DNA from: a virus
Reading direction: 5' to 3' (one strand)
DNA: 42,525 nucleotides
IMG/VR virus record: IMGVR_UViG_3300045988_020566
In this document: in pieces, positions 1 to 42,525 of the stretch
How the letters are laid out: the number at the start of each line of letters is the position of its first letter
Position numbering within the stretch: position 1 is the first letter of the stretch
Notes under the pieces: model-generated
The model's input: only the letters and a program-made list of their open reading frames with translations
Databases searched by the model: none
Told to the model about the DNA's origin: nothing
Translations under genes and position numbers: made by a program

Positions 1-99
1 GTTTTTTTGGTCTTGACCATTTTGGTTTGCGCTGCGATTTTGGCGATAAGTGGGGCGGACATATGAAGGCAAAAAAATGCCCCGCCCAATGTTGCAGCA
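1..99. repeat. terminal direct repeat copy 1 (identical to 42427-42525)
   Basis: Read base by base: gtttttttggtcttgaccattttgg...ccaatgttgcagca is identical at both window ends. The gene 42298-42492 runs into the repeat. Confidence 0.95.
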
Positions 100-113
100 T
101 CGAGCGGGGCGGG
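71..113 (-). terminator. GC-rich hairpin with A7/T7 tract (intrinsic-terminator-like on minus strand)
   Basis: gccccgc (79-85) pairs with gcggggc (104-110). A7 at 71-77 gives a T7 tract after the hairpin on the minus strand. The loop carries TGTTGCAG, like the hairpin at 40355-40396. Confidence 0.4.
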
Positions 114-181
114 TGGGACAAATCTCACCACAAGATATTGTGTCCGTGCTTATTGTAGCACGTGAGAAAGGAAAAGGCAAG

Positions 182-427
182 ATGCTAAAGCCACAACAGT
201 TAACGCGACGGCGAAATGACCTTGAGCGAGCCGTGCGCGGCGCGATGGGACGGGCGTTGATTCGCACCGGCAAGGAGCTGGGCGAGGAAATCGGCTTATC
301 GGAAACGCAAATTTGCAACAGAATGGCGGGGCGTTCCCGCTGGACTTTAGAGGAAATTTGGGAGCTTGACCGAGTTTTGCAATTTACGGACGCAGAAAAG
401 CTCATGCTGATCGGAGGCACGAAATGA
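182..427 (+). CDS. small HTH DNA-binding protein (early regulator)
   Basis: Part of ORF 50-427. The ATG at 182 follows gaaaggaaaagg. The translation has an HTH-like stretch, GKELGEEIGLSETQICNRMAG. The part upstream of 182 overlaps a hairpin. Confidence 0.55.
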   Translation: MLKPQQLTRRRNDLERAVRGAMGRALIRTGKELGEEIGLSETQICNRMAGRSRWTLEEIWELDRVLQFTDAEKLMLIGGTK

Positions 428-579
428 TTGACACGCTGTTTTTCGGCGGCATTGCCGCTGCGGTGATCGCGCTGAACGGCTGCGATTTTTCGACGGGCCT
501 CGCTGTCATCGGCGCGTGCGCGGTGTGCAAGGGGCTGTATGAGCTGCTGCCGTATATCGACAGGGGGTGCAGACGGTGA
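424..579 (+). CDS. 51-aa hydrophobic peptide (putative membrane protein)
   Basis: ATGA overlap with the previous stop. Translation MIDTLFFGGIAAAVIALNGC...AVIGACAVCKGLYELLPYIDRGCRR. Too short for the ORF track; read by hand. Confidence 0.4.
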   Translation: MIDTLFFGGIAAAVIALNGCDFSTGLAVIGACAVCKGLYELLPYIDRGCRR

Positions 580-1106
580 GACGGCACGACAAGCGCACGA
601 GAGAGCAGCGCAAGGCGGACGAATCGGCGCTGTTCGCGGCGGCGTGTCTGGGGGCGACGGTCCTCTTGATCGTGATCTCAATCCTCGCCACCAGCGCGCA
701 GGCGGTCGATGCGGAACCGGAAGAAGCCCCCATCGTAGAGGAGTATAACCCCGCGTGGGACATTCCCGCGACTGAAAGCGCAGTGTGCAATGACGTGTTT
801 CTTGGTGAGTTTACGCTCACGGCCTATTGCCCCGGGCGCTGCTGCTGCGGCAAATGGGCAAGCGGCTACACCGCGACCGGCACGCTGGCGACCGAGGGAC
901 GCACGATTGCGGTTGACCCGAAGGTTATTCCATACGGTTCGCGCGTCCTGCTGATCTGGCCGGACGGCACGCAGCACAGCTACATCGCCGAAGACTGCGG
1001 CGGCGGCGTAAACGGCAATCACATCGACGTGTTTTTTGGCGATCATCAGGCGGCGCGCGTATTCGGCGTGCAGAGCGCGATGGCGTATTTGGAGGCGGAG
1101 GAATGA
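567..1106 (+). CDS. membrane-anchored 3D-domain (RlpA/MltA-like double-psi barrel) muralytic protein
   Basis: N-terminal anchor LFAAACLGATVLLIVISILATSAQA. Typical 3D-domain string TLTAYCPGRCCCGKWASGYTATGT...GRTIAVDPKVIPYGSRV...DCGGGVNGNHIDVFF. Confidence 0.75.
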   Translation: MQTVRRHDKRTREQRKADESALFAAACLGATVLLIVISILATSAQAVDAEPEEAPIVEEYNPAWDIPATESAVCNDVFLGEFTLTAYCPGRCCCGKWASGYTATGTLATEGRTIAVDPKVIPYGSRVLLIWPDGTQHSYIAEDCGGGVNGNHIDVFFGDHQAARVFGVQSAMAYLEAEE

Positions 1107-1270
1107 TGCACTGCGAATCATGCGGCGCTGATTTTGAGCACCCTGACATTTACCGCGAGAAAGAGAACATCGACGGAGAACGCGGCGTGTGGCTGCACAG
1201 CGTAGCGAGTTGCCCGTACTGCGGGGAAGAGTTTTTTGAGGAAATGAAAGAGGACGAAGATGATGGATAA
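1103..1270 (+). CDS. 55-aa zinc-ribbon protein
   Basis: Hand-translated, with no internal stop. Two CxxC pairs (CESC ... CPYC), an acidic tail, and overlaps with both neighbouring genes. Confidence 0.5.
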   Translation: MMHCESCGADFEHPDIYREKENIDGERGVWLHSVASCPYCGEEFFEEMKEDEDDG

Positions 1271-2105
1271 CAACCTGATGAAAGTGACACAGCTCCCCGT
1301 AATCGAGGAGCATTTGAGGAGCCGGAAGGAGCAGACGGAGCAGCGCGTCGCAGAGGCAATGAGCGTTGTCTGCACCGACGAGACCTTAACCAGCGTGAAG
1401 AACATTCGCGCCGAGATGAACCGCGAGTTTGCCGACGCCGAGACCCAGCGCAAGGCCATTAAAGCTGCGATCATGGAGAAGTACGACAGCTTCGAAGCCG
1501 TCTACCGTGAGTGCATCGCTGACCCGTACAAGCGCGCCGACGCAGACCTGAAAGCCAAGATCGACGCGACGGAAAGCGAGATCAAGAGCCGCTGCGAGGA
1601 AATGCTGCTGGGCTATTTTCGGGAGCTGTGCGCGGTCAACGAGATCGATTTCCTTTCGTTCGGGCAGACCGGCGTTAAGGTCGATATGACGAGCGCCAGA
1701 GCTAAGACGCCGAAGAAACTCATGGAGCAGATCAAGCTAAAGGTGGACGGCGTGGCACAGGACATGAAAACCATTGGCACGATGGGAGAGAACGCGCCGG
1801 AGATCATGGTGGAGTACAAAAAGAACCTCGACCTCTCGCTTGCAATCTCCGTTGTCAACGAGCATCACCGCCGCGCCGAGGAGGAGCGCGAGGCCGTGAA
1901 ACGCCGCACGGAAATGGAGGAGGCCCGCGTTGCCGGAGCACCCGTCCGCGAGGATACTGGCGCAGCGGCCCCGCAGGTCGTCCCGAAGCGCGTGGAGCAG
2001 GCGGTGGTCGAACGCCTCACGGTGTCGTTCCGCGTGACCGATACGCGCGAGCGCCTGCGCCTTTTGAAGCAATTCCTTGTCAGCAATGGCTATCAGTACG
2101 AATGA
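1260..2105 (+). CDS. DUF1351-like protein accompanying the recombinase
   Basis: 281-aa ORF directly upstream of the annealase. N-terminus VTQLPVIEEHL followed by long charged helices. Family assignment is from memory of Firmicutes phage RecT modules. Confidence 0.5.
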   Translation: MMDNNLMKVTQLPVIEEHLRSRKEQTEQRVAEAMSVVCTDETLTSVKNIRAEMNREFADAETQRKAIKAAIMEKYDSFEAVYRECIADPYKRADADLKAKIDATESEIKSRCEEMLLGYFRELCAVNEIDFLSFGQTGVKVDMTSARAKTPKKLMEQIKLKVDGVAQDMKTIGTMGENAPEIMVEYKKNLDLSLAISVVNEHHRRAEEEREAVKRRTEMEEARVAGAPVREDTGAAAPQVVPKRVEQAVVERLTVSFRVTDTRERLRLLKQFLVSNGYQYE

Positions 2106-2126
2106 TTATTTGAGGAGGATATTACC

Positions 2127-3014
2127 ATGAACGAAATGCAGACCTACAACAGCACCGAAGTTGTGAGCGCCAAGAGCGTGAACACCGAAATGATGATTTC
2201 CCGTCAGGCGCAGGAGGTACAGGCGGCAATGGTCGTCGCCAAGCGCTTTCCCCGTGACGAGATCGAAGCGAACAACCGCATTCTCAACGCCTGCAAGCGC
2301 AAGAGCCTTGCCGAGCGCGCGATCTATGAATATCCGCGCGGCGGCGAGAACGTGACCGGCCCCTCAATCCGTCTCGCCGAGGTCATGGCACAGAATTGGG
2401 GCAACCTCGACTTCGGCATTACCGAGCTGGAGCAGAAAAATGGCGAGAGTACCGTCATGGCCTACTGCTGGGATTTGGAGACCAACACCCGCCAGACAAA
2501 GATCTTCACCGTGCCGCATATCCGCTACACCAAGAAAGGCAGCGTTGCCCTCACCGACCCGCGCGACATCTATGAAATGGTCGCCAATCAGGGCGCGCGC
2601 CGTATGCGCGCATGCATTCTTGGCATTATCCCCGGCGACGTGGTAGACGCCGCTCTTGCGGCGTGTACCAAGACGATGATGGGAAAGAGCGATGAACCCA
2701 TGATTGACCGCGTACGCAAGATGGGACAGGCGTTCAAGGACGATTTCGGCGTACCGATGGAGTGCCTTGAAAAGTACATCGGTTGCAAGGCCGAAGCGTT
2801 CACGGCGCAGAGCATCGTGCGCCTGCGTAATGTATATACCTCACTAAAAGAGGGACGCGCGAACCGCGAGCAGTATTTTGATCTTCCGACCGTCGAAGTG
2901 GACGAAACTACAGGCGAGGTCAAGAACGAGCTGCCCGCTCCCGCTGATGCCATCGGTACGCCGGACGACGGAAAGACCGGCATTCCCAAGCAGGTGAGCA
3001 TGAATGATCTGTAA
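2127..3014 (+). CDS. single-strand annealing recombinase (RecT/Redbeta-superfamily-like)
   Basis: GAGGAGG SD. Position between DUF1351-like and MBL hydrolase genes. Motifs YEYPRGGENVTGPSIRLAE and RRMRACILGIIPGD. The family call needs a profile search. Confidence 0.6.
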   Translation: MNEMQTYNSTEVVSAKSVNTEMMISRQAQEVQAAMVVAKRFPRDEIEANNRILNACKRKSLAERAIYEYPRGGENVTGPSIRLAEVMAQNWGNLDFGITELEQKNGESTVMAYCWDLETNTRQTKIFTVPHIRYTKKGSVALTDPRDIYEMVANQGARRMRACILGIIPGDVVDAALAACTKTMMGKSDEPMIDRVRKMGQAFKDDFGVPMECLEKYIGCKAEAFTAQSIVRLRNVYTSLKEGRANREQYFDLPTVEVDETTGEVKNELPAPADAIGTPDDGKTGIPKQVSMNDL

Positions 3015-3720
3015 GGTCAAGGTCATTTCGACCGGCTCCAAGGGGAACGCCGTACTGCTGAATGATGAAATACTCATTGACTGCGGCGTTCCCTTTCGGG
3101 AACTCGAACCATACTGCAATGGGTTGAGGCTCGTCCTGCTGACGCACGTTCACGGCGACCACTTTAACCCCGAGACCATCAAGCGCCTGCACTTCCTGCG
3201 CCCTGCGCTGCGCTGGTGCGTCCCTCCGTGGCTCATGGACCCGATGGGACGCATCGGCGTGGACCGCCGCGTGACCGACGAGGGCATGGCAGGCCATGTG
3301 CTGTTCTACTCCTGTTCCCTTCTCTACCCCGTCTATGTGTCCTACAATTCCATTCCTCACGATGTTCCGAATTGTGCGTGGCATATCGAATTTGCAAACG
3401 GCGAGCGCGTGTTCTATGCGACGGACTGCGCCTCGCTGGACGGCATTGTGGCGCAGGACTACGACCTTTATCTAATCGAAGCTAACTACGGCGAAGAAGA
3501 GATACAGGAGCGCATGAAACGCAAGCTGGAGGCGGAAGAGTTCAGCTATGAGAGTCGCGCGATGGCGAGCCATCTATCCCGCGAGCAGGCGCGCGCATGG
3601 CTCGCCCAAAACGCCGCCATCGGTAAGAGCCGTGTGTTCTATCTGCACCAACACCAAGATGAGGAGGCCGCCCATGATACCTTGGGTACAAGTTTACAGC
3701 AATCTTCCGATGCACCCTAA
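3004..3720 (+). CDS. MBL-fold metallo-hydrolase (putative recombination exonuclease partner)
   Basis: HxHxDH motif (LLTHVHGDHF) after a GNAVLL...IDCG strand. Overlaps the annealase gene. Confidence 0.8.
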   Translation: MICKVKVISTGSKGNAVLLNDEILIDCGVPFRELEPYCNGLRLVLLTHVHGDHFNPETIKRLHFLRPALRWCVPPWLMDPMGRIGVDRRVTDEGMAGHVLFYSCSLLYPVYVSYNSIPHDVPNCAWHIEFANGERVFYATDCASLDGIVAQDYDLYLIEANYGEEEIQERMKRKLEAEEFSYESRAMASHLSREQARAWLAQNAAIGKSRVFYLHQHQDEEAAHDTLGTSLQQSSDAP

Positions 3721-4066
3721 AACCTCACGGCTCGCTGAGGAATTAAAGCTCACGAGCACGGCCCTTGACCCGAACGTGATTGCCGTCGGCCTCCTCGTCA
3801 GTCTCTGGACATGGGCGATCCAGAACGCCTACAGCGGCGATTTGAGCGAGTGCAGCGCCCGCACGATTGCCAACGCCTGCCAATGGCGCAGGAAGCCGGA
3901 AATTCTTGTGGACGCGCTGAAAAAGGCGGGTTGGCTGGATGGGGACATGAAGCTGCACGATTGGGAGGAATACGCCGTGCTGCTGATCGATCAAGAGGAT
4001 AACCGAAAGGCAAAAACCCGCGAGCGCGTGAAGCGTTACAGAGACGCGAAAAAAGGCGGCATGTAG
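3674..4066 (+). CDS. phage replisome-organiser N-terminal-domain-like protein
   Basis: The ATG at 3674 follows GAGGAGG. Start MIPWVQVYSNLPMHPKTSRL..., a Trp-rich helical domain and a basic tail. ori-like repeats lie immediately downstream. Confidence 0.5.
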   Translation: MIPWVQVYSNLPMHPKTSRLAEELKLTSTALDPNVIAVGLLVSLWTWAIQNAYSGDLSECSARTIANACQWRRKPEILVDALKKAGWLDGDMKLHDWEEYAVLLIDQEDNRKAKTRERVKRYRDAKKGGM

Positions 4067-4253
4067 CGTTACATGTAACGCCATGTGTAACATTACAGAT
4101 ACGCCGTGTAACGCTCCTACCCTACCATACCATACATAACAGTACATAGACGATAGTGCTTACTCCTACCGGAAGTAAGAAATAATCATACTCTCTGCTC
4201 CTATCGAGCGCGCTATCGTAGAGTACCGTAAGACGATACAGGAGGTTTGCCCC
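4067..4253. promoter_or_regulatory. putative replication origin / iteron region
   Basis: Non-coding. Contains the perfect palindrome GCGTTACATGTAACGC, three GTGTAAC/TGTAACG copies, inverted repeats cttact/agtaag and cgatag/ctatcg, and an A+T-rich stretch. Confidence 0.35.
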
Positions 4254-4625
4254 ATGACGAAAGAGGAGATGGTCAAGCTCTCCGGAATGCTGGACGCGTT
4301 CTTTACGTCAGCCCCTGCCAGTCAGCGCGCGAGCGGGAATAATAATATTTTCCTTGCGTACTATCTGGCGCTCGAACCGTTCAGCTACGCACAAGCCCGT
4401 GAGGGCGTCATCGCGCATTCCCGCAACAGTCGTATGTACCCTGCTCCTGCGGAGATCATCGCTTGTATGCCGAAGGCTGTGGCGGTCGAGGGGGAGACTG
4501 CACCGCCGCGTGACCGGAGCTGGATGCGGAAATACGTCCTGCCAGACAACGCGGACAGCGTTTCACGCTATGCGAGGGAGCACGGACTGACGTGGGAAGC
4601 GGCGGCTGCCGAAATGGGAGGGTAG
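4254..4625 (+). CDS. helicase-loader-like protein (SPP1 G39P-like)
   Basis: AGGAGG SD. Pattern KEEMVKL...FSYAQAREGVIAHSRNSRMYPAPAEII resembles the G39P loader family (from memory). No helicase gene is present in the phage. Confidence 0.4.
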   Translation: MTKEEMVKLSGMLDAFFTSAPASQRASGNNNIFLAYYLALEPFSYAQAREGVIAHSRNSRMYPAPAEIIACMPKAVAVEGETAPPRDRSWMRKYVLPDNADSVSRYAREHGLTWEAAAAEMGG

Positions 4626-4627
4626 CA

Positions 4628-5065
4628 ATGGGAATTGATATTTCTCAGCTTGGCAAAGATGCTCAAGCGCAGGTCATGGCAAAGATGGCCGTGCAGGAAG
4701 TCAAGAAGCGCAGCAAGTACGGCAACCGCAAGGTCGTGCGCGACGGCATCAAATTTGATTCAGAGCGAGAGGCGGCGCGATTCGGCGAGCTGAAAGTGCT
4801 GCGAGCGATGGGGAAGATTCGCGACCTGCGGCTGCAAGTGAATTTCACGCTCGTTGAAGGCTACACGACCATCGAAGGCAAACGCATCAAGCCGATGGTC
4901 TACCGTGCGGATTTTACCTACGAGCGGGTGACCGAGCCGGACTGCAACGGCACGGTGCGCTGGCTGCACGAGGTAGAGGACGTGAAGGGTATGAAAACGA
5001 AGGACTATCTGCTCAAAAAGAAACTGATGCAGGACAAGTACGGCATCACGATCCGCGAGGTGTGA
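4628..5065 (+). CDS. DUF1064-family protein (PD-(D/E)xK-like nuclease)
   Basis: SKYGNRKVVRDGIKFDSEREAARFGELKVL...YRADFTY...EDVKG is the DUF1064 signature. Start chosen at ATG 4628, inside ORF 4592-5065. Confidence 0.7.
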   Translation: MGIDISQLGKDAQAQVMAKMAVQEVKKRSKYGNRKVVRDGIKFDSEREAARFGELKVLRAMGKIRDLRLQVNFTLVEGYTTIEGKRIKPMVYRADFTYERVTEPDCNGTVRWLHEVEDVKGMKTKDYLLKKKLMQDKYGITIREV

Positions 5066-5066
5066 G

Positions 5067-5261
5067 ATGAGCTTTGAGCATTGCCACTTCTGCAAGCCGC
5101 CTGTGCGCTATCCCGGCTGCCAGGACCATTGCCCGTATTATGCGGAGGATATTGAGAAGGTCCGGGCAGCGAAGGCCGAAGAGAAGCGGCAGACGCAGGA
5201 GAAAGACGACTACTTGAGCGCGCGCCATTTCAAGACGCGGCGCTATCAACGACTGAAATGA
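5067..5261 (+). CDS. small Cys/His-rich protein
   Basis: 64-aa ORF with an HCHFC...GCQDHC metal-binding-like cluster and a basic C-terminus. Confidence 0.5.
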   Translation: MSFEHCHFCKPPVRYPGCQDHCPYYAEDIEKVRAAKAEEKRQTQEKDDYLSARHFKTRRYQRLK

Positions 5262-5274
5262 GGGAGCGAAAAAG

Positions 5275-5715
5275 ATGAATGTAAAAGACACTGCGGAACG
5301 AATTCGTGGGCTGAGAACTGCCGCTGGCATGAGCCAAGCGAGTTTTGCCGCCATGTGCGGCATTGAGCAAGGGCAGCTGTGCAACTACGAGATGGCGCGC
5401 ATCATGCCGACTATCCCACTGTGCGAGCGGATTTGCCGCGCCGTCGGCATCAACCTGCTCGATTTTCTGCGGGAGGATGACAAGGGAAAAAGCGGAATCC
5501 CGACCGAGAAACGCATTGGCGAGAGGGTGAAAGCCCTGCGCCTGATGCGAGGGATGAACCAAACAGAACTTGCGGAGAAGTCAGGCGTAGCGGACAGCAC
5601 GATTTCATCCATCGAGCGCGGCGAGCGATACGGTATAGTCACGACATATCTCTATCTCGCCGAAGCACTGGACGTGTCGCTTGACGCTCTGATCTACGGG
5701 GAGGAGCGCGCATGA
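5275..5715 (+). CDS. tandem XRE-type HTH transcriptional regulator
   Basis: Two HTH_3-like repeats: IRGLRTAAGMSQASFAAMCGIEQGQLCNYE and VKALRLMRGMNQTELAEKSGVADSTISSIERG. Confidence 0.8.
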   Translation: MNVKDTAERIRGLRTAAGMSQASFAAMCGIEQGQLCNYEMARIMPTIPLCERICRAVGINLLDFLREDDKGKSGIPTEKRIGERVKALRLMRGMNQTELAEKSGVADSTISSIERGERYGIVTTYLYLAEALDVSLDALIYGEERA

Positions 5716-6404
5716 ACATTGTTGCAAATATCGATTGCATGGAGGCAATGAAGAAGCTGCCGGACAAGGCTTTTGACCTCGCTGTGGTCGATCCGCCGTA
5801 TTTCAGCGGGCCGGAACGGCGTGGGTATTACGGCTGCAAGGTCAGCAAAATCGGTGTGCACAGAGACTACCCCATATCGCCGAAGTGGGATATTCCGACA
5901 CGTGAATATTTCGATGAGTTGGAACGGGTCGCAAAGCGCTATATTGTTTGGGGTTGCAACTATTTCGACTATCACTTTGCGCCGGGGCGCGTTGTTTGGG
6001 ACAAGTGCAACGAGGGTAGCTCTTTTAGCGATTGCGAGATTGCAGCTACAAACTGCCATGACAGCGTTCGGCTTTTCCGCTACATGTGGAATGGCATGAT
6101 GCAGGGCAAAAGCATCGCAGAGGGGTTTATCCAGCAAGGGAATAAGGCGCTGAACGAGCAGCGCATTCATCCGACGCAGAAGCCTGTGGCGCTTTACGTG
6201 TGGTTGCTTCAGAACTACGCCAAGCCCGGAGACAAGATACTCGATACACACCTCGGCAGCGGAAGCAGCCGCATCGCTGCATTGGAGCTTGGGCTCGATT
6301 TTGTGGGATACGAAATTGACGCACACTACTACGAAGCGCAGGAAAGGCGCTTTGAGGAATACATCTCACAAGGGAGTTTGTTTTTGTGGGAGGCGCGCGC
6401 ATGA
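5712..6404 (+). CDS. DNA methyltransferase (beta-class N6A/N4C, DPPY)
   Basis: Motif IV VVDPPYF near the N-terminus, then HPTQKP and motif I ILDTHLGSGSS near the C-terminus. Confidence 0.85.
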   Translation: MNIVANIDCMEAMKKLPDKAFDLAVVDPPYFSGPERRGYYGCKVSKIGVHRDYPISPKWDIPTREYFDELERVAKRYIVWGCNYFDYHFAPGRVVWDKCNEGSSFSDCEIAATNCHDSVRLFRYMWNGMMQGKSIAEGFIQQGNKALNEQRIHPTQKPVALYVWLLQNYAKPGDKILDTHLGSGSSRIAALELGLDFVGYEIDAHYYEAQERRFEEYISQGSLFLWEARA

Positions 6405-6655
6405 GCCGATTTGTTATGAGCAAAACGCCGTGGGAGCGCTGCCCGTATCCGGGCCTCAAAGCGGCGCTCGAAAAGACCGACTACAACCAGGCCACGCTTG
6501 CCGATGCGACCGGCATTTCGGCGACCAACGTGAGCCGGTATATCAAGGGAGACGTGGATGTGACCGTGCGGGCGTTCCTCGCGTTGGAGGATTTGACTGG
6601 GAAACCGTTTCGGGAGCTGTTCGGAGAATGCGAGGGGAGCCGTGGAAGGGTATAG
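6401..6655 (+). CDS. small HTH protein
   Basis: ATGA overlap with the methyltransferase stop. HTH-like stretch YNQATLADATGISATNVSRYIKG. Confidence 0.6.
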   Translation: MSRFVMSKTPWERCPYPGLKAALEKTDYNQATLADATGISATNVSRYIKGDVDVTVRAFLALEDLTGKPFRELFGECEGSRGRV

Positions 6656-7721
6656 CAATCAGCCGATTCCGAAAGAGGCGGCGAAACAGCTCTTAGCCCT
6701 CGATCTGGAAGACAAAGAAATCCTAACTTACGAAAAGCTCGACCAGTGGTACACCGCGTGGAACGGAAAGTGCTACGTGTCGTTCTCAGGCGGAAAGGAT
6801 AGCACGGTGCTGGTATACTTGGCAGCGCGATATCTATCAAGCTTTCGATCCCCGCCATATCCGCTGACGCTGGTATTTGTCAACACGGGGCTGGAATACC
6901 CGGAGATACAGAGGTTCGTGAACGAGTACGCGGATTGGCTGCGTGGAGAGTTCCCACGAATCACCGTTGAGCTTGTGCGGCTGCGCCCGAAGATGAATAT
7001 CCGGCAGGTGGTGCGGAAGTACGGGTATAGCATCGTGAGCAAGGAGGTTGCGGCGTATGTTGAAGAAGCAAGGGTAAAGCCTGACGGACGATCTGCGGCG
7101 CGGCTTCGCGGCGAATATTTGCGAAAGGACGGCAAACCGAGCGAATACAACTGCGAAAAGTGGGAATTTCTGCTATACGCACCATTCGCAATATCTTCAA
7201 GGTGCTGCGGAGAGATGAAAAAGAGGCCGATGAACGCCTATATGAGAAAAACGCAAAGAGTCCCTACGATGGCGACAATGGCGCAAGAAAGCCGCTTGAG
7301 AACTAAAGTTTGGCTGAAAAACGGTTGCAATGTTTTTGAAGGGAAACACCCAGCAGGGACGCCCATGAGCTTTTGGACGGAGCAAGACGTATTACGGTTT
7401 ATCGTAGACCGGCAAATCCCTATCGCAAGCGTCTACGGCGATATCGTGGCCAGCGACGGCGAGAACGACTACACCGAAACGCTGATCGACTGCAAACTAC
7501 ACTGCACGGGATGCCAGAGGACAGGGTGCATGTTCTGCGGTTTCGGCGCGCACCTCGAAAAGGGTGAAAACCGCTTCGAGCGCATGAAGCACACGCACCC
7601 GAAGCACTATGAGTTTTGCATCGGCGGAGGGGCTTACGATCCTGCTGACGGGCTATGGAAGCCCAACGAAAAGGGGCTTGGCTACGGTCGAGTGCTGGAT
7701 TTTATCGGAGTGAGGTATTGA
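6642..7721 (+). CDS. PAPS-reductase-family (PP-loop ATPase) protein with C-terminal Cys cluster
   Basis: PP-loop VSFSGGKDSTV and C-terminal cluster CKLHCTGCQRTGCMFCGFG. 359 aa. Confidence 0.85.
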   Translation: MEGYSNQPIPKEAAKQLLALDLEDKEILTYEKLDQWYTAWNGKCYVSFSGGKDSTVLVYLAARYLSSFRSPPYPLTLVFVNTGLEYPEIQRFVNEYADWLRGEFPRITVELVRLRPKMNIRQVVRKYGYSIVSKEVAAYVEEARVKPDGRSAARLRGEYLRKDGKPSEYNCEKWEFLLYAPFAISSRCCGEMKKRPMNAYMRKTQRVPTMATMAQESRLRTKVWLKNGCNVFEGKHPAGTPMSFWTEQDVLRFIVDRQIPIASVYGDIVASDGENDYTETLIDCKLHCTGCQRTGCMFCGFGAHLEKGENRFERMKHTHPKHYEFCIGGGAYDPADGLWKPNEKGLGYGRVLDFIGVRY

Positions 7722-7723
7722 TT

Positions 7724-7906
7724 TTGAACATCAGAGACACATACAGCTGGATACCCACAGCCTTTGAGGGCGCGAGCGGATTATGCAGTTTTGAAAAATT
7801 GAAAACCGTGCACGGCAGAATCGTCTACATCAACGAGGCGCACCGCTACTTTACGGCGGATGCGGATATCAACGGGAAGAATCTCAGAGAGAGTTTTAAA
7901 TTTTAA
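7724..7906 (+). CDS. hypothetical small protein
   Basis: Tail of ORF 7655-7906. A TTG at 7718 or 7724 follows ggagtgagg. The start is uncertain. Confidence 0.35.
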   Translation: MNIRDTYSWIPTAFEGASGLCSFEKLKTVHGRIVYINEAHRYFTADADINGKNLRESFKF

Positions 7907-7929
7907 CAAAAATCAGGAGGAATTTCATC

Positions 7930-8220
7930 ATGAACAACAATCAGGACTACATCGTTCGCTGCGACCGCGCAGGCGTATTTTTCGGCAAGATCAAGGAGAG
8001 AAACGGCTCCGAGGTCACCATGACGGAGGTGCGAAAGCTGTGGAGCTGGGACGGCGCGTGTGCCGTGGAGCAGTTGGCGCAGGATGGCACAAAAACACCG
8101 GGCAACTGCCGTTTTACCGTGACGGTCCCGGAGATGACCGTGCTTGGTGCGATCCAGATCATCCCGTGCACAGACACGGCATCTGCGTCTCTTCGAGGCG
8201 TAAAGGAGTGGAAGAGATGA
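7930..8220 (+). CDS. hypothetical protein
   Basis: AGGAGG SD. 96-aa ORF whose stop overlaps the next start (ATGA). Confidence 0.6.
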   Translation: MNNNQDYIVRCDRAGVFFGKIKERNGSEVTMTEVRKLWSWDGACAVEQLAQDGTKTPGNCRFTVTVPEMTVLGAIQIIPCTDTASASLRGVKEWKR

Positions 8221-9056
8221 CGCTTGACGAGAAGATCAAAGCATTTCTGACTGTGAGCTACGGCGACGGCTACGGCTACGGCTACGGCTACGGCTACGGC
8301 TCCGGCTACGGCTACGGCTACGGCGACGGCTACGGCTACGGCTACGGCTACGGCTACGGCTACGGCGACGGCTACGGCTACGGCTACGGCTCCGGCTACG
8401 GCTACGGCTACGGCTACGGCTACGGCGACGGCTACGGCTACGGCTACGGCTACGGCTCCGGCTACGGCGACGGCTACGGCTACGGCTACAGCGACGGCTA
8501 CGGCGACGGCTACGGCGACGGCTACGGCTCCGGCTACGGCTACGGCGACGGCTACGGCTACGGCTACGGCTCCGGCTCCGGCTACGGAATTAAAAGCTTC
8601 AACCGGAAAACGGTTTATCGAATTGACGGCGTAAACACGCTGATTCGTTCCGTGCGCGGAAACACTGCGCACGGGGCAATTTTGAACGGCGATTTGACGC
8701 TCACACCGTGTTATATCGTCAAGCAGGACAACATTTTTGCACACGGCGAAACGCTGCGCGAAGCAATGGAAGCGCTGCGAGACAAGCTTTTCGAGGATAT
8801 GCCGGAAGATGAGCGCATTGATGCGTTCCTGCGCGAAACAGACCGAGAGAAAGTATATCCGACACTGTATTTTTACGACTGGCATCATCGCTTGACCGGT
8901 TCGTGCGACATGGGGCGAAAGCAGTTTGCCCGTGACCACGGTGTTGACCTTGAGCACGGCATGATGACGCTGATGGAGTTTTTGGAGCTGACAAAAGACG
9001 CTTACGGAGGCGATGTGATTCGAAAAGTGATTAGTAAGATGCAGGAGGTGGAGTGA
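8217..9056 (+). CDS. Gly-Tyr repeat protein with conserved-looking globular C-terminal domain
   Basis: ATG 8217 is coupled to the previous stop. A 13-aa leader precedes 110 residues of near-perfect G-X alternation (X = Y, D or S). A 156-aa non-repetitive domain follows (…FAHGETLREAMEALRDKL…WHHRLTGSCDMGRKQF…). Confidence 0.8.
   Translation: MTLDEKIKAFLTVSYGDGYGYGYGYGYGSGYGYGYGDGYGYGYGYGYGYGDGYGYGYGSGYGYGYGYGYGDGYGYGYGYGSGYGDGYGYGYSDGYGDGYGDGYGSGYGYGDGYGYGYGSGSGYGIKSFNRKTVYRIDGVNTLIRSVRGNTAHGAILNGDLTLTPCYIVKQDNIFAHGETLREAMEALRDKLFEDMPEDERIDAFLRETDREKVYPTLYFYDWHHRLTGSCDMGRKQFARDHGVDLEHGMMTLMEFLELTKDAYGGDVIRKVISKMQEVE
8259..8588 (+). repeat. tandem hexanucleotide repeat (GGCTAC)n with interspersed GGCGAC/GGCTCC units
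   Basis: 330 bp read directly, in frame with the CDS. There is a single deviation from alternation (AGC at 8490-8492). Confidence 0.95.
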
Positions 9057-9547
9057 TGGAACGACTAACATACCGTGATAAAGACGGATTCCCGATGATG
9101 AAAAAACGTGGTGGAATCAAACAGGGAGGCGTTGAGCGCCTTGCCGCCTACGAGGACACGAGGCTGACGCCGGAAGAAGTGGCAGCTTTGGGAAGACTGT
9201 TTGATTACGCTTTGGAAGAATCTAAAACGCTGGCGGAGCAGCTTGCATTGCTCAATCGCATCCGCGAGCTGGCCGAGGCCGACAAGGACGGGCGGCTGGT
9301 GGTGCTGCCGTGCAAGGTGGGGGACACGGTGTACATGATCGAGCGCATTTTTGACATTGATAATGGCGTATGCGATGAGATATGCGCCAGAAAGGTAATA
9401 GGATACGGCGGGAACAATCTGAATAAATTGTGGCTCATAGGGAGCGGAGGCATATGCAACGTCTCTATTTTCGTTTCGGAGTTTGGCAAGACCGTATTCC
9501 TGACCCGCGAGGAGGCGGAGAAAGCCTTAAAAACAAAGGAGGGGTAA
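9053..9547 (+). CDS. hypothetical protein
   Basis: SD ggaggtgg. 164-aa ORF with motifs RLAAYEDTRLTPEEV and VLPCKVGDTVY, recalled from other Firmicutes phage hypotheticals. Confidence 0.65.
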   Translation: MMERLTYRDKDGFPMMKKRGGIKQGGVERLAAYEDTRLTPEEVAALGRLFDYALEESKTLAEQLALLNRIRELAEADKDGRLVVLPCKVGDTVYMIERIFDIDNGVCDEICARKVIGYGGNNLNKLWLIGSGGICNVSIFVSEFGKTVFLTREEAEKALKTKEG

Positions 9548-9548
9548 T

Positions 9549-10061
9549 ATGCCGCATGGTAGCGCAAGTCAGTCTGGCGAGCATAATGGCAACTATAAGC
9601 ATGGTGGGAAAGGAACAAAACTATACAACGTCTGGCGTGCTATGCGTAAGAGATGCGCCCTTAAGACTGATACGCATTATAAGCGATACGGGGGCCGAGG
9701 TATCTCGGTATGCGAAGATTGGCAAAGTTTTTTAGCGTTTAAAAAGTGGGCAGATGAGAACGGGTATAAAGAAGGCCTTACCATTGACAGGGTAGATAAT
9801 AATGGGGATTATTGCCCAGAAAATTGTCGTTGGGTTGACAGAAAAACTCAGGCAAACAATTTGGAAGTGACTGTGAAAATTAAAGTAATAGATACCGAAA
9901 AGACGTTGCATGAGTGGGCTGACTTTTTAGGTATAAACCCGTATACGTTATATGATAGGCTGAGGGCTGGATGGCCGCCAGAACGTGCTCTTTTTGAACG
10001 CGTAAGTTTAAATAAATATGAGCACCAAAAGAAAGCATTGGAGGCGATGAAGGATGAATGA
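9549..10061 (+). CDS. homing-endonuclease-like DNA-binding protein (IDRxDNxGxYxPxNCRW motif)
   Basis: AAGGAGG SD. Motifs YKRYGGRGISVCEDW and LTIDRVDNNGDYCPENCRWVDRKTQANN. Local G+C is much lower than in the flanks. Confidence 0.55.
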   Translation: MPHGSASQSGEHNGNYKHGGKGTKLYNVWRAMRKRCALKTDTHYKRYGGRGISVCEDWQSFLAFKKWADENGYKEGLTIDRVDNNGDYCPENCRWVDRKTQANNLEVTVKIKVIDTEKTLHEWADFLGINPYTLYDRLRAGWPPERALFERVSLNKYEHQKKALEAMKDE

Positions 10062-10227
10062 TTGCAAAAACATGGACTGCCCGTGGCGCTCAAACTCTAC
10101 AAGCAACCCGTACCATTGCGATATTTTCATTTGCCAGAGACGTGACGACGGAACGGTTTTGATTGCGAGCAATCACACGCTGACCAAAGACGAACTTATA
10201 GCTTTAAGGAGGGCTGAAAATGGCTGA
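10054..10227 (+). CDS. 57-aa Cys-containing peptide
   Basis: Hand-translated MNDCKNMDCPWRS...HCDIFICQRRDDG.... Overlaps both neighbours. No clear SD. Confidence 0.35.
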   Translation: MNDCKNMDCPWRSNSTSNPYHCDIFICQRRDDGTVLIASNHTLTKDELIALRRAENG

Positions 10228-10516
10228 ATACATTGAGCGCGGTGCATTTATCGAGTTGGTGAAAGATATTCCAATGTGGGGCAGCGTGGCGGCTATGTTT
10301 GCGGATAGAATCCCCGCCGCCGATGTTGCCCCGGTGGTGCATGGGCGGTGGATAGTCCGATTTGGCGGCCCATATAATCGTCGTAGATGCTATTGCTCGC
10401 ATTGCGGAAAACATAACGGGGTTGGTGGCATAGCTAAAAACCAAGAAAAGCCGTACTGCCCCAACTGCGGCGCAAAGATGGACGGAGGTGACAGCGATGA
10501 GGCTGATCGACGCTGA
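10220..10516 (+). CDS. zinc-ribbon protein
   Basis: SD aaggaggg. Motif CYCSHCG...YCPNCG. Confidence 0.65.
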   Translation: MAEYIERGAFIELVKDIPMWGSVAAMFADRIPAADVAPVVHGRWIVRFGGPYNRRRCYCSHCGKHNGVGGIAKNQEKPYCPNCGAKMDGGDSDEADRR

Positions 10517-10790
10517 TTTATTGGAAGACCAGTTTGGAATATCCGATGAAGACCTTCTTGCGCTTGACGAAATTCGACACGCTCCCACCGTTGATGCCGT
10601 GGTCGTGACGCGGTGCAAGGACTGCAAGCACAGCGCGCTGCCGTCTGAACTTCCCCAGCGATACGGGAAGCCGGGGATACTGACGTGTCACAACAGATAT
10701 TCGCCATGTAATAGACGCAACGTTGGTGAGGACGATTTTTGCAGCTACGGCGAACCGAAGGAGTCCAAAAATGCTGACGATCACGATTAA
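10497..10790 (+). CDS. Cys-rich hypothetical protein
   Basis: ORF 10488-10790, with ATG at 10497 (MRLIDADLL...). Motifs TRCKDCKH and a C-terminal Cys/His set. Confidence 0.55.
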   Translation: MRLIDADLLEDQFGISDEDLLALDEIRHAPTVDAVVVTRCKDCKHSALPSELPQRYGKPGILTCHNRYSPCNRRNVGEDDFCSYGEPKESKNADDHD

Positions 10791-10935
10791 AGCCAACGTC
10801 CCCGCCGCTGACGCGCAGGGCATCAAGGAGCGCATCGCCATGGACATTGAGCGATACGGCGATTGTAAAGTCGTGAGCGTCGTGAGCGACCGGGGACGGG
10901 AAGAACAGCTACGAATGAAAGGAGCCAAATTATGA
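10771..10935 (+). CDS. 54-aa hypothetical protein
   Basis: AAGGAG SD 7 nt before ATG 10771. Lies inside ORF 10723-10935. Confidence 0.45.
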   Translation: MLTITIKANVPAADAQGIKERIAMDIERYGDCKVVSVVSDRGREEQLRMKGAKL

Positions 10936-11321
10936 GCATCAACGTAAAGAAGTACACCAAAGACCAGATGGCGAAGATGGTGGAGGACGCGCAGGCGGAA
11001 GTGCAGGAATTAAGGCGGGTAAACGCCGCACTGACCGAGCAGATCGACCAGATGAACGGCGAGGCCATCAACAAGGCAAACGAGATCGCGAACCTGAAAG
11101 CGGACGCGGATGCGCTGCGAAACAAGCTCGCTGACACCGAGGCGGCGCTTGGGCGAGCGAATGATGAGTGCGCTTTTAAGCAAGAGGCCCTTAATGTAAT
11201 GCGCAACAGGCGCTACAACGCCGAGCAGCGCGCCGATTACGCAGAATCCCACCCGTGGCGCAATCTGTGGGCATGGGTTAAGAGAAAGATAGGTGGCGAG
11301 AGGAATGAGCACGTTTCCTGA
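10932..11321 (+). CDS. coiled-coil protein
   Basis: 129-aa ORF with heptad-like charged helices (EVQELRRVNAALTEQIDQMNGEAINKANEIANLKADADALRNKL). Confidence 0.65.
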   Translation: MSINVKKYTKDQMAKMVEDAQAEVQELRRVNAALTEQIDQMNGEAINKANEIANLKADADALRNKLADTEAALGRANDECAFKQEALNVMRNRRYNAEQRADYAESHPWRNLWAWVKRKIGGERNEHVS

Positions 11322-11523
11322 CCGCCTACGGAGGTTACGCGAACGCCAGCAGTTAAAGCGCTGCGTGCTGTCCGAGCTGTGCGGGCTGAATCGGAACACC
11401 ATCAAGCGGTATGAGATGGGGACACAGAAACCGTCAATGGACGCGCTGATAAGCATCGCCGACTATTTCGGCGTGTCGATTGATTATTTGCTCGGGCGGT
11501 CGGACTACCCGAAAAGTTTATAA
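11305..11523 (+). CDS. XRE-family HTH regulator (last gene of the early block)
   Basis: LRRLRERQQLKRCVLSELCGLNRNTIKRYEMG...ISIADYFGVSIDYLLGRSD is a typical HTH_3 with a C-terminal YLLG motif. Confidence 0.75.
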   Translation: MSTFPDRLRRLRERQQLKRCVLSELCGLNRNTIKRYEMGTQKPSMDALISIADYFGVSIDYLLGRSDYPKSL

Positions 11524-11537
11524 AAATATTTTGCAAA

Positions 11538-11555
11538 ACTCACTTATAAGTGAGT
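11538..11555. promoter_or_regulatory. 18-bp perfect palindrome ACTCACTTATAAGTGAGT
   Basis: Verified as its own reverse complement. Sits just after the HTH gene stop, at the 5' edge of the non-coding region. Confidence 0.35.
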
Positions 11556-11572
11556 CAGGGTATTGCAATTAT

Positions 11573-12215
11573 GGGAGAATTGAGCCGCAGAGGTGTAAAA
11601 GCCTTTGCGGTTCTCTCATTTATGGCGTTTACCTCCTGCGCCATAGCGGGGACGGCGCTTTTTCATCTTTTCACGCCGCTCCCGCACCATGCCGCACGCG
11701 CGATGCAGCCCACAATCAGGGCCGAGAGGTCGCACCTCTCATGCGGCACAGGGCCCCGCGCACCTCTCAACGATGTGTCCCAGCGGGGACATTTAGGGGC
11801 GAATGTTCCAAGGCTGGCGAGGCGGTCTCCAAAACCGCTTGGGTGGGTTCGATTCCCAACCGTCCCTGCCAACTCTAAACGGAGTCACCAACGGAGTATA
11901 AACAAGTGGGGTAACCGTGGGAACCGGAGATATACGGCATAGGTGCCCCGTAAGGGGAGACCACAGCGAGTGACGGGGACTTTCCCTGAAGCGCTAAAGC
12001 AGGGCAGGACTGCAATGCCGTACCAAAAGAGGAGAGCCGCTGCCTTTGGCAATGGGCAAAGCCCGCCTGAAAGTGCGGCAATAATGGTTCGCGTGAGCAT
12101 GGGGTGAGCGATTAAATCAGGCCAAATCGGTGACAACACCGGGCGAGCCTGAGCTAGTAAGTGTATGCCCTTCGGGGCGGGTAAATTCTGCTATGTAAGG
12201 CCAAGGGGCGGGGGC
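11573..12215 (+). ncRNA. large structured non-coding RNA candidate (ROOL/GOLLD-class or novel); boundaries approximate
   Basis: 727-bp gap before terS with no credible ORF. Stacked hairpins were folded by hand (11573-11617, 11621-11645, 11646-11685, 11690-11748, 11775-11792, 11942-11962 GUAA loop, 12001-12046, 12048-12067, 12117-12152, 12167-12178 UUCG loop). Confidence 0.5.
11795..11871 (+). tRNA. tRNA-Trp(CCA)-like element, non-canonical (possibly a module of the large RNA)
   Basis: 77 nt. A 7-bp acceptor (AGGGGCG/CGTCCCT), G discriminator and encoded CCA. A 5-bp anticodon stem with loop CUCCAAA, and a T-loop GGGTTCGATTCCC. However, the D-arm cannot be folded and the T-stem has a mismatch or an extra C. 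Confidence 0.4.
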
Positions 12216-12250
12216 TGGTAGCAAAAATGTGACAAGAGAGGTGGTGATGA

Positions 12251-12622
12251 GTGCCATTAACAGCAAAGCAAGAGAGATTTGTGCAAGAGTACCTTGTGGA
12301 CTTAAATGCCACTCAGGCCGCCGCGAGAGCCGGTTACAAGAATGCTGAAAAGGGTAGGCAGTTAGTTACGAATAGTAACGTTTCGGCTGCTATCCAGAAG
12401 GCAAAGGCAGAAAGACAGAAACGAACGGAAGTAACGCAGGACTATGTTATAGAAAAACTCAAAGAAATCGCAGACAAGCCTGCGTCTGATTGCACGGAAA
12501 GCGATTTGAAATATGCGAATAAGCTAAAAGCGCTTGAAATGTTGGCGAAGCATACGGGTGTGTTCGACAAGCAAGACAACGCAAGCGCTGATTCCGTTGT
12601 CAAGGTAATTATCGATGTCTGA
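12251..12622 (+). CDS. terS: terminase small subunit
   Basis: LTAKQERFVQEYLVDLNATQAAARAGY is the Terminase_2-type HTH signature. GTG start after gagaggtgg. Overlaps terL. Confidence 0.85.
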   Translation: MPLTAKQERFVQEYLVDLNATQAAARAGYKNAEKGRQLVTNSNVSAAIQKAKAERQKRTEVTQDYVIEKLKEIADKPASDCTESDLKYANKLKALEMLAKHTGVFDKQDNASADSVVKVIIDV

Positions 12623-13853
12623 CATTCGTTTATCCGAGAAAATCGGCCCTGCGTTTTACGATATCGCGCATGATGTTTTTCGTCACGGGCACACGCATTA
12701 CGACTTTAGCGGTGGGCGCGGTTCGCTGAAATCGTCTACAGTATCAATTCTTGTACCGCTTTTACTGGTTTCCAATCCGGGAACGCACGCGCTTGTGCTG
12801 CGCAAGGTGGCAAACACGATCCGCGATAGCGTGTATGCGCAGTATATTTGGGCAATCAGTGAGCTGGGCATGGCGGCGTATTGGGAAGCCAAGGTTTCCC
12901 CGATGGAGCTGATTTATAAGCCAACAGGGCAGAAGATCATGTTCCGGGGCGCTGACGATCCCATGAAGATCAAGTCTATCAAGGTTCCGTTCGGCTATAT
13001 CGCCGTAACGCACTTTGAAGAGAAAGACCAGTTTGCCGGACGCGCGGAAATCCGAAATATTTTGCAGTCGACCATGCGCGGCGGCTCGGTGTTTTGGAAT
13101 TTTGAGAGCTACAACCCGCCGATTTCGCGCGACAACTGGGCGAACAAGGACAGTTTGGAAGAGCGCGCTGACCGGCTGTGCCACAAGTCAACGTACTTGC
13201 AAGCCCCGCCAGAGTGGCTTGGTGAGCAGTTTTTAGCGGAGGCGGAACATCTCAAGGCCACGGACGAGAGAGCGTACCAGCATGAGTATTTGGGCATTCC
13301 TGTGGGCACGGGCGGCAACGTGTTTGACAAGCTGGAACTGCGGGAAATTACCGATGAAGAAGTCAAAAGTTTTGACCGCATCTATCAAGGGGTGGACTTC
13401 GGCTGGTTTCCTGACCCATTCGCTTTTATCCGCCTGCATTATGACAGAGCGAGAGAGACGATATATCTGCTGGACGAGATTTATCAAAATAAGCTATCTA
13501 ACGAGCAGAGCGCGAACATGATAAAGCAATACGGATATAACAATATTCGGACAATCTGCGACAGCGCAGAACCGAAGAGCGTTGCAGATCTCCGCGCGAT
13601 GGGGCTACCTGCGTATGAAGCGGTAAAAGGCCCCGGCTCGGTGGAATACGGCATGAAGTTTTTACAGCGGAGAACAATCGTCATTGACAGGCGACGCACA
13701 CCAAACGCTTACAATGAGTTTGTAGGATACGAATACGAACGAAACAAAGACGGCGACATTATCAGCGGCTACCCTGACGCGAACAACCATTTGATTGACG
13801 CGACGAGGTATGCGTTAGAGCCTGTCAGCCGCAGAATGGGAGTTATTGCATGA
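12615..13853 (+). CDS. terL: terminase large subunit (PBSX/Terminase_3-like)
   Basis: Walker A-like GGRGSLKSST. 412 aa, lying between terS and the portal gene. Confidence 0.9.
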   Translation: MSDIRLSEKIGPAFYDIAHDVFRHGHTHYDFSGGRGSLKSSTVSILVPLLLVSNPGTHALVLRKVANTIRDSVYAQYIWAISELGMAAYWEAKVSPMELIYKPTGQKIMFRGADDPMKIKSIKVPFGYIAVTHFEEKDQFAGRAEIRNILQSTMRGGSVFWNFESYNPPISRDNWANKDSLEERADRLCHKSTYLQAPPEWLGEQFLAEAEHLKATDERAYQHEYLGIPVGTGGNVFDKLELREITDEEVKSFDRIYQGVDFGWFPDPFAFIRLHYDRARETIYLLDEIYQNKLSNEQSANMIKQYGYNNIRTICDSAEPKSVADLRAMGLPAYEAVKGPGSVEYGMKFLQRRTIVIDRRRTPNAYNEFVGYEYERNKDGDIISGYPDANNHLIDATRYALEPVSRRMGVIA

Positions 13854-15280
13854 GCAATGCAGTTATCCAAAAGTTAAAAGAACTTGGCTATACGACGATC
13901 CCGGAAGAGTTTTACAGCCAAGTTGACCTCTGGAAGTCCTGGTATGTTGGGAAAGTAAAGGATTTTCACAGATACAGAGAATATAACGGGCATGAGTGGG
14001 TGAAAAAGAAGCGGTCTTCGCTTGGAATGGGAAAGAAAGTCTGCGAAGATTGGGCAAATCTGCTCATGAACGAAAAGGTTAAAATCACTCTTGAAGGCAA
14101 AAAAGAGCAGGAATTTATTGACCGCATTTTGGAAGAAAACAACTTTACCGTAAAAGCAAACGAAATGCAGGAAATGAAGTCTGCGCTCGGAACAGTTGCG
14201 TATGTCCCCCGCGTTATTGGCCAGAAAGTAAACGACTACGATGCTCCGATTCCCGGAAGCGCGGAAGACATTGCAATCGACTATGTGACGATGGAGCACA
14301 TTTACCCGCTTTCATGGCGAAATGGCGTGATTACAGAGTGCGCATTTGATAGTGTTGTAACACGGTTCGGACATCAGTATTTGTTCCTGCAAATCTTTAA
14401 AAAAGAGCGAACCGGCAAATACACAATCGAAAACAGCATTTATTTGTACGAGAATGAAACGCTGTCGGAAGTTAGCCTTGCATCCGTTGATGGCTTTGAG
14501 CATATCCCGCGTGTCGTCCATACGGGGAGCGCGGAAAAACAGTTTGTGATAGATCGCCCGAACATCGCCAACAATTTCGATTATCTCTTGCCCGTCGGCG
14601 TCCCTGTTTATGCAAATGCTCTTGACGTGCTGGAAAGCGTAGACAAGGCGTTTAACTGCTATGGAAACGAGTTTGACAATGGCGCGTTGCTGCTGATGGT
14701 AAAAATGCCAGCAACAAGGTATGAGGACGGGAAACCGACTTTGAACAATAACGATAGTAGGTTTTACCTTCTCCCAGAGGACACGCAGCAAGGGAACGTT
14801 GTCGAACCAATTTCCCCACAGTTAAGAACCCAGCAGTTAAATATCGGGTTGCAAGACCAGCTCAATATTCTTTCCAGCAAGTGCGGTTTCGGCGAGACCT
14901 ATTATCGGTTTAACGGCGATAGCGTCGCGACAGCAACGCAAGTTATCAGCGAAAACTCCACCATGTTTCGCACCATTAAAAAGCATGAGATTGTGCTCGA
15001 GCAGGTTCTCGTGGAGTTGTGCCGCATTCTGCTTCGACTGGGCAACACGGCTATGAACGCTGGGCTGAATGAAGAAGTGGAAATCTCTATCGACTTTGAT
15101 GACAGCATCATTGAGGACAAGCAAACCGACTTTACCCGCGATATGCAGCTCTTGCAGGCGGGCATTATGAACGATTGGGAGTTCCGCATGAAGTGGATGA
15201 ACGAGGACGAGGCAACCGCAAAGGCGGCGCTGCCTAAGATGCAGGACATGACAACCGAAGGACAAGAGGAGGTAGAATGA
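13850..15280 (+). CDS. portal protein (SPP1 gp6-like)
   Basis: 476 aa following terL. N-terminal pattern WKSWYVGKVKDFHRYREYNG...LGMGKKVCEDWANLLMNEKV is typical of SPP1-type portals. Confidence 0.9.
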   Translation: MSNAVIQKLKELGYTTIPEEFYSQVDLWKSWYVGKVKDFHRYREYNGHEWVKKKRSSLGMGKKVCEDWANLLMNEKVKITLEGKKEQEFIDRILEENNFTVKANEMQEMKSALGTVAYVPRVIGQKVNDYDAPIPGSAEDIAIDYVTMEHIYPLSWRNGVITECAFDSVVTRFGHQYLFLQIFKKERTGKYTIENSIYLYENETLSEVSLASVDGFEHIPRVVHTGSAEKQFVIDRPNIANNFDYLLPVGVPVYANALDVLESVDKAFNCYGNEFDNGALLLMVKMPATRYEDGKPTLNNNDSRFYLLPEDTQQGNVVEPISPQLRTQQLNIGLQDQLNILSSKCGFGETYYRFNGDSVATATQVISENSTMFRTIKKHEIVLEQVLVELCRILLRLGNTAMNAGLNEEVEISIDFDDSIIEDKQTDFTRDMQLLQAGIMNDWEFRMKWMNEDEATAKAALPKMQDMTTEGQEEVE

Positions 15281-15819
15281 TGGGCGGTAGAGGCGGAGCC
15301 AGTGGCGGAATTGGAGCCGGAGAAACTGGGCGCGGGCGCGGTATAAGCCTTGCGCGGTTTTTGTCACAGCAGGATATTACCCGAGCAAACGCTGCGTCTG
15401 TCACTGATATGGGCGATATTATCAGGCGCACATTTGAGCGCAACGCTGCTGAAATCAATGGGCTTGAGCTGACGGACGCTGAAAAGAAAGACGCAGTAAA
15501 GCAGATGGCAACTCTCGCAACAACGGCGCTCAAAACGGCGGCAGGAGCAGTCAATCCTTATGCAAGCGGGCCTGCGCGCCTGACAACGGCGCAGAAAACA
15601 GGAAGCGCCGCAGACAGAGCTGCAAGAGCGCGCGGTGAAATGGATAGCTACATGCGGAAATTGCGTGACCAGTCCAATAAAAACCGCAAAGCAGCAGAAA
15701 ACAAGGCGTTTTCCAATGCCTTTGTAACAGCGCAAAAGTCCGGCGCGTTGGAAGTTACGGTAAACGGCAAGAAATACCGCAGGGCTAACAAGCGCAGCGG
15801 TACATGGCGTCCGGTATGA
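15277..15819 (+). CDS. hypothetical protein with Gly/Arg-rich N-terminus
   Basis: 180-aa ORF beginning MMGGRGGASGGIGAGETGRGRG, with a basic C-terminus. Overlaps the portal stop. Confidence 0.6.
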   Translation: MMGGRGGASGGIGAGETGRGRGISLARFLSQQDITRANAASVTDMGDIIRRTFERNAAEINGLELTDAEKKDAVKQMATLATTALKTAAGAVNPYASGPARLTTAQKTGSAADRAARARGEMDSYMRKLRDQSNKNRKAAENKAFSNAFVTAQKSGALEVTVNGKKYRRANKRSGTWRPV

Positions 15820-16463
15820 TTAACTTTGAAAATCTCGACAAGTTTACATTCCCCGGCGTGGGCAAGTACGGCATCCCGCAGATTGAGCCGGTCAAGGCGT
15901 ATCCAAACGGGGAGTTTATCCCTGTGAATTACCATTACACGGCGAAGGACACGAAAAGCAAGATCGTGCATTTCTTTGTGGACGATTATCAATTCATCCG
16001 ATACTGGAACGCGCCGGACAAATACATTCCGAAACTGTCGCAATTTGCGGCGGTGTGCGCGCCTGACTTCTCCACATACACGGATATGCCGTTGGCGATG
16101 CAGATATACAATCATTACCGCAAGCACTGGTTGGCGGCGTATTGGCAAATGCACGGCATGATGGTCTATCCAACGATCTCATGGAGCGACGAGAACAGTT
16201 ACGATTGGTGCTTTGACGGTGAGCCAGTCGGCGGAATAGTTGCGGTTAGTTCGGTAGGTACACAGCAGAACAAGGAAAGCAAGCGGCTGTTTCTGCGCGG
16301 CTACGAGGAAATGATGAAGAGGCTTTCGCCGGAATGGGTGATATTCTACGGAAAAGTGCCGGAAGAATGCGACTGGAATGTAATCCGCGTGAAGCCGCAT
16401 TATGACGAGATTGTGAAACGGAGGAAAGCAAATGAAATATCCGTTTCAGCCGGAAGTCCTTGA
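15804..16463 (+). CDS. DUF4417-like protein
   Basis: HFFVDDYQFIRYWNAPDKY...FSTYTDMPLAMQIYNHYRKHWLAAYWQ matches my memory of DUF4417. Embedded in the head module. Confidence 0.65.
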   Translation: MASGMINFENLDKFTFPGVGKYGIPQIEPVKAYPNGEFIPVNYHYTAKDTKSKIVHFFVDDYQFIRYWNAPDKYIPKLSQFAAVCAPDFSTYTDMPLAMQIYNHYRKHWLAAYWQMHGMMVYPTISWSDENSYDWCFDGEPVGGIVAVSSVGTQQNKESKRLFLRGYEEMMKRLSPEWVIFYGKVPEECDWNVIRVKPHYDEIVKRRKANEISVSAGSP

Positions 16464-17604
16464 CGAACTCCCGGAAGAACTGGCAGAGCTGTTCCGGTCT
16501 CTTGAAGATACGCTGCTTGACGAGATATGCAGCCGTTTGAAGCTGGCAGATCAGCTCAACGAAGTCACGGTACAGAATATTCGGGCGCTGCGGTCGCACG
16601 GCATCGACCTTAAGGACATTGAAGAGGCAATCCGAAAGACCTCTGGCATCAGCGAAAAAAAGTTGCAAGAGCTGCTTGACGATGTAGTAGAGCGGAATCA
16701 GAAGTATTACACCGACCTTATCGACCTTACCCATATAACGCAGCCGGAAACGCTGGTGAGCATTGAGGACACCTGGGCAATATACGAGCAGACGAAGCAG
16801 ACCATGCGCAACCTTACGCGGTCTATGGGCTTTCTGGTGGACGCTGGGCGGACGATGCTTCCCCCTGCAAAAGCGTATCAATGGGCTTTAGACAATGCCA
16901 CAATGCAAATTCAGAGCGGCGCTATCAGCTACAATCAGGCTATCAAATCGGCGGTGCGTCAGTTGGCGCAAAGCGGGTTGAAAGTCGTAGATTATGAGAG
17001 CGGACACCGTGACCAGATCGACGTAGCCGCCCGCCGCGCAGTTATGACGGCGGTAAATCAAATTTGCGCAAAGTATACGGAGCAGTCCGCCAAATGGCTG
17101 GAAACGCCATATTTCGAGGTTTCCGCTCATGCGGGCGCACGCGATAAGCCGGGGCAGTCACCGTGGTCATCTCACAAGGCGTGGCAAGGCCGTGTGTATT
17201 CAGTTCGTAGCGGGGATATTTACCAGAATATCTACGAGGTATGCGGGCTTGGCGCGGTCGATGGGCTTGAGGGCGCAAACTGCCGCCATAAGCGCAGCGT
17301 CTGGGTTGAGGGTGTGTCAGAACGCACTTACACCGATGAGCAGCTTGAGCGTATCGACGATGGACTCGGCTGCACCTTTGAGGGCAAGACATACACGGCG
17401 TATGAAGCAACACAGATGCAACGGCGTGTTGAGCGCCAGATTATCAAGCAGGACAGGCTTGTAACAGCGTATAAGGCAAGCGAGCAAAAGGACGAATATT
17501 ATGCCGCAGAAGCGAAACTTGTAAGACTGATCGCCAAATATAAGGCTTTTAGTGCAGCGGCGGGGTTGCCGCTGCAACGGGAAAGGACAAAGGTGCTGTA
17601 TTGA
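16432..17604 (+). CDS. minor capsid / head-morphogenesis protein (MuF / SPP1 gp7-like)
   Basis: 390 aa in the standard position after the portal. Motif SAHAGARDKPGQSPWSSHKAWQGRVYS...GANCRH. Confidence 0.75.
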   Translation: MKYPFQPEVLDELPEELAELFRSLEDTLLDEICSRLKLADQLNEVTVQNIRALRSHGIDLKDIEEAIRKTSGISEKKLQELLDDVVERNQKYYTDLIDLTHITQPETLVSIEDTWAIYEQTKQTMRNLTRSMGFLVDAGRTMLPPAKAYQWALDNATMQIQSGAISYNQAIKSAVRQLAQSGLKVVDYESGHRDQIDVAARRAVMTAVNQICAKYTEQSAKWLETPYFEVSAHAGARDKPGQSPWSSHKAWQGRVYSVRSGDIYQNIYEVCGLGAVDGLEGANCRHKRSVWVEGVSERTYTDEQLERIDDGLGCTFEGKTYTAYEATQMQRRVERQIIKQDRLVTAYKASEQKDEYYAAEAKLVRLIAKYKAFSAAAGLPLQRERTKVLY

Positions 17605-17738
17605 ACTGGGAAGAAGTCAAAAAGGCAATCGATGCAATTTTAAAGCGCGGTAACGATGTGGAAATTCGCCGCAAAGAAGACGGGTACATCGTTTTAGAGG
17701 TCAAGAAGACAATCAAATACAGCACTTCCGCGCAATAG
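17601..17738 (+). CDS. 45-aa hypothetical protein
   Basis: TTG start overlapping the MuF stop. Hand-translated LNWEEVKKAIDAILKRGNDVEIRRKEDGYIVLEVKK.... Followed by a terminator. Confidence 0.35.
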   Translation: MNWEEVKKAIDAILKRGNDVEIRRKEDGYIVLEVKKTIKYSTSAQ

Positions 17739-17758
17739 GGCGCGGGAAAGGGCAATAG

Positions 17759-17806
17759 GAGCCGAACGGTACGCGGATTTTGCGTGTTGTTCGGCTCTTT
17801 TGTTTT
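17759..17806 (+). terminator. rho-independent terminator
   Basis: A 9-bp stem gagccgaac/gttcggctc followed by ttttgtttt. Confidence 0.7.
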
Positions 17807-17819
17807 AGGAGGGCTAAAT

Positions 17820-18482
17820 ATGGCAGAAGAAAATGGAGTTTGGCGCACAATCAGTGGGCGGCGCGTTTTCATTCGAGACGGACAGAGCCTAACGGACGCG
17901 ATGCGAGAAAGCGGGAAGTTTGACCGCGAGGAAACTGGCGGCGCGGGGCACATTGACGAGGGGGATTTGTATGAGGCGCTTGAAAATCTGCCAGACGACG
18001 AGGCTGAAAAGCTAATCCAGTCAATTAGGTACTACACAGATGATTATACGTGGTCGCTCGAAACGAAAGAAGAAGTCCAAAACATCAACAAAGCCATAGA
18101 AGAAGCAAAGTCCGTTCACTGGAACGATGGCGAGCTTTATCGTGGAATTAACGTTGATTCGGATTTTTTGGAAAGTCTCAAAGAGGGAGACGTGATCGAA
18201 ACAGGGCTCCCCAGTTCTTGGAGTTCGGACGCTTCGGTTGCAGTCGAATTTGCGTCCGGACAGCATTTAGAATCTTCAAATGGCACAAGCGCTGTTCTGG
18301 TTGACACTACAAGCGGGGCAAGAAACGCAATATCAATTCGAGATTTTTCCAGATACCCAGATGAGCAGGAAGTTTTATATAGCGGTAACTCTTCTTTCCG
18401 AGTAGTCGGCTTCCGCGAAGAAGAGAATCCAGCTGATGGGAGCACTATTTACATGGTTGAAGTTGAGGAGGTCAGAAAATGA
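17820..18482 (+). CDS. mono-ADP-ribosyltransferase toxin-like protein (R-S-ExE type)
   Basis: AGGAGGG SD. Motifs ELYRG (Arg), SSWSS (STS-like) and DEQEVLY (ExE). The N-terminus GVWRTISGRRVFIRDG is like the pre-toxin linker of MuF toxins. Confidence 0.75.
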   Translation: MAEENGVWRTISGRRVFIRDGQSLTDAMRESGKFDREETGGAGHIDEGDLYEALENLPDDEAEKLIQSIRYYTDDYTWSLETKEEVQNINKAIEEAKSVHWNDGELYRGINVDSDFLESLKEGDVIETGLPSSWSSDASVAVEFASGQHLESSNGTSAVLVDTTSGARNAISIRDFSRYPDEQEVLYSGNSSFRVVGFREEENPADGSTIYMVEVEEVRK

Positions 18483-18628
18483 AAAGCGAGAATGGAATTA
18501 CATTGCAGCGAAAATGGGAATCAAAATTCAATGCTGTTTCTGTGAAAAAGAGTTTGCAAACCAGGCTTAAAACACAAATGCAGAAAAACGCTGTGGCAAA
18601 AAAACGCAGTGGAAATAAAGGAGAATAA
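18479..18628 (+). CDS. 49-aa basic peptide
   Basis: ATGA overlap with the ART stop. Hand-translated MKSENGITLQRKWESKF...KKRSGNKGE. Weak evidence. Confidence 0.3.
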   Translation: MKSENGITLQRKWESKFNAVSVKKSLQTRLKTQMQKNAVAKKRSGNKGE

Positions 18629-18631
18629 AAA

Positions 18632-19129
18632 ATGGCAGACGAAATCATTACTTTTGATGAAATACTGGCTGACCCCACCTATAAGGCGGAGTTTGACAGG
18701 CGAATCACAAAGGCACTTTCGACTGTTCAGAGCAAGCTGGACGCGGAAGTGGAGAAGAATAAGCAGTTTGCGGCAAGTGGAAACGCGGAAGTGGAAGCGC
18801 TCAAAAAGGAAATCGATGGTTATAAATCCAAGATTGCCGATTATGACTACGCAGATGTGATCCGCAAAACGCTTGCTGAAAAGGGCGTAAAATTCAGCTC
18901 TAAAGCTGCAGAAAAGGCGTATTTGGCAGACCTAAAAGCAAAACACCTTGAAATCAAGGACGGGGCGCTTGATGGGTTTGACGAATGGCACAAGGCGCAA
19001 GTCAGCGCCGATCCGTCCGCGTTCCAAGACGGCGTAAAAATCGACTGGTCTGCCGCTGTTGGCGGCGGCGAAAAGAAAACAGATACCAATGCCGCGATGA
19101 ACAATCTGATTCGCAGCGCACTGAAATAA
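18632..19129 (+). CDS. capsid scaffolding protein
   Basis: 165-aa helical, charged ORF directly upstream of the major capsid gene. SD aaaggag. Confidence 0.75.
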   Translation: MADEIITFDEILADPTYKAEFDRRITKALSTVQSKLDAEVEKNKQFAASGNAEVEALKKEIDGYKSKIADYDYADVIRKTLAEKGVKFSSKAAEKAYLADLKAKHLEIKDGALDGFDEWHKAQVSADPSAFQDGVKIDWSAAVGGGEKKTDTNAAMNNLIRSALK

Positions 19130-19145
19130 AAAAGGAGAATCAAAA

Positions 19146-20360
19146 ATGGCAACTATTGATCGTTCCGCACTTTCCGGACTTATTCCGGAACCCGTAACCC
19201 GCGAGATCATGCAGGGCGCTATCGCCGAATCTGCTGTCCTTCGTATGGGCCGCAGGCTGGCGAATATGTCCAGCAAGACGCAGACCATTAACGTGCTTGA
19301 CGCACTTCCTTCTGCATACTTCGTGAACGGCGAGGCCACCGACAGTGGCGCAGGTGAGGCATTCAAGCAGACCACCAAGATGGCGTGGGACAAGAAGAAG
19401 CTGTATGCCGAGGAAATCGCGGTTATTGTCCCCATTCCTGAGGCTGCACTCGATGATGCGGACTATGACATTTGGGGCGAGGTCAAGCCCCGCCTGACCG
19501 AGGCTTTCGGCAAGGTCATTGACGCCGCTATTCTGTTTGGCACGAACAAACCCGGCACTTGGCGCGATGGCGTTGTGCCTACCGCTATTGCCGCTGGCAA
19601 CGGCGTTCCCGTCAGTTCTGATGTTTACGCCGACATCATGGGCGATGGCGGCCTGATTTCCAAGGTTGAGTTGGACGGTTTCAACCCCAACGGCGTTATG
19701 TCCGCTATCCAGATGCGCGGTAAGCTGCGCGGCCTTCGCGACACTTCCGGTCAGCCTATTTTCAAGACCGATATGCAGGGCGCTACCCGCTATGGTCTTG
19801 ACGGCATGGATATGTACTTCCCCATGAACGGCGCGTTTGACCCCGCACAGGCTCAGATGATCGTCGGCGATTGGAGCCAGCTTGTCTATGCCATTCGCCA
19901 GGACATGACTTTCAAGATCTTCACTGAGGGCGTTATTCAGGATCCTGCGACCAAGGCAATCACCTACAACCTCATGCAGAACGATATGGTCGCGCTTCGT
20001 GCCGTCATGCGTCTCGGCTGGGAGATCGCGAACCCCATCAACGCCTACAATGCGGAAAAGGCGAACCCGTTCCCCTTCTCCGTTTACGGAAAGGGCGGCG
20101 CTATTTCCACCGTTACCGTTACTCCCGCTACCGCAACCGTAAAGAAGGGAGAGAGCAAGCTGTTTACCGCCAAGGTTGAGGGAGAGGGCATCATCAATGG
20201 CGATGTCGAATGGTCTCAGGACGGAACGAAGAGCAAGATCAGCGATGAGGGCGTTCTGACCGTTTCCGCTACCGAAACCAAGAGCAGCATCACCGTTACC
20301 GCAAAGTCTAAGCAGGACGGCGCAAAGACCGGCACTGCCACCGTTACCGTCTCTGCCTGA
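19146..20360 (+). CDS. major capsid protein (HK97 fold family) with C-terminal Ig-like (Big_2-type) domain
   Basis: 404 aa with SD aaaggag. Typical start MATIDRSALSGLIPEPVTREI. The C-terminal ~85 aa, VTVTPATATVKKGESKLFTAKVEG...TATVTV, looks like Big_2. Confidence 0.9.
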   Translation: MATIDRSALSGLIPEPVTREIMQGAIAESAVLRMGRRLANMSSKTQTINVLDALPSAYFVNGEATDSGAGEAFKQTTKMAWDKKKLYAEEIAVIVPIPEAALDDADYDIWGEVKPRLTEAFGKVIDAAILFGTNKPGTWRDGVVPTAIAAGNGVPVSSDVYADIMGDGGLISKVELDGFNPNGVMSAIQMRGKLRGLRDTSGQPIFKTDMQGATRYGLDGMDMYFPMNGAFDPAQAQMIVGDWSQLVYAIRQDMTFKIFTEGVIQDPATKAITYNLMQNDMVALRAVMRLGWEIANPINAYNAEKANPFPFSVYGKGGAISTVTVTPATATVKKGESKLFTAKVEGEGIINGDVEWSQDGTKSKISDEGVLTVSATETKSSITVTAKSKQDGAKTGTATVTVSA

Positions 20361-20380
20361 TTTGAAAGGAGCTGACCCGC

Positions 20381-20818
20381 ATGACTTACGCAGACTTTGA
20401 ATACTATTCCGGCACTTACATGGGCGCCGTGAGCGAAAACGACTTTCCGCGTCTTGTTGTCCGCGCCAGCTCCTTCCTCGATTACTACACGCGCAACAGG
20501 GCAAAAGACCATGCCGATCTGGAAGCGGTAAAGATGTGCTGCTGTGCACTTGTGGACAAGTATGCAGTCATCGAGTCGGCGCAGGCGCTTGCCATGAAAA
20601 ACCTTGCAAACGCCGCGGCAAATGACGCAGAAGTCAAAAGCGAGACGGTAGGCGGCTACTCCCGCACCCTTGCGACCGGCGGAGAATCTGCCTTGTCTGC
20701 GCTAAATGCGACAGACGGCGCGAAGAAACTGCTTGCGGGAACGTGCATGGAATATCTTGCACATACCGGGCTACTGTATCGCGGAGGTGGTTGTAGATGT
20801 ACGCTCCCCACACTGTAA
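20381..20818 (+). CDS. head-tail connector/adaptor protein
   Basis: First gene after the capsid gene. 145 aa. Called on position and size. Confidence 0.55.
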   Translation: MTYADFEYYSGTYMGAVSENDFPRLVVRASSFLDYYTRNRAKDHADLEAVKMCCCALVDKYAVIESAQALAMKNLANAAANDAEVKSETVGGYSRTLATGGESALSALNATDGAKKLLAGTCMEYLAHTGLLYRGGGCRCTLPTL

Positions 20819-21246
20819 CGATTTACAACATCGTGCAGGAGCTTGACCCGGCAACTCTTGATGAGGTCGAAAAGGTCTATACCACAATCCTGCGTGGCGT
20901 GATGCTGCAAGCGTCGAAGGGCGTGAACGTGCGCGAAAGCGGCCTTGAGAGCGCGGACGCTGTAAATCTGTATATCCCGTTTACGGTGGAAGCCGTGGAC
21001 GGGGTAACAGGGAAGCCGAAAACTTACATCGGGCCGCAATCGTTTTTCAAAGCGACGGACAAATCCGACCTGTGGACGCTCTCATACAAAGGAAACGGTG
21101 GCATGACGTGCTTTGTGAAAGGCGAATTCGTTTCGGACGACATGACCGTCGTACTGAGCCATGACGATTGCTACAACGTGACCAAGGTTGATGCGATGGA
21201 CTACGGTAGCCCCGATATGCAGCACTGGGAAGTCGGAGGCGCGTAA
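20797..21246 (+). CDS. head-closure-like protein
   Basis: 149-aa ORF, second gene of the four-gene head-tail joining block. Positional call. Confidence 0.45.
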   Translation: MYAPHTVTIYNIVQELDPATLDEVEKVYTTILRGVMLQASKGVNVRESGLESADAVNLYIPFTVEAVDGVTGKPKTYIGPQSFFKATDKSDLWTLSYKGNGGMTCFVKGEFVSDDMTVVLSHDDCYNVTKVDAMDYGSPDMQHWEVGGA

Positions 21247-21671
21247 TGGGCATCAAGTTTTCCGTGCATACCGATGGAATGGGCGCTGCAAGGACTGTCA
21301 TTGCAAAGGCTTGTACGCGCGCTGAGCACGTTTTAGCCGAGCAGATGGAGAAAGACACGCAGCCTTTTGTGCCGTCCTCTGGAGCTGCCGCAGGGCTTAT
21401 GAACAGGACGCGTGTCATCGGAAACAGTATTGTATATCCGGGACCTTCTGCCCGATACCTCTACCGCGGAAAGCTGATGGTAGACCCTGAAACTGGCAGC
21501 TCTTGGGTGCGAAAAGGCGAACACAAGGTAGTGACAGATCGGAATTTGGTGTTCAGAACAGATGTTAATCCCCAAGCACAAGCCCATTGGTGCGAAGCAT
21601 CGAAAGCACAAAATCTTGACAAGTGGTTGCGCGTGGCAGAAAAGGCGGTGAAGAAGTACGGAACAGGTTAA
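21246..21671 (+). CDS. tail-completion / minor capsid-family protein
   Basis: 141 aa. Pattern DTQPFVPSSGAAAGLMNRT...YPGPSARYLYRGKLMVDPETGS resembles the phage minor-capsid/HK97 gp10-like families. Confidence 0.5.
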   Translation: MGIKFSVHTDGMGAARTVIAKACTRAEHVLAEQMEKDTQPFVPSSGAAAGLMNRTRVIGNSIVYPGPSARYLYRGKLMVDPETGSSWVRKGEHKVVTDRNLVFRTDVNPQAQAHWCEASKAQNLDKWLRVAEKAVKKYGTG

Positions 21672-21756
21672 AAAGACAGTCTCGGCAGCGGAAGAAGATC
21701 AAGTTTCCCGAAAGCTGCTTGCGTGGTTAAACACGTTTCCTGACAAGCCGGTCGAT

Positions 21757-22125
21757 TTGATTCGGTTCGAATTTCTTCCCGCCGATGCTGCGGCGATGGC
21801 GCTGTCTACGATTCAGGCGGCATACATCGTACAAAAATACATCCTCGGTGGATATCAGGCGGAATACCAATTTAAGGTCATCTACCGAATGAAACCGGGG
21901 AATAGCAACGACAAACGGCTCAAAGCCGATGAAATGCTTAATGCTCTTGGAGACTGGGCGGAATTATTCGGAGGCGTGAACAATGACCCATTTATTGGCG
22001 AAGGAAAGCGCGTCATTCGCATTGAGCCGACAACGCGGTCCTCTCTTTTTGCCGTTTATGAGAATGGCGACGAGGATCACCAAATCCTTATGAAAATGAA
22101 CTACGAGGTGATTAAAAATGGCTGA
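21757..22125 (+). CDS. tail-terminator-like protein (start uncertain)
   Basis: ORF with a TTG start at 21757. The same frame is open from 21652 and encodes protein-like sequence (KLLAWLNTFPDKPVD) but has no ATG, GTG or TTG there. Confidence 0.5.
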   Translation: MIRFEFLPADAAAMALSTIQAAYIVQKYILGGYQAEYQFKVIYRMKPGNSNDKRLKADEMLNALGDWAELFGGVNNDPFIGEGKRVIRIEPTTRSSLFAVYENGDEDHQILMKMNYEVIKNG

Positions 22126-22642
22126 TATGACCTTTAACACCACGGCGGGGCAGACCGTAGATCGCGAACTTCTGATCGCGTATCTCAATACGGGCGAAGC
22201 CGGAACCCCCACGTGGTCTCCCATCGGTACGCGCGTCACAGATTCCAGCATGGAATACGACTGGCAGGAGGATTCCTCGAAGGATATTCTTGGCACGACG
22301 CGCACGACCATGAAGAAACCCATCATCACGCAGACCTTTGACCCGTCTGATCTGGACGCTGGGGATCCTGCCATCGTCAAGGTTTGGAATCTCGCGGTCA
22401 AGGAGCAGAACGCGGCGGCGCTGGCGAATCAGGACGTGCTGATTGTCCACGCCTATGCAGGCACGGCAAAGACCGCAGTATTTGCGGAGCGCTATTCGTC
22501 CTGCATGGTCAAGCCCTCTTCCCTCGGCGGCGAGGGTGGCGGCTTTATCGGTATGCCAATCGACGTGACGCTTGGCGGCACGCGCACGGTCGGCACTGCC
22601 GCTATCTCTGGCAATACGGTTACGTTTACCGAGGGCGAATAA
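22118..22642 (+). CDS. major tail protein
   Basis: 174 aa. Start MADMTFNTTAGQTVDRELLIAYLNTG...WSPIG is typical of siphovirus major tail proteins. Followed by a terminator and chaperone genes. Confidence 0.8.
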   Translation: MADMTFNTTAGQTVDRELLIAYLNTGEAGTPTWSPIGTRVTDSSMEYDWQEDSSKDILGTTRTTMKKPIITQTFDPSDLDAGDPAIVKVWNLAVKEQNAAALANQDVLIVHAYAGTAKTAVFAERYSSCMVKPSSLGGEGGGFIGMPIDVTLGGTRTVGTAAISGNTVTFTEGE

Positions 22643-22648
22643 ACCATA

Positions 22649-22677
22649 GAGGGCTGGCATCTGTCAGCCCTCATTTT
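22649..22677 (+). terminator. rho-independent terminator after major tail gene
   Basis: An 8-bp stem gagggctg/cagccctc followed by atttt. Confidence 0.6.
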
Positions 22678-22687
22678 GGAGGAATAT

Positions 22688-23119
22688 ATGGAACTTACTT
22701 TTGATTCCGGTGTAAAGGAATATACCATTCGCGGCGTGAATGGCATCGTGACGGTGTACTTTAACCCTGCGGATGTCAACTTCGCAAAGAAAGCATACAA
22801 AACGTTTGATGATCTGCGCAAGAAGCAGGAGACCCGTGCAAAGACGCTTGAAAAGGATATCCCCGATGATGAGCTTTTCGACATGGTTGATTCTCTTGAC
22901 AAGGAAATGCGCAGCATCATCAATGACCTGTTCGGACAGGACATTGCCGATACGCTTTTTGGCAGCGTCAACGCCTATTCCGCGGCCAACGGTGCGCCGG
23001 TTTGGCAGAACTTTATGACCGCCATCATCGAGCAGTTTGATAAGGCAGTAAAGCGCGAACAGGCGCTTGCCGATGAGAAAATCCGAAAGTACACACAGAA
23101 ATACAAAAATGATGTATGA
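22688..23119 (+). CDS. tail assembly chaperone
   Basis: GGAGG SD. A 143-aa acidic helical protein between the major tail protein and the tape measure. Confidence 0.7.
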   Translation: MELTFDSGVKEYTIRGVNGIVTVYFNPADVNFAKKAYKTFDDLRKKQETRAKTLEKDIPDDELFDMVDSLDKEMRSIINDLFGQDIADTLFGSVNAYSAANGAPVWQNFMTAIIEQFDKAVKREQALADEKIRKYTQKYKNDV

Positions 23120-23678
23120 ACTTCCGACGTCGCTGAACGTTTGCGGCGTTGAGTATGCTATCCGCTCGGACTATCGTGCGGTGTTGGACGTGCTTTCGGT
23201 CTTTTCTGCGGTCGATTTGGACAACGGGCAAAAGGTTCTGGCTGCTCTGGATATTTTCTATCCCGATTTTTTGCAAATGCCGGACGAGCATATCCCTGAT
23301 GCGGTGAAGCAAATGACATGGTTTCTTGACTGTGGCGACGAGGGAGATAACCGGAAACGCCCAAAGCTGATGGATTGGGAACAAGACTTTCAATACATTG
23401 TGGCTCCCATCAACCGTGTTGTGGGACATGAAGTACGCGCAATGCCTTATTTCCATTGGTGGTCATTCGTCTCGGCGTACTACGAAATCGGGGATTGCTT
23501 GTTTGCAAACATTGTGCGAATCCGCAATTTGAAAGCAAAAGGAAAAACGCTCGACAAGTCGGATCGAGAATTTTACCGAGAAAACAGGCGGCTTGTCGAT
23601 CTAAAGAAGCCGATGACAGAAGAAGAAAACGCCACGATTAATGCGTGGTTGGGCAAAAAAACGCCCGACGCAAACTAG
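23109..23678 (+). CDS. Gp15-like tail assembly protein (second chaperone ORF)
   Basis: Starts MMYELPTSLNVCGVEYAIRSDYRAVLDV.... No SD. Overlaps the chaperone's 3' end in the +1 frame across an A5 run. Confidence 0.6.
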   Translation: MMYELPTSLNVCGVEYAIRSDYRAVLDVLSVFSAVDLDNGQKVLAALDIFYPDFLQMPDEHIPDAVKQMTWFLDCGDEGDNRKRPKLMDWEQDFQYIVAPINRVVGHEVRAMPYFHWWSFVSAYYEIGDCLFANIVRIRNLKAKGKTLDKSDREFYRENRRLVDLKKPMTEEENATINAWLGKKTPDAN

Positions 23679-23694
23679 CATCGAGCGAAGGTGG

Positions 23695-24273
23695 TTACTT
23701 GTTTGCAATGAATGTGATTTCGTTTCCAGACCAAAAGTCAGGAGTAAAGCGAATTTCAATTTCTTTCCAGTCTTTGGGGACTTCGTATCCGACAACGCCG
23801 GTCATTTTCTTACCGGCAGCAACGGCTCCGTCTAACTGGGTTTTATCGGTTGCGATGGTGGCCGAAATGCTCAGGTTTGTCGAGTAGTCATCAACATAGG
23901 CGTTGAACGATGCGATAGAGCTAACGGCAATATCTTTATCCGACTGGTTATCAATGGAGAATTCGCAAAGAAGAAACACATTACCATCATCAGGCGTGTT
24001 GAACTGCAATCCATTGCTTTCGGTGTAAGAATCAAACTTTACACTGATTCCGTTTAGCTCGGCGGTTTCTCCAACGCTAAATGTTTGTTTCTCCGCGCCA
24101 GAATCATCGCCCATGCCGTTTAATGCGGCGGCAATCATGCAAATGCCGAAAATAGCAATGATAATCCCCAATACTGGGTGGCGCTTTTTCTGCTTGGCTC
24201 CACACTGCGGGCAAGTGGTAGCGGATTTTGCGATAGATGCCCCGCATACCTTGCAAGTAGTCATCTTATCCAT
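23695..24273 (-). CDS. zinc-ribbon / TM / DUF4352-domain membrane protein (reverse-strand moron)
   Basis: AGGAGG SD. N-terminal CKVCG...CPQCG, TM helix VLGIIIAIFGICMIAAAL, then a DUF4352-like beta domain (VKFDSY...FLLCEFSIDNQSDKD...GYEVPKDWKEIEI). Confidence 0.8.
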   Translation of the reverse strand: MDKMTTCKVCGASIAKSATTCPQCGAKQKKRHPVLGIIIAIFGICMIAAALNGMGDDSGAEKQTFSVGETAELNGISVKFDSYTESNGLQFNTPDDGNVFLLCEFSIDNQSDKDIAVSSIASFNAYVDDYSTNLSISATIATDKTQLDGAVAAGKKMTGVVGYEVPKDWKEIEIRFTPDFWSGNEITFIANK

Positions 24274-24310
24274 TTTTCATTCCTCCTTGCCATTATTTAT
24301 GGCTTCTTGG

Positions 24311-24339
24311 ATGATATCACGCAAAAAAGCAAAAAGCAA
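24311..24339 (-). promoter_or_regulatory. sigma70-like promoter for the reverse-strand moron
   Basis: On the minus strand: TTGCTT, a 17-nt spacer, then TATCAT with an upstream TG. About 35 nt upstream of the moron ATG. Confidence 0.45.
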
Positions 24340-24351
24340 GAAGGTGATATT

Positions 24352-26313
24352 ATGGCTGACGGCGAAGTCGTATTTGAAGCGACTATTAGCGACAAAAAAC
24401 TCCATCAGGAGTTAAACAAAGTTAAAAGCAATATCGAATCCTTACAAAAGGAGTTCAACCGGCTCGGCGACCAGAAAACGCCGATGGAAGACCGGCTGCG
24501 TAACATCGGCGCAGAGCTGGATGCGGCAAAACAGGAGCTTGCCGATATGCGCACAGCGCCAAAAGGCACGTATGAGAAAATCGATGTGTCCGAGCAGGCC
24601 GAGCGCGTGCGAATGCTGCAAAGCGAATTTAACAAAACTGCAAATAGCATTGATAAGCTCAATGAAAAGCTCAACAAAACCGGCGATAAGATTTCCGACG
24701 CGAAAACGCAGGCAGTCGAGCTAATACAGCAGATCGAGGGCAGAGCCAAAGGCGCAGGGCTGCGCAATGCAACCGAAGCGGCGGCAGATTCCATGAAAGT
24801 ATTTGGGCAGCGCTTAAAATCCGTTGTCCGCAGTGCACTTGTTTTTACAGTTATTACCCAAGCATTAACAAAAGTGCGTGACTGGGTAAAGAACGTCGTA
24901 ATGGTAAACTCCGAGGCAAGAGAATCCATTGCGCAGCTTAAAGGAGCGCTTTTGACGCTGGCACAGCCTCTTGTAAGTGTAATTGTCCCCGCCTTTACCC
25001 TGCTTGTAAAAGTTATCACGGCAGTAGTCTCGCAGATCACGCGTCTTGTGGCGCTTATCTCCGGCAAGAGCGTCAAGGCAACTGCTAACTCGGCAAAGGC
25101 ACTGAACAAGGAAACCAGTGCATTAAAGGGAACGGGCAACGCCGCGAAGAAAGCGGCAAGTCAGCTTGCGGCGTTTGATGAGATCAACCAGATTTCCACT
25201 GATACCGCAAACGATACGGGTGGCGGGGCATCCGCTGACGCAATCACTCCGGACTTTAGTTACATGGACGACATCAGCGACCGCTTAAAGAAAATCGCTG
25301 ATGCAGTCATGCTCATTGCGGCAGGTTTAGCGCTGTGGAAAATCAGCAGCAGTTTGCCGGGTGTGCTTGGCACTATTCTGCAAAAGCTCGGCGGCATCCT
25401 AATCGCTGTTGGCGGATTGATCCTTCTGTGGGATGGCTTATCCGACGCATGGAATAACGGCGTCAACTGGGGGAATCTGCTCGAAATGCTTGCAGGCACA
25501 GCGGCGCTTGCCGGGGGGCTTGCAATCGCATTCGGCAAAGTCGGCGCGGGCATCGGCCTTGTAGTGGCTGGCGCAGCAATGATTATCACAGCGTTTAAGG
25601 ACATTTGTGATAACGGTGCAAATCTTCAAAATACGCTGTTATTGATTGCTGGCATTGTGGCAACGGGGCTGGGGTTCTTTTTTCTGACCGGCAGCGTTAT
25701 CCCTCTTGTTATTGCTGGCATCGCATCTGTAGTTACGGCGGCGCTTGCGCTTACGGGTAATTTGACAGAGTTTGCCAGAAACTTGAAAGATAATATCCTC
25801 GGGGGAATTATCCAATTTATCAAGGGCGTGTTCACGGGCAACTGGAAATCTGCGTGGGAAGGTGTCAAAAAAGTTTTCTCTGGCATCTGGAACAGCATCG
25901 TTATTATTGCCGAGAGCGCCATTAATGCCGTCATTAAAGGCTTGAACTGGCTGATTAGTAAAATCAATACGATCAAGTTTACTGTTCCGAGTTGGGTTCC
26001 CGGTGTCGGCGGCAAAAGCATTGGTGGGCATATTTCTTCGCTCTCTGAAGTTCGTTTGCCGCGTTTGGCGACCGGTGCAGTTATCCCCCCGAACAAAGAA
26101 TTTCTTGCCGTACTGGGAGACCAGAAGAGCGGAACGAACATCGAAACGCCGCTTGCAACGATGGTTGATGCATTCAAGCAGGCAATGGCAGAATCGGGCG
26201 GCGGCGCAACCACGGTCGTGGTGCAGCTTGACGGCAAGGAGATTGCACGCAGCACCGTGAAGAACATCAACAACATGACACGCGCGGCGGGTAAGCCCGT
26301 GCTGCTGTACTAA
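24352..26313 (+). CDS. tape measure protein
   Basis: 653 aa from ATG 24352 (SD aaggtg). N-terminal coiled coil, central Gly/Ala-rich hydrophobic segments, and the usual position. Confidence 0.9.
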   Translation: MADGEVVFEATISDKKLHQELNKVKSNIESLQKEFNRLGDQKTPMEDRLRNIGAELDAAKQELADMRTAPKGTYEKIDVSEQAERVRMLQSEFNKTANSIDKLNEKLNKTGDKISDAKTQAVELIQQIEGRAKGAGLRNATEAAADSMKVFGQRLKSVVRSALVFTVITQALTKVRDWVKNVVMVNSEARESIAQLKGALLTLAQPLVSVIVPAFTLLVKVITAVVSQITRLVALISGKSVKATANSAKALNKETSALKGTGNAAKKAASQLAAFDEINQISTDTANDTGGGASADAITPDFSYMDDISDRLKKIADAVMLIAAGLALWKISSSLPGVLGTILQKLGGILIAVGGLILLWDGLSDAWNNGVNWGNLLEMLAGTAALAGGLAIAFGKVGAGIGLVVAGAAMIITAFKDICDNGANLQNTLLLIAGIVATGLGFFFLTGSVIPLVIAGIASVVTAALALTGNLTEFARNLKDNILGGIIQFIKGVFTGNWKSAWEGVKKVFSGIWNSIVIIAESAINAVIKGLNWLISKINTIKFTVPSWVPGVGGKSIGGHISSLSEVRLPRLATGAVIPPNKEFLAVLGDQKSGTNIETPLATMVDAFKQAMAESGGGATTVVVQLDGKEIARSTVKNINNMTRAAGKPVLLY

Positions 26314-26324
26314 GGAGGGGTAAC

Positions 26325-26684
26325 ATGGAAGTCCTTATTATCAACGGCACGGATTATTCGTCCGCAATCGCAACAAAAGGGTACGGGTGGAGCAGAAACG
26401 ATCTCGACAGCGACAAGACCACCCGCACCAAAGACGGGAAAATGCGCCGCGACAAAATCACCACCAAGCGGAAACTGAGCTATACAACGCGCTCTATGCC
26501 TCGCGATAAACTGGCAAAGCTCGATGATGACCTCAATAAGACAACGTGCACGGTCAAGTATCTTGACTTGCACGGAGTTCGAACCAGCACGTTTTACTGC
26601 TCGTCGATGGAATGCACGCTTGAAGAAGCGGCGGACGACAATGAGGTGTGGGGCGGCGCGACGTTTAATTTGATCGAGGTGTGA
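26325..26684 (+). CDS. small distal-tail-like component
   Basis: AAGGAGG SD. 119 aa immediately after the tape measure. Positional call only. Confidence 0.45.
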   Translation: MEVLIINGTDYSSAIATKGYGWSRNDLDSDKTTRTKDGKMRRDKITTKRKLSYTTRSMPRDKLAKLDDDLNKTTCTVKYLDLHGVRTSTFYCSSMECTLEEAADDNEVWGGATFNLIEV

Positions 26685-26685
26685 T

Positions 26686-27363
26686 ATGGGGCAGACAACA
26701 AGTGCGCTGTGGCGCGAGCTGCTTCACAAGCCCGGAACAGAACGAGAGTACAAATTTGACGTTGCGGGCACGGAATATGGCAAAGATGCGGAAGTGTCTC
26801 ACTCTGTTGAATCGCAGTTGTTTGAAGAATTCGGCATCGGGAACGCCTGCTGCGCAACATTAAAACTGGCACTGTATGCGGACAACGTACCGCGCGCCGC
26901 GACGATCAAGCGTTATCTCAGGCTTGTTAATGGCAGTCAAGCGACGGACTGGATTCCCAAAGGCGTGTTTTTTACCAACCGCCGTTCCTGCGATGGGGAT
27001 TACTGGGAACTCGAAGCATACGACGCCATGAGAAAGGCTGACGTTGTATGGGAGCCAGCCCAGTCGCTTAACTTCCCGATGACTATGCCTGACGCTGTAA
27101 ACATCTTTTGCCAGTTGATGGGCGTGGAGCTGGACAGCCGCACAGTGCTCAATAGCTCGTACACCATCGACTATCCCGCAAATGATTACACCATCCGCAA
27201 TGAGCTATGTTTTATCGCAGCGGCGCATGGCGGGAACTGGATTGTCACCGACGCAGGGAAGCTGTTGCTTATTCCGTTGTTGTCCATGCCTACCGAGACA
27301 AACTATCTCATCACAGAAGCGGGCAACGCTATCACATTTGGAGGGGTGAGGATTCTTGTCTGA
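26686..27363 (+). CDS. tail/baseplate protein
   Basis: 225-aa ORF in the tail tip block. No recognisable motif. Confidence 0.45.
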   Translation: MGQTTSALWRELLHKPGTEREYKFDVAGTEYGKDAEVSHSVESQLFEEFGIGNACCATLKLALYADNVPRAATIKRYLRLVNGSQATDWIPKGVFFTNRRSCDGDYWELEAYDAMRKADVVWEPAQSLNFPMTMPDAVNIFCQLMGVELDSRTVLNSSYTIDYPANDYTIRNELCFIAAAHGGNWIVTDAGKLLLIPLLSMPTETNYLITEAGNAITFGGVRILV

Positions 27364-28720
27364 AAAGTATTATGTCGGCAGAGACGTTACAAGTTTTTCC
27401 GACAAGGGCAAGTACAAGCCTATCTCTCGCGTGACGCTGCTTGTGGACGATGAAAACAGCCTGACGGCGGGCGATGATACCGGCATGGAGGTCATTGCAA
27501 GTTGCCCACACGCTACGCAGCCAATGGTAAATGCTTTGCTGCAAACCATGAAAGGCTACCAGTATCAGGCTTACGAAGCAGGCGCGGCAAACATTGATCC
27601 AGCGGCAGAGCTGGGCGACGGCGTGACGGTTGGTGGCATTTATTCGCCGCTGTCTAAACTCTCTGATGATGGCCGCGGATATGCGGGCATTTCTTCCCCC
27701 GGAGAAGCGGAGATGGAAGACGAATATCCGGCTGGTGGGTACATCACGCAGGAATTTAACCGCAAGATTGCCGAAACACGCTCGACTATCACCAAGACCA
27801 GCGAGGAGATCAACCTCAAGGTGGAGGGCATCGACGGGCGGGTATCGGACATCACGCAAACGGTCGATGGGATCAGCTTATCCGTCACGTCAGCGTCCAA
27901 CCCGGATGGCCAGACGACCGCGACGATCACGCTCAAGGTCGGCCCAAACAACTACACGGGCTACATTAAGCTCGACGGCAACGTGGACGTCTCCGGGCAG
28001 CTGTCGGCGGACGCGCTCTACTCCGCCTTCGGCGAGATCGCGGACTTGAGCGTCAACCGGCTGTCGACCTCTCGCCGGGTGGTCAAGTATCTTGCTAAAG
28101 ACACAACGGACGACAATTTCATCCGCGTGGAGGGGCAGAGCCTTGAGTTTGTCGCGGGAATTGCCAAAAGCACGACGGAGCAGGCGAAAAACCCCAACGG
28201 GGAGCTGATCTACTGGGAGGCCGACCCCGCGGGCGCGTCGATCGGCTCGGACGGCTACCCTTACGCAAACGGCGAGCGCATTTTTACCACTACCAAGCAG
28301 ACGAGCTGGCCGGTGATGGTCTATCAGTACGAGGAGCAAGTCAAGCGCGCGATCTCGTTCCAATCGGACGGCCAATACTACTACCCTGTGGACGTCTTTG
28401 GCGCGGGCGACGACAACGGCAAGCAGCGCGGCTATCTCGTCAAGCGGCAGAACTCGCTTGAGCTGACATACGAGACGAGCACGGGAAAGCAGCTCGGCCT
28501 CGCCGCGCTGGACGAGGGGTATTTGGACCTCTTCGGGCTTCGGAAAACCGTGGGACTTAATTTCGCAAGTTGGGAGCAGGGGGGCTTCTCCGAGACGGTA
28601 GAGGGTATCTCAGAGCCGCTCGAGTATGGGGTGGAGTTCGCGACGGTCGGAGGCAAAAAAGTTCCGATCAAGATCATCTACTCAGACGGGGCGGAAATGG
28701 CAATCCAGTGGACGGAGTGA
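27356..28720 (+). CDS. tail fibre / tail-tip protein (gp58-like coiled segment)
   Basis: 454 aa. Segment ITQEFNRKIAETRSTITKTSEEINLKVEGIDGRVSDITQTVDGISLSV resembles prophage tail-fibre N-terminal repeats. Confidence 0.55.
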   Translation: MSEKYYVGRDVTSFSDKGKYKPISRVTLLVDDENSLTAGDDTGMEVIASCPHATQPMVNALLQTMKGYQYQAYEAGAANIDPAAELGDGVTVGGIYSPLSKLSDDGRGYAGISSPGEAEMEDEYPAGGYITQEFNRKIAETRSTITKTSEEINLKVEGIDGRVSDITQTVDGISLSVTSASNPDGQTTATITLKVGPNNYTGYIKLDGNVDVSGQLSADALYSAFGEIADLSVNRLSTSRRVVKYLAKDTTDDNFIRVEGQSLEFVAGIAKSTTEQAKNPNGELIYWEADPAGASIGSDGYPYANGERIFTTTKQTSWPVMVYQYEEQVKRAISFQSDGQYYYPVDVFGAGDDNGKQRGYLVKRQNSLELTYETSTGKQLGLAALDEGYLDLFGLRKTVGLNFASWEQGGFSETVEGISEPLEYGVEFATVGGKKVPIKIIYSDGAEMAIQWTE

Positions 28721-28725
28721 TAAGG

Positions 28726-30243
28726 ATGGACAAAAATTGCTTTGTTAAGGGCGTTATGACGGGGAAAATGCTCAAGATGCGGAGTGTTGGGACACCGGCG
28801 AGTGCTGTATCCGTCGCGCCGTCCAGCGCCGCCGGTTACGACAAGGCAAGCTTTTTAGCGGGGCTTGCTGTCGGCATGAGCACACAGGGGGCCCTGCGAT
28901 GGGCAGCATTGCTAGGCGTGATCAGTACAAGGGCATCGTCTACAGACGAAATGCTTGTAGAGCTTTACATCTTGGATATGCTCGGCAAGCTTGTTGTTCC
29001 AAAGGTGCCCGGTATGACAGCTCTCCAAAAATGGCTAAAAGAAGAAAAATTTACTGACCCGAGTGAGTATGCAGAAAGGCGCAAAAAATTCGGGCAGGAA
29101 ATTGCTTGGTACTTTTATAAAAAGGGATTTAAGTTATCTGCTTATGGCGGTGTTGACTTACCTCTAAAAATAAAAGATATGACCAGCCTTAGATCCGGTG
29201 ATAGTTCTGGCTACTGGAAATACTTTCCTTACGGTTCGTCCTATGGTGAGCAAGATGTAGCCTCGATTATATCTGATGGTTCGACGATTGGCTCAAATGT
29301 TCGTGCAAAATTTACCATGCCAGAAACAATCCCCGGAGGGTTGATCGGAGATTTTACACTCAAAATTACATGTAACGCATTGCCACGGGGAAAATACAGG
29401 CTATCGTGCGTTAGCGCACAGGCATGCACACCGGCACCTTTGGCTAATGCAGATGGGTTATGGGCTGGTATACAGCTTCAGCACCCGTACAACAAAGACC
29501 CAGGATACACCGTTACCAAAGAAACCGCTGGGGTTAAGTACAACAGTTACAACACGATTATGATTCGTGGATTTCCACCGGACAACTATATCGAATTTGA
29601 CACCAAAGTCAATGGCGCTGAATTTTCGTTTTACGTTTGCCCTATATCTTCAGGCCGAGACGAAACCTCGATACCAAACTCGTATCTTGGTCGAGAAATT
29701 AAATTTGCACCCAATACGACATATACCGCATCGGTGGAATACTCGCTTGAATTGCTTGAAATTTATGACCCCATCCCAGACGAAAGAGCATCTCTTACAG
29801 ATGTGTTAAAGGCGGCAGACAGGTCAGGGCTATACTATCAATCCATCACTGATGGGGCAACCCTATTGCCGATGCTACTGATCGATGATGACCCTGTTAC
29901 AATACGAGATATCGAAAAAGTTAGAATAGCCAATAACGGAAAAGTACAGCCTGATGTAAAGTATTCTGCAAAAAATTACAGATACGATAAAACTGATGGG
30001 ACTATGGAAGTATTAGCCGAAAACGATGATCCTGAATATATGCGGTTATTCAAATGGACAGACTACGTAGACGGAAAGACTGAAGAGCATGAAAAGATAA
30101 CTGTTGTTAAATCTTGCGACTATGAGTTTACAAACGAGAAGGTATATTCAAAGCCTATTTTCCGCTTATACTCAACAGAAAAGGACAGCAAAGGATTAAC
30201 TGTAAGTAGCTCTTTTAGTGTTGGGATAAGGAGGGTAACGTGA
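28726..30243 (+). CDS. candidate receptor-binding protein
   Basis: 505 aa from ATG 28726. G+C drops sharply after about 28.95 kb. Last large ORF of the tail block. No motif recognised. Confidence 0.45.
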   Translation: MDKNCFVKGVMTGKMLKMRSVGTPASAVSVAPSSAAGYDKASFLAGLAVGMSTQGALRWAALLGVISTRASSTDEMLVELYILDMLGKLVVPKVPGMTALQKWLKEEKFTDPSEYAERRKKFGQEIAWYFYKKGFKLSAYGGVDLPLKIKDMTSLRSGDSSGYWKYFPYGSSYGEQDVASIISDGSTIGSNVRAKFTMPETIPGGLIGDFTLKITCNALPRGKYRLSCVSAQACTPAPLANADGLWAGIQLQHPYNKDPGYTVTKETAGVKYNSYNTIMIRGFPPDNYIEFDTKVNGAEFSFYVCPISSGRDETSIPNSYLGREIKFAPNTTYTASVEYSLELLEIYDPIPDERASLTDVLKAADRSGLYYQSITDGATLLPMLLIDDDPVTIRDIEKVRIANNGKVQPDVKYSAKNYRYDKTDGTMEVLAENDDPEYMRLFKWTDYVDGKTEEHEKITVVKSCDYEFTNEKVYSKPIFRLYSTEKDSKGLTVSSSFSVGIRRVT

Positions 30244-30806
30244 TGATTTATAGAACCGTTGATAATCAGGGTGCAATGGCTGCTGCAAAGGATTTGATGG
30301 AAAGGCAATCAGATGGACTTGTGCTTTTGTTTTCGAGTGAGCTAGCCGTAGTTTACGGGCATCCTCAATACATCGACACAAATGTATGTGCACGCAATGG
30401 GGCATTTTTGTATCAGGCGTGGCACCTCGGAGGGGCTATTATTTGCTTCCCGGGAGATTTATCCATCATGGAGCTAAAAAATGGTGGAAGCAATTTCGGT
30501 TACGAATCCATTTCTGCTGTGCGCGATATGCTAGAAAGTCGTAAGATAGATGCTCTTATTGATGGAAACGACTTAATGGTAGACGGACGGAAATGTGGTT
30601 CCTGGGCTCGCACAATTGATAGTGGATATACCCAGATAGTAGTACACTTTTCCATCAATTCAGATATGCAGACCATTCAGGAGCTGTGCGCGAAACCGAT
30701 GGTTAAGATTCCGGGTGCGCTGAGTGACTATGGAATTACTGCGGAGGATATATGGACAGTTATAAAAGAGCACATGCCGCTGTCATCGCTTACGCGCTCA
30801 ACCTGA
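30243..30806 (+). CDS. lipoate/biotin-protein-ligase-family (LplA/LipB/BirA catalytic domain)-like protein
   Basis: AGGAGGG SD. Aligns by eye to the E. coli LplA core: LGGAIICFPGDL versus GGGAVFHDLGN, DGNDLMVDGRKCGSWA versus GRNDLVV..GDRKVSGSA (catalytic Lys retained), and VVHFSINSD versus HHGTLLLNAD. Confidence 0.55.
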   Translation: MIYRTVDNQGAMAAAKDLMERQSDGLVLLFSSELAVVYGHPQYIDTNVCARNGAFLYQAWHLGGAIICFPGDLSIMELKNGGSNFGYESISAVRDMLESRKIDALIDGNDLMVDGRKCGSWARTIDSGYTQIVVHFSINSDMQTIQELCAKPMVKIPGALSDYGITAEDIWTVIKEHMPLSSLTRST

Positions 30807-31030
30807 TCGACCTATCGTGCACGCTCTGGGCGCTGCATGGCGGGGCGGTGGAGCTGAACCCGCTGATGCGGGAGGTCACGGTGATGGTGGGCTACAAGGT
30901 CATCATCGTGTGGGCGCTGCTGTGGTGGCTCTCTACCCGGAGGGAGAGGGCGGCGCGGTATGCGCTATACGTTGCTGCCGTGGTCTACGGGGCGGTGGAC
31001 GTATACCATATAATCAATATTTTACAATAA
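30752..31030 (+). CDS. DUF5658-like small membrane protein
   Basis: Three hydrophobic helices and motif NLIDLSCTLWALHGGAVELNPLM. Overlaps the ligase-like gene by 55 nt. G+C returns to the phage average here. Confidence 0.55.
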   Translation: MDSYKRAHAAVIAYALNLIDLSCTLWALHGGAVELNPLMREVTVMVGYKVIIVWALLWWLSTRRERAARYALYVAAVVYGAVDVYHIINILQ

Positions 31031-31041
31031 AGGAGGGCAAC

Positions 31042-31272
31042 ATGGACAAAACCATTGGCGATCTGCTTGCGGCGGAGGCTGTAACGGCGGATGATCTCTT
31101 TGTGGCGCAACAAAATGGGACGGCAAAAAAGGTGTCCGGTGACACTTTGCGCAGATATTTGGGGGCGGAATCCGGGTTACCGAAGCCGACGGTAGAGGGC
31201 GCTTTTCTCCGCGTTCGGGGAGGAAAATGGACAGAGGAAACCGTGCCCGCGGCGGAAGGAGGGACGTTCTGA
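31042..31272 (+). CDS. hypothetical protein (tail-fibre-associated)
   Basis: AAGGAGGG SD. 76 aa inside ORF 30817-31272. Confidence 0.55.
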   Translation: MDKTIGDLLAAEAVTADDLFVAQQNGTAKKVSGDTLRRYLGAESGLPKPTVEGAFLRVRGGKWTEETVPAAEGGTF

Positions 31273-31970
31273 TGGCGGAATATCTGGTGCAGGGCGAAAG
31301 CATTACGGCAGTCGCCGACGCCATCCGTGAAAAGGGCGGCACGACCGCGCCCCTGAGCTTCCCGGAGGGGATGGCCAAGGCGGTGAGAGGTATCCCGTCT
31401 GGCGGGACTGATATCTCCCTCGGCCTAACTGCCGCCACAGTGGGCCAGACTGTCAAAGTCAAGGCCGTTGACGCATCCGGCGTGCCGACTGCGTGGGAGG
31501 CGGTGGATGCCGCGGGGGGTGAAACGTGGGAAAAGATTGCGGAAATCGAACTGGCGGAGGCGGCGAGCCTGATTACAATCAGCCAAGATTCGGCCGGGAG
31601 GCCATTTGCGCTCAAGCGGGTCATGATTGACTGCGTGGCTAATATCGATCAGGATCACCCGATGACGTATGTCAAGACGCTTATTAACGGCTTTACTGTG
31701 AGCAAGAACGCTACATATAATTTTACCGGTAAAGAGGTCGGTTACTATGCGTTTTACGCCGAGCTGATACCCGGTAGTGGTGTACTTGCTTGGAACGTCG
31801 CCAGTGCTCAAAATTATAACTGGGAGTGTCCGATACAAAAAATGGGTTACAAATATACCAGAGTTGGGGAAGAAAGTGCAATTACGAAGCTTACAATATC
31901 CCCAGACGATGGCCAGAAAAACTTTGGTATTGCAGGTACGAAAATTAACGTGCTGGGGGTGAGAGCATGA
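31272..31970 (+). CDS. hypothetical protein (possible second fibre/receptor-binding component)
   Basis: 232 aa from ATG 31272, with a TGATG junction. N-terminus AEYLVQGESITAVADAIREKGGT recalled from other Clostridia phage fibre-region proteins. Confidence 0.55.
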   Translation: MAEYLVQGESITAVADAIREKGGTTAPLSFPEGMAKAVRGIPSGGTDISLGLTAATVGQTVKVKAVDASGVPTAWEAVDAAGGETWEKIAEIELAEAASLITISQDSAGRPFALKRVMIDCVANIDQDHPMTYVKTLINGFTVSKNATYNFTGKEVGYYAFYAELIPGSGVLAWNVASAQNYNWECPIQKMGYKYTRVGEESAITKLTISPDDGQKNFGIAGTKINVLGVRA

Positions 31971-32152
31971 AAATCTACGAAAATGGTATCTACCGCGATA
32001 TGACTGCCGAAGAAATCGCGGAGCTGGAAAAGCTGGCGGCAGAAGCGCCCGCACCCGAGCCCTCTCCCGAAGAGCGCATTGCGGAACTTGAGAAAGACAA
32101 CGCAGAGCTGCGTGAGGCGCTGGATGCGCTGCTTACGGGGGCGACAGTATGA
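31967..32152 (+). CDS. small coiled-coil protein
   Basis: 61-aa ORF with helical EEIAELEKLAAE...ERIAELEKDNAELREALDALL. Confidence 0.5.
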   Translation: MKIYENGIYRDMTAEEIAELEKLAAEAPAPEPSPEERIAELEKDNAELREALDALLTGATV

Positions 32153-32310
32153 ATGAGTTGAGAAAGAAAGTTATCGAATATAACACTGAGGTCAAAACTG
32201 CACTACAAGCGGTCTACAACGACCTCAATCCAGGCCAACGCAAAAAGCTGCTGCGCAATCCCGTAATCCGCGCTATGTTTGAGCGGTACGGGGTGGAAAT
32301 CGAAAAGTAA
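32149..32310 (+). CDS. 53-aa hypothetical protein
   Basis: ATGA overlap. Hand-translated MNELRKKVIEYNTEVKTALQAVYNDLNPGQRKKLLRNPVIRAMFERYGVEIEK. Confidence 0.4.
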   Translation: MNELRKKVIEYNTEVKTALQAVYNDLNPGQRKKLLRNPVIRAMFERYGVEIEK

Positions 32311-32329
32311 AGGAGAAAGGGAGCGGGAT

Positions 32330-32632
32330 ATGGATAATGCAAAGCATTACGATGACGCAGAGATCGCGCTGATTGAAAGCCGATGCAAGATCAATACGCA
32401 CCGCATCAACGAGCTGCAGGAGCATCAAACGGCGCTTGACAGGCTGGCAACGTCGGTCGAAGTGCTGGCGACCAAGCAGGAGACCGTTGAGGGCGACGTC
32501 AAGGAGATCAAAGAGGACGTGAAAGGCATCACGGGCAAGGCGGGGAAGCGGTGGGACGGGATCGTGGACAAGCTGCTTGCGGCGCTGGTGGGCGCGTTCG
32601 TCGCGTGGCTGATCGCAGGGGGTGTGGCGTGA
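32330..32632 (+). CDS. xhlA: XhlA-like lysis-associated membrane protein
   Basis: SD present. N-terminal coiled coil and a single C-terminal TM helix (LLAALVGAFVAWLIAGGV). Architecture and position match PBSX XhlA. Confidence 0.6.
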   Translation: MDNAKHYDDAEIALIESRCKINTHRINELQEHQTALDRLATSVEVLATKQETVEGDVKEIKEDVKGITGKAGKRWDGIVDKLLAALVGAFVAWLIAGGVA

Positions 32633-32745
32633 TGGATGATTTTGCCGAAGTGGCAGTTGCCATCATCGTGGTCGCTGCCACGCTACTTGGCGCGGCGGTG
32701 GCCATTAAGGGCATCCGCGAACTCTGGATGTGGTGCATGGTATGA
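32632..32745 (+). CDS. 37-aa single-TM peptide
   Basis: ATG 32632 overlaps the xhlA-like stop. Sequence MDDFAEVAVAIIVVAATLLGAAVAIKGIRELWMWCMV. Confidence 0.4.
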   Translation: MDDFAEVAVAIIVVAATLLGAAVAIKGIRELWMWCMV

Positions 32746-32936
32746 AGAAGTTGAGAAAGCGCGACAAGTACGTCATTGCGGCAGTGCTCAACCTCTGCTG
32801 GTACTGCGTTGCGGCACTTGTACTGACGGCCTTTGACAAGGCCGTGCCGGACAGCCTGACCGTCGCGTGGTTCGCCGCGTGGACGGCAGAACTCGGCCTG
32901 CTGGCTGGAATCAAAATCAAAGGAAAGGACGAATAA
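32742..32936 (+). CDS. putative holin (2 TM)
   Basis: 64 aa from ATG 32742. Two hydrophobic helices and a charged C-terminus KIKGKDE. Confidence 0.55.
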   Translation: MKKLRKRDKYVIAAVLNLCWYCVAALVLTAFDKAVPDSLTVAWFAAWTAELGLLAGIKIKGKDE

Positions 32937-32937
32937 T

Positions 32938-33159
32938 ATGGAACTGATTCGCAAGAGACTGGCAAACCTGATGAGCGTCAAGAGCATCGTGACGCTGGTG
33001 CTGACGGGAGTATTTGCATACATGGCCGTCACGGGCAACATCTCGCAGGACTTTATGACCATTTACGCGGTCATCATCGCGTTCTATTTCGGCACGCAGA
33101 GCCAAAAGACGCAGGACGTGATCGACAGCAAGGGTGACGACAATGTATCACAGCCGTGA
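32938..33159 (+). CDS. putative holin (2 TM, FYFGTQ motif)
   Basis: 73 aa. SVKSIVTLVLTGVFAYMAV...YAVIIAFYFGTQSQK resembles Clostridia phage holins. Immediately upstream of the endolysin. Confidence 0.65.
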   Translation: MELIRKRLANLMSVKSIVTLVLTGVFAYMAVTGNISQDFMTIYAVIIAFYFGTQSQKTQDVIDSKGDDNVSQP

Positions 33160-33751
33160 CATTGCCGACCTGCGGGCGGACGTGCGGGCAAACTGCGTCA
33201 TCTTCCTCGATCTCTGCAAGGAGGCGGGGCTTCCGGTGCTCGTGACGGAGACAGTCAGGGATGACGAGTACCAGCGCTATCTTGCCGCGAACGGCTACGC
33301 GGCAAAGACCGCGACGCGCCCGACGTTCCACAGCGTCAAGGCGGGACTGGCGTTCGACATCTGCAAAAACGTCAAGGGGCATGAGTACGACGATGCGTCG
33401 TTCTTTGCCCGCTGCGGGCAGATTGGCAAGCAGGTCGGCTTTTCGTGGGGCGGCGACTGGAAAAAATTCCCCGACAAGCCGCATTTCCAGTGGGACAACC
33501 ATAGGCGATACACAGGGAGCATGATTTTGGCGGGCAAGTATCCGCTGGAAATGGAGGAGTACATGGATCAGGCAACGTTTAACAAGATGATGGACAGCTA
33601 TTTGGCGCAGCTTGGCACCAAGCCCGTCTCTTCGTGGGCGGCGAAAGACTGGGCGGCGGCAAAAGCTGCGGGCATCACGGACGGCAGCGCGCCGCAGAGA
33701 TTTATCACGCGGCAAGAAGTCGTGACGATGATCCAGAGAGCGACAAAATAA
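33134..33751 (+). CDS. endolysin: M15 (VanY / L-Ala-D-Glu peptidase-type) domain + SLH-like repeat
   Basis: Zinc ligand pattern FHSVKAGLAFD ... DKPHFQW. The C-terminus SWAAKDWAAAKAAGITDGS...ITRQEVVTMIQRA looks like one SLH repeat. The start may be ATG 33143. Confidence 0.85.
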   Translation: MTTMYHSRDIADLRADVRANCVIFLDLCKEAGLPVLVTETVRDDEYQRYLAANGYAAKTATRPTFHSVKAGLAFDICKNVKGHEYDDASFFARCGQIGKQVGFSWGGDWKKFPDKPHFQWDNHRRYTGSMILAGKYPLEMEEYMDQATFNKMMDSYLAQLGTKPVSSWAAKDWAAAKAAGITDGSAPQRFITRQEVVTMIQRATK

Positions 33752-33828
33752 CGGTGTCCGATTTGGGCACAGAAAGGAGCGGGCGGCGAAAGCCCACGCG
33801 CAAGCGCCTCTGCAAGCCTTACACGGGC

Positions 33829-34074
33829 ATGAACAGTCAGCATAAGCGTATCCGCGCGCAACTATCCTCTATGGCTCCAAAGCGAGCTGTAGCGTATGTT
33901 TTATCCTTCAAGCTGCCGCAGGACGAGGCGGCGTGCATCATTGAGTGCGACGTTCGGCGGAAAAGCTGCGTACAGGTCGCGGACATGTTGCACGTCAGCG
34001 TTGACGGATTGGCAAAAATCAGGCGGAGAGCGTATACAAAAATTGCAGATGGGCAAGAGAAAAGCACCGACTAA
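33829..34074 (+). CDS. sigma-70 region-4-like HTH protein
   Basis: 81 aa. VQVADMLHVSVDGLAKIRRRAYTKI resembles a region 4.2 HTH. The start is uncertain (in-frame GTG 33754 and TTG 33763 are also possible). Confidence 0.45.
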   Translation: MNSQHKRIRAQLSSMAPKRAVAYVLSFKLPQDEAACIIECDVRRKSCVQVADMLHVSVDGLAKIRRRAYTKIADGQEKSTD

Positions 34075-34089
34075 TCGTCGGTGCTTTTT
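34060..34089. terminator. bidirectional terminator between convergent genes
   Basis: aaaagcaccgac / gtcggtgctttt 12-bp stem with a 5-nt loop, an A-tract before it and a T-tract after it. Confidence 0.7.
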
Positions 34090-34205
34090 CCGCTTTGTAA
34101 TTGCTTTTTAACATATTTCAATCCACGGCGGCAGGATCGTGCCACTCCGAGTATGAGCGCCTCTCATACTCGACATCATCAATGTACCACGCCGGGTTGC
34201 AAATG

Positions 34206-34661
34206 TCAACCTTGCATTTCCGGGTGCTCGCGCCCAAAGGCTACGCCGTCATCATAAGCAGCTTTGAGCAGCGCCATCGTTTCGCCGATCTGCTGTGCAC
34301 TGTACATATCCCACCACTCCGCTGGGATACGTTCCACCAGCAAGTGCATGGTCGTTGGGTACCCGCGCCATCCGCTGTATTCGCACGCCTGCTGGACCTT
34401 CAACTCTCTGCGGCGCTGATCGGCAGTTAGTCCCTCGTAGGCCTCGCGGGTGAAAATATCCTTTGCCTTGAGCTTTTTGACCGCGGGCGTGATATCGTCC
34501 ATGCGGCAGGAGAAGATATCCGCCATCTTTCGCAAGGTGTCCGCGCTCGGATTCACGGTGCCGCGCTCCCAGCGGGAAATGTGGTTCTGAGCGACGCCCA
34601 GCGCAGCGGCGAGTTGCGCCTGCGTCATGCCAAGCTCTTCGCGATATTCCTTGATCGTCAT
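34206..34661 (-). CDS. XRE-family HTH regulator with unknown C-terminal domain
   Basis: The ATG at 34661 follows AGGAGGA. HTH EYREELGMTQAQLAAALGVAQNHISRWERG, then a 90-aa C-terminal domain with no motif I recognise. Confidence 0.75.
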   Translation of the reverse strand: MTIKEYREELGMTQAQLAAALGVAQNHISRWERGTVNPSADTLRKMADIFSCRMDDITPAVKKLKAKDIFTREAYEGLTADQRRRELKVQQACEYSGWRGYPTTMHLLVERIPAEWWDMYSAQQIGETMALLKAAYDDGVAFGREHPEMQG

Positions 34662-34674
34662 GCCGAATCCTCCT

Positions 34675-34986
34675 TTACCACTGAGCCTTTTTAGGCTCCC
34701 AGTTGTAGTCACCGTCGTTCCAATGAGTCACAAGTTCCTCTGCCATCTTAATGGCTTCGTAGTAAGTCTGCGCGGCGTACACAACACCGCCGCTGGTGGT
34801 AACATCGCAACCACCGTTTACGATCTCACCCAGGTGCCCGTCTTCAAAAACTTCGTGCAGGACGCTGATGGATGCGGTGGCGGAATACTCTCCGTCGTTC
34901 GTCGTGAACGTCTTTTCTGCAATCGTTTCAGAACCGGTTGGGATCTCGCCGTTTGCCATGGCCATAATCATCTGGATATCGTTCAT
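34675..34986 (-). CDS. hypothetical protein (faint HicB/UPF0150-like pattern)
   Basis: AGGAGG 8 nt before ATG 34986. 103 aa. EDGHLGEIVNGGCDVTTSGG...YYEAIKMAEELVTHW vaguely recalls the HicB N-terminal domain. Lies 13 nt upstream of the XRE gene. Confidence 0.55.
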   Translation of the reverse strand: MNDIQMIMAMANGEIPTGSETIAEKTFTTNDGEYSATASISVLHEVFEDGHLGEIVNGGCDVTTSGGVVYAAQTYYEAIKMAEELVTHWNDGDYNWEPKKAQW

Positions 34987-35017
34987 TTCATTTACCTCCT
35001 GGGCTGCGCCCCTCTTG

Positions 35018-35054
35018 TTGATATAAATATACCATATATGGTATAATATGTCAA
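35018..35054. promoter_or_regulatory. face-to-face divergent promoters sharing an 18-bp palindromic operator
   Basis: Plus strand: TTGATA(35018-23), 18-nt spacer, TGgTATAAT(35042-47). Minus strand: TTGACA(35049-54), 17-nt spacer, TATATT(35026-31). Palindrome TATACCATATATGGTATA at 35028-35045. An extra half-site ATACCATAT at 35135-35143. Confidence 0.55.
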
Positions 35055-35106
35055 GCGCAAAATCGAAGTTTTTGAAAATATTTTCGCGGCAGAATACGGG
35101 CATTTT

Positions 35107-35133
35107 ACGGGCGCTTTTGAGCGCCCGTTTTTT
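35107..35133 (+). terminator. leader terminator/attenuator upstream of the accessory cassette
   Basis: acgggcgc/gcgcccgt 8-bp stem followed by T6, between the promoter and the first SD. An upstream duplicate, tacgggc (35095-35101), could form a competing helix. Confidence 0.6.
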
Positions 35134-35166
35134 GATACCATATAGATAATAAAGGAGGTGCGCGAA

Positions 35167-35289
35167 ATGTACGAACGGCTTTTAGCTTGTGGGTTTACCG
35201 AGCAAATGGCGATGGATATTTTGGCACTGTTTCCTGACCCTGACGAGCTGCGCACTTACGTCTATTTCGCGGAGCTATTTCATGTATAG
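35167..35289 (+). CDS. 40-aa hypothetical peptide
   Basis: AAGGAGG SD. Hand-translated MYERLLACGFTEQMAMDILALFPDPDELRTYVYFAELFHV. Overlaps the next start. Confidence 0.4.
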   Translation: MYERLLACGFTEQMAMDILALFPDPDELRTYVYFAELFHV

Positions 35290-35665
35290 CTATTTCAATC
35301 CAAATCCCACTGGGCGTAATGTGTCCGATTGCACCGTGCGTGCGATCTGCAAGGCGACCGGGAAGGACTGGGGCGAGGTCTATTTGTCGCTGTGCATACG
35401 AGGATACTTAGACGGCGATCTCCCCAATGCAAACGCCTGTTGGGGCGCATATCTGCGATCACTTGGGTATCGGCGCTATATCATGCCGGATACTTGCCCC
35501 GATTGCTACACGGTCGGTAGGTTTGCCGACGAGCACCCGCGCGGGACGTATATTCTCGCGCTCTCAGGACATGTGGTCTGCGTGCAAGATGGTGTGATTT
35601 ACGATAGTTGGAACAGCGAGAACGAGATCCCGCTTTATTACTGGGCAAAAGAAACGGAGGAATGA
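35282..35665 (+). CDS. hypothetical protein, possible papain-like Cys peptidase
   Basis: 127 aa. N-terminal SDCTVRAICKATG (candidate nucleophile), later GHVVCVQDGVIYDSW (candidate His/Asp). Fold assignment is inference only. Confidence 0.5.
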   Translation: MYSYFNPNPTGRNVSDCTVRAICKATGKDWGEVYLSLCIRGYLDGDLPNANACWGAYLRSLGYRRYIMPDTCPDCYTVGRFADEHPRGTYILALSGHVVCVQDGVIYDSWNSENEIPLYYWAKETEE

Positions 35666-35667
35666 AC

Positions 35668-36093
35668 ATGGCATATCCCTATTTCAATCCCTATTATCCG
35701 CAGCCAATACCGGACAACCTCATGCAGATGCGGCAGATGCAGCAGCCACAGATGCAGCCCATGCAGCAGCCAGTGCAACAGAACCCCATCGCGCAGGGCG
35801 GCGTGCAGTGGGTCAACGGAGAGCAGGAGGCGAGGGGCTATCTCATCGCGCCCAACTCTGCTGTGGCGCTGTGGGATAGCTCCGCACCGACGGTATACCT
35901 CAAGCAGTCCGACGCGAGCGGCAAGCCGACGCTCAAGATTTATGACCTCGTAGAACGCGCAGAAACGCCCCGTACAGCGCCGCAGGAGAAGGGCGTGGAA
36001 TTTGTCACCCGAAAAGAGTTTGACGCGCTGGCGGCACTTGTGGGCGAGCTGAAGGGCAAGAAGAAGCGCAAGGAGGACGATGACGATGAATAA
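35668..36093 (+). CDS. Pro/Gln-rich N-terminus + globular domain protein
   Basis: SD acggagg. Start MAYPYFNPYYPQPIPDNLMQMRQMQQPQMQPMQQPVQQNP, then GGVQWVNGEQEARGYLIAPNSAVALWD..., then a KKKRKEDDDDE tail. Confidence 0.6.
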   Translation: MAYPYFNPYYPQPIPDNLMQMRQMQQPQMQPMQQPVQQNPIAQGGVQWVNGEQEARGYLIAPNSAVALWDSSAPTVYLKQSDASGKPTLKIYDLVERAETPRTAPQEKGVEFVTRKEFDALAALVGELKGKKKRKEDDDDE

Positions 36094-36286
36094 TCCTTTT
36101 TTCGGTGCGCTCGGCGGCGGGAACGGCTTCATGCAGATGCTGCAACAGTTCCAGCAGTTCACGGCAAATTTTCAGGGGGATCCAAAAGCAGAGGTCGAAA
36201 AGCTTTTGCAATCTGGAGCTATGAGCCAACAGGAGTTAAACCAACTTCAATCTATGGCAAAGCAGTTTGAACACTTATTCCACTAA
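36080..36286 (+). CDS. small Gln-rich protein
   Basis: 68-aa ORF MTMNNPFFGALGGGNGFMQMLQQFQQF...QQELNQLQSMAKQF. Overlaps the previous gene. Confidence 0.5.
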   Translation: MTMNNPFFGALGGGNGFMQMLQQFQQFTANFQGDPKAEVEKLLQSGAMSQQELNQLQSMAKQFEHLFH

Positions 36287-36338
36287 TCTTATCGTGGCCA
36301 CGATTTGATGAATAAAAATCTTTCAAAGGAGTGATACT

Positions 36339-37043
36339 ATGTCTCTTTCCGACGGTGCTCCCATGATGACTATGCCGGTCGCGCCCGCGAACAGCTACGG
36401 CGGTGGCATGGGTATGTGGGGCGAAAACTGGATCTGGATTATCGTTCTTTTCCTCTTTGGTTGGGGCCGCAACGGATTTGGCAACGGCAACGGCAACGGC
36501 GGCGTCGTAGACGGCTATGTGCTGACCTCTGACTTTGCCAATGTCGAGCGCAAGATCGACAGTGTAAATCAGGGCCTTTGCGACGGATTTTACCAGCAGG
36601 CGCAGCTTGTCAACGGCACCAACATGGCGATGGCAAACGGCTTTGCACAGGCTGAACTTTCCCGCAGCAACCAGCAGGCGGCGCTCATGCAGCAGCTCAA
36701 CGCCATGCAGATGCAGGCCGCAAATTGCTGCTGCGAGAATCGCGCGGCTATCGCGCAGGTGCGCTACGACATGGCGGCGCAGGCGTGTGACACGCGCAAC
36801 ACCGTGCAGAACGCGACCCGCGACATCATCGACAACGCCAACAGCAACAGCCGCGCGATCCTCGACTTCCTGACGCAGAGCAAGCTCTCTGACCTCCAGG
36901 CTGAGAACCAGGGCTTGAAGCTGGCGGCAAGTCAGGCGGCGCAGAACAGCTATCTGGTCTCGCAGCTGCGTCCCTCTCCCATTCCGGCCTACACGGTGCA
37001 GAACCCCTATTGCTGCAACCAGTTTGCCTGTTGCGGCTGCTGA
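36339..37043 (+). CDS. membrane-anchored Gln/Asn/Ala-rich helical protein with poly-Cys C-terminus
   Basis: SD aaaggag. TM helix WIWIIVLFLFGW, GNGNGNG linker, long Q/N/A-rich helices with CCCENR, ending PYCCNQFACCGC. I counted 10 Cys. Confidence 0.7.
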   Translation: MSLSDGAPMMTMPVAPANSYGGGMGMWGENWIWIIVLFLFGWGRNGFGNGNGNGGVVDGYVLTSDFANVERKIDSVNQGLCDGFYQQAQLVNGTNMAMANGFAQAELSRSNQQAALMQQLNAMQMQAANCCCENRAAIAQVRYDMAAQACDTRNTVQNATRDIIDNANSNSRAILDFLTQSKLSDLQAENQGLKLAASQAAQNSYLVSQLRPSPIPAYTVQNPYCCNQFACCGC

Positions 37044-37073
37044 CAACTGCATAGCATAGCTTTTTGTTGACGA

Positions 37074-37093
37074 TTTTGTTGACGTCAACAAAA
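37074..37093. promoter_or_regulatory. 20-bp perfect palindrome TTTTGTTGACGTCAACAAAA (with direct repeat TTTTGTTGACG at 37062)
   Basis: Verified as its own reverse complement. Lies between two sub-blocks of the accessory cassette. Confidence 0.4.
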
Positions 37094-37123
37094 TGGTCGG
37101 CCCCGTGCCGATACTACGACAAC

Positions 37124-37156
37124 GCGGCGGGGCAATCGCTCCGCCGCTGTATTTTA
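37124..37156 (+). terminator. terminator-like hairpin inside the accessory cassette
   Basis: gcggcgg/ccgccgc stem, extendable to 10 bp, followed by tgtatttt. A second hairpin gggtcg/cgaccc lies at 37160-37175. Confidence 0.45.
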
Positions 37157-37195
37157 ACCGGGTCGAAATCGACCCCTTTAGAAAGGACTGAACTC

Positions 37196-37411
37196 ATGAA
37201 AACGATTGACGATCTGAAACAAGAATTTGTAGACCATCTTGCTGCTATGGATAAGTCCGAAATGAGCATGGTCGAACTCGCAAACTATGCCGATCTGCTG
37301 TATAAGGCGGACGCTCTCTTTAAGCCAAGCTATACAGATGTACTTGCATCCGGCTTCATTTCCCCTTTTGCGGCAACTACTTGGAAAAAGGAGGAGAAGA
37401 AAAATGGCTGA
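37196..37411 (+). CDS. 71-aa hypothetical protein
   Basis: ATG inside ORF 37064-37411. Helical sequence MKTIDDLKQEFVDHLAAMDKSEMSMVELANYADLLYK. Overlaps the next gene. Confidence 0.5.
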   Translation: MKTIDDLKQEFVDHLAAMDKSEMSMVELANYADLLYKADALFKPSYTDVLASGFISPFAATTWKKEEKKNG

Positions 37412-37826
37412 ATACGTTACCGCTGGCATTGTTACTGTTCCTGCTGGACAGAATGTGCCGATGGTCTCCACGGCGGCTTGCGGCAAGCCCTGCATCGTCC
37501 ACCGCGAGGGTAGCGGACTTGTCACCCTGCGTGGACTGACGCAGCAGTGCAAGGCACGCTTTAAGGTGGGTTTTGGCGCGAACATCGCCGTTCCCACGGG
37601 GGGAACGGTAGGCTCGATCACCACGGCGCTTGCCGTCAACGGCGAAGAGCTCAATAGCGCCACGGCGACCGTTACACCCGCTGCGGTGGAGAACTATTTT
37701 AACGTCTACGTCAGCGCCATCGTCGAAGTGCCGCGCGGCTGCTGCGTGACGGTGGCGGCGAAAAACACAAGCGCGCAGGCGGTCAGCTTTTCCAACAGCA
37801 ATCTGACCATCGACCGCGTGAGCTGA
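37404..37826 (+). CDS. all-beta protein with BclA-C-terminal / C1q-TNF-like jelly-roll sequence pattern
   Basis: Strong SD aaaggaggag. 140 aa. Alternating beta pattern VTVPAGQNVPM...CIVHREGSGLVTLRG...FKVGFGANIAVPTGGTVGSITTALAVNGEEL...VTVAAKNTSAQAVSFSNSNLTIDRV. Confidence 0.6.
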   Translation: MAEYVTAGIVTVPAGQNVPMVSTAACGKPCIVHREGSGLVTLRGLTQQCKARFKVGFGANIAVPTGGTVGSITTALAVNGEELNSATATVTPAAVENYFNVYVSAIVEVPRGCCVTVAAKNTSAQAVSFSNSNLTIDRVS

Positions 37827-37840
37827 AAGGAGAATGAACA

Positions 37841-38194
37841 ATGGGTATGAAATCTATGTATGATCTGCGCGACATGCTCTGCAAGGAGCTGGAAGAGATC
37901 ACTCGCAAGGGTGAGCTTGGCGCAGGTGACCTTGACATCGTGCATAAGCTGACTGATACCATCAAGAACATCGACAAAATCGAAGCGATGGAGGAAGACG
38001 GCTATTCCAGCCGCCGCGACGAGTACGATATGCGCGGCAGAGGCAGACGCGGCACGCACTACGTGCGCGGCCACTATTCCCGTGATGGCAGCATCGACAA
38101 CATGAAACGCCAGTTGCAGGAAATGCTGGACAACGCCGACGATGACAGCATCCGCAGAGCTATTCAGCGCTGCATGGACACGATCGAGGGTTAA
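37841..38194 (+). CDS. hypothetical helical protein with Arg/Gly/Tyr-rich linker
   Basis: SD aaaggag. 117 aa with central DGYSSRRDEYDMRGRGRRGTHYVRGHYSRDGS. Confidence 0.6.
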   Translation: MGMKSMYDLRDMLCKELEEITRKGELGAGDLDIVHKLTDTIKNIDKIEAMEEDGYSSRRDEYDMRGRGRRGTHYVRGHYSRDGSIDNMKRQLQEMLDNADDDSIRRAIQRCMDTIEG

Positions 38195-38209
38195 AGGGGG
38201 TGCACCCCT

Positions 38210-38530
38210 ATGGTCGACGAGAATGAGGTCAATCGCTGGATAGCCCGCCTTGAAACGGAAGAATCAAGCTGGACAAACTATGAGCGCCTTGCCGTGCTGT
38301 ATGCCATCCGTGACCAGCAAAGCGGCAGCAGAGAGAGGGCTTTGCCAATGGCATACTCTGCAGCACCCGCGCCGGTCAACGTCGAAACATACGGCGACAG
38401 CGATTTTCTGCGGGCGGTGGCAGATGTTCCGCCGGACAAGGCGTGGGAGATCATGGACGAGCTGATGGACAGCTTGAAAATTGTGAACGAGCGCGTATAC
38501 AACAGCGTCATGCGCAAGCTCGAAAAATAA
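38210..38530 (+). CDS. hypothetical protein
   Basis: SD aaggggg. 106 aa, the last gene before attP. Confidence 0.6.
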   Translation: MVDENEVNRWIARLETEESSWTNYERLAVLYAIRDQQSGSRERALPMAYSAAPAPVNVETYGDSDFLRAVADVPPDKAWEIMDELMDSLKIVNERVYNSVMRKLEK

Positions 38531-38552
38531 ATTGCAGATGGGATTACAGATG
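38531..38552 (+). repeat. two ATTRCAGATG arm-type repeats (left of attP core)
   Basis: attgcagatg (38531-40) and attacagatg (38543-52). The same motif and orientation as the three copies at 38749-38782. Confidence 0.55.
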
Positions 38553-38597
38553 CGCGTCAAAAAACCGTGTAATATCAATGCTTTTGCGGTTTCGGTT

Positions 38598-38625
38598 GCG
38601 GGTTCGACTCCCGCCGCCTCCACCA
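38598..38625 (+). other. attP core candidate: 3' part of a tRNA gene (T-arm + acceptor 3' strand + ACCA)
   Basis: gcggg-ttcgact-cccgc T-arm, then cgcctcc-a-cca. No matching 5' acceptor strand (ggaggcg) lies upstream, so this is a fragment and not a gene. Confidence 0.6.
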
Positions 38626-38634
38626 TTAAAAAAA

Positions 38635-38664
38635 CCTCGCAGTCTCAACGGCTGCGGGGTTTTT
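38635..38664 (+). terminator. rho-independent terminator following the tRNA-like fragment
   Basis: cctcgcag/ctgcgggg 8-bp stem (one G-U pair) followed by ttttt. Confidence 0.6.
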
Positions 38665-38748
38665 CTTGTATTTACAAGGGTTTTCGGGCTTTCATATTTG
38701 CACATTACTTGCGATATTTGCAAGTTATCTTCCGTTAAAACAGTGCTT

Positions 38749-38782
38749 TTGCAGATGAATTGCAGATGAAATTACAGATGAA
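38749..38782 (+). repeat. three tandem TTRCAGATGAA arm-type repeats (right of attP core)
   Basis: ttgcagatgaa (38749-59), ttgcagatgaa (38760-70) and attacagatgaa (38771-82). The last copy overlaps the integrase stop codon. Confidence 0.6.
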
Positions 38783-39785
38783 ATTCGGATTCAAAAAAGC
38801 CGTCAACGGCATCTGCCACTGCTACGGCTTTATCATTCATCGTGTGCTGATATACGTTTTTTAGCATGTTGTTTGTAGAGTGCCCCATGCGCTCCATTGC
38901 ATATTTGTCTGGGACATTGAGCCTGAGCATGACCGACGCATTTACATGCCGGAGGTCGTGAAAGCGGAACGGCGAAACTCCACAGCGGGCACACGCGCGT
39001 TGCAGATGCTTATACAGGACATTTCTGGTTGCATGGACAATATACTCATCTGTGCGCGGTGTTGCTTCAATCAGCCCCATAATATACGGCGGCACTTTCA
39101 GCTTTCTGTTGCCGCTGTAAGTTTTTGGCTGCTTGAGCTGCGGACCGTCCTCACCGTCTACCATTGCTTGCCTGATCGTTAATATATCGCCGTCAAGACA
39201 ATCCCATGTCAGACCTCTGATCTCCGATGTACGGAGGCCGAGCCAGACAGCCAGCAGGAAAGGCAATTCAAAATCTGTGCCTTTGCAGTCTTCGTGCAGA
39301 ATTCTGATCTCGTCCATGGTAGGGATTTTAATTTTAGGCGCTTCCTTCTGCGGGAGTGATATGCGGAACACCTTATCGGGACATTCCTCCGACATTGCCG
39401 CCGTGAATAGGCCGTAAGCGTTGCGGACATACTTAGGGGACTTTTCCCGCGCCATCTTATTCACGGCACGCTGCACGCGATCCTGCGTCAACGCGGAGCA
39501 CTTAACGCTTATCAGCTCGGGGAAAACCACCTTGCGTAGTTTTCTGTACCCGTTCACGGTGGAGGGGGAAAGTATCGCGTCCTTGCTATCGATATATCGG
39601 TCAATAGCGTCGCCGACCGTTCGCTCAGACGCACGAGCGGCAGACTTTGCGCCGGACTTCAATGCGGCGGCTTCATTCTCCGCTTGCCGCTTGGTAGGAG
39701 CTGTGACGGACACACGCTTTCCGTCTACCATGACGCTAACGTTCCAGTTCCCCGATGGCAGTAGTTTTGCTTTTGGTATTTTCAT
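38772..39785 (-). CDS. int: tyrosine integrase
   Basis: C-terminal catalytic signature FHDLRHVNASVML...MGHSTNNMLKNVYQH. Start MKIPKAKLLPSGNW at ATG 39785, overlapping the upstream stop by 1 nt. Confidence 0.9.
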   Translation of the reverse strand: MKIPKAKLLPSGNWNVSVMVDGKRVSVTAPTKRQAENEAAALKSGAKSAARASERTVGDAIDRYIDSKDAILSPSTVNGYRKLRKVVFPELISVKCSALTQDRVQRAVNKMAREKSPKYVRNAYGLFTAAMSEECPDKVFRISLPQKEAPKIKIPTMDEIRILHEDCKGTDFELPFLLAVWLGLRTSEIRGLTWDCLDGDILTIRQAMVDGEDGPQLKQPKTYSGNRKLKVPPYIMGLIEATPRTDEYIVHATRNVLYKHLQRACARCGVSPFRFHDLRHVNASVMLRLNVPDKYAMERMGHSTNNMLKNVYQHTMNDKAVAVADAVDGFFESEFHL

Positions 39786-40201
39786 CAAATCCCCCTCCAA
39801 AATCCGTAATCTATGCAGTGGAAATCAATGTACACGCACCACGCGGCCAGAAAGACGATAATGACAAACATTATAGCAATCACGCCGTTGCGGATACGCA
39901 CGCCGCGCCGCATGATCTCGATGGTATCGGCCTTTGCGTCAACGTGTCGTTCCAACTCGTCGTTACGCGCCTGTAAGGTTTCCTCGGCTGGCGTCAAGTG
40001 TTCGGAAATGCCGAACACTTCATCAAGAGAGATGCCAAGCACTTTGCAAATCGCAGCGACTGTGTAAACTGATGGGGACTTAGATGCGCGGGAGAAAAAA
40101 TTTTTTACTGTTTGCAACGGTAATCCTGCTTTGTCGGCAATATCTTGATGCGTTAGTCTTAACAAGTCTTTTTGCTCCTGACATCGTTTCTGAATGTTCA
40201 C
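39785..40201 (-). CDS. membrane-anchored XRE-family HTH regulator (candidate prophage repressor)
   Basis: GTG start. HTH LTHQDIADKAGLPLQTVKNFFSR, a helical linker, and a C-terminal TM helix GVIAIMFVIIVFLAAWCVYI. Confidence 0.8.
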   Translation of the reverse strand: MNIQKRCQEQKDLLRLTHQDIADKAGLPLQTVKNFFSRASKSPSVYTVAAICKVLGISLDEVFGISEHLTPAEETLQARNDELERHVDAKADTIEIMRRGVRIRNGVIAIMFVIIVFLAAWCVYIDFHCIDYGFWRGI

Positions 40202-40219
40202 TTAACATCATATCCTTTC

Positions 40220-40236
40220 AGTGCAAATGTTGCACT
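40220..40236. promoter_or_regulatory. operator-like inverted repeat AGTGCAA-ATG-TTGCACT
   Basis: 7-3-7 inverted repeat 19 nt upstream of the XRE gene start. A further AGTGCA copy lies at 40294-40299. Confidence 0.4.
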
Positions 40237-40354
40237 TTTTTGTAGCAATGAAATTTGTCGGAAACTGTCAAAGGGTCAAATCTAAGCCTTGAAAGTGCAG
40301 TGCTGGGTGCTGTACGGTGAAGACAAGCAGCGGCGACCGCTCCCCGCTGGCTGC

Positions 40355-40396
40355 AAAAAGGCCCCGCCGTTTGTTGCAGAGGGCGGCGGGGCCTTT
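40355..40396 (-). terminator. rho-independent terminator (minus strand) ending the HTH/Mrr operon
   Basis: 11-bp stem aggccccgccg/cggcggggcct. A5 at 40355-59 gives a T5 tract on the minus strand. The loop contains TGTTGCAG. Confidence 0.55.
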
Positions 40397-40479
40397 AGTT
40401 GGAGATCTTGATGCTTACACCGTCTTGTGCGACAATCGACATACAGCCCCGTTGCAAAAATACTTGGAGGGACATAATT

Positions 40480-40617
40480 ATGGACGAACAAACGAGAAAA
40501 GCGGCAGAACTTTTTGTCAACCTGACGCCAGAGCAGAAAAATGCTATTCTTGCGATGGTTGATAACCTTCTATCACAGCAAGCACCGCGCTCTTCTGCTG
40601 CGGAGACAACCGATTAA
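40480..40617 (+). CDS. 45-aa protein, convergently overlapping the HTH gene
   Basis: GGAGGG 9 nt before ATG 40480. Sequence MDEQTRKAAELFVNLTPEQKNAILAMVDNLLSQQ.... Overlaps 40544-40617 antisense to the next gene. Confidence 0.4.
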   Translation: MDEQTRKAAELFVNLTPEQKNAILAMVDNLLSQQAPRSSAAETTD

Positions 40618-40996
40618 ACCCGGCAATAAGCTGCGCAAGCTGCGCATCCTCGCCCTCGGTCTTCGAATCGGGGGCGCTTTCTTTTATCCGCTCGGCCTCG
40701 ACCAGTTTCCGCACCGTCTCGATATCCTCTAAGCACTTGGCGGTTTCTTCCGGGGTCTTCCCCTCGTGCAAGAGGATGTCATCGGGGGAGACGTTGAGCG
40801 TCAAGCACATTTGCACAGCAAGTTCTTTTGACGGCAAATTCAAATTTTTGCTTCTGCGTAAGTCAGTTACCCAACCGTTATTTTTCTTGAATTTTCTCGA
40901 AAACGCCGCTTCGCTTATATCCGCTTTTTCACAGTAATTTACAATTAAATTTACGCAGCTTGTGTTAAGGCTTACACTATCTAATTTCTTAGGCAT
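40544..40996 (-). CDS. HTH-like DNA-binding protein, co-transcribed with the Mrr-domain gene
   Basis: ATG 40996 lies 2 nt after the upstream stop. N-terminal HTH-like NYCEKADISEAAFSRKFKKNNGWVTDLRRS. C-terminal motif LSPQQKSAVLAVIEGY. Confidence 0.6.
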   Translation of the reverse strand: MPKKLDSVSLNTSCVNLIVNYCEKADISEAAFSRKFKKNNGWVTDLRRSKNLNLPSKELAVQMCLTLNVSPDDILLHEGKTPEETAKCLEDIETVRKLVEAERIKESAPDSKTEGEDAQLAQLIAGFNRLSPQQKSAVLAVIEGYQPSQE

Positions 40997-40998
40997 AA

Positions 40999-41811
40999 TT
41001 ACATATCCTTGTTTTGTGACAAAACCGTGAGGTCTTCGCAGTCCCACAGGACTACGTTTAATTCTTCTGCCAAAATCTTAGCGGCTTTTGTATACACGCT
41101 GTTTGTAACGACAACTGCAACATGAGAATCGTAATGCTCTTTTGCTGCGTAAATTTGCTGCACCGCTTCAATTCCAACTTGTCCTGAGTAGTATTTGCAT
41201 TGAAACGCATATCGCACATCTGTTTTCTCGGCAAGAATATCGGCTCCGAAATCCTGCGACTTTTTTGTTACCTCGACCTTCTCATAGCCGTTTTTTATAA
41301 GCAGATTGGCAACGTAGCTTTCAAACTCATACCCATCAATAGACAGTTTGAACTTTTGGAATTTGTTTGCGTCGGCAAGTATTTCGTCGAATACTTCGCT
41401 TTCTTTTTTCTCCATCCGAGAGACCCAGTCTATAATTTTGTATTCCGCAGCCATAAGGCCGGCTTTTTTCGCCGATAAGGATTTTATTTCCTCTTGCAGC
41501 TTTATAGAATCCGCTTTTAACGTAGCTTTTTCTTCTTTGGCCTCTCGCACAACATCTTCTTTTACTCGCGCCTTTAATGTGGATTCGAATTCGTCCAAAT
41601 CCTCTTTGCGTTTAGATAGTTTGGCTTCTTTTTCAGAAAGGGCTCTATCACGCTCACGCAATTCCTTCTGATAATCTTGCAGCATAATTCTATATTCGCG
41701 GCTTTTAGCAAAATGCCGCTGGACAGAGCGCTCGGTTTCTGCGAGTGCTTTTTCTTTTTCAGAAAAGTTTTCTTCGACGTATTTTTTTATTTGCTTATCA
41801 AATAGCGCCAT
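40999..41811 (-). CDS. coiled-coil + Mrr-cat (restriction-endonuclease fold) protein
   Basis: About 150 aa of charged coiled coil, then FESYVANLLIKNGYEKVEVTKKSQDFGADILAEK...AFQCKYYSGQVGIEAVQQ...VVTNSVYTKAA (D...QCK core of Mrr_cat). Low G+C. Confidence 0.8.
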   Translation of the reverse strand: MALFDKQIKKYVEENFSEKEKALAETERSVQRHFAKSREYRIMLQDYQKELRERDRALSEKEAKLSKRKEDLDEFESTLKARVKEDVVREAKEEKATLKADSIKLQEEIKSLSAKKAGLMAAEYKIIDWVSRMEKKESEVFDEILADANKFQKFKLSIDGYEFESYVANLLIKNGYEKVEVTKKSQDFGADILAEKTDVRYAFQCKYYSGQVGIEAVQQIYAAKEHYDSHVAVVVTNSVYTKAAKILAEELNVVLWDCEDLTVLSQNKDM

Positions 41812-41883
41812 TGCCAAACCCTCACAAAGGAGAAAGAAAAAATTGTGCAAAGCGTAAAATCCGATGTTTCACCGGATAACCGA

Positions 41884-41912
41884 TTGACAGCCGATGAAAC
41901 ATCGGCTATAAT
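41884..41912 (+). promoter_or_regulatory. consensus sigma70 promoter with palindromic operator in the spacer
   Basis: TTGACA(41884-89), 17-nt spacer, TATAAT(41907-12). The spacer is the palindrome GCCGATGAAACATCGGC (41890-41906). The related site CCGATGTTTCA lies at 41861-71. Confidence 0.7.
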
Positions 41913-42076
41913 AGCCTTACAGAACTTAATTAAGGCAACAAAAAACCAGGCCCCCAACGGATTTCCCGTTTTTGCGGACTTATAACCGATATTTTGTTGG
42001 CTGACACTTACATAATAGCGGTGTTGGTTGCGTTTGTCAATATAAAGTTCTGAACTTTATAAGGAGGGGAGAACGC

Positions 42077-42301
42077 TTGGAATTAAAAGGGATTCGAGAA
42101 AATGCCGGTTTGCGTCAGGAAGATGTAGCAAAGAAACTCCGTGTAAGAGTTTCCGCGGTGTCGAACTGGGAGCGCGGTGTGAATGGTATCGCAAGCAAGT
42201 ACATTCGACCGCTGACCAGATTGTACGGCGTGACCGAAACGGAGATCAGAACAGCATCAGAAGCCGCGCAGGCCGCAAGAGTGGGCAAGGAGGGCGAATG
42301 A
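42077..42301 (+). CDS. Cro-like XRE-family HTH regulator
   Basis: AAGGAGGGG SD with a TTG start. HTH IRENAGLRQEDVAKKLRVRVSAVSNWERG. Divergent from the lysogeny-side genes. Confidence 0.8.
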   Translation: MELKGIRENAGLRQEDVAKKLRVRVSAVSNWERGVNGIASKYIRPLTRLYGVTETEIRTASEAAQAARVGKEGE

Positions 42302-42492
42302 AACGATTTATTAAATTGTTTTTGCTTCTCTGTTCATGGGCTCTTGTCGCTATTGTAGCCGCCGCTATTTTAATGCTTGTTTCAGCATGGATTGCAGGAT
42401 CGACGGAAAGCGTTTTGTTTGGCGCTGTTTTTTTGGTCTTGACCATTTTGGTTTGCGCTGCGATTTTGGCGATAAGTGGGGCGGACATATGA
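42298..42492 (+). CDS. small 2-TM membrane protein
   Basis: 64 aa with an ATGA overlap with the Cro-like gene. Hydrophobic helices LFLLLCSWALVAIVAAAILMLV and VLFGAVFLVLTILVCAAILAI. Confidence 0.6.
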   Translation: MKRFIKLFLLLCSWALVAIVAAAILMLVSAWIAGSTESVLFGAVFLVLTILVCAAILAISGADI

Positions 42493-42525
42493 AGGCAAAA
42501 AAATGCCCCGCCCAATGTTGCAGCA
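42427..42525. repeat. terminal direct repeat copy 2 (identical to 1-99)
   Basis: Same 99 bases as 1-99. The offset of 42,426 was checked using the stop codon at 42490-42492 versus 64-66. Confidence 0.95.

Follow-up and report, generated by a model that had tools for sequence, protein, structure and literature searches.

The presence of a near-perfect alternation of glycine and tyrosine codons within a gene of a bacterial virus raises the question of whether such an array is genuine and translated, and, if so, what kind of protein it belongs to. The array in question is located in a 42,525-nucleotide viral sequence (IMG/VR record IMGVR_UViG_3300045988_020566, hereafter the window), where it forms part of an ORF at positions 8217-9056 (+) encoding 279 amino acids. 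A sequence-only reading of this ORF had described a 110-residue array encoded by a GGCTAC hexanucleotide repeat and placed between a short leader and a normal-looking domain, and this observation was confirmed, with two small corrections: the leader comprises 14 residues rather than 13, and the C-terminal domain 155 rather than 156. Tandem Repeats Finder returned a single array at 8257-8587 (period 6, 55.2 copies, 90% matches), and the corresponding residues 15-124 (8259-8588) represent 55 X-Gly dipeptides, in which X is Tyr (TAC) forty times, Asp (GAC) nine times and Ser (TCC) six times, while Gly is encoded by GGC 53 times and by GGA once. In terms of hexamers, the array consists of TACGGC (38 copies), GACGGC (nine), TCCGGC (six), TACAGC (one) and TACGGA (one), the single break in the alternation being an AGC (Ser) codon in a Gly position at 8490-8492 (residue 92). 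The 15-nt motif GGCTACGGCKMCGGC, allowing one mismatch, occurs 52 times in the window, all at 8256-8582, against a chance expectation of 0.02.

Both gene junctions of this ORF overlap. The start codon is shared with the stop of the upstream ORF (7930-8220) in the form of ATGA at 8217-8220, a Shine-Dalgarno-like AAGGAG is located at 8203-8208, i.e., 8 nt before the ATG and inside the end of the upstream gene, while the stop codon TGA at 9054-9056 overlaps the ATG at 9056 (or GTG at 9053) of the next ORF. The longest exact internal repeat of the array is 59 bp and no k-mer of 77 or more is repeated, so that the array can be assembled from short reads; however, 19 of 80 related IMG/VR contigs end inside their array, and thus, while the existence of the array is secure, the exact number of 55 units, which rests on the assembled sequence alone, remains in doubt.

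The window resembles a whole temperate siphovirus genome, in which replication and recombination genes, a DNA methyltransferase gene and a PAPS-reductase/DndC-like gene (1.2-7.7 kb) are followed by the gene pair studied here, an HNH endonuclease gene, the terminase (12615), portal, capsid, tape measure and tail genes, and an integrase gene at 38772-39800 on the minus strand. Its closest relatives are uncultured human-gut phages, and the closest contigs among the genome records are those of Oscillospiraceae and Oscillibacter metagenome-assembled genomes.

To establish whether the array is an integral part of the protein, homologues of the ORF were collected. The C-terminal domain alone retrieved 2,064 proteins and a profile of diverse members 4,926, and at 50% identity there are 740 clusters. 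The domain-bearing family has at least 4,900 protein clusters, mostly from phages and prophages of gut Oscillospirales. Nearly all full-length members share a single plan, namely a short conserved N-terminal helix (M-E/T-x-L-x-x-K-I-K-x-F-L), an in-frame Gly-rich X-Gly region of very different lengths, and the domain. The leader in the window, MTLDEKIKAFLTVS (8217-8258), is predicted to form a short helix (residues 3-11), and its Phe10 and Leu11 are invariant in 53 homologues. The possibility that the true start lies downstream of the repeat, which had been named beforehand as a condition that would overturn the sequence-only reading, was thereby excluded, and the array is, as judged from these comparisons, in frame and translated.

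The proposal that the hexamer array is prone to slipped-strand length variation was likewise supported, and the polymorphism is extreme. Among 80 IMG/VR loci whose domains are 90-100% identical to that of the window, 61 complete arrays span 9 to 115 amino acids, with a median of 49, and a BFVD entry with a 90% identical domain is 352 amino acids long. Four loci show no difference from the window over the 465 nt of the domain and are about 99% identical downstream, yet carry 33 or 22 units in a different order, as compared to 55 here. Within an array, essentially one codon per residue is used. In the window, GGC accounts for 53 of 54 Gly codons and TAC for 40 of 40 Tyr codons, against 49% and 51%, respectively, in the rest of the genome, while across 81 related arrays GGC represents 1834 of 1887 Gly, TAC 663 of 664 Tyr, GAC 462 of 462 Asp and TCC 691 of 702 Ser codons, as opposed to 43%, 48%, 64% and 25%, respectively, in the adjacent domain of the same phages, where 23% of conserved-residue codons differ synonymously between pairs. 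The arrays are therefore constantly rebuilt from a few 6-bp unit types, which is what replication slippage or unequal exchange produces.

In 80 more distant genome loci and 74 further viral loci each array is again codon-homogeneous, the median share of the dominant Gly codon being 98%, whereas lineages differ in the synonymous codon that they employ, i.e., at wobble positions only (GGC 63, GGT 6, GGG 4 and GGA 1; TAC 44 and TAT 14; GAC 38 and GAT 9; TCC 29 and TCT 10), with first and second codon positions being held. The wobble base of the X codons follows the GC content of the flanks, being T in 16 of 23 arrays below 40% GC and C in 21 of 22 arrays at 60% GC or above. The X residues are Ser (31%), Tyr (28%) and Asp (23%), with Asn, Phe, Cys and His as minor components. 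All of these are single-step neighbours of TAY, although the transversion products Asp and Ser dominate over the transition products His and Cys, each of which is present at no more than 1.4%, a pattern that argues for selection on residue type. These findings point to rapid 6-bp slippage with selection on protein composition (Gly plus Tyr, Ser or Asp) and disfavour a purely DNA-level role, although Gly stays GGC even in AT-rich genomes and the same three hexamers recur across phyla, so that a constraint at the nucleic acid level is not excluded.

The main new result concerns the upstream gene, which the sequence-only reading had missed. The ORF at 7930-8220 (+) encodes a 96-residue DUF6948 protein (Pfam PF22253, 85.2 bits against a cut-off of 27), and a DUF6948 gene lies directly upstream of the repeat gene in 66 of 80 diverse genome loci and in 61 of 80 viral loci. 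No other neighbour is conserved: an SSB gene lies upstream in only about 8 of 84 loci; the PAPS-reductase-like gene, considered as a partner in view of a possible tyrosine sulfation, occurs in 3 of 80 diverse loci; and the downstream gene at 9056-9547 (+) (phrog_38832, of unknown function) is present in only 6 of 80 diverse loci. When searches were extended outward from DUF6948, phage GenBank records from other phyla were also found to carry it, and in all seven records inspected (six named phages and one uncultured podovirus) the next ORF encodes a stand-alone Gly-X repeat protein with no folded domain. These records are those of Pectobacterium phage Koroua (89 aa), Ralstonia phage NK-7 (137 aa, annotated as a 'fibroin heavy chain-like protein'), Dickeya phage Setonix, Vibrio phage IKEMa6-1, Iodobacter phage PhiPLPE (where the ORF is unannotated), Chlorobiaceae phage CV-1-33 (where it is annotated in the wrong frame) and the uncultured podovirus MW202898. 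Two Neisseria gonorrhoeae chromosomes, retrieved from the plasmid collection, each possess three DUF6948 matches, and the one locus inspected in each is followed by a Gly-Asn/Tyr/Asp/Ser array, while Monoglobus pectinilyticus possesses the fused form. No DNA-level homologue of the Pectobacterium cassette was found in E. coli genomes.

Of 80 diverse IMG/VR DUF6948 loci, 77 carry a Gly-X ORF, usually stand-alone with no folded domain, starting about 5-520 nt downstream, mostly within about 200 nt, and the remaining three contigs end 1-114 nt after DUF6948. The gene in the window, in which a DUF6948 gene lies directly upstream on the same strand, is therefore the domain-fused variant of a two-gene cassette in which the repeat, and not the C-terminal domain, is the conserved partner of DUF6948, a point that had not been recognized from the sequence alone. 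The sequence-only view that such an array is very unusual in a phage early gene was not supported, since Gly-X arrays next to DUF6948 are among the commonest uncharacterized phage cassettes. DUF6948 has at least 7,987 protein clusters, none of which carries a functional name, and no paper on DUF6948, on the repeat sequences in phages or on 'fibroin heavy chain-like' phage proteins was found in the literature searched, from which subscription-only papers could have been missed. The constant pairing of DUF6948 with a downstream Gly-X repeat gene was worked out in the current analysis and was not found in any source searched.

The C-terminal domain (8589-9053) was modelled by AlphaFold2 with 46 homologues at a mean pLDDT of 93.7, and is predicted to consist of five strands followed by helices. 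Conserved positions (domain numbering) include Asp13, Cys41, His52, Lys66, Thr-Gly-Ser-Cys 103-106 and Gly-Arg 109-110, of which His52, Thr103, Gly104, Cys106 and Gly109, together with Gly53, are invariant, and the full-length similarity of the family includes the FAHG-x-T and WH-x-x-LTGSC-x-x-GR motifs. A Foldseek search returned no solved structure (best E 0.23, TM of 0.23 or less) and, in BFVD, only homologues with other N-terminal parts, while single-sequence and profile searches of the PDB returned only chance-level hits (E of 0.1 or higher). Searches of Pfam, PHROGs, NCBIfam and PADLOC, with the domain alone or over 31 diverse members, returned nothing consistent; among PADLOC models the domain produced only DrmC at E = 0.049 and DUF6948 no hit. 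In the full-length model, residues 14-123 exhibit a pLDDT of 22-27 and no secondary structure, the first ten residues of the leader a pLDDT of about 86, and the domain, which is unchanged, above 90. In Riemerella phages the same domain follows leucine-rich repeats instead of an array, with no DUF6948 detected by BLAST, suggesting that the array, like the leucine-rich repeats, is a targeting or interaction module for this domain.

Taken together, ORF 8217-9056 is best explained as a genuine, translated gene at the end of the early/replication module of a temperate siphovirus, probably of Oscillospiraceae, representing the domain-fused form of a widespread cassette in which a small DUF6948 protein gene is followed, often with overlapping stop and start codons, by a gene for a Gly-X dipeptide-repeat polypeptide, defined by Gly at every second residue with X mostly Tyr, Ser or Asp and almost no basic or aliphatic residues, a definition that the array in the window fulfils. 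In this view, the repeat is an intrinsically disordered, acidic, tyrosine-studded chain whose length and unit order turn over much faster than point substitution, through gain and loss of 6-bp units that always preserve the frame, while selection holds only the composition. It most likely works as a multivalent, composition-dependent interaction module, with repeat number setting valency or reach, probably acting together with DUF6948 (whose invariant residues include two Arg and two Trp), and in this lineage carrying along a 155-residue globular domain as lineage-specific cargo. The reality of the array, selection on its reading frame, slippage and concerted evolution, the prediction of disorder and the conservation of the cassette are established by the analysis, whereas the physical partnership with DUF6948, deduced only from conserved adjacency and coupling, and multivalent binding as the function are inferences, as no experiment or annotation gives a function to DUF6948, the array or the domain. 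This explanation is held with only moderate confidence, since other frames of the arrays are usually open too and the very wide range of tolerated lengths would also fit a nearly neutral spacer.

The interpretation offered by the sequence-only reading is therefore partly supported: translation and slippage hold, while its suggestions of condensate formation, Tyr cross-linking or decoy functions remain conjectural, with AlphaFold predicting only disorder. A more far-reaching and tentative possibility is that the gene pair represents a previously unrecognized system found in phages of several bacterial phyla, in which a small beta-rich protein with invariant Arg and Trp residues would bind a disordered Tyr/Asp/Ser-Gly polypeptide whose valency would be tuned continuously by hexanucleotide slippage, to serve as an evolvable scaffold or condensate, or as a polyanionic decoy deployed early in infection, with lineage-specific cargo domains attached. 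If the cassette is a functional unit, it is one of the most widespread uncharacterized phage gene pairs, present in gut, soil and water phages and in prophages of a human pathogen, and it would be an unusual case in which selection keeps only the composition of a protein while a microsatellite rewrites its length on the timescale of strain divergence. Tractable hosts exist (Pectobacterium, Ralstonia, Vibrio and Neisseria), so that the question is open to direct testing.

Of the alternative explanations, two survive about equally well, although both are considered unlikely. The array may be a passive, nearly neutral and slippage-prone linker between the leader helix and the C-terminal domain, its composition constrained only by solubility and avoidance of stop codons; this would fit the predicted disorder, the variation in length from 9 to over 115 amino acids among close relatives with no sign of an optimum, and the fact that all X residues are single-nucleotide neighbours of TAY. 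However, in most lineages the array is the whole protein, with nothing to link, its Ser/Tyr/Asp composition is held across phyla and codon backgrounds and against mutational expectation, and its adjacency to DUF6948 is strictly conserved. Alternatively, the array may drive homotypic self-assembly into condensates, cross-beta fibrils or dityrosine-linked material, in the manner of FUS-type low-complexity domains or silk. There are indeed many [G/S]Y[G/S]-type motifs within a region predicted to be disordered, the array in the window is unusually Tyr-rich (40 of 55 X positions, with runs of up to six pure Gly-Tyr units), and a modelling study, reportedly corroborated by experimental observations, describes fibrillar self-assembly of GYGYGYG heptapeptides (PMC8163036). 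Against this, most arrays of the family are dominated by Ser and Asp, some being almost pure Gly-Asp, and such chains are highly charged and poor self-associators, while no strands are predicted and no oxidase or peroxidase is part of the cassette.

It is very unlikely that the hexamer array is a cis-acting DNA or RNA element (iterons, an origin, or a binding array for DUF6948) with an incidental ORF. The perfectly homogeneous units, the recurrence of the same GGC-NNC hexamers in phages of different phyla, the retention of GGC in AT-rich genomes, the position in the replication/recombination region and the several open frames are compatible with such a role, yet variation between lineages is restricted to third positions of the Gly-X frame and follows genome GC, the start codon, ribosome-binding site and conserved leader peptides lie in that frame, stand-alone ORFs stop right after the array, and more than 4,900 protein clusters fuse the array in frame to a folded domain. 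An assembly artefact is highly improbable, for although contigs end inside the array as described above, about 20 of 80 DUF6948 contigs end just after that gene and repeats are known to defeat NGS assembly in phages (PMC8309999), thousands of independent assemblies carry such arrays, as do GenBank genome records of isolated phages and complete N. gonorrhoeae chromosome records, leaving only the exact unit count in doubt.

Comparison with known systems revealed resemblances of composition or architecture. FUS-type prion-like low-complexity domains ([G/S]Y[G/S] stickers with Gly/Ser spacers) share the Gly, Ser and Tyr composition, predicted disorder and many evenly spaced tyrosines, but here the repeat has a strict period of two residues, Asp in place of Gln, a pure hexanucleotide microsatellite as its coding sequence and a bacterial virus context, any phase separation being hypothetical. 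The Ser-Asp repeat (R) regions of staphylococcal ClfA/Sdr surface proteins are likewise disordered acidic dipeptide repeats of highly variable length, encoded by short DNA repeats, attached to a folded domain and changing length in frame, yet those are secreted, wall-anchored stalks, whereas here there is no signal peptide or anchor, Gly occupies every second position, and the setting is a cytoplasmic phage early gene with a DUF6948 partner. Silk fibroin (GAGAGS/GAGAGY) and the designed, prion-inspired GYGYGYG peptides (PMC8163036) share the alternating Gly-X sequence, but no beta structure is predicted here and the Asp content is high, the resemblance being compositional and not one of homology. 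Glycine-rich disordered tethers (filamentous-phage g3p linkers, colicin N-terminal translocation domains and the SSB disordered linker) also join a Gly-rich disordered segment to a folded domain, but are not strict dipeptide microsatellites, are not hypervariable between near-identical genomes, and do not exist as stand-alone genes paired with a conserved partner.

Several further identities were considered and rejected. A diversity-generating retroelement variable region, which would require adenine-specific substitutions against a template copy and no length change, is not consistent with the repeat motif occurring only inside the array, nor with variation by gain and loss of units plus T-to-G and A-to-C unit types; furthermore, no reverse transcriptase appeared among the ORFs scanned, in a scan that was not exhaustive. 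The period of 2 residues (6 nt) and the absence of a hydrophobic position exclude RTX calcium-binding nonapeptide repeats (GGXGXDXUX), while glycine-rich polyproline-II helix bundles, such as the snow-flea antifreeze protein and the phage S16 adhesin tip (PMC8409303), have Gly at every third residue or poly-Gly runs and a compact fold, whereas Gly falls here at every second residue and AlphaFold gives no compact structure. A HicB/UPF0150 antitoxin-like fold, suggested by the FAHGETLxEA motif of the domain, was dropped, as hhalign against an approximate E. coli HicB sequence gave a probability of 5% over 20 columns, only one member in 31 gave a weak PF21748 hit (E = 0.087), and no HicB was present among the Foldseek hits. 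In a promoter and terminator scan of positions 5000-12700, counts did not exceed those of shuffled sequence.

The arrays also have practical consequences, in that they break metagenomic phage assemblies, are missed or read in the wrong frame by annotators, and attract misleading names: in addition to 'fibroin heavy chain-like', source databases carry 'Lamprin' and 'Serglycin', and one homologue is automatically named 'colicin E3' on account of its Gly-rich disordered segment. In the window itself, an antisense 374-residue ORF at 7947-9071 (-) reads (Ala-Val)n, and is a by-product of the hexamer repeat rather than a gene, other frames of such arrays usually lacking stop codons.

In the genome of Iodobacter phage PhiPLPE (EU876853), the Gly-X repeat ORF that follows DUF6948 (at about 1190-1460) is unannotated, while in Chlorobiaceae phage CV-1-33 the corresponding ORF (2774-3019) is annotated in the wrong frame, i.e., as MAMAMALAMA... 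instead of MDGINYGYGDGDG.... The same frame confusion inside arrays is shown by several database proteins, for example the entries designated P0141 and L126. A few DUF6948-linked arrays (those of loci L250, L284 and L299) were found to have other partner residues, being composed of Gly-Pro/Gly-Thr runs or of an apparent Met/Leu-Gly run, and these represent either true variants or a different reading frame. With regard to the start of the repeat gene in the window, its frame stays open upstream to an ATG at 7860, giving a 398-aa ORF (7860-9056, plus strand) that overlaps DUF6948, and some database gene calls (e.g., protein P0111 and locus L078) use this extended start; however, the conserved leader and the ribosome-binding site favour a start at 8217.

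Among the two sets of IMG/VR contigs examined (L004-L083 and L248-L327), about a quarter end inside or just before the repeat array, and most DUF6948 database entries also sit on very short contigs. The arrays appear to be systematic break points of metagenomic phage assemblies. Two N. gonorrhoeae records, CP119142 and CP119140, each of 2.17 Mb, are listed in the plasmid collection but are chromosomes, and each has three DUF6948 matches. In the single locus inspected per record, the two arrays differ by one unit and several residues, while the flanks are 98% identical, although these two loci may not be orthologous.

Of the genes surrounding the cassette in the window, a PAPS-reductase/PP-loop protein (6642-7721, plus strand) with weak BrxP, SspD and DndC-like matches lies next to a DNA methyltransferase (5712-6404, plus strand), and the two may represent a DNA-modification pair, which is not conserved with the repeat cassette. 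An HNH endonuclease (phrog_3377; 9549-10061, plus strand) is located just downstream of the cassette, and is present in only 9 of 80 close relatives, so that it is probably a mobile insertion. At the lysogeny end of the genome, a protein with an Mrr-like restriction endonuclease domain (40999-41850, minus strand) lies near the integrase (38772-39800, minus strand), and it may represent a prophage-carried defence gene. Finally, two short tandem repeats were identified in the window, one of 24 bp x2 at 35725-35772 and one of 11-12 bp x3 at 38749-38785, the second of which lies next to the end of the integrase gene and could be related to the attachment site.

What the first reader, a model, noticed from the sequence alone, without database searches (positions are those of the whole stretch)
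11524..12250. 727-bp highly structured non-coding region upstream of terS: candidate large ornate RNA (ROOL/GOLLD-like or new)
What the sequence shows:
- The gap between the last early gene (stop at 11523) and terS (12251) is far longer than any other intergenic space in this tightly packed genome.
- The two ~130-aa ORFs in the track (11480-11878, 11550-11942) have no SD. Their Arg/Pro/Ala/Gly-rich translations look like read-through of GC-rich non-coding DNA.

Stable helices I could fold by hand:
- 11573-11617: 9 bp + 5 bp.
- 11621-11645: the loop carries CCUCC.
- 11646-11685: 12 bp with one mismatch.
- 11690-11748: a 7-bp outer helix enclosing the gagaggt/acctctc hairpin.
- 11775-11792.
- 11942-11962: GUAA tetraloop.
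- 12001-12046.
- 12048-12067.
- 12117-12152: two stacked helices.
- 12167-12178: UUCG tetraloop.

Other repeated elements:
- CGCACCTCTCA occurs twice (11730, 11759), so GAGAGG (11724-29) has two mutually exclusive partners.
- AACGGAGT occurs twice (11878, 11890).
- A tRNA-like module sits in the middle.

Established knowledge: the very large ROOL and GOLLD RNAs occur in prophages of Firmicutes, often beside or containing tRNAs. Their function is unknown.

Inference: this is a member of such a class, or a new large phage RNA expressed with the late genes.
Basis: partly seen in the sequence, partly recalled or inferred. Interest (0 to 1): 0.8.

Follow-up and report, generated by a model that had tools for sequence, protein, structure and literature searches.

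The report
Phage antitoxin-mimic RNA fused to tRNAs
The long gap before the phage's DNA-packaging genes is not one giant RNA but a string of small RNA genes, including a lone copy of the RNA that normally switches off the bacterial AbiF suicide toxin, joined directly to a tRNA, which suggests the phage uses it to disarm that defence.

Summary
The gap 11524-12250 is real, non-coding and folds better than shuffles (z = -4.5). It is not ROOL, GOLLD, HEARO or raiA: Rfam gives no match. It is also not one RNA, because related gut phage contigs swap its parts independently.

On the + strand it contains:
- four conserved hairpins (11582-11748);
- a 48-nt hairpin (11747-11794) of the abiF type, the RNA antitoxin of AbiF/Abi_2 HEPN toxins;
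- a tRNA-Trp(CCA) starting at the next base (11795-11871);
- an unstructured spacer;
- a 92-nt cloverleaf RNA with a 7-bp acceptor stem and NCCA end but no anticodon (11934-12025), absent from Rfam;
- a variable structured spacer;
- a near-invariant 60-nt element (12167-12227) just before terS.

The hairpin's 17-nt loop is identical to copies directly upstream of real Abi_2 genes, and its stem covaries. The window has no abiF gene. In 65 of 117 related loci a tRNA or tRNA-shaped unit starts exactly 35 nt after the loop start.

Best reading (inferred): a tRNA-punctuated transcript whose orphan antitoxin hairpin, released by RNase P, keeps host AbiF toxins inhibited. This is a new variant of a known kind.

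The parts
11293..11523 (+). Upstream neighbour: 76-aa XRE/Cro-type helix-turn-helix gene (context, not part of the RNA array)
   Evidence: Pfam HTH_3 E = 1.2e-11. The same gene precedes the array in many relatives.
11538..11555 (.). Perfect 18-bp palindrome ACTCACTTATAAGTGAGT, a candidate operator. A possible extended -10 (TGgGAGAAT, 11572-11580) follows it.
   Evidence: Inverted repeat I6, 9+9 nt, 100% complementary. It is conserved in the relatives that carry the HTH gene. The promoter reading is inference only. The consensus scan found no sigma-70 site on the + strand.
11582..11613 (+). Hairpin M1: 13-bp stem, then UCUCAUUUAU. It is either the terminator of the early operon or the 5' stem-loop of the array transcript.
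   Evidence: Terminator-like site. z = -5.9. All 12 pairs kept in 24 variants, with C-G to U-G changes valid only on the + strand. The conserved block shared by two different upstream contexts starts here.
11621..11645 (+). Hairpin M2, with a loop carrying the conserved ACCUCCU (anti-Shine-Dalgarno-like)
   Evidence: z = -4.3. 8 pairs kept and the loop nearly invariant in 24 variants.
11646..11685 (+). Hairpin M3, with a 16-nt U-rich loop
   Evidence: z = -3.4. The outer 6 pairs are kept. The inner stem changes from CGGCG/CGCCG to CGGTG/CACCG in relatives.
11690..11748 (+). Element M4: a 7-bp closing helix around three small hairpins
   Evidence: z = -3.1. Pairs kept in 24 variants. The third hairpin covaries between subfamilies: GAGAGGT/ACCTCTC, GGGAGGT/ACCTCCC, GGCGGGT/ACCCGCC.
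11747..11794 (+). abiF-type antitoxin hairpin. Outer stem 11754-59/11783-88, inner stem 11761-63/11775-77, loop CUCUCAACGAU, bulge UCCCA, flanks ACAG...ACAU. No abiF gene is present ('orphan').
   Evidence: Rfam abiF RF03085: 20.4 bits, E = 0.9, full length. Own model R1: 72.2 bits, E = 1.5e-20, the only copy in the window. Stem covariation in 49 distinct copies: 41 cells changed on both sides against 15.5 +/- 3 in shuffles, 0/500. The same RNA lies directly upstream of Abi_2 genes.
11795..11871 (+). tRNA-Trp (anticodon CCA) with a 7-bp acceptor stem, G73 and an encoded CCA end. The D arm is weak.
   Evidence: ARAGORN. The best Rfam clan hit is 36.8 bits (tRNA-Sec model), below threshold, and the tRNA model does not reach gathering score. 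It starts at +35 from the loop start, as in 25 other loci.
11872..11933 (+). Spacer M7, containing AACGGAGT twice and ending in GAGAUAU before the next unit
   Evidence: No excess structure, z = +0.6. 98-100% identical in 38 loci, where it can follow a different tRNA such as tRNA-Gln in L002.
11934..12025 (+). 92-nt cloverleaf tRNA-like RNA. It has a 7-bp acceptor stem, three arms (a GUAA-loop arm, a long arm with an AGUGA/GAAG internal loop, and a 4-bp arm with a 7-nt loop), then A + CCA. It has no anticodon loop.
   Evidence: Perfect acceptor + NCCA unit. 42 distinct variants found, of which 26 were aligned. The RNAalifold consensus equals the single-sequence MFE. 97.6% of cells paired, 9 pairs changed on both sides, 0/500 shuffles, and slid controls collapse to 32-48%. 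ARAGORN does not call it a tRNA, and Rfam gives no whole-element match at E <= 10.
12026..12166 (+). Variable structured spacer M9. It starts AAAGAGGAGAGCCGC and contains local hairpins 12048-67 and 12117-52.
   Evidence: z = -2.3. It is present in full in only 12-19 loci. Short versions of about 35 nt keep only the GCCGC...GCGGC stem.
12167..12227 (+). Conserved terminal element M10: a GCCC-UUCG-GGGC hairpin, then GGGUAAAUUCUGCUAUGUAAGGCCAAGGGGCGGGGGCUGGUAGCAAAAA. Function unknown (candidates: 5'-UTR element, late promoter or packaging signal).
   Evidence: 75 copies, nearly invariant outside the tetraloop. In every full array examined it is the last shared block; an RBS and gene, or one more inserted module and then terS, follow it. 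No thermodynamic signal, z = +1.0.
12234..12622 (+). Shine-Dalgarno sequence (AAGAGAGGUGGUG) and terS (GTG 12251), followed by terL at 12615-13853
   Evidence: Pfam Terminase_2 E = 2.3e-23 and Terminase_3 E = 5.1e-35.

Best explanation
The gap is a co-oriented array of small RNA modules at the head of the packaging operon of a gut Clostridia-type phage. It is not a single RNA.

Anatomy, 5' to 3':
1. Four conserved hairpins.
2. An orphan hairpin of the abiF class. This is the RNA antitoxin that binds and blocks AbiF/Abi_2 HEPN ribonuclease toxins.
3. A tRNA-Trp that begins immediately after the hairpin's ACAUUU tail.
4. A spacer.
5. A 92-nt cloverleaf RNA with a tRNA-type acceptor stem and NCCA end but no anticodon.
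6. A variable spacer.
7. A near-invariant terminal element in front of the terS ribosome-binding site.

Proposed mechanism:
- The array is transcribed on the + strand as one precursor. This is inferred; the promoter is unidentified, but may lie at about 11572-11580, just after a palindromic operator.
- RNase P cuts at the 5' ends of the two tRNA-shaped units (11795 and 11934). This is inferred from the 7-bp acceptor stems, the NCCA ends and a pyrimidine at -1.
- That cut releases a roughly 210-nt leader RNA ending in the abiF-type hairpin.
- The hairpin binds AbiF toxin dimers encoded by the host or by resident prophages. It keeps them inhibited while the cell's own labile antitoxin RNA runs down during infection or induction. 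The phage thereby escapes abortive infection (inferred).
- The tRNA and the tRNA-like RNA are exchangeable cargo. They punctuate the transcript, and they may also replace or decoy tRNAs attacked by such nucleases (speculative).
For: Shown here.
1. The 11747-11794 hairpin matches the full length of Rfam abiF. The 13-nt loop segment is exact and both stems are kept.
2. An exact scan for its 17-nt loop found at least 120 viral loci. Four of them have a 283-287-aa ORF starting 51-59 nt downstream, and the one scanned is Abi_2 at E = 6e-57.
3. Starting from the protein instead, 10 of 11 Abi_2 loci carry an R1 hairpin of 47-76 bits about 20-70 nt upstream of the gene. This includes proteins only 41-52% identical, whose loops are not identical.
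4. The outer stem covaries while the loop is fixed. This matches the published finding that stem structure, not stem sequence, is needed for antitoxin activity (PMC12373285).
5. No AbiF homologue is found in the 42.5-kb window or in about 115 of the other loci.
6. In 65 of 117 loci a tRNA (26) or an acceptor + NCCA unit (39) starts exactly at +35. The base at -1 is always C or U, and the cargo identity differs between loci.
7. Other phages carry the same hairpin as a stand-alone small-RNA gene, with TATAAT about 7 nt before ACAG and its own terminator, upstream of terS or HNH genes.
8. The array is mosaic.

From the literature.
- The abiF RNA neutralises AbiF in trans by direct binding (PMC12373285).
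- A hairpin-containing region at the cos site of lactococcal phage sk1 protects against AbiF (PMC13064643 and PMC12184496, citing Rince 2000 and Zilberzwige-Tal 2025).
Against: - No experiment or expression data exist for this phage.
- The host is unknown, so it is unknown whether it encodes AbiF.
- The hairpin scores below the Rfam gathering threshold (20.4 against 37 bits). Its 3' bulge (UCCCA) is shorter than the Rfam consensus.
- RCd22 needs two abiF motifs, and only one is present here.
- All copies in the alignment were retrieved by an exact match to the window's own loop. Loop invariance is therefore by construction; only the stem covariation and the Abi_2 adjacency are independent evidence.
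- The constant +35 junction could reflect shared ancestry and recombination at conserved borders rather than selection for RNase P processing.
- No promoter was detected by the consensus scan.
- The roles of hairpins M1-M4, the cloverleaf RNA and the terminal element remain unexplained.
Confidence: 0.5

Rival explanations
1. This is an ordinary phage tRNA gene with a structured leader. On this view the abiF-like hairpin is a relic of a lost abiF locus, or a generic leader, stabiliser or processing signal for the tRNA precursor, and has nothing to do with AbiF proteins. The rest is regulatory 5'-UTR of the late operon.
For: A tRNA is present and many phages carry tRNAs. The hairpin is always directly 5' of a tRNA-shaped unit. 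There is only one motif copy. No AbiF partner is identified. The Rfam score is sub-threshold.
Against: The loop is identical to AbiF-linked copies across AT-rich and GC-rich contexts, while the stem changes freely with compensation. That pattern points to a conserved trans-acting binding partner, not a relic. The same hairpin also occurs without any tRNA, as a promoter-plus-terminator small-RNA gene in other phages. A tRNA leader needs no such conserved 48-nt element.
Confidence: 0.25
2. A single large ornate RNA of about 700 nt (ROOL- or GOLLD-like, or a new class) that contains a tRNA-like domain.
For: The whole region folds better than shuffles, z = -4.5.
Against: No ROOL, GOLLD, HEARO or raiA match appears even at E <= 10. 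Modules have different distributions among relatives and are swapped independently. The middle part is replaced in a 92%-identical relative. All supported helices are local. Two internal units have their own acceptor stems and CCA ends, which implies cleavage into pieces.
Confidence: 0.04
3. Part of the region acts as DNA, not RNA. The near-invariant element 12167-12227, with two GGGGYGGG boxes about 33 nt apart, would be the terminase recognition (pac/cos) site or a late promoter. The palindrome 11538-11555 would be an operator.
For: The element is almost invariant in sequence across 75 copies while its neighbours vary. It has no thermodynamic structure signal, z = +1.0. It lies immediately upstream of the first late gene. 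The palindrome is perfect and follows an HTH gene. In phage sk1 the AbiF-protective hairpin lies at the cos site.
Against: The element also precedes first genes other than terS, which argues against a terS-specific pac site. No sigma-70 consensus is found. This reading covers only about 80 of the 727 nt, and it is compatible with the main explanation.
Confidence: 0.15
4. The region encodes proteins (ORFs 11480-11878, 11550-11942, 11943-12107).
For: ORFs of 54-132 aa exist.
Against: Codon-position GC is flat and codon log-odds are negative. There is no Shine-Dalgarno sequence. A tRNA and a covarying cloverleaf RNA lie inside them. The ORFs are disrupted in relatives by module replacement.
Confidence: 0.01

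Closest known systems
abiF RNA motif (Rfam RF03085), also known as AbiFr or RCd22: the RNA antitoxin of AbiF/Abi_2 type III-like toxin-antitoxin systems
   Same: The architecture and conserved loop are the same: outer stem, 3-bp inner stem, CUCUCAACGAU loop, single-stranded 3' bulge. The sequence class is the same one found directly upstream of Abi_2 genes. The stem varies by compensation, as the published mutagenesis predicts.
   Different: No abiF gene is present. There is no promoter directly before the hairpin and no U-tract terminator after it; a tRNA starts 6 nt after the stem instead. There is one motif, not two as in RCd22. The score is below the Rfam gathering threshold (20.4 against 37 bits), although an AbiF-linked copy also fails it (27.8 bits).
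Hairpin-containing cos-site region of lactococcal phage sk1 that protects against AbiF (Rince et al. 2000; confirmed by Zilberzwige-Tal et al. 2025, as cited in PMC13064643 and PMC12184496)
   Same: It is a non-coding phage element next to the packaging genes that counteracts AbiF. This is the precedent for the proposed function and for the location.
   Different: The sk1 hairpin is reported not to resemble the AbiF ncRNA. The element here is a close copy of it. I could not read the primary papers.
Phage-borne RNA mimics of defence RNAs: pseudo-ToxI of phage PhiTE against ToxIN, and RNA anti-CRISPRs (solitary repeat units). These are cited from my own knowledge and were not checked here.
   Same: The logic is the same: the phage carries an orphan copy of the RNA that the defence protein normally binds.
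   Different: The protein family is different (HEPN AbiF). There is a single hairpin rather than tandem repeats. The fusion to tRNA-shaped units is different. The function here is untested.
Phage tRNA clusters that include stable tRNA-like RNAs of unknown function, for example T4 species 1 and 2 RNAs (my own knowledge)
   Same: tRNA genes are interspersed with small structured RNAs that have tRNA-like ends and are presumably processed by RNase P.
   Different: The cloverleaf RNA at 11934-12025 has no sequence relation to these that I could test. Here the cargo is exchanged cassette-like between close relatives.
ROOL and GOLLD large RNAs
   Same: They share a prophage context, proximity to tRNAs, and high predicted structure.
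   Different: There is no covariance-model match. The region is modular rather than a single conserved fold of 500-800 nt.

Membership tests
abiF RNA (RF03085 / AbiFr / RCd22) | Hairpin with an outer stem, a 3-bp inner stem closing the conserved 11-nt loop CUCUCAACGAU, and a single-stranded 3' bulge | tested here: met
   Full-length alignment to the Rfam model, with the loop exact and both stems paired. The stem is supported by covariation in 49 distinct copies, 0/500 shuffles.
abiF RNA (RF03085 / AbiFr / RCd22) | Score at or above the Rfam gathering threshold (37 bits) | tested here: not met
   20.4 bits, E = 0.9. However, a copy directly upstream of an Abi_2 gene (L105) scores only 27.8 bits, and the L073 copy is not listed at E <= 10. 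The threshold therefore excludes this whole subclass.
abiF RNA (RF03085 / AbiFr / RCd22) | The same RNA class is found immediately upstream of Abi_2/AbiF genes | tested here: met
   From the RNA side, 4 loci have an AbiF-homologous ORF 51-59 nt downstream; the L073 ORF is Pfam Abi_2, E = 6e-57. From the protein side, 10 of 11 Abi_2 loci have an R1 hit of 47-76 bits just upstream.
abiF RNA (RF03085 / AbiFr / RCd22) | An adjacent abiF (Abi_2) toxin gene in the same locus | tested here: not met
   tblastn with two AbiF proteins that are 42% identical to each other finds nothing in the window below E = 0.5. The next gene is terS. The element is therefore an orphan copy.
abiF RNA (RF03085 / AbiFr / RCd22) | Binds AbiF and neutralises its toxicity | not testable with these tools
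   This needs co-expression, EMSA or pull-down experiments.
ROOL / GOLLD / HEARO / raiA large RNAs | Match to the family covariance model | tested here: not met
   No family reaches gathering score in the window. None of these is listed at E <= 10 in 11400-12400.
ROOL / GOLLD / HEARO / raiA large RNAs | One conserved large fold shared by homologues | tested here: not met
   Relatives exchange the internal modules, and the region length varies from 348 to 820 nt downstream of the hairpin.
tRNA (tRNA-Trp) | Cloverleaf with a 7-nt anticodon loop, CCA anticodon, 7-bp acceptor stem and T arm | tested here: met
   ARAGORN calls 11795-11871. The sequence shows A1-U72 and G73. That these are bacterial tRNA-Trp identity elements is from my own knowledge.
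tRNA (tRNA-Trp) | Rfam tRNA model at gathering score, and a canonical D arm | tested here: not met
   No tRNA hit at gathering score. The best clan hit is the tRNA-Sec model at 36.8 bits against a threshold of 47. The D stem has only 2-3 pairs and a 4-nt connector.
tRNA (element 11934-12025) | Anticodon arm and detection by a tRNA finder | tested here: not met
   ARAGORN does not call it and Rfam does not match the whole element. The middle arm is a long helix with a 3-nt apical loop. Only the four-way topology, the acceptor stem and the NCCA end are tRNA-like.
Type III antitoxin arrays (ToxI-like tandem repeats) | Several tandem copies of the antitoxin unit | tested here: not met
   There is one R1 hit in the window. 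The next best is 15 bits, at a GC-rich hairpin elsewhere.

The most novel reading that the evidence does not exclude
Gut Clostridia phages carry a hypervariable, tRNA-punctuated cassette array of RNA anti-defence decoys at the start of the late operon. An orphan AbiF-antitoxin hairpin would be liberated by RNase P and disarm AbiF (Cas13-ancestor) toxins. The exchangeable tRNA-shaped cargo would act as substitutes or decoys for tRNA-cleaving HEPN nucleases. That cargo includes the new 92-nt cloverleaf RNA and, in relatives, tRNAs with aberrant or 8-nt anticodon loops.
Probability: 0.25. Interest if true: 0.8.

Novelty: new variant of a known kind. Interest (0 to 1): 0.62.

Why it matters
AbiF was only recently shown to be an RNA-antitoxin (type III-like) abortive-infection system and the evolutionary ancestor of Cas13. 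How phages escape it is barely known: one lactococcal cos-site hairpin has been reported.

An orphan, near-perfect copy of the antitoxin RNA sits in at least a hundred uncultured gut phage contigs. It always lies at the head of the packaging genes and is mostly fused to a tRNA-shaped unit. This would be a natural RNA anti-defence, analogous to pseudo-ToxI and to RNA anti-CRISPRs.

The idea is directly testable with a 48-nt RNA and any AbiF that has the same loop.

The finding also exposes two further things: a hypervariable cassette site for tRNAs and tRNA mimics, and an undescribed 92-nt cloverleaf RNA supported by covariation.

For genome annotation, it shows that 'large structured gaps' near terS can be arrays of small RNAs rather than ROOL- or GOLLD-type giants.

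Tried and rejected
- ROOL, GOLLD, HEARO, raiA, group I/II introns, riboswitches and tmRNA were rejected. Rfam gave no hit at gathering score or at E <= 10, and ARAGORN found no tmRNA.
- Protein coding was rejected on codon statistics.
- A second, degenerate abiF motif in 11690-11748, which would give the two motifs seen in RCd22, was rejected. The model R1 finds only one copy.
- A riboswitch-like toggle, with GAGAGG pairing alternatively with the two CCUCUC copies, was rejected. Relatives change that hairpin by compensation to sequences no longer complementary to the abiF loop.
It exists only because the conserved CCCA bulge meets a G-rich 3' stem, it is absent in many variants, and it conflicts with the covarying outer stem.
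- Host assignment failed. The genome-collection scan gave one 42.7-kb 'Bacteroidales' MAG contig that is probably a mis-binned phage. The nearest annotated terL is Blautia phage Montmirail at 57% and Clostridium perfringens phages at about 50%.
- The isolate-phage database holds only two uncultured relatives.
- A sigma-70 promoter was not found by the scan. An extended -10 at 11572-11580 is my inference from where homology between two upstream contexts begins.
- Structure in 12167-12227 could not be supported. There is too little variation and no thermodynamic signal.
- The primary Cell 2025 AbiF paper could not be read.
Full report
**1. Observation**

The interval 11524-12250 lies between the stop codon of a 76-aa HTH_3 gene and the GTG start of terS (Terminase_2). 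terL (Terminase_3) follows, and all are on the + strand.

The three ORFs inside the interval are not genes.
- Their GC content is flat over the three codon positions (0.53-0.60). Real genes of the window show a marked dip at position 2.
- Their codon log-odds are negative, while all tested genes are positive.

With a rough codon-usage gene model this is the longest non-coding-like stretch of the window.

The interval folds better than dinucleotide shuffles: z = -4.47 on the + strand and -3.88 on the - strand. Folded module by module, the signal sits in 11573-11748, 11934-12025 and 12026-12166. It is absent from 11872-11933 and 12167-12250.

Two are not: 11775-11792 and 12001-12046.

**2. It is not a known large RNA**

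- No Rfam family reaches its gathering score anywhere in the window.
- A permissive scan of 11400-12400 (E <= 10) lists no ROOL, GOLLD, HEARO, raiA, intron or riboswitch.
- Its only notable entries are a tRNA-clan hit at 11796-11866 and a full-length but sub-threshold match to the abiF RNA at 11754-11789 (20.4 bits, E = 0.9).
- ARAGORN calls one gene: tRNA-Trp(CCA) at 11795-11871.

**3. It is not one RNA**

- The closest database relative (MT835513) shares 11302-11792 at 92% identity and 12162-12226 at 95%. Between them it has a different tRNA and about 330 nt of unrelated sequence.
- Another relative (MT836871) has the window's 11846-12026 segment behind a tRNA-Gln.
- Exact-pattern scans of viral contigs gave 37 loci with the 11892-11917 segment and at least 120 loci with the hairpin loop.
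- Blast of twelve sub-segments against these loci shows that each has its own distribution.
- In full arrays the distance from the hairpin to terS ranges from 348 to 820 nt, with different cargo in between.

The region is therefore a mosaic array with a constant 5' part, exchangeable middle units and a constant 3' end.

**4. The abiF-type hairpin (11747-11794)**

*Architecture.* It has a 6-bp outer stem (CCCCGC/GCGGGG) and a 3-bp inner stem (CAC/GUG) closing the loop CUCUCAACGAU. A UCCCA bulge and conserved flanks ACAG...ACAU complete it.

*Covariation.* In 49 distinct copies the loop is fixed, which is by construction of the search. The outer stem changes freely with compensation.
- 81% of cells are paired.
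- 41 cells are changed on both sides, against 15.5 +/- 3 in shuffles.
- 0 of 500 shuffles reach the observed values.
- Some copies are shifted by one base, which explains the residual signal in the +1 slid control.

A covariance model built from these copies (R1) finds exactly one copy in the window (72 bits).

*Link to AbiF.* Three independent lines connect this class to AbiF.
- Among the loop-matched loci, four have a 283-287-aa ORF starting 51-59 nt downstream. The L073 ORF was scanned and is Pfam Abi_2 (E = 6e-57) with the HEPN RNxxxH motif.
- Starting from the protein, 10 of 11 Abi_2 loci in the viral collection have an R1 hit of 47-76 bits about 20-70 nt upstream of the gene. This includes proteins 41-52% identical whose loops differ by a substitution or an insertion.
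- The Rfam abiF model aligns over its full length.

The Rfam gathering score is not a fair membership test for this subclass. An AbiF-linked copy reaches only 27.8 bits.

*Orphan status.* The window itself has no AbiF homologue, so the hairpin is an orphan.

*Published function.* The abiF RNA (RCd22 in C. difficile, AbiFr in a Prevotellaceae system) binds the AbiF HEPN toxin and neutralises it, in cis and in trans. Stem structure, not stem sequence, is required (PMC12373285; PMC12737573).

**5. Fusion to tRNA-shaped units**

Of 117 loop-matched loci with enough downstream sequence:
- 26 have an ARAGORN tRNA beginning exactly 35 nt after the loop start. The calls are Thr-cgt, Gln-ttg, Trp-cca, Ser, Gly, Phe, and one with a 4-nt anticodon.
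- 39 more have, at the same position, a unit with a 6-7-bp acceptor-type stem and an NCCA end that ARAGORN does not call.
- 13 have a U-tract instead. This group contains the AbiF-linked copies and several stand-alone small-RNA genes with a promoter.
- The base before the unit is always C or U.

The window follows this rule. The hairpin tail ACAUUU ends at 11794 and the tRNA-Trp starts at 11795.

The tRNA has a perfect 7-bp acceptor stem, G73, an encoded CCA end, and good anticodon and T arms. Its D arm is weak, and it stays below the Rfam tRNA threshold.

**6. The cloverleaf RNA (11934-12025)**

A scan for 7-bp acceptor stems followed by N + CCA finds two units in the region, against 0.23 expected in shuffles. 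They are the tRNA-Trp and this 92-nt element.

The search found 42 distinct variants; 26 of them were aligned. RNAalifold predicts a four-way junction that equals the single-sequence MFE structure:
- an acceptor stem;
- an arm with a GUAA loop;
- a long arm with an AGUGA/GAAG internal loop and a variable tip;
- a 4-bp arm with a 7-nt loop;
- then A + CCA.

The support is strong.
- 97.6% of cells are paired.
- 9 pairs show changes on both sides. Examples are acceptor GCGGAAU/AUUCCGC and tip sequences GGGGACUUUCCC, GCCGGCGUUCCGGC and GCCAAAUGCUGGC.
- 0 of 500 shuffles reach this.
- Slid controls collapse to 32-48% paired.

G-U pairs place the RNA on the + strand. It has no anticodon loop and no whole-element Rfam match. 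I regard it as an undescribed tRNA-like small RNA of unknown function.

**7. The rest of the region**

*5' hairpins.* The hairpins at 11582-11613, 11621-11645 (loop ACCUCCU), 11646-11685 and the three-hairpin element 11690-11748 are kept in 24 variants. The changes are mostly wobble changes that are valid only on the + strand, plus a few compensatory ones. Their function is unknown.

*Possible promoter.* Two different upstream contexts become homologous at TTATG(G/A)GA(G/T)AAT. The conserved block starts at about 11585. This suggests, but does not show, an extended -10 promoter at 11572-11580, next to the perfect palindrome 11538-11555. The consensus scan found no promoter.

*Spacers.* 11872-11933 is an unstructured, nearly invariant spacer. 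12026-12166 is a variable structured spacer.

*Terminal element.* 12167-12227 is almost invariant in 75 copies. In every full array examined it is the last block shared with relatives; an RBS and gene, or one more inserted module and then terS, follow it. It shows no thermodynamic signal. It may be a 5'-UTR element, a late promoter or a packaging signal. I cannot tell which.

**8. Mechanism proposed**

*Shown:* an orphan abiF-class hairpin abuts a tRNA, in a mosaic array on the + strand, in front of terS.

*Inferred:*
- The array is transcribed as a precursor.
- RNase P cleavage at 11795 and 11934 releases a leader RNA ending in the hairpin.
- The hairpin occupies AbiF toxins of the host or of co-resident prophages, and so prevents abortive infection.

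*Precedents:*
- The antitoxin RNA acts in trans (PMC12373285).
- From my own knowledge: pseudo-ToxI of phage PhiTE, and RNA anti-CRISPRs.

*Speculative:* the tRNA and tRNA-like cargo may compensate for, or decoy, tRNA-cleaving HEPN nucleases.

*Main rival:* the hairpin is only a leader or relic with no AbiF connection. The combination of a fixed loop with a freely covarying stem across very different genomic backgrounds argues against this. So do the stand-alone promoter-and-terminator versions in other phages.

**9. Comparison and novelty**

The hairpin is a member of the abiF RNA class by sequence, structure and association of its class with Abi_2. It fails the locus criterion (no toxin gene) and the Rfam threshold.

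Orphan abiF hits in phages have been noted only as annotations. One example is cyanophage S-CREM1, and Rfam lists three phage genomes (PMC9964418).

A full-text search for 'abiF motif' returned only the C. difficile study. In the searchable literature I found no description of three things:
- orphan copies acting as anti-defence;
- their fusion to tRNAs;
- the cloverleaf RNA.

I therefore rate the finding a new variant of a known kind. The ROOL/GOLLD interpretation is not supported.

**10. Limits**

- There are no expression data.
- The host is unknown. terL is nearest to Blautia and Clostridium phages. The one genome hit is a probably mis-binned MAG contig.
- Homologues were collected with patterns taken from the window, so loop invariance carries no weight.
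- E-values of my covariance model are rough.
- The primary Cell 2025 paper on AbiF could not be read.

Noticed in passing
Relatives L148, L043, L045, L087, L096 and others, unit at +35 after the hairpin (not in the window): Many cargo 'tRNAs' share the acceptor, D and T arms (GCAGACGUAGCUCAG...) but have aberrant anticodon arms. Some have an 8-nt loop CU-UCGU-GA or CU-UCGA-GA, which ARAGORN reports as the 4-nt anticodon 'tcga'. Others have a loop containing CCAGGAGGU, which looks like a Shine-Dalgarno sequence. They could be quadruplet decoders or decoys.
   Followed up: partly
Relatives L083, L122, L128, L148, L153: between the conserved terminal element and terS: An insertion of roughly 300 nt with extreme polypurine and polypyrimidine runs (gaagaaaagagaagaaaatctcccctttcttccccctctcttcttttcccc...) follows a TTGACA-containing block. 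It is absent from the window and its nature is unknown.
   Followed up: no
window 11538-11555: A perfect 18-bp palindrome ACTCACTTATAAGTGAGT lies 15 nt after the stop of the 76-aa HTH_3 gene. It is conserved wherever that gene is present and is a likely operator, possibly controlling transcription of the RNA array.
   Followed up: partly
window 11628-11638 (loop of hairpin 11621-11645): The loop sequence UUUACCUCCUG carries ACCUCCU, the anti-Shine-Dalgarno sequence of 16S rRNA. It is nearly invariant in 24 variants. It could pair with SD-like AGGAG sequences such as 12029-12035 or the SD-like loops of cargo tRNAs in relatives.
   Followed up: no
Loci L059, L060, L080, L041, L095, L089/L092: The same abiF-type hairpin occurs in unrelated phage contigs as a stand-alone unit, some with their own terminator or a promoter-like -10 before ACAG. 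It lies upstream of terS-like, HNH or integrase genes and again has no abiF gene. The position next to packaging genes therefore recurs.
   Followed up: partly
Relatives L040, L051, L055, L058, L078 and others, unit at +35: A second type of tRNA-shaped cargo (GCGGCGUGCAGAAGCAGAAGCGAAAGCAAUGGCUAUAGGCAACAUUGCGGACGUGUGGCGGCUCAAUACCGUCUCGCCGCUCCA) has a 6-bp acceptor stem and an NCCA end. Its arms are unrelated to the 11934-12025 RNA.
   Followed up: no
window 40356-40397: A GC-rich perfect hairpin (GGCCCCGCC...GGCGGGGCC) flanked by A and T runs on both strands looks like a bidirectional terminator. It appeared as a weak hit of the hairpin model (15 bits).
   Followed up: no
L160 (SFFY01000016.1, 42.7 kb, 'MAG: Bacteroidales bacterium'): This is the only hit in the genome collection to the 11725-11749 segment. 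The contig has the size of the phage genome and is probably a phage contig binned into a MAG, so its taxon label should not be used as the host.
   Followed up: no
L059 1065-1126: An Rfam GP20-b RNA motif (52 bits, above threshold) lies in an unrelated phage contig that also carries an orphan abiF-type hairpin.
   Followed up: no

Follow-up and report, generated by a model that had tools for sequence, protein, structure and literature searches.

The forward genes at 35167-38530 of the window (the whole stretch of viral DNA that was analyzed, 42,525 nucleotides of IMG/VR record IMGVR_UViG_3300045988_020566) are, judged by sequence comparison, one copy of an unnamed cassette of seven to nine genes found in phages of gut Clostridia. 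Together with a gene for a helix-turn-helix (HTH) protein at 33829-34074, we regard them as a copy of an ancient, self-contained module of gut and rumen Clostridia phages that lies at the distal end of the late/lysis block, beside attP where one exists, and that no known system matches. The preliminary description had treated the forward genes as part of a private, self-regulated island between endolysin and attP. All eleven open reading frames of that island were verified at the coordinates first given, and its location was confirmed, as endolysin, attP and integrase all lie where they had been placed. The private character of the forward genes, on the other hand, had to be abandoned in favor of a widespread syntenic module. 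The features of the region are:

33134-33751, endolysin, Peptidase_M15_4 (6e-11)
33829-34074, +, P0, 81-aa stand-alone sigma-70 region 4/LuxR(GerE)-type HTH protein
34206-34661, -, XRE-family HTH protein, 151 aa, HTH_3
34675-34986, -, 103-aa protein, first gene of the leftward arm, no family match
35018-35054, divergent sigma-70-like promoters and 18-bp palindrome
35107-35136, +, terminator-like hairpin between the plus-strand promoter and P1
35167-35289, +, P1, 40-aa helical peptide, sporadic module member
35282-35665, +, P3, 127-aa predicted minimal papain-like thiol enzyme, phrog_3754
35668-36093, +, P4, 141 aa, phrog_21718
36080-36286, +, P5, 68-aa Gln-rich helical protein, phrog_22984
36339-37043, +, P6, 234 aa, phrog_16490
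37124-37147, +, internal terminator-like hairpin between P6 and P7/P8
37196-37411, +, P7, 71-aa helical protein, sporadic module member
37404-37826, +, P8, 140-aa TNF/C1q-like jelly-roll protein (predicted fold), phrog_20016
37841-38194, +, P9, 117 aa, weak match to phrog_28802
38210-38530, +, P10, 106-aa helical protein, YGDSDFL...IMDELM motif conserved
38532-38790, attP region with arm-type repeats, tRNA 3'-end fragment and hairpin
38772-39800, -, integrase, Phage_integrase (3e-13), adjoining attP

The attP is real. Arm-type repeats at 38532-38553 and 38751-38790 (TTGCAGATG/TTACAGATG) lie on either side of a tRNA 3'-end fragment at about 38586-38626 (GGGTTCGACTCCCGCCGCCTCCACCA, last base 38626), which is followed by a hairpin at 38630-38664; a complete tRNA was not found at attP by ARAGORN.

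A syntenic module in phages of gut Clostridia

At dozens of independent loci, the families of seven of the nine forward genes are found again in an unchanged order, so that the co-occurrence proposed for the nine genes was strongly upheld for these seven. The order P3-P4-P5-P6-P8-P9(-P10) is common to Butyrivibrio virus Ceridwen, phages from lemur and human gut (the same order is seen in Dulem viruses 33 and 39) and 78 loci in Clostridia genomes. In the 62 loci with enough flanking sequence for presence to be counted, P6 and P9 were each found 61 times, P4 56, P5 55 and P3 51 times, and the complete set was present in 50. The gene order is fixed, all genes lie on one strand and they overlap or are closely spaced, and this holds even though the P8 proteins of the compared loci are only 34-93% identical. 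The protein families of the module reach thousands of clusters, all of them unnamed. Searches against Pfam, PHROGs, PADLOC and NCBIfam did not place any of the island's proteins in structural, lysis, replication or defense families, as had been supposed from the sequence at first reading, and for the module proteins PADLOC returned nothing beyond one match at chance level.

The module is exchanged independently of the types of tail, lysin and integrase. No homologue of the window's distal tail proteins was found beside any other copy, and homologues of its lysin were present beside only two. The largest upstream open reading frame is on the same strand in 52 of 57 loci examined, and when these 52 were scanned against Pfam, most matches were to cell-wall hydrolase domains; in three loci (L004, L005 and L007) the module begins less than 100 nt after the gene for a giant LPD23 polyvalent protein. 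Downstream, a recombinase is the largest open reading frame in about 20 of 56 loci. In several loci, homing endonuclease genes, whose usual place is beside conserved lytic-cycle genes, are inserted into the module. Ceridwen, which carries the module, has been seen in lytic growth only; no evidence of excisionase genes is reported for it, and no integrase is annotated in the stretch examined. Hosts are mostly monoderm Oscillospiraceae or Lachnospiraceae, with a few loci binned to diderm Selenomonadaceae.

P0, which lies outside the original bounds of the island, is by sequence comparison the module's conserved upstream neighbor and a recurrent, regulator-like gene. In 39 of 63 loci, the gene immediately before P3 belongs to its family (a single one, 68-82 aa), which is labeled 'sigma factor' in PHROGs. 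Among 29 members scanned, Sigma70_r4_2 was matched by 15, Sigma70_r4 by 12 and GerE by seven; the protein of the window matches Sigma70_r4_2 at 7e-4 with a score below the Pfam thresholds. Like stand-alone sigma-70 region 4 or LuxR-type HTH regulators such as GerE, P0 consists of an HTH alone (about 70-82 aa). In contrast to the GerE-type regulators, it is encoded upstream of a terminator-like hairpin with no recognizable promoter adjoining, and it may be an activator, an antiterminator or neither.

The control region and terminator-like hairpins

The existence of a promoter/operator region, proposed earlier, was corroborated in the sequence. Two back-to-back sigma-70-like promoters (plus strand, 35018-35047; minus strand, 35054-35026), each with 11 of 12 matches, are both overlapped by a perfect 18-bp palindrome at 35028-35045 with the halves TATACCATA and TATGGTATA. 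The palindrome resembles an operator; its 16-bp core is present once in the window, where 0.08 occurrences would be expected by chance, and a copy of the half-site is located at 35135-35144. Overlooked in the preliminary description was a strong terminator-like hairpin (35107-35128), which has the plus-strand promoter on one side and the first forward gene on the other; together with its T run, the element with its 9-bp GC-rich stem extends to 35136. Since this hairpin sits between promoter and genes, the island's designation as self-regulated is unproven.

The two leftward genes had been counted as part of the same unit, but they are specific to the window and differ or are absent in relatives. 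The product of 34206-34661 is an XRE-type HTH protein (Pfam HTH_3 at 2e-19) without an orthologue at the same position in the other loci compared. The 103-aa protein, which had also been called a regulator, gives no ground for such a role: it has no match in Pfam, PHROGs or NCBIfam, one PADLOC match at chance level and no homologue in any of 87 loci, and is thus unique to this phage. In the closest relative, MT835513, the leftward genes are different and include a different HTH gene, the palindrome is also different, and in the other relatives the leftward position is empty. According to these comparisons, the XRE/103-aa arm and its putative palindromic operator are a separate cassette inserted upstream of the module in this phage, where it may add a local layer of control.

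Terminator-like hairpins occur before, inside and after the module. The upstream hairpin is conserved in position in relatives, with compensatory changes in the stem; 34 of 61 loci have a comparable hairpin no more than 320 nt before P3, and the distance from hairpin to first start codon is often less than 40 nt. The gap between P6 and P8 contains a hairpin in 41 of 80 loci and the region downstream of the module in 47 of 67, compared with 30 of 261 random windows of 270 nt.

Proteins of the module

The earlier guess that P8 has a fold like that of the BclA C-terminal domain or C1q was borne out. The AF2 model (pLDDT 79, pTM 0.71) shows a TNF/C1q-like jelly roll, and a Foldseek search of the PDB with this model retrieved the BclA C-terminal domain, F-BclA, ExsFA/BxpB, EDA-A1 and 4-1BBL (E about 2e-6, TM 0.67-0.78). 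Stand-alone phage proteins of 130-140 aa were matched in BFVD with TM 0.8-0.9, and the structural matches also include the phi812 central spike, fibritin and collagen-like fiber proteins. In the alignment, which consists mostly of close homologues and has a mean column identity of 76%, an HREGSG..TLRG loop, Cys49 and the vicinal pair Cys113-Cys114 are invariant; the family comprises at least 7883 clusters. The predicted fold is the same as that of the exosporium proteins BclA (C-terminal domain), ExsFA/BxpB and F-BclA of the Bacillus cereus group, and like ExsFA/BxpB, P8 is a stand-alone domain (about 140-160 aa) without a signal peptide that is probably made in the cytoplasm. However, sequence identity to the exosporium proteins is only 9-15%, no Pfam match was obtained at E up to 0.1, the collagen-like repeats of BclA are absent, P8 is phage-encoded and its partner genes are unrelated to ExsY, CotY and BclA. 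The idea of a spore coat or exosporium component does not fit the hosts, which include non-sporulating Butyrivibrio. Peptide docking by ExsFA trimers may nevertheless serve as a working analogy for P8 with P6.

P6 is a likely membrane anchor and the sole module protein with a membrane-like segment. This Gly-flanked hydrophobic segment (approximately residues 30-43) follows a conserved N-terminal MPVxP motif and carries acidic residues on its N-terminal side. It is short, with a Kyte-Doolittle value over 19 residues of 1.23 (family median 1.51; at least 1.6 in 30 of 77 members), so the assignment as an anchor is likely but inferred. Next comes a helical region rich in Q, N and A, in which the CCC at 130-132 is invariant, and then a C-terminal part with a P-x-P-x-PAY motif and a Cys cluster ending in GCGC. 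P6 contains 20% Q+N and ten cysteines and in the window ends in CCNQFACCGC; the compositional features originally noted for P4, P5 and P6 all hold. None of the family's clusters, of which there are at least 7998 at 90% identity, has a name. Residues 43-122 bear a weak compositional resemblance to the influenza HA2 fusion peptide and helix that is not significant (E about 0.09). The secreted or surface complex originally envisaged finds no support: signal peptides and lipoboxes are absent from all proteins of the module, and a hydrophobic segment is seen in P6 alone.

For P3, a papain-like Cys peptidase had been suggested. The Cys-His-Asp layout of a minimal papain-like enzyme was indeed recovered, whereas a close structural match was not, and P3 is probably such a thiol enzyme. 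Its family has 1157 clusters; in the alignment, Asp16-Cys17, His97 and Asp108 are invariant and C72-P-x-C75 is nearly so; in the AF2 model (pLDDT 92.9), Cys17 is located at a helix N-terminus and His97 and Asp108 on adjacent strands. This arrangement is shared with NlpC/P60 amidases, Josephin-type deubiquitinases and the transglutaminase core, and the weak Foldseek matches (Josephin-2 with E 0.07 and TM 0.40, the best value, as well as NlpC/P60 and Tae4) are members of the papain-like superfamily. With 127 aa, however, P3 is far smaller than the known papain-like families, gives no HMM match and has the CPxC motif in addition. Lineages without P3 encode an HExxH peptidase after P9 instead. In 58 of 62 loci, and thus nearly always, a predicted peptidase is present, be it P3 at the module's 5' end or the HExxH zincin that follows P9; the four loci with neither include remnants that are truncated or disrupted by insertion sequences. 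Members of the P3 family are also found on their own in Bacillus Tsamsa-like phages, where the gene adjoins an Ocr-like gene, in Geobacillus GBK2 and in Lak phages, so P3 may have a function of its own.

P4 has no match in Pfam or the PDB, and its family numbers 2328 clusters at 50% identity. It begins with a Q/P-rich stretch (Q or P at 21 of the first 45 positions), after which come a beta-rich core of some 55 residues that is conserved, then a helix and finally a charged tail. It overlaps by 14 nt with P5, which is 25% Q+N. In P9, a helical domain at the N-terminus is joined to a C-terminal helix by a low-complexity linker that is rich in R, G, Y and S and varies in length. P10 was found in 26 of the 62 well-flanked loci, Ceridwen among them. 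P1 and P7 do not belong to the core and occur only sporadically. P1 starts at ATG 35167, preceded by the ribosome-binding site AAAGGAGG, and its stop overlaps the start of P3; small P1-like open reading frames with an 'RLxxxGF/Y(T/S)...A' motif are present in about 12 loci, including Ceridwen. P7 occurs in eight loci only and has no match in Pfam or PHROGs.

Possible functions of the module

Our working proposal, which we advance tentatively and hold at well below even confidence, is a peptidase-matured complex on the cytoplasmic membrane that is made with or after the lysis genes. The proteins would be synthesized in the cytoplasm at the same time as the lysis proteins or shortly thereafter, either by read-through of leaky terminators or aided by the sigma-r4-type P0, and would assemble into one complex at the membrane. 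P6 would provide the anchor and a helical stalk and a P8 trimer the globular partner, by analogy with the peptide-docking trimers of the ExsFA/BclA type; the low-complexity proteins P4, P5 and P9 could be adaptors or matrix, the peptidase would mature one component, and the conserved cysteines may hold metal or cross-link the assembly. Such a complex could target the cell envelope as infection ends and take part in lysis, in egress or in protection from further infection, the latter serving the progeny or the cell. In favor of the proposal we count the synteny and the size of the families, the module's independence from the rest of the phage, its link to the lysis block (including its presence in Ceridwen, the LPD23 neighbors and the homing endonuclease insertions), the exchange of one peptidase for another, the predicted folds, the lack of signal peptides, and the hairpins and P0. 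Several points argue against it. The upstream hairpins could be true terminators that insulate the module like a classical moron, and the repressor/operator/promoter cassette, located upstream in both the window and MT835513, points to expression that does not depend on the late operon. In addition, interaction of the proteins is deduced from synteny alone, the hydrophobic segment of P6 is short and the P3 family also stands alone in unrelated phages. We know of no precedent for an end-of-infection role of seven or more proteins in phages of monoderm hosts.

Close to the original view is a lysogenic-conversion or superinfection-exclusion moron with its own regulation, expressed from the prophage, whose membrane-associated complex would alter the lysogen's envelope or block DNA entry of other phages. 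We consider this rather unlikely, albeit worth serious attention: the module shares the position at the prophage end, the hairpins on both flanks and the accessory character with morons such as lambda bor/lom and streptococcal prophage toxin genes, the recombinases downstream and the predicted membrane association of P6 agree with it, and an HTH repressor gene, a cognate palindrome and a strong promoter lie just upstream in the window and in MT835513. However, these regulator cassettes are not conserved, the hairpin is often too close to the start codon for a private promoter to fit in between, none of the proteins is exported, PADLOC offered only its chance-level match, and the module is carried by Ceridwen. 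Whereas morons typically comprise a gene or two and are sporadic and lineage-specific, here seven to nine genes form a syntenic unit with thousands of diverged copies, whose fixed synteny and family depth resemble a core function more than a conversion gene. Virion-associated proteins encoded outside the main structural block, with P8 as a trimeric knob or decoration, P6 as a fiber stalk or an ejected membrane-inserting protein, P4, P5 and P9 as assembly factors and the peptidase as maturation protease, appear improbable to us. TNF/C1q-like domains are typical distal knobs of phage fibers and spikes, and such proteins are among the matches of P8; parts that assemble in the cytoplasm would be expected to lack signal peptides, as these proteins do, the genes point in the same direction as the late genes and a dedicated peptidase is at hand. 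Against this stand the combination of the module with unrelated tail and lysis genes, its place after the lysis cassette and behind hairpins, and the strong conservation of P8 (albeit mostly among close homologues), since receptor-binding heads normally vary.

A spanin-like device for envelope fusion is very unlikely. P6 would correspond to an i-spanin-like, membrane-anchored coiled coil with functional cysteines, and it does share with two-component spanins (Rz/Rz1) a likely N-terminal anchor, a long helical domain, conserved cysteines and a gene adjoining holin and endolysin; the HA2 resemblance and the few Selenomonadaceae loci also point in this direction. Yet the HA2 match is not significant, sequence similarity to Rz/Rz1 is absent, the hosts are mostly monoderm, an outer-membrane lipoprotein partner is missing because no module protein has a lipobox, and spanin systems contain nothing that corresponds to the six further conserved genes. 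That unrelated small accessory or anti-defense genes merely lie next to each other by chance is scarcely credible and largely refuted by the synteny data. All families are annotated as of unknown function, P3 is found alone beside the Ocr-like gene and P1, P7 and P10 are variable members, but order, strand and spacing are fixed across diverged loci, start and stop codons overlap and the set is mostly complete.

The core of the cassette is formed by a cysteine-rich protein that is probably membrane-anchored, a protein of predicted TNF/C1q-like fold and a predicted small peptidase, and it is carried by thousands of phages of gut Clostridia.

Order and distribution of the forward genes

The window represents a siphophage-like genome of ~42.5 kb with ~53% G+C, the nearest GenBank relative of which is MT835513, a human-gut virome contig with 92% identity across the structural genes. 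From the lysis genes to the integrase it is arranged as follows.

Features of the window between the putative holin and the integrase
32938-33159, putative holin of 73 aa, proposed from its position and two hydrophobic stretches; no Pfam match
33134-33751, endolysin (Peptidase_M15_4, 6e-11)
33829-34074, + strand, P0, HTH protein of 81 aa encoded right after the endolysin (Sigma70_r4_2, 7e-4)
34206-34661, - strand (leftward), XRE protein (HTH_3, 2e-19)
34675-34986, - strand (leftward), 103-aa protein without significant match in any library
180 bp between the leftward genes and P1, control region
35167-38530, + strand (rightward), nine genes, P1 and P3 to P10
38772-39800, - strand, tyrosine integrase, adjoining attP

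Within attP there is a tRNA 3'-end fragment (~38586-38626, ending CCGCCTCCACCA at 38626) with arm-type repeats TTGCAGATG/TTACAGATG on both sides (38532-38553 and 38751-38790), and a tRNA gene is presumably the integration site. Since ARAGORN detected no complete tRNA at attP, the window is the phage form and not an integrated prophage. The phage genome encodes a tRNA-Trp with the anticodon CCA at 11795-11871 (+). An HTH_3 protein adjoining the integrase (39785-40201, -) has a strongly hydrophobic C-terminal stretch, VIAIMFVIIVFLAAWCVYIDF, and may be a membrane-tethered XRE-type regulator. An Rfam scan of the window gave nothing at gathering thresholds.

Five of the forward proteins, P3, P4, P5, P6 and P8, fall into five PHROGs families of 'unknown function' (E 5.8e-22 to 2.8e-56), while P9 is weakly placed. 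Homologues of P8 were retrieved by tblastn from 15 phage-genome records including the cultured Butyrivibrio virus Ceridwen, and the homologues stand in identical order in Ceridwen and in Dulem viruses 33 and 39. When GTDB species-representative genomes were scanned with the P8 alignment, 78 loci were obtained, most of them in metagenome-assembled genomes of Oscillospiraceae, Lachnospiraceae and other Clostridia, with P8 identities of 34% to 81%. All families were then mapped across these loci by iterated HMMs, and the order P3-P4-P5-P6-P8-P9(-P10), on a single strand, recurs throughout; we refer to this gene set as the module. Among well-flanked sources P6 and P9 are each present in 61/62, P4 in 56/62, P5 in 55/62, P3 in 51/62 and P10 in 26/62, whereas P7 occurs in 8 loci and P1-like ORFs in about a dozen. 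The preliminary description had let its case depend on the forward genes co-occurring as a block, and given the fixed order and high co-presence they do so, the complete six-gene set being found in 50 of the 62 sources. The same synteny rules out an island private to this phage and excludes a random gene neighbourhood. Internal paralogy among P4 to P10 was also dismissed, the best pair in an all-against-all hhalign comparison, P7/P9, reaching a probability of only 26%. The module is a self-contained, ancient and mobile phage unit with a fixed gene order.

In large protein collections the P8 and P6 families comprise at least 7883 and at least 7998 clusters, respectively (90% identity), the P4 family 2328 clusters (50% identity) and the P3 family 1157 clusters. 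All are unnamed, the database entry being 'hypothetical protein' in every case. In phages of the Oscillospiraceae and Lachnospiraceae, the dominant Clostridia of the human gut, few conserved gene blocks are as common as the module.

Proteins of the module

Searches of Pfam, NCBIfam, PADLOC and PDB sequences and profiles returned nothing significant for P3 to P10, and the early impression that none of them is a recognizable phage structural, lysis, replication or known defence protein was thereby upheld. In PADLOC-DB 2.0, P3 to P10 had no match save a chance-level one to Csm2 for P9 (E 0.02); the 103-aa protein had one chance-level match (E 0.021), and the XRE protein alone had real matches, to generic HTH models.

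P3 had been suspected to be a papain-like cysteine peptidase. In a high-confidence model (pLDDT 92.9) Cys17 opens the helix formed by residues 17-26, and His97 and Asp108 lie on adjacent strands (98-102 and 105-108); C17, H97 and D108 are invariant across 40 homologues. The predicted structure contains the papain-like catalytic layout, a cysteine at a helix N-terminus with histidine and aspartate borne by the sheet. Structural matches are weak, the best by Foldseek being Josephin-2 (E 0.07, probability 0.80, TM 0.40), followed by NlpC/P60 and Tae4 with E about 1-2, and P3 has no Pfam match and a single, chance-level match in the PDB profile search. P3 has its catalytic layout in common with papain-like enzymes, but apparently no family membership. 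Residues 72-75 form a nearly invariant CPxC motif; a glutaredoxin-like match to it (E 0.6) is below a useful threshold.

Loci without P3 encode, immediately downstream of P9, an HExxH-motif protein of ~105 aa, whose matches to phrog_87 and to metallopeptidases of the SprT-like, M78 and DUF6782 types were all sub-threshold. Either P3 or the HExxH protein is present in 58/62 well-flanked loci, and the four exceptions include IS-disrupted or truncated remnants, so that a predicted peptidase is near-obligatory in the module. The exchange of one peptidase for a non-homologous one argues that proteolysis, or a related reaction, would be integral to it. One divergent module branch (L003:8241-8558, L047:8044-8364, L052:8012-8401, L053:8118-8450 and six more loci) has the HExxH protein, a minimal zincin, instead of P3.

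P3-like proteins are also encoded alone, in Bacillus Tsamsa-like phages, where some are annotated 'putative peptidase', in Geobacillus phage GBK2 and in Lak megaphages, and this lone occurrence hints that the family may have a function of its own. Examples without the module are Bacillus phage Izhevsk (L088, 9583-9978) and Geobacillus phage GBK2 (L089, 26471-26860). In large Bacillus siphophages the lone genes are located near genes for a Ser/Thr kinase and an Ocr-like anti-restriction protein.

The suggestion that the 140-aa protein, P8, follows a C1q-like or BclA-C-terminal pattern was supported by its AlphaFold2 model, which is all-beta (pLDDT 79, pTM 0.71), and by Foldseek. The neighbours are BclA-CTD, F-BclA, ExsFA/BxpB, the TNF ligands EDA-A1 and 4-1BBL, and a phage spike knob (E ~2e-6, TM 0.67-0.78), all but the spike knob with a reported Foldseek probability of 1.00, and the predicted ten-strand jelly-roll can be superposed on members of the TNF/C1q-like superfamily. 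Among viral models (BFVD) the nearest are stand-alone proteins of 130-140 aa from uncultured sipho-, podo- and myoviruses (TM 0.8-0.9), some annotated 'BclA protein'. At the sequence level P8 had no Pfam or NCBIfam match at E up to 0.1 that would place it in this superfamily, and no meaningful match to PDB sequences; its relation to BclA-CTD and ExsFA is one of fold and not of family. Exosporium glycoproteins of the BclA type carry a collagen-like stalk N-terminal to the C1q-like head, whereas the 140 residues of P8 form the jelly roll only and collagen-like GXX repeats are not visible in any module protein. P8 is strongly conserved, with an HREGSG..TLRG loop, C49 and the vicinal pair C113-C114 invariant.

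P6 begins with a conserved MPVxP motif and has a short hydrophobic segment between Gly-rich runs (family median Kyte-Doolittle values of 1.51 over 19 and 1.96 over 15 residues). Its further features are a repetitive helical region rich in Q, N and A, a CCC that is invariant, and a Cys cluster ending GCGC that comes after a P-x-P-x-PAY motif. Its charge bias is weak: an average of 1.1 acidic residues precedes the hydrophobic core, and charged residues are few beyond it. A profile likeness to influenza HA2 (E ~0.09) is compositional and was discarded as evidence. P4 combines a Q/P-rich N-terminus with a conserved beta-rich core, and its match to DUF4912 (E 0.023) is weak and below a useful threshold; P5 is Gln-rich, and in P9 the helical ends are joined by an R/G/Y/S-rich linker whose length varies. 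The module includes one probably membrane-associated Cys-rich protein (P6) and one TNF/C1q-like protein (P8). Neither a signal peptide nor a lipobox, the latter sought in the first 35 residues, was found in any module protein, and because signal peptides are lacking, the idea of a secreted complex had to be given up.

Genomic setting, control region and terminator-like hairpins

In 52 of 57 examined loci the module and the largest ORF just upstream of it are co-oriented, and when these 52 ORFs were scanned against Pfam, most matches were to domains of cell-wall hydrolases (Amidase_2, CHAP, ELLD, Amidase_3, GH25, M23 and M15_4). Just downstream, the largest ORF encodes a tyrosine or serine recombinase in ~20 of 56 loci; elsewhere it is an early gene of the phage or belongs to the host. 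The module is positioned at the end of the late/lysis block. Its immediate upstream ORF belongs in 39 of 63 loci to the P0 family, of which P0 of the window is a member: proteins of 68-82 aa consisting of a sigma-70-region-4/LuxR-type HTH alone (Sigma70_r4_2 in 15/29 members, GerE in 7/29). The P0-family gene in these loci is followed by a terminator-like hairpin. P0 is a generic protein of this type and could possibly be an activator or antiterminator of the module.

The distal tail proteins of the window have no homologue beside any other module copy, and its lysin has homologues beside just two; with such unrelated tail and lysin genes as neighbours, the module has been exchanged independently of its surroundings. 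In about eight loci (L002:6410-6961, L021:4017-4685, L077:4863-5858, and further L001:8449-9312, L023:3060-3899, L040:4962-5816, L044:5164-5841 and L051:3731-4381) module genes are separated by insertions, namely homing-endonuclease genes and one further family without Pfam match. The endonucleases are of the NUMOD4 plus HNH_3 and NUMOD1 types; the other recurrent family (216-287 aa, 'GRLTV...CxCxCG' motif) is possibly another family of homing endonucleases.

In one phage lineage (L004:1-6092, L005:1-6104, L007:1-6122) the gene for a giant polyvalent protein with an LPD23 domain (3266-3757 aa) directly precedes the module and occupies the place of the lysis cassette; L004 also has a ToxN_toxin gene near the integrase. 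A 120-kb contig of an Oscillospiraceae metagenome-assembled genome (L006/L011) carries a decayed chromosomal copy, in which P8 and P9 accompany a truncated P6 that adjoins a fragment of an ISL3 transposase, and no recognizable phage structural or lysis genes are present within the 16-kb stretch examined.

The preliminary description had proposed a self-regulated island with its own control region. Two back-to-back sigma-70-like promoters, each agreeing at 11/12 positions, are located at 35018-35047 (+ strand) and 35054-35026 (- strand) and share a perfect 18-bp palindrome (35028-35045), of which a half-site copy occurs 106 bp downstream. This arrangement looks like an operator for an HTH dimer, so that the control region can be taken as real. 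A strong terminator-like hairpin with a T run (35107-35128) separates the + promoter from P1. The hairpin follows ~60 nt after this strong promoter, and without read-through an RNA of ~75 nt would result (35055-35136, +); this leader gave only chance-level Rfam matches and folds no better than shuffled sequences (z = -0.5).

As a general rule, self-regulation did not survive comparison with relatives. Alignment assigns the hairpin to the leader of the module: in three loci (L014, L018 and L023) P0 is followed by the hairpin, with compensatory changes in the stem, and then by P1, and the leftward genes are absent. MT835513 has other leftward genes at the same place, including a different HTH protein, and a different palindrome in the promoter. 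No other module copy has the XRE gene or the 103-aa gene, and the 103-aa protein has no homologue among the 87 collected loci. These observations identify the leftward arm as a replaceable cassette between P0 and the leader hairpin, which on this comparative evidence does not belong to the forward gene set; regulator and operator are not conserved with it, and the arm was rejected as a general regulator of the module.

Terminator-like hairpins, defined by a GC-rich stem plus a T run, are enriched at three sites of the module relative to random windows.

Occurrence of terminator-like hairpins
Up to 320 nt upstream of P3: 34/61 loci
Gap between P6 and P8 (median 117 nt): 41/80 loci
Up to 250 nt downstream of the last gene: 47/67 loci
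Control, random 270-nt windows of the same loci: 30/261

In several loci only ~35 nt remain between the upstream hairpin and the start codon, too little to accommodate a promoter, and where a sigma-70-like promoter does exist, as in the window, it is upstream of the hairpin. A moron has its own promoter upstream and a terminator downstream; the module has the downstream hairpins in 47/67 loci but an upstream promoter in only 3/61. The hairpins could be leaky terminators or RNA stabilizers grading expression along one long transcript, or else a read-through factor would be needed, for which P0 would be the obvious candidate.

Possible functions of the module

Our tentative preference is for a role in the lytic cycle, in which the products would associate on the cytoplasmic membrane as a single complex. 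P6 would provide the anchor and stalk, P8 would be present as a putative trimer, and P4, P5 and P9 would serve as adaptors. The peptidase would mature this complex, which would then act on the envelope at the time of lysis or later. We prefer this to lysogenic conversion because the tie to the lysis block is at least as tight as that to attP, because the module is kept by Ceridwen, a phage seen only in lytic growth, because its depth and synteny are those of a core function, because it attracts homing endonucleases and because there is often no room for a private promoter. Against this preference, the flanking hairpins are moron-like and repressor/operator cassettes lie upstream in the window phage and its closest relative, and conversion is only somewhat less likely. 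A role in the virion would agree with the fold of P8 and the absence of export signals, but is unlikely for a module that recombines freely with unrelated tails and whose P8 is so strongly conserved. A spanin-like role is very improbable, given that spanins call for an outer-membrane lipoprotein partner, that no such partner and no lipobox protein is encoded in the module, and that the hosts are mostly monoderm.

A further and decidedly improbable reading, drawn by analogy, is that the module builds a coat- or exosporium-like protein layer that would self-assemble and undergo cross-linking in the infected cell's cytoplasm, at the membrane, on progeny particles or on the forespore. P0 as a GerE-type HTH protein would be a parallel, P8 a putative ExsFA/BclA-like TNF trimer, and P6 and P9 the Cys-, Tyr- and Gly-rich matrix proteins with Gln-rich partners; P3, as a minimal papain-fold protein, could use the Gln-rich proteins P4, P5 and P6 as substrates, as a Tgl-like transglutaminase or a YabG-like protease. 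If true, this would be a phage-directed structure of a kind not described before.

We know of no phage or bacterial system that combines the parts of the module, and we rate it as a kind of system not yet described. A literature search on its PHROG families and on TNF-like prophage proteins yielded nothing relevant, and the paper on Ceridwen gives no function for the genes concerned. With seven to nine genes in a fixed set, among them those for an HTH protein, a predicted peptidase, a probable membrane anchor, a putative TNF-like trimer and low-complexity partners, and with punctuation by hairpins, the module is a tractable target, and carriers are available in the form of one cultured phage, Ceridwen, and many prophages. 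Its function, be it that of an envelope device at the end of infection, an exclusion system, a component of the particle or a coat-like layer, would cover tens of thousands of database proteins, and the answer may reveal a step in the life cycle of phages of monoderm anaerobes that has no counterpart in model phages.
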